A stretch of 62,965 bases of DNA, filler included, from Neolecta irregularis DAH-3 (Eukaryota): assembly GCA_001929475.1 (NCBI GenBank). It is 11 parts of 11 records of this genome, joined end to end, with 100 filler letters (N's around TTAATTAATTAA, not from the genome) between each part and the next. Parts side by side here need not be neighbours in the genome. Positions count along the whole stretch, not along the records: positions 36,522 to 47,245 come from LXFE01003740.1; 10 more parts are not named here. The stretch is one strand, 5' to 3'. The notes beneath the pieces are model-generated. The model was given only the letters and a program-made list of their open reading frames with translations, had not been told where the DNA came from and did not search any database. This document shows, in pieces, positions 1 through 62,965 of the stretch. Positions within the stretch are counted from its first letter, which is position 1. Each line of letters starts with the position of its first letter. The translations under genes were made by a program, and so were the position numbers.

Positions 1-170
1 GCCCGGCTGCCCGTGCTGCGCCACACCGCAAAGCCGATGCTGTTGCGCAGCGGCTTGAGCTGCCACGACAGCGTGTGCCCCGCTGGCACAAGCACGTGGT
101 GCAGCAGCCGGTCGCGCGCAAGAACCTGCACCGTGCACAGATCCCCGGGGCCCGCCTCGCTGCTCTGCAT
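1..170 (-). CDS. 5' part of a probable Osh3-like oxysterol-binding protein (N-terminal GOLD domain), truncated by window edge
   Basis: ATG at 170 gives MQSSEAGPGDLCTVQVLARDRLLHHVLVPAGHTLSWQLKPLRNSIGFAVWR, resembling the fungal Osh3 N-terminus (GHTISW.vqP.kkSI.F). Confidence 0.55.
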   Translation of the reverse strand, partial: MQSSEAGPGDLCTVQVLARDRLLHHVLVPAGHTLSWQLKPLRNSIGFAVWRSTGSR

Positions 171-210
171 GGTGGTGTCGCAGTCCGCACGTGATTGATC
201 CACTCCATAT

Positions 211-257
211 GGATTACTCGACTGGATTACTCGACTGGTACTCTCGACTGGATTAGG
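211..257. repeat. 13-bp tandem repeat (GGATTACTCGACT x ~3.5)
   Basis: Directly visible. Confidence 0.85.
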
Positions 258-335
258 TTACTTGGATGTTGATATGCATTGATACTGACATGCATTACTA
301 CTCAATATGCACTGCTACTCAACTACCTACTCATT

Positions 336-1033
336 TCACTCGGAACTGCAGCTCGAGCTCGAGCTCGACGAACACGAGTCGCATCCTGCGGTCAGCCCTA
401 CTCAAGCGTCCACTTGCCCTTGTCCTTGCCCTCAAGCTTCTTCTTGAGCTTGCGCTCCTTTAGCTTCAGGTCGTACGCTATCTTCTCCTCCTCGCTGCAC
501 AGCAAGCTCCTTTCCCTTGCTCGCTTGGCCCGCTTCTCCTCCTTCTTGAGCTTCTTTTCCTTCTTCTTCTGCTCGTGGAGCGCCGCAATCACCGCCACCT
601 CCTCAGTCTTCTTGATCTCCTTCTCCTCCTTCTTGATCTCCTTCTCCTCCTTCTTGATCTCCTTCTCTTCCTTCTTGATCTCCTTCTTCTCTTCGTGACC
701 CGTCCATTTCTCCTTGACCGCCCCTTCAACCCGGTGAATCATCCCCCCAAGACCTCGATTCCCAGGCGCGCACTTTGGCGCGTACTTTGGCGCACAATAG
801 GTCTTCGTTCGGCTCACAGAAATGTCGACCTCCGCACTCCATCCTTTGGCAACTCGGTCCGGTACTTCCCACTGCGACTCGCCATTCACGACATTCACTA
901 CCAGTCAACTCCATTCCCATTCCTCGTACCGTAAAACGCTGTCTGATGAACAGAATCGAATTGCTGCTTGTTAGCCCCTCCCTGCCCCTGCATATACTTG
1001 AATCCAACCAGACGGAAGTTCTTGCCCAGACAT
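336..1033 (-). CDS. WW-domain protein with Lys/Glu-rich repeats; 3 introns, the last a GC-AG
   Basis: Removing 34- and 32-nt introns gives MSGQELPSGWIQQFDSVHQTAFYVNVVNGESQWEVP (WW domain); KKEEKEI x4; putative GCAAGT..GCTGAC..CAG intron 386-417 gives a GCDSCSSSSSSCSSE* end (unspliced ORF stops at 398). Confidence 0.75.
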
Positions 1034-1321
1034 CTTGCGATACCCATACCCTGCGCTTCCTCTCAATATATACAGTTTCCCAAAAAACAGGATATCCCCA
1101 ATCCCTGCTCAAACAAAGGACCTCGTAGCGGATTTGTCATAGCAATGTCGTCATCTTACCCTGCCCTCAAGAATCTCTTCTTAAAAGAGGTTCCAATAGA
1201 ACCTTCTCATTGTTGAATCGCCCATTGGTTAGAATGTAGTCTGTTTTGACAAAGGAGTTGGACTCCCGCTAGGCTGTGGACCGTGCGATCTAGAATTGTT
1301 GATTGATATATTGACGAATCG

Positions 1322-1520
1322 TTGATTGATGTTATTATTGATGTTATTATTGATATTGTTGATATTATTGATGTCATTATTGATATTATTGATGTTATTA
1401 TTGATGTTATTATTGATGTTATTGATATTATTGATGTCATTATTGATATTATTGATATTATTGATGTTATTATTGATGTTATTATTGATATTATTGATAT
1501 TATTGATGTCATTATTGATA
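1322..1520. repeat. Low-complexity ATT/GAT minisatellite in the 3' flank of the F-box gene
   Basis: Mixed ATTATTGAT / GTTATTATTGAT units; the overlapping poly-I/D and poly-L ORFs are artefacts of the repeat. Confidence 0.9.
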
Positions 1521-1530
1521 CTACTGCGTA

Positions 1531-2286
1531 TCAGACTTGTTGAATTTCCTTCTTGACTGCCTTAATCGTATCTTCAATACACGGAGCATTCTTGCCTCCG
1601 ACAAGGTACGCCTGCACCTCTGAAACCTGTATATACTCATCCAAACTCCAACCCATTCCCTTGACCAATACCTCCAATACCTCTCTTCGTTCTCGTTCCT
1701 TTTCAACCTTGTTCTCTTTAACCAAATCCCCCTCCATCTTGATCTTGACCTTGTTCTCTTTAATTATATCCCTCTCCATCTTGATCTTTTCAAACTCCTC
1801 CTTTGTTCCGTACTTGTTATACGAAACGCGTTGAATATCAGCTAGTGAATATATCCAAGCTGGAACCTTTCGATTATGCATATTAATCCCTTGTCGTCGA
1901 TTCAACCCCACAATATCCTTCTTCTCCAACAAATACTCTTGCAATGCCCTCGTCTGATAAATCCACGGAATCTCCTCCCGTTCACACCTTTTACAACAAA
2001 CAACATCACAATCTAAATCTCCGTACCTAGTCTCTTCCTTATCACACCAAAAACACCGCGAAAAACTCTTCTTGAATAGGACTGTGCGAAACGGTGGCGC
2101 GAGTATTGGTTTTGAAAAGGAATGTTTCGAAATTAGGGTTTCGTTGGCCCAGGCTTCCATTTCGGAAAGAATGAATGAACATGTCATTGAGAGGTTTAAC
2201 AGTGCTGATTTATTCGATCTTCGAGGGACCAGTAAAAGTCTGAAAATCTCATGCAACGCCTCTTTAGAAAGACTATCAAAGAGCAT
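1531..2286 (-). CDS. Intronless F-box protein with CxxC..CxxC zinc motif and XPA C-terminal-like domain
   Basis: MLFDSLSKEALHEIFRLL..LLNLSMTC (F-box-like); CFWC..CCKRC; TRALQEYLL..WIYSLADIQRVSYNKYGTKEEFEKIK resembles the XPA/Rad14 DNA-binding C-terminal domain. Confidence 0.65.
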   Translation of the reverse strand: MLFDSLSKEALHEIFRLLLVPRRSNKSALLNLSMTCSFILSEMEAWANETLISKHSFSKPILAPPFRTVLFKKSFSRCFWCDKEETRYGDLDCDVVCCKRCEREEIPWIYQTRALQEYLLEKKDIVGLNRRQGINMHNRKVPAWIYSLADIQRVSYNKYGTKEEFEKIKMERDIIKENKVKIKMEGDLVKENKVEKERERREVLEVLVKGMGWSLDEYIQVSEVQAYLVGGKNAPCIEDTIKAVKKEIQQV

Positions 2287-3210
2287 ATGATGGAAATCGC
2301 CTGAAAATTAATCTCGAATAGAAGAATACTTACCTGTCGTACGTTGGGAACAAGCTTGTTTCATGCGCTGTGCCGTGCTTTGAACTAGAGTTCATTCTAT
2401 TCGGTATAATACAATTATTCTCAGAAATATACCACACCATCATTCGTATGAGCTGCTCTCTGGTTTCTCTCTCGAATAGATATCTTTACTTGATTTACCT
2501 ACGATTTATACATGTCTTGATCGCATCCTACACTAAAGCTCCTAGTAAAACACAAATATCATCATTCCTTTCTAGCATTCTCAATTGGTCGATACTACTG
2601 CCACTGATCGTCACATAATAGAGCTTATTCTAAACAATGACGGTAAGCTATGGAAGTGTCTCAACCGCCGACAAATAGTTCTCGCCTGCTGCAGGAGGGC
2701 AAGATGGAATAATAGAACCACCTAACCCTAAATTGTTCGACCAGATTCGAAAATCTAATCCAGGACAAAATATATCACTCTAAATCATCCTGAACGAATG
2801 TCAAATCTCGAATGCCGAATGAGTCCTGTAAATAATGGATGTCTCGGCAATTTATAGAATCCTAATATCCTCTCCAGAGACCGTCTGATCAAATCTATTT
2901 GCTGCTATGGATTACATTGAAAGAATGATCTCTTCGGTCACCTGATGACTTTGGTACGAAACCAGTTTCCGGATTGGAGACGAAATTCAACTTGTGCTTC
3001 TTTTCTTGTCGACCTGCTATTACATCTCAGTTCAGTTCATTATCGAGCCTGTACTCTGACCGGCATAATCATTTCAGAAAAAGGAAATAAATCATATAGC
3101 TTAGACTGTGAATTCACCATATACTGGTCTGCAAGATCTACCTGTCCTGTTTTGACATTCCATGAATTCATCCGACTTGTCTACTTTTCCACATTTAAAT
3201 AAAAGACAAT

Positions 3211-4222
3211 CTACTGAGCAGGTTTCATCAATTTTCTCTTCGTCGTTTGAGCTTGGAAACCAGTCTTGATAGCCGATACAGATCGAGACGATTGGCAATT
3301 ATTACATTTAATAAAAACAATCCGATTTTCTTTCGATAGCTCGGTGTCCAGGCTTCTGCAGGTCTTACAGGAAACATACTCGGCTGGATGTCAGCATAAA
3401 ACAAGTATCGTGACTTGCTAATATATTTTCGCAATATATTTTCAATCTGTTTCCCTTGATACTTTCCCTTGATAATTAATCTTTCAGAACCATCAACGCT
3501 CCCACTCGTTCCCAATTCAGCAAACATGTATTCAATCAGGTGATCAGGTTTACGGTTCAGTTGTTTGCATATATCTGCTATATTTGCGAAAATGGACTTT
3601 TTACCGTCTCGATGAACTATGGGAGGAACAACTCTGTGGCGTTTCCTGTCTCCAGCGAGTTCAGGGTTATTTTGACGAAGACCCTTGAAGAACCGTTTCA
3701 AAAGATCGTTATATGTATATTCACGGTCGGACTTGAGCCATGGCTCGTCGTCGTCGTCATCATCTTCACAGAGTTCAGTAGTTGCAACCGTCTCTGTGTC
3801 TTCAGCCGCTGCTCCGAAACCTGCTTCCCGAAGTTGTTGGTCGAAAGCATCAACATCGACGACCTTCTTCTTCTTTTTCTTCTTTAGTGTAGCCGAGAAA
3901 TCGGTCTCGTCAGGCGTTCCTTCCACAGCATCATTTTCGCCTGTCACCGTGGATTTCTTTTTCTTCTTCTTCAGACCACTGAACATATTATCGCCGAATT
4001 CTTCCGAAACTGGAACCTCCATCGCTGGATAAATAAGTAATGTCAAAGGTGACTCGATCGCACGTTCTAGAGTTTCGTCTTCAAAGGCAACAATTTTGGT
4101 GATATTGTTTTTCGTATTCAACGACAAATCGTAAGACTGGGATTAGAATTTATTTCAAACATAGATACCTCTTCTTGTTGAGTGGGATTGGTGTTGTCCT
4201 GGATTTCTGAGAGGTCGGACAT
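3211..4222 (-). CDS. SUI3: Translation initiation factor eIF2 beta; 3 introns
   Basis: Poly-Lys boxes, [13 protein letters not shown]-terminal CKTC..CNNC zinc ribbon restored by GC-AG intron 3384-3418. Confidence 0.95.
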
Positions 4223-4458
4223 GGTGGTGGTATGACTGATGGCCTGACGGAACTAGACTTGCCAAAAATTCAGTTGACATAATGTAACGATTTATTTTTC
4301 TTGTCAGTTCTGCAGATTTATAGGCAAACTCTTTCGAATTAAATAATTACTTTCCATAGTTGCTGCCCTATATACAACTTACAAGTTGGTATACTTCAAG
4401 GCCGACAACTGGAAGATACAAAGAAATACATATCCAAACCTTATTTCATGAACTCCCA

Positions 4459-7443
4459 TCACAAAATGTTCACTAGTTCCAAATCTCGTGAACTCCTTCC
4501 GACAAAGACTGTGATAGGGCCAGTAGGAATAACCCAGTTCTGAACTTTTACATCCCAGATGCTCAAGTCCCGCCGAGTCAAGTTGAAAGTAACGGTAGCA
4601 GACGCATTCACGTCCAACGACACTTTTTCAAAGCCACGTAATTGTTTTGGGGGGGCATTTGCAGATGACGGTAAATTGATATATAGCTGAGCAACTTCTT
4701 TCCCCGGATGTGGTCCATTATTGGTAATCGTCGCCGATACACGATATAAAACATCATAGAGCGACGGATTCCCCCCCGGTCCACCACCAGCTGGACTTGG
4801 CGGATGTGGAGTGGTATCCACTGCATGAGGTGGGTAAGGATATGACCCACCGTCAATATTCGAGTCTGCTGGGATGTACGGATAAATATAGTTTTTGACG
4901 CGAGAGAATGTGCTCGGAAAGGTGTAATCGCTAACTTTACCTCGAGTTGGTGTTGCATTGATAGGTGTTAACGGTACGTACGGATTGGCTTTATACGGCG
5001 AGTCGCTAGCTTTTTCAATCAAAAGGCTAGAAAAGCTGAATGTGGAATAAGCTTTTGAATGTCAGTTGACCACATATGATGTCTTACACAATCCAAACCC
5101 AAATTCGAATCTCGGTTCAATTTTATATTGGTCAAAATGCCGATAATCGATGAATAATCCCTCGGTAAAATCTTGCTGGGGTACGTCTTCCGTAGCCTCA
5201 TACATGACATTGGTTCCATAATCACTAGCGCTTTTGGCAATGGTGTACGGCAATTTTCCGCTGGGATTGACGTCACCGAAAAGGACTTGAACCAATGAAG
5301 ATCCGCTGTCTTCTCCAGGAAGACCGGCCCAAACAAGAGCGGTGACATTGGGATGATTAATCCATGGTTCAAGGATAATGGGGCCGACTGAATTGACTAC
5401 CACGATAGTGTTATTGCAATTGGCAGCAGTAAAAGAAACCAATTGATCTCCATCGTGCCAAGCTGTTATATTATTTCGATCTCCCTCGTTAAGATCGACG
5501 CTGATATAATGCTCCCCCGAGTTCGAGTTTATAAATGCTAAACATGTCGTAGCTCGACGAGCAGTAGCGTTGATTTGCGCGTAGTTGTAATCCTCAAGGA
5601 CGTACTGGACCCCTGAACCTTCGGATATTGCTCTCGATTGGATCGCTTCGAGAGGTGTGATAAAATAGGAGAAATCGGCGGTTCCGGATCCCCAGCCCCT
5701 GACAATCAGTGATATAGCCACTTTAAAAGCTATACAGCGCAAGAGTCCCGTTATCGCAACCTCGGTCAGGACAACCATTTGGACCAGCAAGATTGGGACC
5801 AGCGTTGGAGCCGATTATTGCGATCTGCTTTGGCGATTTTAGTGGTAAAGTTGAGTTTATATTTTTGAGAAGGACGATGGAGTTTGCATTAATTTCGCGA
5901 ATGAGTGACGAATGGCTTCGACGGACGTCGACATGGTCGTTGATCCGTTGGTATTGTTCTCCAGGTGCGAATATGGCGTCCCCTGAGCGGTCAAGTTGAA
6001 GTCAATCGAGAAGAATAACCTTCATCGTCTGACGTCCAAGAACTGAAATTGACTTCAGGGAAAGTTGAGTTTGATTTGTTCTGAATTTTGTACAAGGCAG
6101 CAAAAATTCGAGTGACCTGAGTTAGGCAAGACAGAAAGAGCAAATGATACTTGGTCATCTAATCTCCATTCCGGCAATGAACCGTTAAGAACTGCTAAAG
6201 TGAGGTTTGATCCCCAATAGGAGGTTCCATCCGAGGGAATTCCAGTGCCAGGCATGGTCATATCAAGGCCAGAGAGCGATGATTCGACGCCGGAATGTTG
6301 CGCAGCCCAGTCGGTCATGACAAATCTCAGGCTTAGAAAAGATACGCAGAATGATACCCTTGAAAGCCAAGTTCATCTTTCAACAGGCCGTTAATAATTT
6401 TTGAATTTTGACTCGCATAAGAGTTGTTGATCTGATTATAGCTGGTCATGAAACTGCCCACACCAGCTCGAACGGCATCAGCAAAAGGCTATACCATTAA
6501 CACAACACATAAGCTAGATGGACCCAAAGATACAGTTCATGTAGAGTTCGATCGTCTACATTACTTGAAAGACTCTCAGTGGTATGCCGATGGGTTTTTA
6601 TCCCGTTACTCTCTGCAGCTTGTCGATAATGTTCTTGTTCATTTGCAATGAGGTGTTTTGCGCAAGCAATGACGCCGGTTGACTGAGTCCCCAAAATTGT
6701 TTGATACATTGCAACTCCAGTCAAATACGGGTCTGGCGAGAAACCTTCCCAGTTGCGGCCTGCTGCTGGTGTTCGACCTAATGGCCCGGCGACTGGCCCA
6801 AGCGCGACATTCACGCCCTTTCCTCTGAATTCCTGTCCAAGGGCGAGACCTCGATTGTAAATAAGACTATATGTAAGATCGTTGAGCATATTGGAGAGAG
6901 CATACTCTTTGTCCCATGTCGAGGCAGTTTGCACTCCAGAAGGAAAGACCGAAACATAATCTGTGAAGCGGACTCCAAGTGGTGAGTCTTGTAGACAGAG
7001 GCTTCCGAGTCCGAGACGCGGAAGCGAACCAGTGTTGCCCACGCAGCGATCCGACTGCCAGCCAGTGCCTGTAGTGATATTTACTTATTAATTTAGTCTA
7101 TTTCACGCACTGAACACACCTTTTTCTAGCAGAGTCAGCCCAGCAACAAAATTCCGCGCGCGCGAATACGCATCTCCCCAATCATCCAGACCGCTTGCAA
7201 GGGCTTAATAGAGCATGAGCAAGCTGGGACGCATAATTGCATACGCGACGGATACCAGGGATCAGTTACAGCCCTGCTCTGTTGTGCAGCAGTATGATGA
7301 TGAAGAAGAAGGCCCAGCAGCAGAGCAAATATAGCAGCCATGACAGCGGCGAACAAAAACCAAGCTGCAGTACGACCAATGTGAGGGAAACTGCTCCAGC
7401 TCCAGGGGTGTCTTATATTTTGCTTGGGTCTTTGATCACCCAT
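4459..7443 (-). CDS. GH3 beta-glucosidase with N-terminal transmembrane anchor; 9 introns
   Basis: [35 protein letters not shown] nucleophile motif, SGKLPYTI, C-terminal fibronectin-III-like QLRGFEKV; hydrophobic [22 protein letters not shown] near the N-terminus. Confidence 0.93.
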
Positions 7444-7897
7444 TAGCTTGGTGCACGGTATGCAAACCGTCGATAGGATCGCTAATCACGCCTCGGACAA
7501 CAGCAAAGTTCCTTAGCCCCTATTCTGGACTGTAGAAACTTAGCCTATTCTTGTTATCCCATTAGTCGTTTGATTATGGTCGCTACTACAAATCTGATTG
7601 TTGGATCATGTGTGATGTGGTGATCCGGAACAGCAAAGTTACCGTTAGTGATTTCTTTTGGTGACCTTATCGCATGGGTGGTACGGAAATGATACAACTG
7701 AGATTGTGGAGGATATTTAAAGGATCTCTTTATGTTGCTTTACTATATAAGATCTTTGTCTGGTGCTATAAGCCATGTAGCTGTATTGGTTTTCTATAAA
7801 TAGTACTTTACCTGTTCCTGGTAGCGGGGACGGATATGCTTAGGGTTAGGAAACGTGTTTACTTGTAGGGCCGGTGAATAATGCTCTATTCGCCCAG

Positions 7898-8053
7898 TGT
7901 AGGGATATACCCAAAGGGTATATCTTACCAATACGGCAAGGTGGCTTGACGGGAAGTATATAAAGGCGGAAGTTAGATATTCCTAGCCAAGTACGAATAC
8001 TTAGGCTAGTTATAACACTTGGTCTTATCGTACTTCTAAGCGCTTAGCTTACA
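7898..8053 (+). mobile_element. 156-bp solo LTR with 5-bp target-site duplication
   Basis: TGTAGG...CTTACA termini; CCCAG at 7893-7897 and 8054-8058; internal TATATAAA. Confidence 0.75.
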
Positions 8054-8643
8054 CCCAGCGAAGCAATCTAATAAACTCGGGTTTTTATCCAAGTCCTCAA
8101 AAAATCGTCAAAAAAGCTCACCAAAGTGTCACATGCTCTAGCCGTGCAAGCAAAGCATTTAGGGATCGGTCTATTTTATCCAAAATGGTATCTATCCGGC
8201 TAAAACTCGATATGTGCATGCTCCATGCGTTTCATCATTCTGAGAGCTTGTAAGTAATTGTTTGTTGGCACCAGACCATGGGGAATCACAGAACTGGCAC
8301 ATGCACTTCCTTATCTCGGTTTGCCTCCCTGCAACCCTCTTGGGTGGCAAAGCTTGTGACCATCCTGACTTGACTCAGTGGTACTACTTGCCACAGTCAG
8401 GCTGCTTTGGTCAGTATCAAGGTCAGTGAATCTTGACCGTTGAGGGAGGTATGGTGGCTTGCGATTGGGGGTGCCCATGCCATCTGATCGTGGGGGATGA
8501 TTCAGTCCCCACAGTAGGACGATAACAGATTTGATGGTGAGGTTGGACGGTTCCACAGGTGGGACAGAACACATTTCTTCGCCTTATTCCATTACCACAT
8601 CCCACTGGTCTCCGACCCTCCTTAACGCTATTGTCACCATAAC

Positions 8644-8761
8644 TGTAAGGATATACGCTCGAGTATATCCTTACCAAAGACGGAAATGACGGGATCGGTA
8701 GGGCAGCTGATGGGGCAGCTGATGAGGCTTGATGTAAATAGTATATAGTGACGGGAATGGG
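8644..8761 (+). mobile_element. Start of a related LTR, truncated by scaffold end
   Basis: TGTAAGGATATAC..GTATATCCTTACCAAAGACGG resembles the first ~40 nt of the 7898 LTR. Confidence 0.55.
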
Positions 8762-8861
8762 NNNNNNNNNNNNNNNNNNNNNNNNNNNNNNNNNNNNNNN
8801 NNNNNTTAATTAATTAANNNNNNNNNNNNNNNNNNNNNNNNNNNNNNNNNNNNNNNNNNNN
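8762..8861. other. Artificial scaffold linker (Ns + TTAATTAATTAA six-frame stop). Others at 22413-22512, 30204-30303, 36422-36521, 47246-47345, 48350-48449, 53959-54058, 55964-56063, 60179-60278, 61603-61702
   Basis: Identical 100-nt spacer repeated ten times. Confidence 0.99.
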
Positions 8862-9105
8862 GTCAGAAGTAAAGAGAGGCCTTGCACCGGCCACCATCTC
8901 TAGATATCTCGTGAGAGAATGGGGCACGACCCTCGCTAGAGAGGCCATGATCACCGGCCGTCCAATTCCTGCATCTGAGATGCTCTCTCGCGGATTGATC
9001 CAGTACATCGCCCGGGATCTGCAAGATGCCCGCAACAAAGTTGCCGACTACACCGAAATGATCCGCACTAGTGCTCCTAAGGCTATATCGCTGTGCAAAG
9101 AACTC
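8862..9105 (+). other. Near-identical duplicate of 17641-17884 (enoyl-CoA hydratase internal piece); probable alternate haplotype placed at scaffold start
   Basis: 244 bp, 4 substitutions seen, bounded by gaps. Confidence 0.8.
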
Positions 9106-9115
9106 NNNNNNNNNN

Positions 9116-9327
9116 ACGGAAAAAGATACTGCTTACTGTTTACGTCGAGGCTCTTCTCCCGTGCGGATTGTGAACAATCCCCGCTCTTGACGTTCTGCAT
9201 CCCGAATCAACTGAGTGATATCGTGACAATGCAAAATTGCATTTGTAAATAATCTGGAATGTTCAAACGAATGGGAGGCGAGTTGATGAGATTGTTCCTG
9301 GATCGAGTCGAGATAAGAGTAGAACAT
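9116..9327 (-). CDS. SPC34: DASH/Dam1 kinetochore subunit Spc34, 5' part only
   Basis: MFYSYLDSIQEQSHQLASHSFEHSRLFTNAILHCHDITQLIRDAERQERGLF matches the Spc34 N-terminal FTNA.L...DIT.LIRD.E..E..LF motif. Confidence 0.85.
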
Positions 9328-9531
9328 ACTGCATAGAAACAATCAAGCCAATCGCGCTGGATGCCAGTCACCATACAAAAGAAGACATGCCAAAATGAAA
9401 AGTAGTTTAAATGTGCTTGGAAGAAGAGGAGTTTGTAATGGATGTATATGATCGTTCGTAACTGAAATGTGGAATTTACGACTTATAGCCGCGTAATCGA
9501 TCTCATTACGAGGTTCCGAAGCCCCATCACA

Positions 9532-11279
9532 ATGGTAGGTAAACGGTCCCTTCGAAGCTCCTCCAAAGGCGACGGAAAGAATACTGCCCAAGAAATTCGA
9601 GAATCTCGGAAGAAAACCTCTAAAGATTCAACGGCACTCGCAGTACAAAAAGAAGAACCCAATGATGAAGTAATGGCAATCGATGAACCAATTCTGGAAC
9701 CCAATAAGGAAGATGACGGATTAGATATCAAAGCGGGTACGTCAATTTCAAAAAAATGAAAATGGCTTATTGCTCTTTAGAAGTGCAAAGAAATGTCGAC
9801 TTGCTTGAACGTGCAGCTTCGACTTTTGATCCAAGATACACCCTGCGGGTGCTACGAGGGCTTGTTGAACTACGGAAACACTTGAACGAACAGAATTTAG
9901 GTCAAACTATCCAAGAATTTTCCCCCAATGCAGAGGGCTTGTTGAAGAATCTTTCCAAGACAGTATTCTTGATTCAACACAAGAGATACTAACCGAGTAG
10001 ACCAGTATGGATGTAGATGGGACTACCAAAGATATCCTTCCCGAAGTCGACATCTATCTATATATTTTGGCACAGCTCTTCTATCTTGATACCAAAGACC
10101 TCGAACAAGGCGTCATATTGTCCAATCAAGCTATTGAAAAAATCAGAGCGTACAATCGAAGATCACTAGATGCTCTAGCTGCAAAAGTCTACTTTTACTA
10201 CGCACGATTCTATGAATTAGCTGGAAAATTACCGGAAATCAGACCGTTCGTTAAAATATCTTGAGCAGTCTAATTCACCAGAACACTTCTTGCTGCTCAT
10301 CGGACGTCTACTCTTCGAAATGATGTCGAATCGCAAGCGATGATACTGAATCTTCTTCTTCGCAATTATATTTCGACCTTGTCGTATACGCAGGCTGATC
10401 TTCTTGTTTCTAAAACGATATTTCCTGAACATGCGAGCAGTAACCTTCACGCTCGACATTTGTACTATCTCGGCCGTATAAGAGCTATTCAACTGGATTA
10501 TTCCTCTGCTCATGCTAATCTTCTTGGGGCTTTACGAAAGGCGCCTCAAGGTGCTGCGGCGGCGGGGTTCATTCAGGCTTGCCAGAAATTGAACATTGTC
10601 GTCAATTTACTAATGGGGGAGATTCCTGAACGAGGTATATTCAAGGAACGTATTCTTGAAAGAAGCTTGACTCCCTATTTTGAGGTTGTCCAATGTGGGT
10701 ATGTTTTTGTGGATGTGGGCTTATATAAGCCGTTCGTGTTGGTGATCTCAACAAATTTACGGAAGCCCTCAAAGAACATGCATCATCTTTCCGAAAGGAT
10801 GGGACGTATACTCTGATCCTTCGGCTTCGTCACAATGTGATCAAGACTGGTATCAAGTCGATGACCGTTTCTTATAGTCGTATTTCACTGCGAGACATTT
10901 GCTTGAAATTGCATTTAGACAGTGAAGAGTCGGCAGAATACATTGTTTCCAAGGCAATTCGGGACGGCGTGATTGATGCCACGATTGATCATGAGCGAGG
11001 GTACATGCAGAGTAATGAAGTGATGGATGTCTATAGTACCAAGGAACCTCAGAGTGCTTTTCACGAGCGCATTTCATTCTGCATGATTCTTCACAATGAG
11101 AGCGTCAAGGTATGGGTTCTTTGAAATACAAGTCTTAGCGGTAGGCAATGCGATATCCGATGAATGCCAAGAGCGCGGAAATGGAAAGCGCAGAGACTAT
11201 GAGAGAACGGGAAAAGCTTGCTGCTGAAATTGTTGAAGACATGGAGGATGACGAAGAAGGTGATTTAGGCGACTTTTAA
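9532..11279 (+). CDS. RPN3: 26S proteasome lid subunit Rpn3; 5 introns
   Basis: [56 protein letters not shown]. Confidence 0.96.
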
Positions 11280-11328
11280 GTCGCAGATGCAAGAATTATG
11301 GTTGTAAAGCAATCTAATATATTACATT

Positions 11329-12135
11329 CTATATTTGTGCCTTGCGCAGTACTTTAGCCTGTGACAGCCGGATTTTGCGTTGCAACACCATTTTTGCAAT
11401 CTCGATCTCACGGATACCGACGTCATTATCACCGGCTGTCCCTCTTAGAGCATTAGCAATTTTTTGACTCTTCCTCTCGACCAACTGAGTTCCCAGGCTT
11501 CCTGAAAGAGGGACTGAGGGATCGCAGTTCAGTTCATCCATGATCTGGTTCATATTCATTGCATTGGGACTATTTATATATTCGTCCTTGAAAGCTAAAT
11601 CAATGGATGCGTCTAGATGTTCTTCTGTGGTACAGAATAAGTCGGCCGAGTGGTATAGATCCAGCAGGTACTGAAGTTTCTCGTGGCGTTTCCTTTGGTC
11701 GAAGGTAAGACGGTTTTGCTTCTTTTGTTCTGCAATCTCTGAAAGTCTGGATGGATGTATCTGCGTCCTGTCTTCCTCCTTGAGCAACTCTGGGATCGAG
11801 GGTAGGGTGAAGTGGTCTTTTGTTGGAAAATCGATGCGGACGTGTTTTGCAAGGACGACAGATTTACGCCGAGCTTCGTCTGCTGCTTTTGCGATGGCTA
11901 TTTTGCGGGAACGGTACCCTTCTGCGAGATAGAGTCTTCTTGTATTTGCCATTTGGCAGCGGTAGACCTGGAGAGGTGTGACTGGAGATCTTTTGCGTGT
12001 TGGAGGCGGAGCAATCTTTTTGGGGTCGAATTGCTTCTTGGGTTTGGGTATTAATGTCGATCTTGGAGGAGGAACGATTCCTCGAGCATAGCCGAATTTC
12101 CCTGGGATGCATTTGGGACGACGACGGGGGATCAT
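11329..12135 (-). CDS. PET123: Mitochondrial small ribosomal subunit protein mS26, intronless
   Basis: GYARGIVPP, RRLYLAEGY and KLQYLLDLYHSADLFCTTEEHLDASIDLAF resemble yeast Pet123. Confidence 0.7.
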   Translation of the reverse strand: MIPRRRPKCIPGKFGYARGIVPPPRSTLIPKPKKQFDPKKIAPPPTRKRSPVTPLQVYRCQMANTRRLYLAEGYRSRKIAIAKAADEARRKSVVLAKHVRIDFPTKDHFTLPSIPELLKEEDRTQIHPSRLSEIAEQKKQNRLTFDQRKRHEKLQYLLDLYHSADLFCTTEEHLDASIDLAFKDEYINSPNAMNMNQIMDELNCDPSVPLSGSLGTQLVERKSQKIANALRGTAGDNDVGIREIEIAKMVLQRKIRLSQAKVLRKAQI

Positions 12136-12247
12136 GGTGGAGAGCGGATCACTAGAGCGACTGGTTTTAGTGACGTGCAGTTTGCTCCACCAACCACCTT
12201 CCTCCATCCTCCATCACCATCCATCACCCACTACCGTCCATACAGCC

Positions 12248-12928
<681 letters not shown>

Positions 12929-13387
12929 GTCCCTTTTCCTTTTTCTGCTTTCATCGTTCTTGAGGAGGGAGAATCGTCTGGAATATGTAGGAGATGTAGC
13001 TCAAAGGTCCCATCATACACGCTACGATTTACATCTCTACAACAGTATCTGCTCTCTTTTCCTTGCCCTACCCTTCCACAGCACTTTTCTTGCTTTTCAC
13101 ATATAAATTCCGACATAATCCTCGGCTCACATGCATTCACCCACTTTTTTGTGATACAATTTAATCCTGATGGTATTATCCGGTTCTTGATTTGACTGCC
13201 GTTTGCTTCCGAAACTAGTAGGGATGTACGTGTCTTTTACTTGGTCCTGTATTTCTGTTTATTAATTCGCCTCTTTTCATCTTCCACTGGCCATCCTTGT
13301 ATTTGTATTTTAAACTCCGCTCATACTGGTGCCAATCCTGCGCCTCATCTCTTCGCCCTTAACCTCAGCTATTCGATCCTTGTCTTG

Positions 13388-14901
13388 ATGGGTATCAAAC
13401 GTAAATCCTTGCCTATCGAGTCGTGTTGATGCATTTAGATCTTACCCAAATCATTGGAGACAATGCGCCTCGAGCAATCAAACAAATGGAAATTAAAACC
13501 TTTTTTGGCAGAAAAGTAGCAATCGTACAAGCTTGCAACTCGAAAAGATAAATAACAAAACACAGGACGCGTAAATAAAACCTCCTGATCGTCCCAAAGT
13601 GACTCTAGATCGATGAGTATTTATCAATTCCTCATAGCGGTCCGTCAAACGGACGGTCAACAGCTCATGAACGAAGCAGGTGAGACCACGAGGTACGTTT
13701 CTGATATTACACAATTAATATCGAGAAAGTCATCTAATGGGATTATTTTACCGGACAATTCGAATGGTGGAAAATGGGTTAAAGCCATGCTACGTATTCG
13801 ACGGCAAACCTCCTATTTTGAAAAACGGAGAGGCACGATAACCTTTTAAAACTACTCATTTTGATAATTTACAGCTTGCGAAGCGATATGCTCGGCGTAC
13901 AGAGGCTACTGCCGCAATCGAAGAAGCAAAAGAAACCGGAACAGCCGCAGAAGTCGATAAATTCTCACGAAGAACAGTAAAAGTAACAAAACAACACAAT
14001 GACGAATGTAAGAGGTTGTTACAGCTCATGGGAATACCGTATATTGATGCTCCTTGCGAAGCCGAAGCCCAATGTGCCGCACTCGCAAAAGCCGGAAAGG
14101 TTTAACGAGAAAATAATTATTCGAGGGGCTGAGAATAGGTTTATGCAGCTGCTTCAGAAGATATGGATACTTTATGCTATGAAGCTCCAGTGCTACTACG
14201 TCACCTTACCTTTTCTGAACAACGCAAATTACCAATCACAGAGATAACCTACCAAAAGGTAATCGAGGGCCTCGAAATGCCATATGCACAGGTTATTCCT
14301 CGTAGATATTCAGTTTCTAAATGGGATTCAAGTTTGTCGATCTTTGTATATTACTTGGATGCGATTACTGCGAACCGATTAAAGGCATCGGCCCAACGAC
14401 CGCATTAAAGCTGATTCGCGAACACAAAACACTTGAAAAAGTTCTTGAAAACATGGATAAAAGTAAGTATCCTCTTCCAGAACCATGGCCGTACCAAGAC
14501 GCCCGTGAACTTTTCATGAAACCAGATATCGTTGACCCCGAGACTGTTGAATTGAAATGGGAACCGCCGAGGACTGAGGAATTAGTTGATTTTTTGGTCA
14601 AGGAGAAAGGATTTAACGAAGACCGGGTGAGAAATAATGCCATAAAGTTGGGGAAAGAAGTGAATAAGAAACAACAACGTAAGATTTGCCTCGGGATGAA
14701 TTTAATCGAAAAATAGGTCGTTTAGAAAACTTTTTCGCGCCAATGGAGGATTCGACTGATACAGCCGCCGCCAAGAAACGTAGACGCGAAGGAGCTGGTG
14801 GAAAGAACAAGTCAACTAGTACTAAACGGAAGAAAAGCACTGTGGGGAAAAAGAACGGGGTGTCAACACCTGCAGCAGCAGGAGAGAAAGTCAACGAGTG
14901 A
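13388..14901 (+). CDS. FEN1: Flap endonuclease 1; 8 introns including a 5-nt microexon and a GC-AG intron
   Basis: [62 protein letters not shown] box. Confidence 0.96.
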
Positions 14902-15128
14902 GATTTTATTGTGTATACTAGTGTATGGACCAGTTGAATTATTAATACAAACTACCAAAAGTTTACTTTGCCCGTCTAATGATGATGATTGATGCATAAA
15001 TGAGAAAAGAAAGGTAACAAACTCCACAACCACCGAATTAGTACAAATTGTAAGCCAAAAGTTTCAAACGACTCGAAACATAAAATAGAAAATTCAACCA
15101 AAGCACCAGAATCCTGAAATGAACGTGT

Positions 15129-17051
15129 TCAATGACTGCTGATAGCCAAATCACCAACAGATTCTTCGTTCAAGACTGGTGACTTGGGTGGTGCAGATTG
15201 TTGATGTTCAACACTAGCAGTTGTTGTGGTTCCGCTGTCTCCTCGTCCAGAATCTGCATCACTAGCAGAGTTTTCCCTGACCACGGGAAGAAAATTCTCC
15301 TCACCACTGCTCTCATCGGTCACAGTTCCAAGCACAACTGCCTGCTTCTCTCGTTCCTCAGGAGGAAGAACTGGTTGTTCAAATCCTTCCCGTTCCGAGA
15401 TAATATCTTGTTGCGATTTAATTTGCGTAGAAATAAATGAAAAGAACCGCTCGCCGTAATTGTTTGGCGGAACTGCACTGATTTTCTCTTTTTCCTGTGA
15501 AAGACCTTTCCAGAAATGTTCGAGCCTTTTCACCACGCCGTACTGTTCCATTAGCGTCGACAGAAACAGGGAATTGGGACCTGTGTCAAACAATCAATGA
15601 TACCAAGATAGTAAATTACATCTCCCGCAGAGTCGTCGCGATTAGTTGCTTTGAAACCTCCGCCATCTTGATAAAATATGCACTTTTTTTGCCTGGAAAA
15701 CCATCAATTACCGACATGAAGGGATTTGTACTCTGGGCTTGCTTCGAGAAGTTCTCTTGGGTTTCCAAGACTGACCGGGCTCATTGAATCTATGATCTTG
15801 CGTAACTCCTTCATGCTTGTTCGATCGCCTCGTTTTGAGGGAACTCTAGCAACGCCGTCGCCAACGTTGTATACTGACAAAGTACTATCTCGGATATTAT
15901 CTTTGTTGCCTCTTTGCAGGTCATGAATGCCGACGAGGAGCGAATAGTCCATGATTCTGAGCTCTTCCAGAAGTTGAACATCTGCACGGACTTGTTGTAG
16001 GAATAGATCCCTCTTTGTTGGACCGAAATGCAAATGCATATCCCGACGAATCCAGTTGAGATCTTTGAGTGTTGCTCGAGGATTATCTCTTGAAACATCT
16101 TCTTTCATATCTCTACCGATCAAAGAGCCCTGCGAATTAATTAGTGATGGATGATGGATGTTTACTTTGAGATCAAAGGTTTGATGGATATCGTTGTGCG
16201 GGGGAAATAGGTTATTCATGATGACAAAATGAATTTTCCGACCAAAGGGCATTTTCACGCGATGTAGGCCATAAAACTGCGAAATAAGGGTATTTGGATG
16301 GTTTATAATGTGCTATTTGGGTTAGAGGAGAAAGGGGCTTGGCTCGTACCTGGAAATATCTGTGCAAGATCTTGCGCAGGAATTTATGTTCCGAGTGATG
16401 GATGGTTTTAATGATATACCGGTAATCCCTTGAGAAATAGAAGAAACTGCCAGATTTTCCGGGCGAGCCAAGTTCTGATAAGATGTATTTGCTAGTGAGA
16501 GAAACGAGATAGTCTGCGGGATCAAGGCCGAACTGGGCACGAAGATGGCGAAAGACCCAAGGAGCATAGTCCTTGAATTTGAAGTCGTATTTTGCAGAGG
16601 GGGTGAGTTCGTTGCCAGAGATGTCAAAGGAGTATTTGTGACGAGCGTAAAAGTCTGCATCTGTGAGTTCGCGATCGAGCTTTGCGTTTGTGCGGGAGAC
16701 GGAGACGCGGATACCGGTGAGCATGTTGTATGCGGTGACATAGTTTTGGTGGTCCTCGCCAACCTTTGTGCCGACGAGAACGAGGTCGTCGTCATGGTCC
16801 TCTCTGCGTTTTCTTCGAGCGGCGCGCCGCTGGCGGATGAATTCTGCGAGTTTTGCGGTCTCGTCGTCGGGAGGAAGGTCTGTGAGAGAGTGAAGGGAGC
16901 TGCTGGTGCGCCTGCGGGAGAAGGAGTTGCTGAGTCTGCGTGCAACATGGACAGGCGGGTTCCTGTGGTCGGGATAGGAAAAGGTGGACGAGCGGCGGGG
17001 TTCTTCTGTGGGGGTGAGCAGGGAAACGGGAGAGGGCAGAGCAGCAGGCAT
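15129..17051 (-). CDS. MSS4: Phosphatidylinositol-4-phosphate 5-kinase; 4 introns (start codon uncertain)
   Basis: [64 protein letters not shown]. Confidence 0.95.
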
Positions 17052-17257
17052 GGGAAGGGTGAACGAAGAAGAATGCGAATGCGAATGCGAAGGAGTGGAT
17101 GGGAGTGAGGATGGAGGGGTGGAGGATGGTGGAGGATGGTGGATACGGATAGAGTATCGTAGAGGATGGCGGTGGATGTGGTTTATGGTGGTGAGTGGAA
17201 TGGACCCTCCACTTTCGTCATCTCTACCACGGCCATTCATCTGCATTCCATTCTCCC

Positions 17258-18061
17258 ATGACGACTTCTCCAATCCGCCTTTCTCGTCTTGCTACCTCTA
17301 CAGCACTGCTTACGCTCGATATTCCTGAATCCTACAATGCCCTCACAGCTCCTGCAATTGCCATTCTGCTCAACCACCTTGCAGCTCTCGCAGCAAACCC
17401 GCAGATCCGCATCATCGTAATCACCGGCGGCGGCCCATTTTTCTGCACCGGCATGGATCTCACCACTGTTACTGAGCACAACCCGCAACAGCCGCCAGTC
17501 ATCCAGACGCTCTTTGAAGCCGTTGACCGCTCGCCCAAGACCACAATTGCACTCATCAACGGCAGTTGCTACGGAGGCGGTGTCGGCCTCGCATTTGCAT
17601 GTGATATCCGCATCGCCCTGCCAAGCGTCACCTTCAATCTGTCAGAAGTAAAGAGAGGCCTTGCACCGGCCACCATCTCTAGATATCTCGTGAGAGAATG
17701 GGGCACCACCCTCGCTAGAGAGGCCATGATCACCGGCCGTCCAGTTCCTGCATCCGAGATGCTCTCTCGCGGATTGATCCAGTACATCGCCCGGGATCTG
17801 CAAGATGCCCGCAACAAGGTTGCCGACTACACCGAAATGATCCGCACTAGTGCTCCTAAGGCTATATCGCTGTGCAAAGAACTCACGAGAAGTGTTTCGT
17901 CAGAGAGTCATGCGGACTCTTCCAAACTCATCTCGGAAACTTTCAATGATCTGATGAGTCCTAGCGAGGAAGCACAGCATGGACTACAGGAATTCCGAAA
18001 AACAAAGTCTAAAACAAAGATCGACTGGGCAGCTTGGTATCAAGAAAGAGCAAAATTATAA
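17258..18061 (+). CDS. Enoyl-CoA hydratase/isomerase family protein with PTS1 (-AKL), intronless
   Basis: [38 protein letters not shown]-terminal AKL. Confidence 0.9.
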
Positions 18062-18063
18062 AA

Positions 18064-19447
18064 TCATTCAATTCCTTTAATTCCAAGCATAACTTTTACC
18101 CTTTTCACTTCATCGTTGTTCCCGGTATTCTTTTCCACTTGGTCGCTAATTTTGACACACGATACGCCGTTTGCTTCATGGAGCTTGATCACTATATTCA
18201 TGGGTGCACTAGTCTCTCTTGTCAATGGTTTCTTAAAATCATCTTGTCCATTAAAATTACTCCATCTTGAAAACATACTTGTGAGAAATGTCCCGATTCC
18301 AAAGGAGCATTTGATTTGAGCAGCAGCAATTTGCAGCTCGAGACACCGATCAACATTCAACGAATCACTAAACACCAAAACTTTATTCGAAAAGTCAACC
18401 CCCAGCTCTTTGTACCTATTCACAACCTTTGCGATAAATGCCATTGGATTACCACTGTCCTGCCGAAACCCGCTCCAAGACTCGGCCTCCTCTTTTGTCA
18501 AACTCTTTAAAAATACATCAGTAGAAAATGTATCCGTCAAAGCGATACTCAATTCCTTTCCAAAAAACTTTTGCCAATTCTTCAAAGCAGTAGTATTAGC
18601 CGTAAAATAATCTCCAGTGATCGCGGCGGTGCCCATGAAGAATTCGTGCGCAACTGTTCCGATAGGCGTTAATCCATGCAATCGAGCAAAATGAACATTT
18701 GATGTTCCTGCGAATTTTCCCGGGCCAGCAGGAGCTTGTACCAGCCCCCGTAAAACAATCTCCTGGGAAAGAAAATTTCTCCTTCTCCTCGTTCCAAACT
18801 CTGAAAAAACACAACCCGCGTTGATCAATTTTGTAGCCTTTTCACGTGCCAACTCTATAATTAGTGGCGCAATCGAGGTTGAGGACCTTGTTGTCCATCG
18901 TAGGACCAATCTGTATCGACAAATTTGAAATAGGCAGCGGAAATCAGTGCCAGGAGGGGGACTTCATACAAGATAGTATCGATCCAAAGGCCAGATACAC
19001 AAAGTGATAAATCGTTTGTTTCGAAATCAATAGTAACCTGTTTTTCTGGGCGTAACTTGAACGTTGCCAAAAAAGAAATATAATCCTCTCCCAAATAAGC
19101 GCATTTTTCCCTCAAAAACTCTACTTCGGGAACCGACAGTTGTAAATCACCTAATTCTATAAAGTTACTCGGAAAAAGAGAGGTTTGGTACGATTAATTT
19201 GTTGACGAAGCCAAGATACAGCGGTTTGATTAAACTTCATTTTTGGATTACGGTTTTTGAAGCGATAGAGTACATCTACGATCAGCCGGTAAGGGGAGAA
19301 GAATGTACGTATAAAAGGGTATATTTTGAGGATAACGGCGCTCATGGATAATTTATATAAATCGGTATCAAGCAACGATTGAATTTCATTTGTATCGATT
19401 TGCGAAGGAGCGTGAAAAGAGGAATTGATATGATTCCGTGGATTCAT
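18064..19447 (-). CDS. NPT1: Nicotinate phosphoribosyltransferase; 4 introns
   Basis: SLLDTDLYKLSM, EFGTRRRR, GTSNV, GTVAHE, ALTDTF, RQDSG, FSDSL, NIVIKL. Confidence 0.96.
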
Positions 19448-19969
19448 GAGACTGATTAGAGATTGAGCTTGATTAAAGTTGGAGTCAGATCGAGATTCGA
19501 GTCACATGTTAAAGGACGAGACACTTACAACTTGTAACGGTTTCCCCAAATTTGTCTATTGTCTCCTTTCGGTGTTTCTATTAAACTCGTTCTTGGTCAT
19601 TCTACTTCCAAAAAGTATAATCCAGACATTGTAGTATGTGACGTGTAGATACAATTACTCCGGTGAACAGTATTGATGACACTATCNNNNNNNNNNGAAA
19701 ACTACTTGTAACGGTTTCCCCAAATTTGTCTATTGTCTCCTTTCGGTGTTTCTATTAAACTTGTTCTTGGTCATTCTACTTCCAAAAAGTATACTCCAGA
19801 CATTGTAGTATGTGACGTGTAGATACAATTACTCCGGTGAACAGTATTGATGACACTATCTATACGTAACATTCTCGCTTTATCAAGCGAGACGATCAAG
19901 CGAGAATAAAGGTGCCACGCGTAATAGCCGAACATGGGAGTTGTAACGCCACGGTAACTAGTGACCTAG

Positions 19970-21600
19970 CTATTTTCGACTGATTTTTCTAGTACGACCG
20001 CCCCGGCCTCTGGCGCCACGAACAGGGCGAGTTTCTGCCTGTTTACCTTTTGCGCTCCACTTCCGGGGTCCAGAAATATCAGGTTGGGTTCCTGAGAATT
20101 CACACAGAGAAGCCAACATGCGCAATTTCTTCCCATCAAATTGAATCATCCTTGCCCATCCTTCGATTTGCTCATCGCTCAATCCCGTATCACTTTGTAT
20201 ACTCGCACGAGCCTTTGTTTTGCGATTATTTCTATCTAAAATAGATTTATCGGATATCCATATTTTATATAGAATTAGATCATTTATATCTTGGTCGTCT
20301 GTAGTTGGTTCAGGAAGACGAGTGTCGTCTACCAAATCATAGGTATCATCTCGTTCGTCGTCGTCCGAGGAATAAACGGATGCGAGGATGATTTGTTTAT
20401 TTAATGATGTGAATTCCTTGTTTGAAAATGTGGTTACTGGGGAGCTACAAGTCAACAGAGGTAGTATACAACGCACCTTTGTTTGCCGCGATGAACCAAT
20501 GTGGGGTCGATTTCAAGTCTATCAAATTCATCGCCGTCAAAGATGGTTTTCCGAGGATAGTGCAGAACCTCATTCTGGGCGCATAAATTCTCAGGTTGGT
20601 CCAATGGATCGAGATTATCTTCAACTAATAAGGCGATACTCTTCTCCACATCCCAATTTGTAGAAGCGAGACAAGCGGAAATGACAGCGGAGCCAAGATC
20701 AGGAAAAACATCTTTTATTTGTGTAATTTTTATATTTTGATCTTGGGAGGAGGACAGATCGACGTGTTTTCCTTTTTCTTTTTGTTTAACTGGGCAAGGG
20801 GATTTCGTAGAGCTGGTTAATAGTGAAGCGAGGTCGCTATCAATGGTTACCGAGTCGAGGAATTTTGTTTTGTGGACGAGATCGACAAACAGAGGCAACT
20901 GTTCGTCTCGGTGTCGTACGAGCAGCCAATGCAGCAGATTTGCGAGGGACGGGGGAGAAGCAGAGGGGCTGGGTGGATTCCCGAGGTTTGTGCAGATGGA
21001 AAAGAGGAGGCGCAGGATTGCAGTTTTCAGATCCGAGGGCGAGAGCGACTGGTAGGAGGAGTTGCAGACGTCGATGAACTCCAGGTCGGCGACAAAGGCA
21101 TGGAGGCACGAGGGGAAGGAGTGGAAGACGCGGGACAGGGCGTACAGTGTGCTCTGGGCCTCAGACTGCTCCTGGCGGGAGCCGTTGACGGCGACTGAGG
21201 GCAGGTCAGCGAGGAGATGGGTGACGGCGAGCTTGTGGAGCAGGATGATCCGGGTCACGTGACCGGGGGCCGCGACGCAGGCGCTTTCGAGAGCGCGCGG
21301 TGTTTCTGGCTGGGCAGCGTAGACGAGGGCAAAGGGGAGGACGAGGGCAAGGACGGCGCGGGGGGGATGGGGCAGCGAGAGGGCGCGGTGGAGGAGCAGG
21401 AAGACGGAGCGGAGGGCGAGGAAGGGGTTCGCGGGAGAGGAGGAGAGGGAGGGGTTCCCAGCGGGAGGGTTCACGGGAGAAGAGATCGAGAGGGCGACGG
21501 CGTGGAGGTGGGCGTCTAACGCCGGAGCGAGCAGGGGCAGCCTGCTGGCAAAGAGCGGCGCGGGCAGGCGCAGGAGCACGGCGGCGAGGCGGCGCAGCAT
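19970..21600 (-). CDS. CUE3: CUE-domain protein, ASCC2/Cue3 (Rqt3) homolog; 1 intron
   Basis: ITQIKDVFPDLG (CUE), RKTIFDGDEFD, DDDERDDTYD, TGLSDEQIEGWARM. Confidence 0.8.
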
Positions 21601-21814
21601 GGCCGTGCCGGATGGGGAATGCCTCCCCGCACATAGCAGTCCAGCAGTACCGCAGTACAGCAGCCCCCGCACATACAGCAGCCCCGCCGCAGAGTACAGG
21701 CGCTGCGTCGCCAGAGAGAATGCGGCAAAAGCATGTAGAGAGCCGCCGCGCGGTGTCCCCGCCGACAGCGCGTGCCTTATAATTCCCCTGTGCCCTTTCC
21801 GCTCCTGTCCCCTC

Positions 21815-22412
21815 ATGTCCCTCTGCCCGCCCTTCTCCGATCCCGCCCTCAAGCCCGCAAAGAAACACAAGCCCCAAAAGGTGTTCCAGTGCGCCGGCTA
21901 CGGCGACTGTGCCATGACCTTTACCCGCGGCGAGCACCTGGCCCGGCACATCAGGTACCGCCGCCGTCTGCTCTACTGATCCAGAAAACACACCGGCGAG
22001 CGCCCCTACCAGTGCCAGTGCGGCCGCATGTTCAGCCGCCTCGACAATCTGCGCCAGCACGCCCAGACCGTCCATGCAAACGACTCCAACCCGCAGATCC
22101 GCCCAAAACCCCGCCCGCACCCGCTGGTCCTGCCCCGCACAGACCACTACACCTCGCCTCCCATCTCGCCCTCCTCCCAGAGCCACCCCTCGGCCCATCT
22201 GTACTGGGCCGCCGCTCCCAGCCCGCCCCTCACCGCCGACCTGCCGCCCTCCCCCGCCCTCCTCCTCCCGCGCCTCGATCTCTCCCGCAGATCCTCCCTC
22301 GCCCACATCTTCGACGACGACGACGACAAGGTCAACCGCAGACGCACCTGGCACTGCAACGACCGCGTAGAGTTCCTCCACCCGGACCGCAGATTGCCCT
22401 CCATTGCAAGTC
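21815..22412 (+). CDS. C2H2 zinc-finger transcription factor, NsdC/Usv1/Rgm1 family, 3' truncated
   Basis: [54 protein letters not shown] after removing a 30-nt intron (21955-21984). Confidence 0.88.
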
Positions 22413-22590
22413 NNNNNNNNNNNNNNNNNNNNNNNNNNNNNNNNNNNNNNNNNNNNTTAATTAATTAANNNNNNNNNNNNNNNNNNNNNNNNNNNNNNNN
22501 NNNNNNNNNNNNTGTAACCAACAAATGTTTTGAGCTAAACACTAAGCTATGGATCGCAGCGTCACAGGTTCAAAGATATAGGTATGCAAA

Positions 22591-23656
22591 TTACGGGGAA
22601 GTGTTGTCTTGCGAATTATCCCAACTGACTCCTCTCCTTCTGATTACTCTCTCATATTCTTGATCAACGCCATATAAGGCCTCGTTTCCCTCTTCACTAT
22701 CAGTTTCATAGTCTGCAGGAAACTCGGGAGGCCAACTTCCCTCTTTAAATCCTTCAATCTTTTCGAACTCAGTCCCTTTATGACTTCCATACAGGAAGGT
22801 CTCAATATTCTTAATAAAGCCAAGATCATAGGGAAATTCAAAATCGAGATGACAATCTCCTGCCCGAGATATCCGGAGTGCTTCAATAGTAGTTTGACCG
22901 TTAAGGACATTCCATATTTGAAATCCGAGAAGCATTCCAACAGCAAAATTGATCATGAACAATACAAATAAACTGAGAACTAATATCGTCATTTCTGTCA
23001 TTGATGGCCCATAATACTAAAGATTAGAAAGGCATGGGAAATTGAGAAACCGAAGACATATTGGCCATCTTGATGATTTTCCACACTTCTCCACAGAGAG
23101 TGACAAAGAGATACAACGTCAGAGGGATTCCAAGTCCAATAAATCCAAAGAAATAGATATGATTGTTCTACTGCGGTCAGTAAAACATGTTGGTGAGTGG
23201 TAGGTCATACATATCCGACACAGTTATCTATCCATGGACCTGACTTATAAGTCACTGATTATTACAATTACTGCATACAATGATGATCCATCTTCAAAAC
23301 ACATCTGAATAATCATTACTAAGATTTGGAGACAAAGGTACCGTTCACACCATCTACAATGCGCAGCTCGTTCAGGCTTCCAGGCATCGCATTTTGTACA
23401 CCAACAGTACTTCTGACAATCCCAGCCTTTGGGGACTCTTCCAGGATCCGTCTTCACCGATTTGATGAAACAGTACCATATGATCAATAAGTATGCATTC
23501 AGGATGATGGATTGGATGGGTGAAAAGGAGACGACATATTGAGGAGCATAGCCAGCAAACAGGATCACAAAAACAGACTAATAAATTAAAGAAATCATTT
23601 CAGGAATGTCTTACCACTATTACGAAATATGGGCCGAGGATTTTGTAGTTGAGCAT
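22591..23656 (-). CDS. PFA4: DHHC palmitoyltransferase (Pfa4-like); 5 introns
   Basis: [57 protein letters not shown], WPP. Confidence 0.88.
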
Positions 23657-26075
23657 CTCCAAGTTATTGCATAGACTCGGGAAGTAGAGGTCGTGTTGTG
23701 CTGTTCCAAAATTTATGTAGCAACTACTTTAGAACTTATTCATCGGGACACCAAGTCAAAAGGAACTATCGGAGAAAATATTGGTCTCAAATCAATGTAT
23801 TCAAGTTGATATATGAAGATCTTTTCAGTTTCTCCTGAATTTATTTCTCTGGACTAATTTTGAACACGAATATTTCTATCCACGTTAAAATAGTACCAGC
23901 TCTTTTAGAACGACTATAGTTCGGTTTGGAAGATTTCAGGATGGTTTATTTAGTGAGATCCTGTTCCAAATCCTGACACATCACATAAAACCAAAGTCGA
24001 AATAGGCATCATGTTTTAATATTGTTGAGTTTAGTTCGACATTCATCAGATAAATCACATTCCAATATCGGGCTTATTTCAAGAAGAGGGCAAGTATCAC
24101 AGAAGCTCTAGGTACGACATCGTAAAGACAACAGCCTATTAGTCTAATTTTGAAGTTAAGCAATGCGAGTGTAAGGATACGTCTACTGCAGAGCCGGTGA
24201 AACTTACACTTGTCCTGAACACTTTCCTGTCCTGTGTCTCACCGTCAACCCCATAGATTTCAAAGAGAGATCTTATTATTATCGTGACTGAAGCAGTTTC
24301 AGGCTCAGAGTCATGGGATTATGGACTCAGTATCAACCCGGGATTTGGCTCCAGATACTCCCAGGGTGCCTTCCCTCTGATTATAACAATTAAGGTCTAG
24401 GCTTATAGCAGAAATCATTAAAAGGAAGAAAACTGATGCCTGCGCCCAACACAGTATATTCTAGTGAAGTGTCATTTTAGGACCAGGAATTATCTTTCAG
24501 ATGCTCGCCTCTAAGATTCATTTATTTACCTGCATTCTATACTTATCAAAATTTACTTTAAAAATCTGATTTGGGTCGAAACCTCTCTATATTCCAATAC
24601 AGCATTCAATAAGTCGAGTAGGCTGCCATTGTGTCCCATTTCGATAGCAGCGGTTTGAAACAGGCTGTTAACGTTGCAGACCTCGTGTCCGTCTTGTAAA
24701 CCTTCTCGGTCCTAATTTGATAACTATAAGTTAGATGAGCTTCGAAATACAATGAATAAAGTGCAGGAAATTGGGGCCAGAAATCTTACAGTCCTCCACA
24801 AGTTGACACAGTAGCTTGTGCGGTCTTACAATTTTCGTTGATATCCCGGCTGAAGATAGAGAGAAAATAGCCACTATTACCTCCCAAGAACAAGAGCCTT
24901 CTCATCGTAGATGGACGAAGAGACGAAAAACATGACGAATGAAAACAAAACTGATGCTGTCATGGCTCAAAAGATGTAAACATTCACGTAGGCCCAGAGC
25001 TTTGATTTTGGAACCAGTAGAAATGGACAAAGCCGGTCTGAGACCCGAGGCTCTGTTGGACGTTGCCATTGAAAGGGTGGATATGTAGCTCTCGAGAATT
25101 TCTTGTGGCATGACGCTCGCTACATTTAGTGGACAAGGTCTTGCAAAAAACCACGTGGAGGCCAGCAAAACGCTCCGACTATTTCCTGTTTGCATTCTTT
25201 TATGACGTGTTTGTCCCTGTGGATTTGCGAAGCCCGGGTCTTTTCAGCCCTCCCATTTTTTAAAAGTCTAGCAAGTTTGTAACTAGAGATTGTGAAAGAA
25301 GACGGGTATGGAAGGCGATAGATATTTGAAGCAATATACAAGTCTCTATTACGACATTGTAGCCTGTCCTCTTCCTTATATACACAGCAGGTTTAGGACG
25401 CAAGATTTTTACATGGAAATTTTCAAAAAGCGGATATCCTATGCATAGTCAAAAGTGAGTATTGGTGCTCAAATTACCTGACGCTAATGGACTCGTTCAC
25501 CACGCTTGGATCTCTAAATTTCTAATTTCTCCCCGGCCAATATCGCGAAGGCCATTTGTAAAATTATCCGGATCGTCAGTCAATTATTATTTCAATTATT
25601 ATTGTTATATGACGTTTGCGCCCTAAGTGGAAAACAAAACCCCATGTTTCTTGGCTTATTCTCTTCTACTAAGGAAAGGGTTATCGATCTTACACCACAA
25701 ACGTAGTGATCTTCTGAAAGTTGAATTCTCCGACACTTGTACGTACCCTCATGATTGGTTTTATATGCTTAGACTCAAAGAGCCTGACGGTCAGGTGAAC
25801 AACTATATGAGCCTGGAATCTCCTACGGGGAACATGCACCGTTCGATTGTTACACTAATTGACGCTCGTTTATTGAAGGCTTAACCCTGAGAGATGGGCC
25901 ATAGCATGCATGGCTTCCTCGCTGGGCTATCTAGAAGTTAGGGTGAGGAAAATCAGGCGCCAAATATATCTCGCTATTGTCGACTTAAGAAGCAACCTTC
26001 GTCTGCTAATTCATTCTACCCGTCATCCTCATCCTCATCCTTATCTTCATCCCCATCGACTCTCTATTCCCTCTC

Positions 26076-27810
26076 ATGTCCGATACAACTAAGCAACAGA
26101 AACATGTACCTTCTAATGACCATCTGCCGAATCCTTTGACTCTCCTTCGTATGCTCAACTCTCGACAATTTCTTGTCTTCTTGTCTTCATGGATAGCGTG
26201 GATAGCAGATGCTTTCGACTTCTTTTCGTAAGACTTGCATTTAAGCTTCAGTTTCTCATGGCAGAGTTTCTGTCACAGTTCCAGAAATCGCTGCCACATA
26301 TGGAAAGACAGCATCTGAAGTAACATGGGCAATTACATTAGCTCTTCTTATGCGGTCTCCAGGAGCTATAGTTTTTGGCTTGCTTGGTGATCGATTTGGG
26401 AGGTATCTTGTTCCTTTGGCTTGAATGCTCAGGTTGCAGGAAATGGCCTATGGTTGGGTGTCTGATACTAATTGCTGTATTCGACATGGGTGTAAGTTTT
26501 GCAAAGACATTCAATGAATTTCTCCTTATCCGTGCACTTTATGGTGTCGCCCTCGGTGGTATCTGGGGTTGTGCCATGGGGGTCGCTCTTGAAAATATGC
26601 CTCACGGTAGATATCAAGCCCTGGCTATTCTCTAACCCTTAGAATGCCGCGGACTTTACTCCGGAATTCTTCAGCAGGGATATGCATTGGGTTATCTCCT
26701 CGCTGCTGTCATGAACCTTGTAATCACGCCAAACCAGTCCCATGGATGGAGAGCTTTGTTTTGGTTCAGCGTTGTCTTCGGTTTTGAATAGAGAGGAATA
26801 TATGCTAATGAAAAGCCACTATAGCTGCTATTTTCAGAGCTGTACTGCCAGACGATGATGCAGTTCATAAAGATAATGCTAACAAGCTTCCCACCGCTGA
26901 AAAGACCAAACTGTTCTTGGAAGAAATCAAAGGGGTGTTCAGACATCATCCTTGGAGACTGATTCACGCAATCTTCCTGATGGCTGGCTTCAACTACATG
27001 GTAATCAATACGTCACGAATATCTTTTTATTAAATTTCTATAGTCTCATGGTTCTCAAGATTTGTATCCAACCTTTTTGGGCAAACAGCTTGGGTACAAT
27101 GTACATATTCGAACTACTGTCACCGTCATCTTTAACTGCGGTGCAATTATAGGTGGAACCCTTTGCGGTTATAGTAACCGGTCTACCGATAAATTCCACT
27201 TATATAGTAGTGTCCCAAAAGTACGGCCGCCGACTTGTTATTGTCATTGCTTGTGTTTGTGGAGGAGCTTTGATCCCTCTCTGGTTTCTTCCAAAAGACT
27301 GGCCTGTTCTAGCCGTCGGGGCTTTCTTCCTTCAGTTCTGTGTTCAAGGAGCTTGGGGTGTAACGATCCCTATTTAGAGGAGGGAAACTGATCGAGCAGG
27401 TCATTCCAGTTCATCTAAATGAAATTTCACCGTCACCGCGTCTTCGAGCAGCGTTTGCCGGTATCGCATATCAAATCGGAAACGCCTTATCCGCACCTTC
27501 TGCGCAAATTGAATCATCTCTTGGTGAACATTTCTCTACCGGAAGATTTGATTCGGATGGAAAAGCCATCCCGGATTATGGCAAGGTCCAAGCGATTCTG
27601 ATGGCCATTGTCTTTGCTTTCGTCATTGTCCTAACTGCGCTTAGTCCTGAGTTTCGAGGACGTAGGTTTGAAAGCGAAGAAGGTGAAGTCCATGTTATTA
27701 TGCAAAACGGTCGTGCTAGCATTGACATTCCTCGCAGCCATGAGGGAAAGATGAGTGTTGAAATACGGGGAAGCAAGGAAGGTGTTGAAATGTCGACGTC
27801 AAAAGAGTAA
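26076..27810 (+). CDS. MFS carboxylate transporter, Jen1 family; 7 introns
   Basis: WIADAFDFF, DRFGRKWP, GILQQGYALGYLLAA, NYMSHGSQDLYPT (Jen1 motif), QGAWGVIPVHLNE. Confidence 0.92.
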
Positions 27811-29033
27811 CAAGTGTATAACTACTATGTTTGAGAAATCAGGAAAAAACCAGGCTGATAGTTTTAACTATATACAGAGAAAAAAAAATGATAAAATCAT
27901 ATATCTGTTCATTTTGAATCGTTATTTATTAGATGTGTTCCGCGCGAATAATAAAATCCGCGAAATAACCACCGCCACCACTACCACTCCAACCCTTTGC
28001 TTATACCTACCAAGATGCCTAAAGAACCATGATCCTTTGCAGCTATACAATACATAGTCTTCTATCTAGGCCTTTCAGTACTATCTTGAGAACCAACAAG
28101 ATTGGCAAGGTATTGAGTGCATTGCTGGCAGGCCAAGTGTGAAGGAGATTTGTATATTGCTATTGAGTGGCTTTGGAATTCAAGGTCTTATGTTTTGAAG
28201 ATGGCTAGCAGCTGGTAAATTGGTTTAACGTAATCCCATTAGAACGCATTCTCCAAATACTACCCCGATAATGGCAGCTCGCTAGAATTATACGGATAAA
28301 CTAATGCTAAAATTGAATTCAAGCCTGGAAAAGTATTATTCGCTATTAATTACAAACTATTTACCAACACCTAAGATGAGCAATCTGTGACTTGGTCTTC
28401 TATATACAGGTTCAAAAGGCATCTAAAGATTTTTAAGCGCTGTGAATGCCATAGACTGGCTTGGGAATCATAGAAAAGTGTAAGAGCAATATCGTTGGTA
28501 TTCCTTACCAATGAGGCTGGTGGGCTGTAATGATATTGCCCTAATTAAGATGGAAGATGGAAGATAGCCAGCCATACCTAGCCTAAGTTCAACAAGTCCA
28601 CTTATCTTAGGTTAGACAATATAACCTACTCTTAAGATAGCGTTGATTTTGAATAGCTGGGTCAACCGTCTCATTTATTACAAACCCTTCTAGTAACATT
28701 GTTTCAGACGACCTCCCGAGAATAGAAAATAGCCGAGACCTTCATCATTTCTCCATTCTCAATGTATATCAGGGGATGAAAGGCTGCACGAGGTTATCGG
28801 TCTGGATCAGACTTGCAATTTTCTCCCGGGAATTTCTCAAGATCAGAGCCCTGTAAGCCAGTTGCTTCCGCATTCATATGTGTTGCAGATAGAATTCCCT
28901 TTCAACATTCTATTCCACGAATTTCTTGCAGTTCTATGTATTATATTTGTCCTGGCGGTCTCTGCGATATCTGTTGGTGAGTTGCGTGATGGGCCAGAAA
29001 ACCTGTCGCAACCTCGTGCCCCCTCAATCCGTC

Positions 29034-30161
29034 ATGCTTTGCCAAACGGCTATTCGTCCTTTAGCAAATGCCTCAAAATCTATTCCGTATGGGGATCCTT
29101 TTTTCGAATGCTATATTAATACCAAAATCCAGCACTCGAAACATGGCGACTTTGAGAGAAATTGAAGGACGATTAAAATCAATTCGGAATATTGCAAAGA
29201 TTACAACTACGATGAAGACAGTCGCTAGGTACGCCCATTCTTACTTCGTCAACCCCGAGTCTTCTCCATTTTATGATAATCATCACCAAGAATATTTGAT
29301 TTATCAGTCATGTGCTAACATAATTCTTCTAGTACTAAACTCGCCCGAGCTCAAAAAGCGATGTTTGAAGCCCGAGCCTACGGTCAAGCCAGCAATGCTC
29401 TGTTTGAAACTGCAGAAACTTCTGCTCCAAATGAAGCCAAAACTCTCTTTATCGCAGTATCTTCAGACAAAGGTCTTTGCGGAGGGATTCACAGTTCCGT
29501 GACTAAAGCAACCAAAAAGGTTCTCGCAAGTCGACCAGAATCAGAAATTGTTGTTTTGGGAGATAAATCGAAGACCCAACTTTCAAGACAGGTCCCTCAG
29601 AATCTGGTCATGACATTCAATCAGATTGGACGGGGTATCCCAACTTTTGCGGATGCGCAAACTATTACTGATCAGATTATCTCATCGGGAATTCATGCCG
29701 AGAAAATTGAAATAGTTTATAATGAATTCAGGAGTGCTATTTCATATGAACCTGCAACGGTCAGTGTCTATTCCGAAGAACTTTTCAAGAATTCTCGTAG
29801 GTCTTGCCTTAATATGGCTAACTTCTTTTAGCTAACTTTGGAATTTACGAAATCGAAGATGACGTCCTTACAAATCTCAAAGAATTTGCTTTGGCAAACG
29901 CTATCTTTTGGGCTCTTGTTGAAGGTCATGCTTGCGAAGTATATAGTTCTCTCTATAATCAAAACTAACCGACATAGCAATCCGCACGAAGAAACTCAAT
30001 GGACAATGCATCGAAGAACGCTGGAGAAATGATCAATAAATTTTCGTTACTTTATAACAGGTGCGTTCTTTATACGAGTTTGGGTTAACCATACTAGAAC
30101 TCGACAACAGGTAATTACCGGCGAACTTATCGATATTATTACTGGAGCGTCTGCCTTATAA
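29034..30161 (+). CDS. ATP3: Mitochondrial F1 ATP synthase gamma subunit; 5 introns
   Basis: ATLREIEGRLKSIRNIAKIT, SSDKGLCGGIHS, SARRNSMDNASKNA, TRQQVITGELIDIITGASAL*. Confidence 0.97.
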
Positions 30162-30460
30162 AATGACTTTGTAATATGATGACTACTATTGTCAAAATAA
30201 AAGNNNNNNNNNNNNNNNNNNNNNNNNNNNNNNNNNNNNNNNNNNNNTTAATTAATTAANNNNNNNNNNNNNNNNNNNNNNNNNNNNNNNNNNNNNNNNN
30301 NNNGACGTATCCTTCCTTACACTTCCCCCAGTTCTAAAACTAGTCCACTGCGCTGCTTCAAGGGCTGGGACCCATGGATGGGTGTGGCCGTTCCAATAGT
30401 CTTCAATAATATGTTATGACTATTCCTCCTCTCTCTNNNNNNNNNNGCTGATCCGCCCAG

Positions 30461-31108
30461 CTGCAGAAGGAATACAAAGACCTGCAGAACGACTCGCCGC
30501 CATACATCGCCGCCCATCCCGCAGAGGCCAGTCTTCTCGAATGGCATTATCTGATCGACGGTCCTGAAGACACCCCCTACCACGGTTCCGGCGTTTGCAA
30601 ACTGCCTCACTCCACTGACCGCCAGGCGGCCAGTACCATGGAGTCCTGATCTTTCCTCCAGACTATCCATACGGCCCTCCTACCATCAAAATGTTCACGC
30701 CTAGCGGTATCGATCGCCTCAAGAATCTCCGCTCTAATCTCAGGCCGCTTCAGCCCAAATACTCGCCTTTGTCTCACTATCTCCGATTATCATCGTGAAA
30801 CCTGGAATCCCTCTTGGAGTGTCGCCACAATCCTTATAGGATTACTGTCATATATGCTAGAAGATGACGTTGCAACAGGTGGCATCAAGACATCTGATGC
30901 GGAAAAGCAGCAACTAGCCATTGCATCGAAAGACTGGAATTCAAAACAGGATAGCTTCAGGCACAACTGGAGTGTGAAGTATTTTCTCAAACCTCCTGAG
31001 AAAACAAAGGCTGAAATACCTCCCTGCGACGAGTGGAATATCTTCAATCAATCAGATACTGACGACAACATCGTCGACGCAGACGACGAAGATGCAATCG
31101 AGGGATAG
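30461..31108 (+). CDS. Ubc6-like E2 paralog lacking the C-terminal membrane anchor (first exon lost in gap)
   Basis: [79 protein letters not shown]; acidic tail. Confidence 0.88.
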
Positions 31109-31310
31109 GACGAGGAAAAACGAACACAGGTTTCTACATTTTCAACCTGCAGCATTGGTGCCCCGACATAGTATTACTATTCCTTCCATTGTTTTACCAA
31201 TGCTCTTAGAATTTGCAAGTTTATAAAAATGAAAGAATTAAAAAACAAGTGCTAAATCCAGTTATACAATCATGAGGTGCACCAGAAGAATATTCTGCCC
31301 AAGAAAATCA

Positions 31311-32122
31311 TCAGTCCTCAAATCTTTTTGCAAGAACAATCCACATACTGACGGCAAGCCCAAAGAATGCCCACATGGCCCAACTCACCCGGCTCTGCGG
31401 AGGAGCAGCTGGAGATGATGTAGAACGAGCTGTGTTTTGAGAGCCAGTGCGCGTTTCACTGGCAGGAGCCGCTGAAATTGCTCTAGCAATATCCATCTCG
31501 TGGTTCCTCAAGTCTTCAGTTGGTTCAGGAATTATATCACGGAACTCTTCACGAAACCTCTTTTGAGCCCAATTCCATTGTCTGCTACGTCTGGCATATT
31601 CGCGTTTTTCAACGTCGCTAGAGGAGAGACTTCCTGTGGTGATATCGTTGCCGGTCATGAAGGAGAGGAGACCTGTCAAAATGGTACTGACTTGCCATGC
31701 GGGGTTCCACGATTCCCGATGATAATCAGACATAGAAAGGCAAAGGCGTGTATTTGTCAAAAAACGACCTAGACAGACTCATTTTTTGTTCAAGAATAGA
31801 TAAGGAGCATTTACCACTTGGAGTCAGCATGCGGATTGCAGGAGGCTTGTAGGGATAGTCTGGGGGAAATGTGAGGGTTCCGTGATACTGTCCCCCTAAT
31901 CAATGAGTATTTTTACCAGGAAACCATGGTTGTACCTTCATACGGGGTTCCTTTTGGACCGGTGATTAGATAGTGCCATTCGAGGATATTGCTCTCGTTT
32001 GGATGAGCAGTGATAAATTCAGGCGGGTCCTTCTGTATCGATACATATTCCTTTGTAAGCTGCAAGTCTCAGCAAACATAACAGAAAATGAATACCCGTT
32101 TGTTGGCAGCGCGAGAAGCCAT
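31311..32122 (-). CDS. UBC6: Ubiquitin-conjugating enzyme Ubc6, tail-anchored; 3 introns
   Basis: MASRAANKRLTKEY, RLCLSMSDYHRESWNPAW, C-terminal TM WAMWAFFGLAVSMWIVLA. Confidence 0.94.
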
Positions 32123-32391
32123 AGGAAAACAGTGCCAGAGAAGATGTTAGGGTTGTAGTTGGGTGTGCCAGTTGCCGCCTAACCACTGCCACGTCGTTCG
32201 GCTCGCTTTGTCACATCAAATACTTTACTGTATGTTACTGCATCCTGAATATAACCCGGTGTCCTGGACAACCCCTTCTTTATTTGCGCCTCCTGTAGAT
32301 GTGCCGGTCGGGACCTACCGGATATCTGTGCGACGTACGAGCTCATAAAGAGCCTTCCCCTGATTTTAGAAATCTGTTTATTACGGACACA

Positions 32392-33624
32392 ATGGCGCCA
32401 GATTGGCAGCCTTTATCTGTCTTTCTGAGCCCGCTGGAAGCTGGAATTGATTATTATCGAGTTGTTCGCAACAACCTAGATCTAGACATGGTTCACCTCT
32501 CACACGAACGAAAGGAGTCTGTCCTGGATTTGGACTATCAAAACATTTTGTTCAGCTCATGCTTTATGAATAAAGAGGCCAACGCTCTTTCCCATATACA
32601 CCCTTTGGAAAGACAGGAATTGATATTCTGGATGGAAGAAATTATATTTGCCACATGTTATGAGAATCAGGTCTCTGTTCACCAATGCATCGTCGAATGT
32701 CACGCATTGATGGACTTCATCTGTTCCAATCCTGGTCAAACTCCATCACAGTTCCTGGTGAAGCACGATTACATTTCAACCACCCAATCTTCGTTCCTTA
32801 CTCACGCGCATCTGGTACTCGAAATATTTTTCAAGTTCATGGACCTAAATTTAACTGAAGACATTTCTATCGCCGATACTTTTGCGAAATCATTCCAAGC
32901 ATCTGTTAAAACTCACCGACTGCAAATCAAAGACACCTTGCGTACCGAATTTCCCGACTATAAAGAGGTAGGAAGTTCGACGATATATCGAATTTACAAA
33001 ACTTTCGGACTCGAGCCCAACAAATTACAGCAAATGGGTGTGACAACTTGGGTTGATCGGGGAGGCCTTTCGGTTATTTGCAGTAAAAACTGGCTTCTAC
33101 ATCTGAGAGCCCAGCATTTCCAACACCACATCACTGTTGCTATATATAATGGAAAATGTCCGCTTTATAAATTGTTCAAGTACCATCGTCTCAAGTTAAA
33201 AACAGGATTGACTTTGAATTCTGAATTCGAATTTCTCGAATCACTAGGAAGGTTATTGTATCGTTCTACCTATGCTTTGTTCCCCGATTATGCTTCCCAG
33301 GAATGGCTCAAACGTGTTTTGGATAGATCAGCCTATATTGATGTGGTTGGAGCATCATATCACTTGGGCCCCGTGGGACCAAATGGACCTGGGATTTTGT
33401 ACTACAATCGTCTCGCGAAACTCCAGCATATGTTAACGAAGCCGACATCCCGGATTATAATGGACATTTATACACAAAGCCTTACAAGTCCATTGACGTT
33501 TTACGCTTTGATATTCTCTTTCATTATTGGGGTGTTATCGATTGTTTCATTGGTTATTTCGGGTATGCAGGTAAGCTTAGCGGACGTTGCAAATGATTTA
33601 TCGAGAGCCCAACTTCACCAGTAG
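32392..33624 (+). CDS. Intronless uncharacterised protein with C-terminal hydrophobic helix
   Basis: Open 410-codon frame from ATG 32392; GGLSVICSKNWLLHL, TYALFP, YYNRLAKL..TFYALIFSFIIGVLSIVSLVISGMQV resemble a widespread uncharacterised fungal family. Confidence 0.75.
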   Translation: MAPDWQPLSVFLSPLEAGIDYYRVVRNNLDLDMVHLSHERKESVLDLDYQNILFSSCFMNKEANALSHIHPLERQELIFWMEEIIFATCYENQVSVHQCIVECHALMDFICSNPGQTPSQFLVKHDYISTTQSSFLTHAHLVLEIFFKFMDLNLTEDISIADTFAKSFQASVKTHRLQIKDTLRTEFPDYKEVGSSTIYRIYKTFGLEPNKLQQMGVTTWVDRGGLSVICSKNWLLHLRAQHFQHHITVAIYNGKCPLYKLFKYHRLKLKTGLTLNSEFEFLESLGRLLYRSTYALFPDYASQEWLKRVLDRSAYIDVVGASYHLGPVGPNGPGILYYNRLAKLQHMLTKPTSRIIMDIYTQSLTSPLTFYALIFSFIIGVLSIVSLVISGMQVSLADVANDLSRAQLHQ

Positions 33625-34757
33625 TTTAACAAGCTGTAATTAGGTTTGAGTTTTCCTGACAACTTTTACTCAATGCTATCACCGTTAATAACTGTTGAAT
33701 GTGTCATGATCTACTAGATTGGGAACAATACGCCATGGATATTGGAAGGCCAAAAAGATGATCTGGGTTGATGAAAGTATGACACAGATACAAATGTTAA
33801 TGTATTCACCAGAGTCTGACTCTCGTACCGTATAGGAATAGCAACTCAAGGTCAAAACTGAGTGAAAATTACAGAGATTAAACGCAAAAAAGCAGAGGCA
33901 TTACAGCCGAGCTGTATTCTGGGTTTTTGTGTCAAATTGCGATGAAATTAGCACCAATTTACATTCTTATTCCCCGGCATATATTCTGACTGTCTAACCC
34001 TTCTTCATTTTGACACATTGAATATCAAGTCAATTGTAACGTCTCTACTTTGTATCAGGTTTCACCTTGAGAAAAATAAAATCTCATATCAGCTGATAAT
34101 TTAAATTGTACTAGGTAATGTAGATAGGCGTTCATTAGCTAGTCAAGTTCAGTCACTTAGACTAGTGTAAATAAAGCTGCTTATTCGAACTCGAGTTTCA
34201 ACGCTTACAAATGACTGAGTACTATTTCTCGAATTCTTGTGGATACACAACAAAGACCACGATGTAGAGATCGCCCTAGGTTGCATGATATCTAGTCAGT
34301 ACGTGGCGTTACGGTTTGACGTCAGTTATCATAGGCTTTCCGTTTGCTAGAGCGTCTGTATGGATCTATACAGACTATAAGTAAAGCAGGTTTCCTTGGC
34401 TAGAACGTGGTTGTGATCTATTCACGCAGGAAACATTGAGATAAGAACAAGTTAGTGCTGGACTGTCCATTAGCTGATTTTTCAGGAAGGGATTTAAGAT
34501 ATGACAATGTTAAAGGCAAAACACCGGCTAATCCTATGATCGAGTTCTTAACCCAACCTTCTGCGGAATCAGCGGATCTGCCTCAGTATGCATCTTTAGA
34601 GAGAATATTTCAACAGGCTATCCGCGCGGGAACATGATTTTCATGGTGGCCGAGGCAATGAAGCTTACAGCGCTAAAGGTAACCAGCACATTTGGTTTAC
34701 TGATGACTATGAATTGCTTTTATAGCCCCATCTGCTCACATTCATGACACGCAGAAT

Positions 34758-35962
34758 ATGCAATACACAACACTCGGGAATTCAGGGCTTCGAGTAAGCC
34801 GAATCATTCTTGGATGCATGTCACACGGTTCAGATAAATGGGCGGACTGGGTTTTGAATGAAGACAAATCGCTTCCATTGCTCAAAGCCGCCTACGATAA
34901 GGGAATAATTTGCTGGGATACTGCGGATGCGTATTCCAATGGAGAGAGTGAGCGAATTGTTGCAAAGACAATAGAGAGGTTCAATATTCCACGAGAAAAA
35001 CTCGTTATTATGACCAAGGTTTCATTCGTAATAGTTGATATACTTATACAATAGGTCTACTTCGGAATCGGTGATGAAATGTCCGAGTATGTTTTGGGAC
35101 AATCACCGCAGGAACTGGAGAAACATGGTTCAAGATATATTAATCAATGCGGTTTGTTTTTCAGCTTTATTATCAATCCCCAATTAACGGCTACAGGACT
35201 TTCACGAAAACATATCTTCGACGCTGTGGAAGGATCGCTCGCCAGATTGAATACATCTTACATAGATGTTCTACAGATCCATCGATATGACCCAACAGTA
35301 TCTAATGAAGAGGTCATGGGAGCTTTGCATGGTATGAATTCTCGTTTCAAGATGTCGCAACCTCTGACAGTTCTAGATGTCGTCAAATCCGGCATGGTTC
35401 GTTACATTGGAGCAAGTTCAATGTTCACATACCAATTTCAAGCCTTGCAGTGTACAGCAAAACTCAATGGCTGGACGCAATTCATTTCGATGCAAAACTT
35501 TTATAACTTGTTGTATCGAGAGGAAGAGCGCGAAATGATGAAATACTTGGAAGAAACTGGGTTTGAACTAGTTGTGTTATCCAGCTTATATTTTGCAGCA
35601 TTGCATGTATTCCTTGGGGTACTCTTGCTTTCGGATTGCTTTCTAGACCCTGGGATGATACTTCATCCAAACGCTTGAAGACAGATGGATTACTAAGCTC
35701 CTTCAAAAATCAAACCCATACCGTCGATAAGACAATTGTAGACCGAATAATGGAACTCTCCAAGAAATATGGAAAGTCGATGTCGCAAATTGCAATCGCC
35801 TGGATTCTGGCAAAACCAGTTGTTTCAGGCCCAATCATAGGATTTCGTGATTATTCCCATATGGAGGATCTCATCGCAGCTCTTGATATCAAGCTTACAG
35901 ACGAAGATATTCAATATTTGGAAGAGCCATACGCCCCAAAAGCTGTCTTTGGTCATTACTAG
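34758..35962 (+). CDS. Aldo-keto reductase (aryl-alcohol dehydrogenase-like); 4 introns
   Basis: LGNSGLRVSRIILGCMS, WDTADAYSNGESE, YIDVLQIHR, YIGASSM, SMQNFYNLLYREEERE, LEEPY. Confidence 0.93.
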
Positions 35963-35980
35963 CAGATGACCCATACATAC

Positions 35981-36421
35981 TGTAAGCCGAGGTCCTCCAT
36001 TACGAATAAGACTAGATTTGTATTTCTAGCTTAAATATACGAGGACCTGACGTTGCATAGCTTAAGTATATGAGAACCTAAGTTCCCTTGCTCTATTATC
36101 CCATTGCCCTTATTATGTAAGTCACCAACCCAATATTAAGGTTACTGAGGACGTATCCTTCCTTACACTTCCCCCAGTTCTAAAACTAGTCCACTGCGCT
36201 GCTTCAAGGGCTGGGGCCCATGGATGGGTGTGGCCGTTCCAATAGTCTTCAATAATATGTTATGACTATTCCTCCTCTCTCTACCAAGGGTATATACGAT
36301 CGCGATTCAGGAATACGGGCAACTACGTATATTATTGCTGCGGTGTGGCCTGTCCTGCTAATCAAGACAGGCCCTACTTATAAACGAATGGGTGCATGCG
36401 CTTCCTTCATCCCCTCTGTTT
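35981..36421. repeat. Possible LTR-like repeat; 36150-36282 recurs at 30304-30436
   Basis: Starts TGTAAG; AGGTCCTC/GAGGACCT inverted repeat; TATAAA near 36379; 133-bp copy with 1 substitution; no TSD visible. Confidence 0.35.
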
Positions 36422-36910
36422 NNNNNNNNNNNNNNNNNNNNNNNNNNNNNNNNNNNNNNNNNNNNTTAATTAATTAANNNNNNNNNNNNNNNNNNNNNNN
36501 NNNNNNNNNNNNNNNNNNNNNCGTGCGATAGCCGCTCTAGGCTCTACCTAAATACCCGTCCTTGTGCGCTGCCATTGGTTCGTTGCGCCCTCCAGGCCAG
36601 ATCCCACCTATACCGTCGGTGGGGCGCTGTGGGACTGGATAGTCTCCACAGTTGGATAATGTTACAACAATCAGGGTTGATTCTTTTAATCAACTATTGT
36701 TTTTTTTAATACTCGCTATCGGGTTTTGGGAAAGGATTATCTCCATTCGTTTAAATTATGTGTAGTCGCTTTGTGAAATCTGTATCTTGAGCGTAAGTCT
36801 GGGGTATGTATCTCGCTTTCGGGATTTAAATTTGTGCTGGTGATGATTTATATATACAATTGTAACAATCCGATTCCTTTCTTAGTTCTACTGGTTCTAA
36901 TACCGTTTGA

Positions 36911-39495
36911 TCAGAACATCCAAAAATTATTAGCCGATATCTCATCTGACGAGTCTTCTCTGTCCATATGTTTGATTACATCCTTCTTCGTCATTAACCC
37001 CATCAACCGTCCCTTTTCTGTGAATAAGAGATATCGTAACCCCTAGAAATCAGCAGGCAGTTTCAAGTGTACTCACCAGTTTTTGAAACATCCGAACGGC
37101 AGCTTGCATACTGCTTCGCCAGGATATGGTAATTGGCGTATGGTCCATCCAGGGCGTTAGATCAAGGTATTCTGATCCCTGTGCAAATTGCACCGGGTGA
37201 AAAAACGCTGCTGTCTCCGATGGCAGAGAAGATTGATCTAGTAATTTTTGAATAAATCCGTGAACAATATATAGTACCAATAGCAAATCGAAGTTCGACA
37301 GTGTTGATCCACCCCAAAAGTATTAATTCTTGCGCATCATTTACAATAGGTATCCCATCGTATTCATTCCGTTGTAGGATGTAATCTGCTATAAATCACT
37401 CTGAGCCGTTATCTTTGCAAGCATACCTAATTGTCCGATATTCAATCCACTTGCAGGAATCGTCACGATATCTTCGACCTTGGTCATCACATCCGCAACA
37501 TGATCTCCATTCATATATTCGTCGGCTTTGAGATATGGATATTTCCTGAATTTTATCCAGGCTTCGTATATCCCTGAAGGCGAAATGATATCTCCAACCC
37601 ACTTTGAAACCATAACGGAGGCCATAATAGGCAACACAAACGTGAGAGCTCCAGTCAGCTCAAACATTATAACAACGAGTGAAACTCACTGTCAGTAAAA
37701 GCTCAATGAAGAGGGATACCTGTCATACGTGTCACTCCACCCAAAGCTCCTGCTGCGCCGACAACGGCGTATACACCAGGAGTGACACAAGGTATGTCTG
37801 GTAGGCAGCTTGAAAAAATCCAGCTACCACTGTACTTTTGCTGAATCAATCGAATTAATATTCCCAAGGCGCGCCCGTAATATGCTCCTATCGTCATGCT
37901 GGGAAGTATAATTCCGGCAGGCAATGTCGTTCCAAAGGTATAAGCTGCCAAAAGTGTTCCAAGGACAGATGTGAGCAACAAGAGGGTTATGTTGAACCCT
38001 GAAGCTAATTCTGTGCAGATAATGGAGGTGTCTGAAGGACGACATTCATGAAGAAGGGATGAGAGCACTTGGGAGGGTTGTTCCCTAACTATCAAACTAG
38101 GTTTAGGGAAGACATTTGATACCGCATAAACACATTAGGAAATCCTACAATGGCTGTAATCAAAGCCAACACGAGCACTTCTGTTTTCGGCCATTTGGAC
38201 ACTAGAGATCTCTGTCTCCAGTTTGCAATCTTCATATTCAATTTGATGAGTTGAGCGCCGAAAAAGCCCTGAGCTTTAATATAGGACATGAAAATTGTCT
38301 ACCCCTATCACTCCGAGAAGAACAAATATTGGAAATTCAAAATTGTGCCATTCTCGGTCGTAAATGACTTGGTATAGGACCAACTTTCCAGTTCGCCATG
38401 GATTCATAAACTTTTGTTAATATCGGACAACCAATGACCAAACCTGTAAACTAACGGCTCCAAGCATGGCGCAAACGAAGCTTCCCCACATTGTTTTATC
38501 TGGAAAGTAATAACTGACTTGCTCAAGGCTAAATAGTACTCCGCCAATAGGTGCACCGAAAGCCACTGACATTCCAGCAGCGCTTGCAGCCGAGAGGATC
38601 TCACGCTTCTTAATTTCGTTTTTGGAAAGTGATGGAAATAGCGACATGAAAATCGATCCGCAACAGCAGGCTACATGTACCAATGGACCTTCTTTTCCAA
38701 GCCAAAGTCCTGAAGCAACAGAGAAACACTAGAGTCAGAACCCTCGAATAGCCGTCGTACAAGTCCTGTTGCCTTGACGAGAAGAGTCATCGGTGACATG
38801 AATTTGCGGATTACACAACCGGATAGGATAGTTTTGATTTCAGGTATACCACTTTGCCGTGCAAACGGCGCAAAGGTCGAGACCAGCACTGCTGCGATGT
38901 AAACAAAGACTATCTAGCATTCAGCTCAAGTATGCAAGATACAACATACTGCGAAAAGTGAGTAGATTAGATATGCCAAAACATATGAGGTATCTTCCCA
39001 AGCATGCCAATCTGTACAAGGACCATCAAGTTCCCAACAGCAAAAGCTTCGACTTAGGTAGAATGTTGTAGAGCAATAGCCAGATTTGAGATCCGCAAGA
39101 AAGTTTGCCACAACATCTATTGATCCAGCCACTACGCCCACAGAAAGACCTATAATCGGCTACTGGATGATGAGACTCGCATACCTGTGCAAACTATGAC
39201 AATCCATTCATGGCTTGAGTCGAAAAGCAATAATATGCGCGACCGAATTCCTGGTGCGAACAATAAATTACGTTTGCGGAACCGTGATTTCGCAGTCTCA
39301 TGGATCCAGTCTCCAGTGATCAATAATTTTCGGTCGCACAGCTGATTTACCAATCGACGCAAGATCCTCGTACTCTACGCTTCTGAGCGGCGGGTCTGAG
39401 AACCAGTCTGATTTGAAAGGAATATGAGTAGTTTGACGAAAGCGATTGAAAGAGAATGGCGGGGACGATGGTGCAGAAGAAGTCTCTGACAGCAT
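36911..39495 (-). CDS. CLC chloride channel/transporter (Gef1 family); about 11 introns
   Basis: [54 protein letters not shown]-terminal CBS region. Confidence 0.94.
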
Positions 39496-39701
39496 TAACG
39501 AATATAATTCTTCCTTCCTGAGATATAATCTTATTTATATGATGGAAAGATAATTTTGCTGGTGATCAGTGCCGTGACACCGAGACATCAACGTCGCCTC
39601 TTTCTCTATCAGGAAATCGTGATCGATAAACAAGAATTGGCTATCCCTGAATCTTTAACCGATATCTACGGGCAGAAAGATTCATATAGGCCTTTTGCAT
39701 A

Positions 39702-42700
39702 ATGGCGGAAGAGGGAAATCCGAAAGATCTCGAAGAATCAGTATCAACAGATGAAGCCGATGATTCCGAAGACGAAGAGCAGAGACTCAAGTATACCCGA
39801 ATTAATGGGGATATACCAGAACTGCTTAAATTTGACGCAATCAGCGCCTGTGCAATATCAAAAAAGATTCTTGTATGTTTCGAGGAGCGATTAGTCTCAC
39901 CCCAGGTTGTCGGCACGCATAATGGAAGGGTATATGTATTTGATTTCAATGGTACACAGCTACAACGGTTCAATACACATTCAGCTGCTATATTTGACTT
40001 GTCGATTGATTCAAATGGTGCTTTTGTGGCCAGTGCTTCTATGGATGGTGATTCAATCAAGTATTGTATTATATTGATATTCAGGCAGAGTTGCCGTTCA
40101 TGAGATTGAGACAAAGGAAATCCATGCGTACGAGTATAAGAGGCCAATACGCAGCGTTGCAGTTGATCCAAATTATGGAAGACACTCTGCAAGACAATTT
40201 GTGTGTGGAGGCGCTGCAGGTCAATTAATATTGACAGAACGAGGTATTTTAAAGACGCTGAAATTGGACTGATTCTTCCAGGTTGGCTGGGAAGGAAGGA
40301 CAATGTTCTAAGTCAGGATGATGGGACTATAATGGAGATTCAATGGAGAAATGAATTTATAGCCTGGGCAGACGACATTGTACGACTTATCAGCAACTCG
40401 ACTGATTTCGCAGTCCGTCAAAGTCTGGCATACTGGCTTGTCCCAACTTATTTCCGTTATCCAACGTGAACCAAATGCCCCTCGACCCGATTTATACAAG
40501 TGTCATATAACGTGGAAGAATGATCGCGACTTTCTCATTGGTTGGGCTGGAAAGATTAGTGTGATTTCAATACAGGTTTGTGCCTTATACCAGTCTTTTT
40601 TACTGAACCTCAAGAAAGACCCCTCGAGGGTACCTATTTACTTTGAGGAAGTGAGGGCTTGGTAATTTTGTTTTTAGGAATCCTTGACTAATAAACAGCT
40701 TTGATACAGACAGCATTGTCTCCGGAATACTGCCTTTTGGAATAGACCTACTTATATTATCTTATGTGGAAGAAGATGCAGATCCTGGACACGAGCGAAG
40801 AGTAATTCATATCGAGGATGGTTCGTTTACTATTTTAGCGTGCAGAGAAGCCAGAACTTAGATTGATAAATCCGTCTCATGAAGAAGTTTCTGGAGATGC
40901 TCTTGGTTTGAACGATTACATACGCCTTCAACCAAATGATTTGCACCTATGTCGATCATATCAATCCAATGTTACTTTTGTGGTTTCGCCGACAGATATT
41001 GTTAGTGTCAAGGCTAGGGATGGGATTGATCATGTTGAATGGCTTTTGGAGCGAGAAAGGTATCAAGATGCACTTGCTGCTGTTCGTCAGATGAGATCCC
41101 CTCCTGCTCATCTATCTGTGAGGGAAGTTGGCGTAAAGTATATGGAGAGCGTTTATTCTATTGGTAAGTCGTGACGGTCTTTGGTTTACATGATAGGAAA
41201 CTACAACGAGGCAGCTAGAATAGCACCGGATGTTTTTGAGCAAGATAAAGAAATGTGGGAGAAGTGGTTTTACAAGTTTTCTGATGATGGCCATCTCGAG
41301 GTACCTTCTTTTTTATCAAAGTTGAGTATCCAGGATATCGTTTCCGTGTTACCAACCAAGGATCTTCATCTTAATCCAGCCATTTACGAACAAGTCCTGT
41401 CATATTTCCTCGAAAACAATCCAGAGAAGCTCTTGGAAACTATCAAAATCTGGCCCGATGATATCTACAACATTGATTTTCTTATTTCGCAAGTGGAAGA
41501 TTTATGGTCTGAGAGTAAAGACGACAGGGTACTTATGAACTGTCTGGCCGAATTGTATATACATGTCCTACTTTTTCTCTAATTGCCTAGAAAAATGCTA
41601 AACAATTCACCTAAAGACGCGTTACACTTTTATCTCCGTCTGCGTCGTCCCGATACATTTGATCTAATCCGCCAAAATCATCTCTTGGATTCTCTTCAAA
41701 ACGATATACTGCTTCTCATGCTCTTTGATACAGAGACAGTAGAAATCAAGGATAATATTAAACGAGGATCTACTACGAAAGCGGTAGAATTACTAGTCCA
41801 ACACGTCCATACCATCCCCGCCAAAAAAGTCGTCTCTCAAATAAAAGATTATTCTCTACTGTTACATTTGTACCTTGATGGTTTATTCGATGCGGATCCA
41901 CATTTATCTTCTCCATGGGCAGATGAACAAATTGGTCTCTACGCAGAGTATGATCGACCGAAACTCATGGATTTCCTACGAACAAGTACTTCCTACTCAC
42001 TTGAACATGTTTGTCCCCCTCTTTATTGTAACGAGTTGACGTTTAGCTAGGCCAGACAAATCTGTGATCAAAGAAATTTAATCCCTGAACTAGTGTTCAT
42101 ATACAGCCGCATGGGAAATAATAAAAAGGCATTAATGTTGATCATTGAAAAATTGCAGGATGTCCAACGAGTTTGTCCTCATCTCCTGGTCAATATTCAC
42201 TCTTCAAGGCTATTGAATTTGCTAAAATGCAAGATGACATTGACCTCTGGGAAGACTTTTTAAACTACTCGATGGATAAACCACGTACCCGTCCTTACCT
42301 GCGCATCTCACGGGCAGCTTTTATCCGCGGGTTACTAGAAAATACAAATCAATCCATGGATCCGATAAAATTGATTAAACGTATTCCCAAAGGTTTAGAA
42401 ATCCAAGGATTGAAAAGTTCGCTGGTCAAGATATTACATGATTTCGAACTTGAAGTTTCTCTTTCAGTCGGTTGTGCAAATGTCCTTGAAGAAGAAATTA
42501 AATTACAAACGAGAGAACTGAGTATTTTTCAAAAGAAAGGAATGGCTATATCACGTATCTCGAATTCATAGAAATGCTAATTTTTAGTCGAGGCGGTTTG
42601 TGGGAAATGTGATCTGAATGTACTTGACCAAGGTGACAAAACTAGCAATTTCAAAGATAACAAAGGTATAGGAGAGGGCGAAATCATTGGATTTTTCTGT

Positions 42701-42907
42701 AAACATGTTTACCATCGTTCATGTCTTTTGGAGGAAAATGATGATACGGTTCAATTTAATGTAGCCAATTTTCACGCAACGAGTATTATGGCGCCGATCG
42801 GTGTAGCTGATAAAATCACGCGAGCAGCTATAATCAAAAATCAACTGACGAATGGTTGTCCGAATTGTTTACGAGATACACACAATACTTTTTCACTACG
42901 GCGTTGA
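39702..42907 (+). CDS. VPS41: HOPS subunit Vps41; about 14 introns
   Basis: LKYTRI, VGTHNG, PRPDLYKC, DHVEWLLE, LYAEYDRPKLMDFLRTSTSYSLE, LWEDFLNYSMDKP, C-terminal RING-H2-like Cys/His. Confidence 0.92.
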
Positions 42908-43295
42908 CAGTGGGCGGGAAATTTTTTCCTTTTCTTCTTATAGTTTTACCTAATGCGAAATTGATTACACAGAAAAGAGCAATGAATGAATGTATGAATG
43001 ATGGTTTTTCAAGGAGTTCTCAAAACCGAAAAGAGATTTCAATGTCAAATGGAGAAAGGGATGAACTACATCACCAAGTCCAAGAGCAAATGAAGAAAAA
43101 TAAAGAAAGATATAAAAAGGCAGAAAAGAAAAAGAAAAAAAGTTTAAAGACCACAAAATTCCAAATAATAGGTCCCCCACCGCGTTGCTTCCACCCAAGA
43201 AAGAAATATGATGTGTTATTTTCCGTAATGTGGGATTTCTGCATAACATAGAAACGAATGGGAGAAAAAAAATAAACTTGCAAGAGAAGAGATGA

Positions 43296-44068
<773 letters not shown>

Positions 44069-44291
44069 TTATTTGAAAAAGGTAACTTGACCTAACCCCG
44101 CTATCAGTTATCCGAAATATAAAGAGGGAGAATGGGTGGAGCGATTGGTCGACGGTGGGGGGAAATAGGAACAAGTACAAAGATGCAAGGAATATTCAGG
44201 GACCGAGATTTGATCTTTAAGGAAAAGAATAGTAGAACGACGTACCCGTGTCTATGAGAGGGTTGAAAGAGAAATAGCAAGCGAGAAGAGG

Positions 44292-44308
44292 TGAGGGTTA
44301 GGGTTAGG
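44292..44308. promoter_or_regulatory. Interstitial telomere-like TTAGGG tract about 225 bp upstream of CDC42 (duplicated across the adjacent gap)
   Basis: TGAGGGTTAGGGTTAGG; a regulatory role is inferred only. Confidence 0.35.
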
Positions 44309-44599
44309 AGATAGACGATGTGTCNNNNNNNNNNAGGGTTGAAAGAGAAATAGCAAGCGAGAAGAGGTGAGGGTTAGGGTTAGGAGATAGACGATGTGTC
44401 TGCCTTTTGGCTGCGATGATAAGCGGGGTCGGTTGGATACTGTGAACGCGTAGGAAATAAAGGAGTTGGGAGGTTGGGCTGGGACAGGAGAAGAGTTTTG
44501 GTGGTGGGTTGAGAATGGCGAGCCCAGCATCGCCCCAAGAAAAAAGGAACGATTTTGTTCATTTCCACTGTTTCAGCAGATTTCAATATAGTTACAAAA

Positions 44600-47245
44600 T
44601 CAATATTCAAAGTCATCATCTACACTAGGTCCATTGGCTAGGCTGCCTTTCTGAACCTGCTGTCTAAACATATCCGCAATCTACGTACGTGGTCAATGCG
44701 TTTCACGGTGGCAGGTATACCTGGGAACTAGTAGTAGCCTGCTCGGGCCCCTTATCCTCTCTAGTCCGAATATACCGCGGAAACCGCAACGAAATGCCCT
44801 TGTTCTCGTCGACTAATCCAATGCCAGCTTTGTACACGGGTGACAAACTCAGATCGGCACTCAATACTTCCCAAACGAGTTTATGAGCAGTCACGTCAAA
44901 CCAGACGTCGGGTTTATTCAGGCCGTCAGTAGGATGAGAATAGTAGCTTTTCGGATGAGATATTACATGCTGGGAGAGTTTTGTATAGAGTGTCTCGAGA
45001 TCTGATTCGGTGAATCCTGTTCCTATTTTACATATGGATTGATATTCTTCGCGATCGGGGTCAAAACAACCTAATAGGAAAGCACCGTACATCGAGGTAC
45101 GTTTTCCTCTTCCAAAGAAGGCGCCAAGGACGACAAGGTCTAGAGAATCGCCAATCCCTGCTAAATAGTCTTTTTTCAACTAGACTGTTGGAAAATGAAG
45201 GAGCAGACATACTTTAAGCCAATTTGAGGAACGGCGAGAGGGTTCATAGTATGATGCTTCGCCCTGCAACATTTTCACCAAGAGTCCTTCACATTTATCT
45301 TGAACGCTCTTGTCCAAAAATGTCTGAATTTCATCAATCGTGGTGCAATCTGCAAACCGAGCAAACTCGAAAACGCCCTGGACTGGAATAAAGGCATCAA
45401 ACATTTTCTCACGGCGGTATTCAAGGGGTCGCTGTAGCAATGACTAGCTAGTTATAGTTTGTAAAACAGGGAAATACCTCTCCATTGAGATACAGCAGGT
45501 CAAAGGCGAAGAGACAGACTTTGACTTTGACGTCTTCCAATTTGACGTCTTTTCGTTTTCGAGTACTTAGGACTTGAAACGGGAGTAGTTGTTTATTTTC
45601 GACGTCCCAGGCTACACATTCACAATCGAGGACAAAGCTTGTGGTGGAATCTTTAGTAAAAGAGGCTAGATTGTTGATGATGTCTGGGTACTTGTTGCTC
45701 GTATTTTCCGAATTACGACTGTATATTTTGGCGTCTCCGGAGGGGAGGAGGTGGACTTGGGCTCTTTCGCCGTCGTATTTATATTCACATGTGAATTTCT
45801 GGGATTCGAAGCGGTCTAGGACTTGGCTTATAGCCTTTGTGGGTCTTGCGAGCATTGGTTTAAGGGGGATGCCTTGCGGTTGGATGGATATGAGAAGCAA
45901 GGTACCTGGGGTGAGTTTACAAGTTTCTTGGAGCTTTTCTATGCCGTTGGTTAAAAGCTGTTCAACGACGATATCGTAGGAGGGCAATTCGCTGAGTGTG
46001 AGTGATGACTGGGAAAAGGATACTTGTAGACGCTTTTGATGATGCGTTCTGCTTTGCTGATGCGTTCTGCTTTGTTGTGTTCTGTTTTGATGTGTTCTGT
46101 TTTGTTGTGTTCTGCTTTGCTGATGTCTGTTGGGGTTGAGGCGACAGCCGCTTGGGCGAGGGCGGAGAGGACTGTTTTCTCTGCGAGATGGATTCGAAGT
46201 TTCCCTTCGAGGGAGCGAATGAGGTATTTTGCTTCTTGGCCTTTGCATGAAGAGAGTAATTTTTTGATGATTGCGACTTTTCTTGTTTGGCTCTAGAGTA
46301 AGCAGGGGTAAAAGGACGAGGTACGGAGTGTCCGGTGGCAGTTGCTATTTCTTTCAAGTCGTTGAGAACGGTTTGGACGGTGAGGGATTTTGGGGTTGAG
46401 AGTGTAGGCTGGTTCATTCTTGAATCCTGCAAGTTAGGAGAGAGGGAGAAGAGGTACCTTTGCGATGATTCCGAGGTCTCCAATTTTTGCATAGTCTGAT
46501 TTTACCTGGGGTGAGTGGGATTACAAAGTGTGATACCTGGGGGTGAGAGGGATTGCAAAGTGTGGTACCTGAGGGACTGAGCGGCCAGTGCTTCCGCTGA
46601 TAGCCTTGATCAAGAGGGATTCGCCTATTCCGAGTTCGACGCCCTGGTAAGCAGGGGCTAGGCGGTTTATAGTGAGGTATATGCAGGAGGTGAGATCATT
46701 TGGGGTGAGGGCGATGACAGCAGTGAAGAATTTTGAGCAGTAGGAAGTGATTTCTAGACGTTTTGTGGTTGATTCAGCGAGGGCAAACATTTCGCAGAGG
46801 GCGGAGTAGGGGACTGGGGAGTTTTGTGGCCATATGACAGATTTTGGGGTAGTATTGTCTGGAGGATTGTCTGGGATATCATGGCACGAGGGGATATTTG
46901 GATCCTGGGGTAAAGTGTTTGACAGAGAATCCGAATCTGAAGCAATCTTTTTCGACATTTTCGTCTTTTTCGTCTTTCTCGGCTGTTCAAGAGAATCCGA
47001 GTCGGTAATCTTTCTCGACTTTTTCTTTCTCGGCTCATCAGAATCCGAGTCAGTAATCTTTCTCTTTCTCGGCTCATCAGAGTCGGCAATCTTTTTCGAC
47101 TCTTGAGAATCCGAGTCAGTAATCTTTCTCTTTCTCGTCTTTCTCGGCTCATCAGAGTCGGCAATCTTTTTCGACTCTTGAGAATCCGAGTCAGTAATCT
47201 TTCTCTTTCTCGGCTCATCCGAGTCAGTAATCTTTCTCTTTCTCG
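44600..47245 (-). CDS. CDC9: DNA ligase I, 5' truncated; N-terminal and internal tandem peptide repeats
   Basis: [18 protein letters not shown] adenylation motif, [39 protein letters not shown]. Confidence 0.95.
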
Positions 47246-47951
47246 NNNNNNNNNNNNNNNNNNNNNNNNNNNNNNNNNNNNNNNNNNNNTTAATTAATTA
47301 ANNNNNNNNNNNNNNNNNNNNNNNNNNNNNNNNNNNNNNNNNNNNAAACCAAAAGTTAACAATACAGATAAGGTTAAGAGAGTAAATAACTTGCAGATAG
47401 AGATAATTGATAGTTGATTAAAAGTATTGAAGTGTTGAAAACAAAGAATCCACACCACTACTGTTATTCCTTAATTCATTCCAGTCAAGAATCATTGTTG
47501 CATAATCTGTACCCACCAAGATGCATTCCAGCACAGTTCCTCAATCAAGTAAGGAAACTTAACATGCATTTCGGTTAAGTATCGTAATCCATTATAGTAG
47601 TCGAGGTTTCCTCTTGGTGTCTCCTGTCGCTGTTCATAGCTCATACCTATCCTGTCGAAGAAACTCAACAATAGCCATGCTCAGGATACTTTGTGTCGAT
47701 GTTTCAATGTATTCCACCAGCTTTCATAATCTTCCTTAATGCCCAGCTGATAGAGTAGGTCATTTAGCTGTTAAAAGAAGTAATTACGAATTTTGCTTAT
47801 GATTCTCACTAGTCCTTCTCCCCAATCCCTATGGTCACGAGACGCCACATCAATCCAGGTCTCTCTCATAAGTTCTTGAGTACCATTTACTTTGTCCAAT
47901 ACATAAGATGAGGCCTGTGATGAACATGAGGTAGTATCCGAACTTTCCTCA

Positions 47952-48043
47952 CTACACCGTATTTGAGTTTAGCTGATGATAATCAATGCATAACCTTAGT
48001 TCTCCTGTTTTCTTTCTTACAAAAAGGACTACTGCTCCATGGG
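47952..48043 (-). mobile_element. Degenerate Ty3/Gypsy reverse-transcriptase fragment
   Basis: HGAVVLFVRKKTGELRLCIDYHQLNSNTV* matches the SP.GAPVLFV.KK.G.LRLCVDYR.LN motif; stops follow. Confidence 0.75.
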
Positions 48044-48449
48044 CAGATTGTAAAACACCAGCTATGTCTGGGCTTATATTATCCTTAGGTATGTCTAAGG
48101 GAACCCAGTACTAGCTTAACTATGCTAGCTACTCTGGTATTAGTACTATATATAGTACTAGCAAGTGATCACTAAAAGGTGGTCAGTTGCACTGTTTATC
48201 AGTCTATTATATTATACCTAAGAGGTGGTCAGTTGCACTTTTTATCAGTAGCAACTGAGTTACTCCTCTAAGCTATTTATACCAGTATAATATGATTACA
48301 TAATAGTGGCTTGATCATATCAAGCCACATCAGCCTAACCTCCACTATCNNNNNNNNNNNNNNNNNNNNNNNNNNNNNNNNNNNNNNNNNNNNTTAATTA
48401 ATTAANNNNNNNNNNNNNNNNNNNNNNNNNNNNNNNNNNNNNNNNNNNN

Positions 48450-49560
48450 GGATAACTGGATATACGCCATCATTCTATGATTAGAAGGATGAGAATGGAC
48501 ATACTTGAGGGGATAGTTATTTGTATCTCAGGAGGAGAGATAGTATTTTAATGTATGAAGGAATACCGTTGTCAAAACATCTTTTTCGGATGCTGTTGGA
48601 ATATTTTGAAAGCAATTTATTCTGTTGTCGAGATTGGTTGTAATATCGGCTATATGATCGAGTAGGAAAACAGCCAAATCAGGACCGGATATTTTGATCA
48701 ATTGTACGAATATGGAAGAAATTGATTGGGACAGAATTGATTGAGGATAGATACTATAGGGGAAAGGGATTGGAGTGAACAGAGCGATTGATAAGGCGGG
48801 ACGGGCGAAATTTGAAATATTCTGGAGGATGAATAGATTGTGGGATAAAAGGGGATTTTCCGATTGATAGAGATTTTGGGATATAAGGGATTTTCCGATT
48901 GATAGAGATTTTGGGATATAAGGGATTTTCCGATTGATAGAGATTCTGGGATAAAACGGGATTTTCGGATAAACCGATATTTGCGATATTTGGGAGATGT
49001 CTGAAAACGGGATTCAAGATATTCAGATTCTGGAAAGGCAATTGCAAGATAACAGAGTGGACCGCGTGTGAGGATTTTGTGAATAAATGAGAAATAGCAT
49101 AAACGGCGGCTTGTAAGAGTATTTATGGATTGTTGGATGAGAGTATGGACAAGAGTTGTGCAAGGATGTTTTTGTAAAAGTCCTGGGGTCAGAAAGAAAA
49201 GGAGGATATACATTAGAAGCTTGGAGGGGTAGTGAGGAGTTTGGTAGTAGCGTCCAGACTGCGAGTGGTATGTAGAGGGTCTGGATGAGGGTATTGTGTG
49301 TGAGAAAAAAAGAAAGAGTGGCAAGGACGCAGAGAGCGGAGAGTCGTTGGGCGAGCACAGCCACTGGGGCGGGTGGTTGAGGAGCAGGGAGAGAAAGGAG
49401 CGGAGGACGGCGGGGCGTCGTGGCTGCCGGGGCGCAACAGAAGGCAGGTCCAGCGCGAGCAGCGAGTCGAGGGCGTGGCGTCAGTGCGGGTGCGGGGGAT
49501 GGAAGGCGAGGCGCAGCAGGGCGGTGATGAGGAGCAAAAGGTGGGTCTTGGAGCGAAAGG
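48450..49560 (-). pseudogene. Probable disrupted intron-containing gene of unknown family
   Basis: Coding-like C-rich 5' part with an in-frame TGA, intron-like segments near 48480-48570, interrupted by a 35-nt repeat; no family recognised. Confidence 0.3.
48841..48968. repeat. 35-bp tandem repeat (GGGATTTTCCGATTGATAGAGATTTTGGGATATAA x ~3.5)
   Basis: Units start at 48852, 48887, 48922; no spacers. Confidence 0.9.
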
Positions 49561-49966
49561 TTAATCACTATCCACAGAAAGCAAAGGGGAATGGGGTATT
49601 CTAGTACAATCATTCATTGATTGATGATAATAATAATATATAGGACAAACCGCTACCAAGTACCCGCTGAGCACAACATCCTTCTCCAATCAGAAGCAAG
49701 CAGATAAAAGAGGAAATTAAGCGGGGGCCAACATAGGAGACAGAATTTGCAATACAGGTAGATGAGAATAGCAGGTAATGAGGATAGTTCACTTTGATAA
49801 TAATAGATATTGAGGGGAGACCCTAAGCAGGATCTCTTTAGTAAATATGGCGAATATGAACTTTAATACGACAAGGTGATTTTTCTGTTTCTTCCCTCAC
49901 TCAGTCATCAATCTCGACATTGCTAGTAGACCTACTTTGTAAGTAAAATCCTTTCAACATCTGATT

Positions 49967-50425
49967 TCACTTTGGAAGCCATTGAACGGTAAGGGTTACT
50001 TGTTTACAATTAGGGGGAGGTGCATTCTTTTCAATGTTGATTCCACACTCATGAAATTGATACACTGGGTCCTTGTTAGGGGCCGGAATAAATCCCAGTT
50101 GTTTATTCGAATCAATAGCGAAATAAGCGGTGGACTTGGTGTCTCTGCTCTTGAAAATGTAAGTGTCGCCCGACAAAACCGCTACGTCATCATCTTCGTG
50201 ATCACCCCGGTGACTGAGGTGCAATTGGTGGTAATGGTCGACGTAGAAATTTAGACATGAACCCCTGGAAAGCTGAAAAGTACTCTTGACAGCACTCGCG
50301 CAATAAGTGGGGTCACCCTGTTGTGCACCCTCTATGGCAGCGCTTATCTTAAAGTAGGTGTGTGTATCTGCAGCGGATAGAGTGATATGGGACAGGAAGT
50401 ATAACAGAAGACCGAGAAACTTCAT
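49967..50425 (-). CDS. Small secreted protein, 152 aa, 4 Cys, intronless
   Basis: Signal peptide MKFLGLLLYFLSHITLSAA; open frame. Confidence 0.8.
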   Translation of the reverse strand: MKFLGLLLYFLSHITLSAADTHTYFKISAAIEGAQQGDPTYCASAVKSTFQLSRGSCLNFYVDHYHQLHLSHRGDHEDDDVAVLSGDTYIFKSRDTKSTAYFAIDSNKQLGFIPAPNKDPVYQFHECGINIEKNAPPPNCKQVTLTVQWLPK

Positions 50426-50936
50426 TGCGAATGTGAATTGAGATGTTCGGTATGGGAGAGATGATATGAATATTGCGGGCATTTGATTTGATTAAATAGA
50501 AAACTGCAGACCAATCAAAATACGATAAAACAATGGCACGAAAAATCCTGCTTGATGGAAGTACTTTAGGAAACTACCAGGGCAAATAAACAACTACTTG
50601 TGGCGGGGAAAGCACAACATGGCCCCTTATAGTCAACTGTCGCTCATTCAAAACCTGCTTGAAGTGTCAACAGCGATTAATATCCTCGCTAGCTCGTTTT
50701 TACGTCGACCATGATGGCCCCAGCACATTACAGGACCTTCTCATACTTCGCCTAGTCCAATATCGCTTTGCCCCTCCCACCGCCATCTCCTGCCGCCCGA
50801 GCTGTACTGCGCGCGGCCGCATAGCTCCCCCGCTCCCGCAGCGCCGCGACCTTGATCATCACCATTCTTAATCTCAATACTACAAAATCAGGATAAACAA
50901 ATGTTGTCTCCATTCTCAACCTCAACACTCTCAGAG

Positions 50937-51437
50937 CTAAACCTCAAGACTTTTTCCTACAGCAGGCAAATAGACATAGATTGGTTGGCAGATTAGATTA
51001 TGCTTGAAGTTGTGTATGTGCAAGACGTCGTTACATAGATCAAACTTACGACTGCCATAATAGGTGAGATATCCATCCGTGTTCCTGCCAAAGTGATGGG
51101 AATCAGCCGTCAAGTGGTTGTAGTCGGTAAACTGGAACAAGGGAGCAGTTCGCGAATCTTCGACTCCAAGGACATTCGCCCACCACGCTTTGCCGTGCGA
51201 AGTCCCTTCAACCGCACTAAGCCCACCATTATCTAAGTAATACGTGTGCTTAGGTTTAACATCACCCGAGATATCCGATATCCAGTACGTCTCAGATTTA
51301 AAGTTTTCTTCTCGCATAAAATCGGTATTAACTATAGTACCAGGAGCACCGAAATCGAAGTATTGGAACTGAAGGTAGTACGTGACTCTATCAGAGGTGA
51401 CGAGAGCTAATGCAGCGAAAATGGCGAGAAACTTCAT
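50937..51437 (-). CDS. Small secreted protein, 166 aa, 2 Cys, intronless
   Basis: Signal peptide MKFLAIFAALALVTS; TATAAG upstream; C-terminal DGYLTYYGSRKFDLC..CQPIYV. Confidence 0.8.
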   Translation of the reverse strand: MKFLAIFAALALVTSDRVTYYLQFQYFDFGAPGTIVNTDFMREENFKSETYWISDISGDVKPKHTYYLDNGGLSAVEGTSHGKAWWANVLGVEDSRTAPLFQFTDYNHLTADSHHFGRNTDGYLTYYGSRKFDLCNDVLHIHNFKHNLICQPIYVYLPAVGKSLEV

Positions 51438-54237
51438 TGGTGACAAGAATGATGACAATCACAGGGTTCTTATATGGTGTAGATACCAGCCTCGGCATAT
51501 TGGTCTTCTCGGTCCGACTTCACTCCGTTAGTAACAATCTAATTGTGAAACCAGGAAAATAGCAGATTAGAGAACAGCCTATGGGAGGCAACACATGGTT
51601 TTCCTTATCATCTACAGTTTGTCCCGAGTAACATGGAAACACACATTTCTTCAATTCCCAGTTATCGCGACAAACCTCATCGCCTCCCTCATCCTCTATC
51701 CTCTACCACTATCCCTATCTACCCCCAACAGTTATCTCCTCCCGCCCCTTCAGAACTCCTATCATTATCCCATATTGTCACATCCTTTACCTCAACTATC
51801 TTCGGCGGCATTTTTAGACCTCTGAGCACCCAATCAGCCAAAACCAACATGTTTCTATGTTTAAACTTTGAAGAACTAGGTCATTGGATTTGTCCGGCCA
51901 GCCAAAGGTCTCGTAGAGGGCACCCCAGATGTCGCCAAAGGAGCCTTTGATCACGTTGCAGGTGTCAAGGAGGATGACGCAGTAGAGGGAGACACTGGCG
52001 ACAGCAGGAAGCAAAAGAGAGAAGAGCAGGCCGCCATTGTAGAAGCTGGAGATCATCATGGCCAGGGTGTGGCATAGGCTTTGGGGAGAAACAGGACGCT
52101 GGCAGTGACGTATCTGATGACGGGCACCTGGTTGTCTGGGGATGGCAGGGGCACAGGGGTGGCAGTGCCCTCAGTGGGGACAGAGGCGATGTAGCGGCGG
52201 CTGGTGGTGGCGAGGACAAGCTTTAGGTGGCAGGGGAGGGGGGAGAGGGGGTGATTGCGGTGAGAGCGGCGAGTGGGGAGCCTGTGGGTTTGTGGCAGCA
52301 ACCAGAATATGCCCAGGCCGCGAGTCGCAGGAGCGTGACGGAGTAGCGAGAAACAGCACGAGGTAGCCAGTCCACAATGCAATTGGGTATGTTGGATGAG
52401 ATTCTCGAGGTGGTTTTGCAGTGGGAGCATGGGGGTGGTCAGACTCAGACTGAGCAGTGGAATGGAGTTGACTAGAGCGGGGGAGGAAGGTAGAGCCCTC
52501 TGCACAAACATCACGCTCTCGCCTCATCCTGCATCTATGGAAACTACATGCCTATTAGTTAGCCGTCATGCAAGATTGAGTCTTTACCCTGTGCGGGTAA
52601 TTTAGGGGAACGCCAACGAGCAGGATGCTGCAGGGGCGCACTTCAGCAAGGCAGTCGAGGATGCACAGGGCGAGGCTGGGGATGGTGGGCGAGGCTGGGG
52701 AGGCTGGGCTAGGCACGGTCAAAGGATACGAGTGCGATGTTTGCGACGAGGTAGACAGAGTGCAAGCACGGCTGGGTGGCAATGGAGAAGGTGATGCTGG
52801 CAGTGTTGCAGATGGGCTTTGAGCTTAGCCCAGCCCATTAAAAGACTGCGGTCTTAGCTTTTGCATCTTTTGCATAGGTGAGGTTGAAGATATATGGGAG
52901 GTAGTTATTAAATTCCGGCCAACTTAGTTTTCTTCCATGTGCAATGAAATCTTTGTCAGGGTATGATAAAGAAAACTGGATCAAGGGATTGACATACACT
53001 AATGGCAGCTCTAGACAGCTGATTTTCAGACAGCGAAGTCTGGAGATGCTGTAAAAGCTGCAAAAGATGTTGCAGACCATGCAGAGATAATGTTGATTAG
53101 AGATGTATTGTAGAGGATACTGATGATCTGGGTGGCCAATAAAATGTATGGAGATTACAGGTAACGGCGATGCCAGTATCGAAAAAGCAGACATAATTGA
53201 AGTAGTAGTCAATTAATGGAGGGTTGAATTACCTGCACAGGGTAAAGACTCAGTCTTGCATGACGATTTCGTGTGGTTGTACCCAGCTACCCATATCAGC
53301 AATGCCATTTTTAGCACAGAGCAGTAGGGGTAGTCGTAGATGGGGGCACCCATGTTTGTGGGGCTGACTTGGGCGGAGACATAGTGGTGGCCAATTGAGA
53401 GGAGGCACATCAACTGGGCGGCAGGGTTGATGGGCGCGGGGACAGGCAGGGGCAGGGATGGAAGTGAGGGATTGCGAGGGAAACTAGCAAGAGAACGAGG
53501 GGCGAGGAGGAGACAATGTGGGAGTAGTGGGGAGGAATGCAGTAAGGCAGGAGTAGGGATCCTGGGTAATGTGGTTTTGATTAGACTAGTAGGAAAGGAG
53601 ATGTAGGTAGGTCAAGCGGATGCGGGCAAATGAGGCCAGGATGGATGGGTGGTGTGGGAGGAAGGCATGGTTGAGGGCAACGGCAAGGCGGGCAAGCAGG
53701 GCCAGACAGTGAGGGTCAAGTGGGCGGTGGGCTGGAGGAGGCAGGCGAGTGTGGTGGGAGAGTGAGGAGGGAAGTCTTGACGGGGCGGAGGTGGTCATGG
53801 CCTGGATGACACGGTGGTTGAGGAAGGTGTAGTGCTGGCACTGTGAAAAAGATCAGGCAGCGAGGTGCAGGTGGTGGATGAGATGCAGCAGGCGCAGGGC
53901 AACCAGTGCAGGCAGGCGTAGGCGTGGGTCATAGTGGGAACAGTGGGGCCGCTGTATGNNNNNNNNNNNNNNNNNNNNNNNNNNNNNNNNNNNNNNNNNN
54001 NNTTAATTAATTAANNNNNNNNNNNNNNNNNNNNNNNNNNNNNNNNNNNNNNNNNNNNCTCTTTTCAATGCGGCCAAGTCAGACTCGACAATCTGGCAGG
54101 GGAGATGTGTCCAAGAAACGCAAGTCGGATTCTCCAGCATCCGGCTCGAAACGAACACGGGTGCAAGATGAACAAGTGGCTAGTATACTGGGTTGAATAA
54201 AACACACGCTTACAACCTCAGACGTAANNNNNNNNNN

Positions 54238-54516
<279 letters not shown>

Positions 54517-54647
54517 ATATAATCAACTGGATGTTGTTTGTAATTCTTTTATTGAATTTTGTAGAATCGATGCATCCTGTGGTGGCCTGTTTGTTTTGTT
54601 GTTTATGTAAAAACAGCCGCGACCCAGTTAAATATATTCTCTTTTCA

Positions 54648-55207
54648 ATGCGGCCAAGTCAGACTCGACAATCTGGCAGGGGAGATGTGTCCAAGAAACG
54701 CAAGACGGATTCTCCAGCATCCGACTCGAAACGAACACGGATGCAAGATGAACAAGTGGCTAGTATACTGGGTTGAATAAAACACACGCTTACAACCTCA
54801 GACGTAANNNNNNNNNNTAAACAAGATTCAGTCTGGAATTTTCTATAAAGACTGTACCCAAAAACAAGATGAGAGAATTCCAATGATAACCTATATGTAG
54901 TGCGAAACCTGATGTATGCGTTTGGCGATGAAAATCCCCCTGCCGCAGACACCGTTGCCATTCTCGAAGATATTGTTCTAGATTACCTGAATGAAATGGT
55001 ATTTACTCCGTTCGTTTGTATGTGGAGGCTGGCTGACGGTACAAGTGTCTGGAAGCAGCACGAATCGCTGGTCCGCGGAATAAAATCAAAGTAGACGATT
55101 TTAAATTTGCGTTACGAAAGGATCCGCGTAAATTGGGACGAGTGGAAGAGTTATTATCGATGCAAAAGCTGATCAACGAGGCGAGGAAACAGTTTGATGA
55201 AAAGTAA
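54648..55207 (+). CDS. TAF13: TFIID subunit Taf13; 3 introns, spans a 10-N gap
   Basis: IFYKDLRNLMYAFGDE..LEDIVLDYL..KIKVDDFKFALRKDPRKLGRVEELL. Confidence 0.9.
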
Positions 55208-55424
55208 TGCAGAGAAGAGTAATGGTGATTAATATTTGGAGTATAAGGGGTATGGTATAGTGTCGCTATGCACAAATTGCATAGACTCTTGAGTTAAAAT
55301 ATGAATATTGTCCGCAAGATATTCTGCTAAAGGAGACTGATCTTGCGAGTATCTTGGAAAAATTCACGTGGAGTGGCGACCAAGTAGGCTGCTCAATCCA
55401 CTCTCCACTTTTTTATTACACTGC

Positions 55425-55963
55425 ATGGCCCTAGGTACGCCTGTTCTTCGCTCCTTGTATCCTCGCCAGTTGCTGCGCCCAGTTACTTTATCGCCATCGA
55501 TACTCTGCCGTGCACTCAGTGCCCCGGCAACATCTCTTGAGCCCCGTAAACCTCGGCGCGAAGTTCCACTTGCATCACAGACAAAACCACAGGGCGCCCT
55601 CGATTATGTGCTCACTACTGCAGATGCTGTATTAAATTGGGCGCGCCAGGGTTCGATATGGCCAATGACATTTGGCCTTGCTTGTTGTGCTGTCGAAATG
55701 GTTTTTACCGTTCAACCTGGTTTCCGCTAAGTTGTAGATGCATCTCTCGGCATCCAGATACGACCAAGATCGCCTTGGGATTATTTTTAGGGCAAGTCCT
55801 CGCCAATCAGACGTTATGATCGTTGCCGGAACTCTGACAAACAAGATGGCTCCTGCACTACGCCGCGTTTACGACCAGATGCCCGAACCGCGTACCCTTT
55901 CCCTCTTTCTGGCCCCGTCTGAATTTTTTAGGGTGGGTTATTTCAATGGGAAGCTGTGCAAAT
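55425..55963 (+). CDS. NDUFS7: 5' part of complex I PSST subunit
   Basis: Mitochondrial presequence; [52 protein letters not shown]. Confidence 0.95.
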
Positions 55964-56063
55964 NNNNNNNNNNNNNNNNNNNNNNNNNNNNNNNNNNNNN
56001 NNNNNNNTTAATTAATTAANNNNNNNNNNNNNNNNNNNNNNNNNNNNNNNNNNNNNNNNNNNN

Positions 56064-57976
56064 TCTTTCATGTGTGTTGCAATATTTAGTCCCAAGGATC
56101 TCTGTACCTCTACCTGGTTGACCAGATCCCATATGGATAAGAATAAGTAGGTGATCAAGAAAACGCTGGACTTGATATTCGTATTGCTGTACAATGTGTG
56201 ATTTCCATACAAGTTTACTTCCAGTTGTATAATATGCCATTGCTTCAAGTCGTACAGGATCATTAAGAATAGATTGTAGTAGCCATTCACTAGATCCTTT
56301 GAATCCGTTGATTTCATTTGTCAGAAACGATTCGCCAATATTCTTTTGTCCGAAGTCATCCTTCATTCCTAAGATGTTAATAATAACCTTGTAATATACA
56401 TAAAAATACCCAAAAAGTCAAATTTTAATAAAGGATTATAGTCAAATAGTAGCTTTTCCTTTAATGTATATGTTGCTGCAAATACTTGTTCAGCCATAAA
56501 CCGCCGGAGATCTGACATCGCTAACTCAGTACACCGATAAGTAATGACTTCGCGTGCTTCATCCCAGTAAGTTGTCATTGGTGCAACTGTAGTTCGACCA
56601 ATTGCCATGCCGTATAGTCGGTTACTCAAAAGTTCTGACATTGGACCATCAGTTGTATTGAGAATCCATTTCTCACAATCAATTTGGAAATAGCTTTGGA
56701 ATGACTGGTTATCTTCCTTGAGTAAATCGTAATTTATGAGATTATATTCCAGAACGATTAGTTGTATGCAGTATATTAGTTTCGAGAGATATGGCGTAAA
56801 TTTATGTGGTTCCAAAAAGTTGCTTCCATTAGTGTTTAGACTGAGCGCCGCAGAAAAACTAATGATAGGTGATTCAAACACATTAAATTCGAGAGTATGA
56901 GCAATGAGACTATAACTCATTGATAGACATGCTTGATCCAAACTTTCATTGTCGCTCGGGCAGGAAAAGGTAGTATTAATATGAATTAATTGTTGGGGAG
57001 TAAGGTTGAATATCGCGATCCCAGGAAATAAATTATTGCATTGTATGCGATAAATAAAACATATCAGCTTTTTCCATATAGCGAAATATGATCTTGCTGT
57101 ATCTTCATTCTGCAAGACTTTAAATGGTTTTTGGCTCATTGTTCCTGACTGAAAGGTATTAAGAATTCGTGCATTTGCAAATGTCAACTTTCCTTTCCCT
57201 CTTTCATGTCTAGCAGACTTGAGCGATTTATTGAGTAGTCGATCAATGCTTCTACAGATGGCTTCCAATGACGTTTCATTGCTTCTTGTATTTGGGAGTT
57301 GATAAGCCTTGATGATATCAGCCCATGGAAGTCCATGCAAATATTCTCGATAACCCGTTTTTTGCATCCATGGTGTGTTTTCCGAGTTGTGTTCAATTGG
57401 CTGGATTGACATATGACGTTTAATAAGAAGGGTTTGTGAATCTCTGAAAGTTTGCAGTGTTGTTTCTTTTATAGAACTGATAACTGAATTATCGATGACT
57501 CTGCTATCTGCGACAAGAACACGGAAATATTTCAGAAAACTTTTGTGTGCGAAAAAGGTTTGCAGAATCGCTTCTTCCCATACGGGATTGGAATCCTTTT
57601 CATTCTTCCACTGGTGTTCCAATCGGGAGTGCAATTTTATCCTTTTGAGACCTATACAGCAGTAATTGCATCCTTCTGCCCTGCATTGAAAAGCATTCTG
57701 GTCAATGATATTCAATTCTTTAATTGCTGTTGTAATTCTACCTGGATAAACTATATCGGTCGGATTCCTTATCTCGAGGTGCGATAGTTCTTCTAGAAGA
57801 CGTTTCTTCTTTCCCCTGAATATACCATGTTTAGTACTTATATGAAGATCTAAATGTGACGGTCGAATTCCACTGCGGTGCTCAAGACAGATGAGTACCC
57901 CAAATTCAGGAAGAAATTTGAATATTTCTTTCCATATCATTTTGGGTATAGTCACCGTTCTTTCAACGCTTTCCAT
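56064..57976 (-). CDS. DUF3505 (OrsD-like)/C2H2 protein of the fungal telomere-linked RecQ-helicase-associated family, with start of a tyrosine-recombinase-like domain; 3' truncated
   Basis: VLICLEHRSGI..HISTKH; FQCRAEGCNY..HSRLEH; LQTFF..KYFRV; TPWMQKTGY; after 41-nt intron 56369-56409: KDDF..GESFL..LIHMGSGQPGRGTEI. Confidence 0.72.
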
Positions 57977-59938
57977 CGTAGCAAGTTTGACCTATCAAGT
58001 GAAGCACAATCTGGGTTCTTTGTAATGATGGAATTCAAAAAGAAGACTACAATATTAAAATGTATTTCACTTGAAAGTAGATCATTATACCGTATTGAAA
58101 TGAACGGTCAATATGTGAGTAAGATAATGATTGTAATGAGTGTAAGTATGGTATGCAATGGTTAGGAAATCAGGAAAAAGGGCAGCACACTAGAAGAGAA
58201 AGATATTTGGCCAAGAGAGAGATATAGGCAAATGGTAACGTATGGAGAGAACAAAGCTAATAACCAGCATGGAGCTTAAACTAGAAAAAATAGCCCAAAG
58301 TTTATTGCCGTTAAAACTATATTCAAAATATTATACCTAAAGATCAGACTCAAATTCCAATCGAACAAATGATCTCTATTTACTTCCTTGATTGTATCCA
58401 AATTTTGCAAAAGGGTTTTAAGAGTTGGGTATACAAATGCGTCCATAGGTGTATGTATTGCAGTCTGGTTCATCGTTTTATGTTCATCGTTGATAAAGAG
58501 ATGAAATAGCTTCTTCTGGGGTGTGGCAATGGATTTACCTTCAATGTCGTGACCGTCCTTGTTGTAGAGAGCGCCAGGTCGAGGTCATTGACGAGTTTGG
58601 GGTCAAATAGGCGAACACAGGGGCGACAAGCAGGTGGCTGCATTGGCCGGCCTCATAGACTTTGCGCAAGTAGCGAGTTATCCACAGCAGCTGTGGAGAA
58701 TGGAATGGGGCGAGCACAGCCTTGACGGATGGTGGTTGATTGAGTGTGGGCAGTAGTTGATTGCAGGCGATGGCTCATTGGCAATAGGCGGTGGTTGGCT
58801 AGAGTTGATGGCTGATTGACTGCAGGTTACCGCGAGCACAGGTCAGCGAGAGAGGGATCTGGGAGGAGAGATGGGGGTTGGGCATGTGGTACTCTGCAGG
58901 TGAGTGGCTGGGACAGGAATGCGGAGGAAATACAGGAGTGTTTATTTAAGCAGACCGAGTACTAGGAGGTGGTATGTGAGACTGGTATGCAAGGCAGAAC
59001 GCCAGGGGGTTTGCAGGACTTTGTGTGTAGTGTTCGTGGAGCGAGGCTTGCTTCTGCGGGTTATGACGAGGCAAAGGAGTGTTGAGAGGGGCTCGCTGAC
59101 ATGGAAGGTGTTTCAGGCGGCGGAAGATGCAATTCAGGCGGAGAACACGTAGTCTGAAGGCGGGACAAAGCACTGCTGCTACTGCTGGGCATCAGTCAGG
59201 CAGAAGTGTCAGGAGTAGGTCTGCGAGCAGGACAAAGCAATGCTGCTGGGCATTGAGCAGAGGGAGCAGCAGAAACACACAGTCCGTGGCTGCGGGGATC
59301 GTTGGAGGAATGGGAGCCGCTGGGACATGTCGAGGGAGACAAGGTTGAAGGACGAGTGCAAGCCTGTAAGGACTGGGATTTACGCCACCTCTCCTACTTT
59401 CCTCACTAATCTTTCCTCATGAAAAAGGAATTCAATCAAAACACATGCTATTATAAAAAATAAATCAATTAAACTCACGCCAATCTAAAAAGAAATAATA
59501 CTTTCCACTGACCAGTCGATCTCTGATATCTGATATTTCCTTACCATGCCATCCATCCATATGGCCACAGAGCTGTGGCGTCCCCGCGTCCCAGCCAACT
59601 ATGCAGACAGTAGCAGCTTCCCTGAATTACTCGCCGTCCAGGCCATTAGTACCCTCCATCTTCTTCACCTCATTCTCATTTGGTAGCGCGAATCCACTCC
59701 TCGTATCTCACAATTAGCGAGCGTCTCCTACTAAGCCATCTTTAACTTTGTTGTATAAACCCAACAGTTTCAATAGGAGCAAGAAAATCCGGTGTATGTA
59801 ATTGATATTTTAAACCAATGTGGTTTCTCGAGAGTATTATAATTGATTAAAAATTCACTATTTTCGAATGGCATGAGAAACAGGGGATTAGGGATGAGGT
59901 AATCGAGTTCCGTTTACAAAGTGAGCAGGTGTTGCCAC

Positions 59939-60178
59939 ATGTCGATAACGGTGAGCAGAGCTCATAAGAGGGCAGAACGAGCACTGGCGGTGTGGTATGA
60001 GGACTCCGGGTCGGAGGTCGATTCCCTCTCCTCCACCTCCAACCCCCGCGCCACTGTCTACTCTCCTATCTCGCCTGTGCCTCCTCTCCCCCTCCCGCCT
60101 CATCTGTCCCGCGCGTCCCTCCTGCCAAGGTCCGCAGCCTCAAAACTCCACCGCCATCCGATCCGAGACCGGCCTCCT
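59939..60178 (+). CDS. 5' fragment of a hypothetical Ser/Pro-rich protein
   Basis: ATG 59939 open to scaffold end; C-rich coding-like composition. Confidence 0.35.
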
Positions 60179-60278
60179 NNNNNNNNNNNNNNNNNNNNNN
60201 NNNNNNNNNNNNNNNNNNNNNNTTAATTAATTAANNNNNNNNNNNNNNNNNNNNNNNNNNNNNNNNNNNNNNNNNNNN

Positions 60279-61428
60279 TGAGATTGAGGAGACTGAGATT
60301 GAAGAGACTGAGACTGAAAAGAGGACTCGGATTGGGAGGGTTCAGGCAGCATGCGGCCACGGGCGGTGCGGGCGATGGCGGCGGTCATCGCGGGATACAG
60401 CTGCGTGACCTGGTCGAGGACGCTGCCGCGCAGAAGCAGGCACTCGGTCTGCGACACGGCCCTCGCGCTGGCGGTGCGCCGCGGGGCCAGCGCCAGCCAC
60501 GCGAGCTCGCCAAAGTACTGCCCGCGCCGCAGCGTCGCCTTGACCGCATGCGACGCCTCGTCCACGATCTCGACAGACCCCGACACGATAAAGAAGATCT
60601 CGCGGTCCGGCGGCACCGAGTCCTGCGCTATGATCGGCGCATACGGCGCATACGCCCGCGGCTGCACAGACAGCGCAAGAAAGTGCAGCGCCGCCGCCGG
60701 CAGCCCGCGGAACAGCGGGAACTGCGGTTAGCCTTGGGGTTAGGGTTGAGGGTTAACCCCCCGAATACCTCCTGGATGCTCCCGCGCACGTCGACCGGGT
60801 GCGCGTGCTGCGGCGCGCTCCAGCACGCCTCCTTCTGCTTGGCCAGCAGCGCCAGCCGCTCCTCGCTCGTCTCGCGGATCATCCGCTCCACCGCAGGGTA
60901 GCTCGGCAGCTGCGCCCGCAGCACCTCCGCCGTCAGCGCTAGCAGCAGGCACCGCGTCTGCGCAATCACGCTCGCCGTCCGCGGAATCGTAAACAGCACC
61001 CCGATCTCCCCGAAAAACGTCCCCGCCCGCAGCTCCGCGTACGTAGACTCCCCGTCCCGCGACACCACCGCAACACTGCCCTTGATAATAAAGTACATCG
61101 CCCGCGCAACCTCCCCCTCGATAATCTGCAGTCAGCAAGGCCCAGATCGCACCTACAATCTCGTCCTTGGGCGAGTGGTGCTGCGTCCGCAGCCGCGTCG
61201 CTATAAACTCGAGAAACGGCTGCGGCGCCTCCCGCAGCAGCGGAAACGTCCGCAGCGTCTGCCCGTCAGCCACATCCCGCATTTCCCCACCTCAAAGATG
61301 TCCAGCGGCACCTTTTCCTCCCCAGACACCCCCGCCGCCGCTTCCCGGTCCTGCTGGTACGCATAGTGCCGGTTTCCAAGCTGCGCAAGAGGCGACGGCT
61401 TGTAGCTGCGCCCTTTTCTGCAGTTCAT
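60279..61428 (-). CDS. Tandem cyclic-nucleotide-binding domain protein, 3' truncated; 3 introns
   Basis: VPLDIFETLRTFPLL, MYFIIKGSVAVVSRDGESTYAELRAGTFFGEIGVLFTIPRTASVIA, second domain GQYFGELAWLALAPRRTASARA. Confidence 0.88.
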
Positions 61429-61486
61429 CCAAGCGGCACGTGGAATATGGAGGGTTGGTGTCGCGATAGGTTCCTCCTCCACCAAT

Positions 61487-61602
61487 ATCCAATATCATCC
61501 ATATCATTAATCTATACATGTATTGCATCCAATATCATTAATCTATACATGTATTGCATCCAATATTATTAATCTATACATGTATTGCATCCAATATTAT
61601 TA
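61487..61602. repeat. 31-bp tandem repeat (ATCCAATATCATTAATCTATACATGTATTGC x ~3.5)
   Basis: Directly visible; runs into the gap. Confidence 0.9.
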
Positions 61603-61987
61603 NNNNNNNNNNNNNNNNNNNNNNNNNNNNNNNNNNNNNNNNNNNNTTAATTAATTAANNNNNNNNNNNNNNNNNNNNNNNNNNNNNNNNNNNNNNNNNN
61701 NNGACGGCGAGGGCCAGGGACGGCGAGTGGCTCCGAGACCCGCCCAGTCGCAGCTGCACCGACCACGTCGACAAGCGCCGTGCGGGATTAGCGCCAGCAC
61801 GCAGGTTCCAGTGCCTGGCGCCCGGATCCCTGATTAGCGAGTCCCGCATAGAGCATCCGTGCTATATAAGCATCCGCCCTCCTCTACCCTCTCCCGCTGC
61901 CCTCCTACTCTGCCCTACCGCACTCTGCCCTCCTACTCTGCCCTCCTACTCTGCCCTACCGCACTCTGTCCCCGCCCCATCTGGTCC

Positions 61988-62497
61988 ATGCACTGCACCC
62001 TGCCGCCGCTCTATGCGCCGTACTACTACCGCCTGCCCCGCGGCATCCCGCGCGCGCACCCCGCTGCGCAGCCGGCGCCCGCCTGGACCCAGCTGCCGCC
62101 GCTGGCCGTGCTGTTTGGCGACCTGTTGCTGCGTATTCTGCGGCGGTGGCTGCGCTGACTGCAGATCCTGCCGGTGCCGCGCCTCCCGCGCATCCTGCTG
62201 CGGCGCCCTCGCTCCCGCCCTCGCCCGCAGGCACCCCCTCGCCCTCCCCCAGCCACACAAGCCTCGCCCGCTGCGCCTCCGCAAAGGACCGCTACCTGTG
62301 TCCCGCCTGCGGAAAGGCGTTCGGCCGTCCAAGCAGCCTCAGGATCCACTCCCACACCCACACCGGCGAGCGCCCCTTCGTCTGCCCCCACTCCGGCTGC
62401 GAAAAGGCCTTTAGCGTGCGGTATCCTCTCCCGCCCCCCCACAAACTAACCCCCAAGCTCAAACATGAAACGCCATCTAAAGGTCCACGGCCTCTAG
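61988..62497 (+). CDS. C2H2 zinc-finger transcription factor, MtfA-like; 2 introns
   Basis: [60 protein letters not shown] at 61863. Confidence 0.85.
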
Positions 62498-62898
62498 TCG
62501 TCTGTACTCTTTGTATTAGGTTCGTCCGGTGTTGGTTGTATTTTGGGCCGTGGAGAAACTCTCGGCAACGATCGAGCTGCTCTCGTTTGGTTATCCTGGC
62601 TTGCTCGGTCTTAGGGGCTTGGTTCACTCGCACTAGAGTAATGAAAATATACAGTCGTATTCCCTCTTAATATGTATTTTCTATTGTATCTGATCCTATT
62701 AATTGGTTCCTATCTTGTTAACATTCGCTCGTCTTCATTATCGTTCTAATAATCTAATCTGCCACGCCAAATACACCTTGCTTCAGCACCATTACGTCAT
62801 CAACATTCATGCGTCATCATGCGTCATCAACATTCCTTACTACCCCCGAAAGGGATTACATTTAACCTCTTATCGTCCCATATCATCGAGTTAATCCC

Positions 62899-62965
62899 TT
62901 CTTTCATTCATCATTAGTTATCATCTTTCATTCATCATTAGTTATCATCTTTCATTCATCATTAG
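62899..62965. repeat. 24-bp tandem repeat (TCTTTCATTCATCATTAGTTATCA x ~3)
   Basis: Directly visible at window end. Confidence 0.9.

Follow-up and report, generated by a model that had tools for sequence, protein, structure and literature searches.

Two abutting mini-intron copies in a DNA ligase I gene of Neolecta irregularis and their probable origin by tandem duplication

Recursive splicing through zero-nucleotide exons has been described at ratchet points within the long introns of Drosophila (bioRxiv 10.1101/006163), and in the fungus Cryptococcus neoformans the 375-nt intron of BOT1 is reported to comprise 210 and 165 nt on either side of a zero-nucleotide exon (bioRxiv 10.1101/224170). 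Stwintrons and other complex intervening sequences are also known from fungi and are proposed to have originated through small duplications of splice signals (PMC5639578, PMC7138796); in a stwintron, the donor, branch, or acceptor of an outer intron is interrupted by an inner one, and two ordered steps become compulsory. Introns can also be gained when an exonic segment bearing AGGT is duplicated in tandem in the genome (PMC3265369, PMC4974935), the copied exon sequence then becoming a new intron at a new position. Microhomology-mediated tandem duplications are frequent in the related fission yeast, where the events are reported to be mostly subclonal and reversible (PMC8639346). A limited search of titles and the opening parts of abstracts, which is no proof of absence, yielded no description of the tandem duplication of a whole intron.

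The DNA considered here is a 62,965-nt stretch of the genome of Neolecta irregularis DAH-3 (hereafter, the window). Its base composition and fragmentation agree with those of the published genome of the species (14.5 Mb, 44% GC, N50 of 16 kb; PMC5309816); the main text of that genome paper has no occurrence of 'intron' or 'splic', and its supplements may give intron statistics. Direct reading of the window confirmed a sequence quoted in a preliminary description of this DNA, at exactly positions 46506-46568 of the minus strand, where two introns abut. Unit 1 (46537-46568) is a complete mini-intron of 32 nt that opens with GTAC, carries CTCAC at 46543-46547 and then a run of C, and closes with CAG. 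Unit 2 (46506-46536) is a complete mini-intron of 31 nt that opens with GTAT, carries CTCAC at 46511-46515, and closes with CAG. Each unit accordingly has GTAY at its start, a CTCAC branch-like motif ahead of a C-run, and CAG at its end, and in the DNA each of these six elements (GTAY, CTCAC, and CAG, twice over) is complete and uninterrupted. The units stand head to tail, with exon CAG before unit 1, exon GTA after unit 2, and no exon between them. At the inner junction (46531-46545), the C-run and CAG are followed directly by GTATCA; the 3' splice site of unit 1 adjoins the 5' splice site of unit 2 as AG/GT (46535-46538), which would form a zero-length exon if used.

The two units differ by three substitutions (unit positions 4, 14, and 21) and by one C in the C-run, which leaves 28 matching columns out of 32. 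GTA, CTCAC, and CAG are untouched by these four differences. By calculation, however, the probability that four changes placed at random would all spare the 11 inner signal bases among the 63 is about 0.46; an outcome expected by chance roughly half the time is no evidence for constraint on the inner sites. Tandem Repeats Finder (TRF) delimited a repeat at 46503-46575 with a period of 32, 2.3 copies, 88% matches, 2% indels, and a score of 111. The copy number is 2.3 because a third CAGGTA (46503-46508) prolongs the repeat, which takes in the intron and only 3-7 nt on either side of it; the exons themselves remain single. In blastn searches, each unit matched only the other (25-nt core, 92% identity, E ~7e-5), all further matches to the units within the window being of 13 nt or fewer with E of at least 0.26. 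Folding of the RNA at 46490-46585 gave no unusual structure (z = -0.54). The sequence and the TRF result bear out the preliminary description of the site as two diverged, complete mini-intron copies (32 + 31 nt), each with GT, CTCAC, and CAG.

Like the zero-nucleotide-exon recursive sites, the doubled intron has an AG/GT abutment inside one annotated intron, and its stepwise removal would yield the same mRNA as removal in one step. A 3' splice site consisting of a pyrimidine run and AG is followed at once by GT, with both inner sites at or above the median score of introns in the window. The known recursive sites, however, lie in unusually long introns, whereas the ligase sequence totals 63 nt and its halves of 32 and 31 nt are of normal size (the 31-42-nt class of the window) and are copies of each other. 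Splicing at a ratchet point proceeds from 5' to 3', whereas in the doubled ligase intron either half could go first. The likeness to a zero-nucleotide-exon recursive site is thus one of sequence layout, the evidence that defines that family being observed intermediates. With stwintrons, the doubled intron has in common two U2-type units at one fungal intron position and the possibility of consecutive reactions. It is no stwintron in the strict sense, because no splice element is interrupted: the units lie side by side rather than nested, no signal is split, and removal in one step is possible.

As in intron gain from AGGT segments, a short tandem duplication bounded by AGGT has its frame restored by splicing; CAGGTA occurs at three boundaries, and restoration of the frame is seen both in a spliced contig and in a public protein. 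The duplicated segment, however, is not an exon. It is an existing intron, copied without any exon and without occupying a new position. The suggestion, made when the site was first noted, that it shows a route to intron gain was therefore overstated: the duplication lengthens one intervening sequence, or nominally splits one in two at the same site. The arrangement also has the repeat-spacer-repeat-spacer-repeat layout of the fission yeast events. Whereas those are for the most part subclonal and reversible, the ligase duplication, which probably arose by such a mechanism, has lasted long enough to collect four differences.

The host gene occupies 44600-47245 on the minus strand, as delimited by Pfam matches, spliced translation, a spliced contig of run X2, and the public protein P0003, and encodes a DNA ligase I of the CDC9/cdc17 type. 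Pfam domains PF04675 (DNA_ligase_A_N), PF01068 (DNA_ligase_A_M), and PF04679 (DNA_ligase_A_C) fall on successive exons, so that the N-terminal DNA-binding, adenylation, and C-terminal OB domains of an ATP-dependent DNA ligase I are all present. The adenylation-domain motif KYDGERAQ was found in the catalytic exon, P0001, which is 100% identical to the public protein P0003, a 777-residue NCBI entry titled 'DNA ligase 1, partial [Neolecta irregularis DAH-3]'; after it, the named matches to P0001 come from other fungi at 59-74%, the 74% match being 'ATP-dependent DNA ligase Cdc17 [Saitoella coloradoensis]'. The domains and the identical match agree with the first assignment of the gene to DNA ligase I. 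This ligase gene is essential in yeast (CDC9/cdc17) and is probably so here. The exon upstream of the doubled intron (46569-47245, minus strand) encodes an N-terminus rich in tandem repeats and the start of DNA_ligase_A_N, its 5' end being cut by the end of the contig. The downstream exon (46458-46505, minus strand) has 48 nt encoding 16 residues and is supported by the X2 contig, the spliced translation, and P0003. Within the gene, TRF located two further in-frame coding tandem arrays, one of period 30 at 46046-46131 and one of period 75 at 47024-47235, so that slippage-type events are recurrent at the locus.

In all, the ligase gene has eight intervening sequences, of 63, 31, 32, 32, 33, 34, 33, and 40 nt. 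Seven of the eight are skipped by the spliced X2 contig (2067 nt), in which the skips are 33, 34, 33, 32, 32, 31, and 63 nt, each bounded by GT and AG on the minus strand; the 40-nt sequence (44681-44720) was placed from P0003. Run X2 is on record as 'DNA?', yet its contig is spliced and transcript-like; what is available from it is contigs rather than reads. The contig covers 46566-47069 of the upstream exon, and its successive pieces of 504, 46, and 101 letters correspond to exons of 501, 48, and 102 nt when letters that could belong to either side of a boundary are allotted. In the two bins at the site, X2 depth works out at 46/87 and 35/87 of the depth of this contig, which is exactly what the one spliced contig would give, and thus reflects a mature message from which both units are precisely absent. 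Among the X2 contigs no half-spliced form was seen, although contigs drop rare forms and cannot show intermediates or lariats. The public protein P0003 likewise equals the spliced translation across the junction (20 residues compared), with the 63 nt absent. Both the spliced translation and P0003 contain the SVPQ-VKSDY junction that removal of the two units had been expected to restore. The frameshift anticipated when one unit is kept follows from the unit lengths, since neither 31 nor 32 is a multiple of three, and retention of all 63 nt would place an in-frame TAA at the 16th codon.

The hexamer CAGGTA occurs three times on the minus strand at the site: at 46566-46571, as the last 3 nt of the upstream exon and the first 3 nt of unit 1; at 46534-46539, across the boundary between the units; and at 46503-46508, as the last 3 nt of unit 2 and the first 3 nt of the downstream exon (the Val codon GTA). 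A proposed course of events is as follows: originally, the DNA ligase I gene of N. irregularis would have held a single phase-0 mini-intron of about 31-32 nt, an ancestor that we place here by inference. It would have been flanked by two CAGGTA hexamers, the left one composed of CAG from the exon and GTA from the intron, the right one of CAG from the intron and GTA from the exon. Next, slippage between these hexamers, or a tandem duplication mediated by their microhomology, would have produced two abutting introns. Finally, the copies would have diverged by three substitutions and one indel, the whole 63 nt continuing to be removed from the mRNA. Flanking identity at the doubled intron is 6 nt (3 + 3), as compared to 0-4 nt in 24 comparison introns (4 nt in two of them); since the unit of duplication equals the intron in length, the breakpoints cannot be located, and the argument from microhomology is circumstantial, resting on those 24 introns of one window. 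Both the mutational mechanism and the neutrality of the event are deduced rather than observed.

The doubled intron falls at residue 225 of the protein. We scanned metagenome contigs and recovered 80 ligase loci, with best-segment identities of 56-68% over the query exon; the longest tblastn matches were at 34-54% identity, and no close relative was among them. A single intron at the residue-225 site was not found among these 80 distant loci. No break between residues 225 and 226 was present in the 70 loci that cover the site (the other 10 end short of it), although a gapped match there could conceal a short intron that is in frame and free of stops. The intron of N. irregularis at this site is therefore not shared with those 70 loci, which does not date it. 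A match ends at residue 364 in 12 loci, in keeping with where the fourth intron of the ligase gene lies.

The size of introns elsewhere in the window has a direct bearing on how the 63 nt might be removed. Pfam was searched with 450 of the 667 stop-to-stop open reading frames (ORFs) of the window, and neighboring fragments of the same domain were bridged. The comparison set consisted of 18 bridged introns, for which the shortest canonical candidate was taken, and six introns confirmed by RNA. These 24 introns measured 31-42 nt with a median of 35, close to the value of ~35 nt given at the outset. Because taking the shortest candidate leans towards short introns, candidates were re-selected by their fit to Pfam profile coordinates. 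Fifteen of the 18 pairs then had a misfit of 0 or 1, with 14 introns of 32-47 nt and one of 104 nt; the pairs AKR-1, eIF2-beta, and GH3-2 had no well-fitting intron and were omitted from the profile-fitted count. By RNA evidence or profile fit, 20 of 21 introns were of 31-47 nt. The exception lies in the ATP synthase gamma gene (29229-29332), where only a 104-nt intron allows KTVA to be followed by STKLARAQ (misfit 0, as compared to at least 10 for shorter candidates); this intron is supported by homology, not RNA, and there is no inner AG/GT in its sequence. A count of lengths based on splice signals only gave a weak excess confined to 28-43 nt (89 seen, ~66 expected), with none at 60-67 nt. 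An intron finder based on ORF continuity proved too noisy, its 4035 candidates being spread flat over 20-120 nt. To our knowledge, the introns of this window (31-42 nt) are among the shortest seen for fungi.

Splice-site matrices were built from the 24 window introns, for which leave-one-out medians were about 5.6 bits for the donor and 4.3 bits for the 3' end. Unit 1 scored 7.2 bits at its donor and 6.4 bits at its 3' end, and unit 2 scored 7.0 and 4.5 bits. The inner acceptor (6.4) is thus stronger than the outer (4.5), and the inner donor (7.0) is about equal to the outer (7.2). With inner sites that score as well as the outer ones, stepwise removal is plausible. Three routes would be possible: the units could leave one at a time, with either unit 1 or unit 2 first, or the outer donor could be spliced directly to the outer acceptor. 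Because all three give the same mRNA, the duplication would have been functional from birth and probably neutral, and could have arisen at no cost to an essential-type gene. Where sites compete in fungi, the internal intron of the smallest possible size is reported to be selected first (PMC7138796). We lean slightly towards stepwise removal of two small units as the majority route; some removal of the 63 nt in one step is likely, and a mixture of routes is plausible.

Before these routes are weighed, it must be asked whether the tandem is physically real. The window is a draft of glued contigs with 26 runs of N, and one gap artefact in it is evident (an exact 76-nt repeat flanking a 10-N gap at 44259-44400), so an assembler might be suspected of having set two alleles or reads of a single intron in tandem. 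No N lies near the doubled intron, however, and the units, differing at four places, share no exact run near 31 nt; collapse or expansion by a k-mer assembler cannot have produced them. Moreover, run X1 contains a Logan contig (3836 nt, depth ~398) that spans 44600-47039 without a gap and includes both units, passing through words at the junction of unit 1 and unit 2 that can arise only from physical adjacency of the two. X1 is a second assembly, which may share its specimen with the window and so does not count as a second individual; its contig differs from the window by only two letters (44706 and 44730) and was thus separately built rather than copied from the deposit. The doubled structure is present in two assemblies, and removal of the 63 nt from the message is complete; an artefact of assembly is extremely unlikely. 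A loose scan of the window for two abutting intron-like segments returned seven junctions, as compared to a mean of 3.6 in 20 shuffles, and among the seven the doubled ligase intron alone has alike halves inside a gene. Another pair with alike halves, at 48172-48263, lies within a transposon-like non-coding repeat. Insertion of a mobile intron beside, or into the end of, a resident intron would be another source of a second unit, and Introner-like elements are known to multiply in some fungi; those described, however, are longer than regular introns (PMC3609843, PMC4457414), far above the 31-32 nt of the present unit. No other copy of the unit was found in the 63-kb window, and only chance words of 12-15 nt were found in the 80 metagenome ligase loci. 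A unit that is not dispersed in the window is hard to attribute to a mobile intron, an origin that we regard as barely credible.

With the tandem accepted as real, its removal could still be that of one ordinary 63-nt intron, in which the outer GT is joined to the branch site and AG of unit 2, the inner AG/GT and the branch site of unit 1 being unused relics. The spliced contig shows only the 63-nt skip, the public protein is compatible with a single intron at the site, no significant RNA structure surrounds it, and the 104-nt ATP synthase gamma intron, known from homology, suggests that N. irregularis is not restricted to introns of ~35 nt and that one step across 63 nt is feasible. The missing half-spliced form weighs little here, as contigs lose rare forms. 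On the other side, the inner sites equal or exceed the outer ones in strength and stand at the spacing typical of the genome (31-42 nt), and under intron definition the nearest compatible pair is normally preferred (PMC7138796). Exclusive use of the outer sites would require an unexplained bias, and we consider it possible but unlikely. The opposite extreme is obligate recursive splicing, in which the spliceosome would be unable to span 63 nt and the units would have to be removed successively through the zero-length exon. The tight clustering of supported introns at 31-47 nt and the lack of any signal-only excess near 63 nt speak for such a limit, but the ATP synthase gamma junction, again on homology evidence and not RNA, fits only a 104-nt intron that offers no inner AG/GT as an intermediate stop. 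Splicing in this fungus is apparently not limited to ~35 nt, stepwise removal is not forced by length, and the case for 63 nt exceeding what a single step can remove is weakened; the obligate route is improbable. The doubled intron might instead serve regulated unproductive splicing, in which occasional removal of one unit would give a frameshifted, stop-containing ligase mRNA and lower expression. Retention of either unit does shift the frame, and retention of both does introduce TAA, but any retained intron would act alike, there is no sign of regulation, and no form lacking one unit was seen among the X2 contigs (weak evidence, given that rare forms are dropped). Such a role is very unlikely.

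Taken as a whole, the best explanation of the locus, to which we assign a probability of roughly 0.7, is tandem duplication of a mini-intron by way of CAGGTA, with all 63 nt removed and no route obligatory. A bolder reading would join two claims: that the units are removed singly through a true zero-length exon, and that duplication of whole introns between the AGGT microhomologies found at the edges of many introns is a general, hitherto overlooked route by which genomes with short introns lengthen or multiply their intervening sequences. We hold this combination to be doubtful; if it were true, the doubled ligase intron would be the smallest recursive-splicing unit known. Whichever route is used, N. 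irregularis provides a natural construct in which two full-strength minimal introns stand without an exon between them in an essential-type gene. With it, one can ask directly which of several closely spaced, competing sites are selected by a spliceosome that works through intron definition, and whether a zero-length exon is functional at this scale. It also offers one concrete, and probably neutral, way for an intervening sequence to double in length, in which the AG/GT junctions that define an intron can themselves act as the microhomology for its duplication.

The window is composed of several contigs and is not a single piece of chromosome. Contig linkers, each of 44 N, TTAATTAATTAA, and a further 44 N, were found at 10 places (for example, at 47246-47345 and 48350-48449), and any gene neighbourhood that spans them is meaningless. 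Six gaps of 10 N were also present in the window. One of these, within 44259-44400 and downstream of the ligase stop codon, was flanked on either side by an exact 76-nt repeat; the repeat pair is most likely an overlap left unmerged during scaffolding.

The contig at 47346-48349 was transposon-like: the motif GTGCAACTGACCACC recurred in it, and its reading frames were broken. An ORF of 540 residues on the minus strand (56372-57991) encoded an OrsD domain (Pfam, E 7e-11), which is common in transposon-related genes of fungi.

The coding sequence of the DNA ligase I gene, on the minus strand, contained two in-frame arrays of tandem repeats. The first (46046-46131, period 30) forms an insert that separates the N-terminal domain from the adenylation domain; in P0005, the ortholog from Saitoella, this position lacks a repeat of this kind. 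The second (47024-47235, period 75) encodes acidic and basic repeats at the N-terminus. One RNA-confirmed ligase intron (45873-45905, minus strand) ended in AAG at its 3' end, rather than in the usual CAG or TAG. Also on the minus strand, a gene for a Cdc42-type small GTPase (43410-44070; Pfam Ras, E 7e-20) appeared, when judged by eye, to contain four putative introns of about 33-47 nt.

A putative intron of 104 nt, three times the usual length, was placed by homology in the ATP synthase gamma gene (29229-29332, plus strand), because only this junction both fitted the Pfam profile and matched the residues KTVA|STKLARAQ. Neither an inner AG|GT nor a tandem repeat was found within these 104 nt.

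The genome paper (PMC5309816) nowhere mentions introns in its main text. Throughout the window, the introns of Neolecta irregularis are extremely short: six RNA-confirmed introns, which a spliced contig of the ligase gene skips together with the doubled 63-nt one, measured 31-34 nt, and 14 of the 15 window introns chosen by fit to Pfam profiles measured 32-47 nt. Regions that exemplify such short introns are located at 45180-46457 on the minus strand and at 40048-42587 and 9963-10281 on the plus strand.
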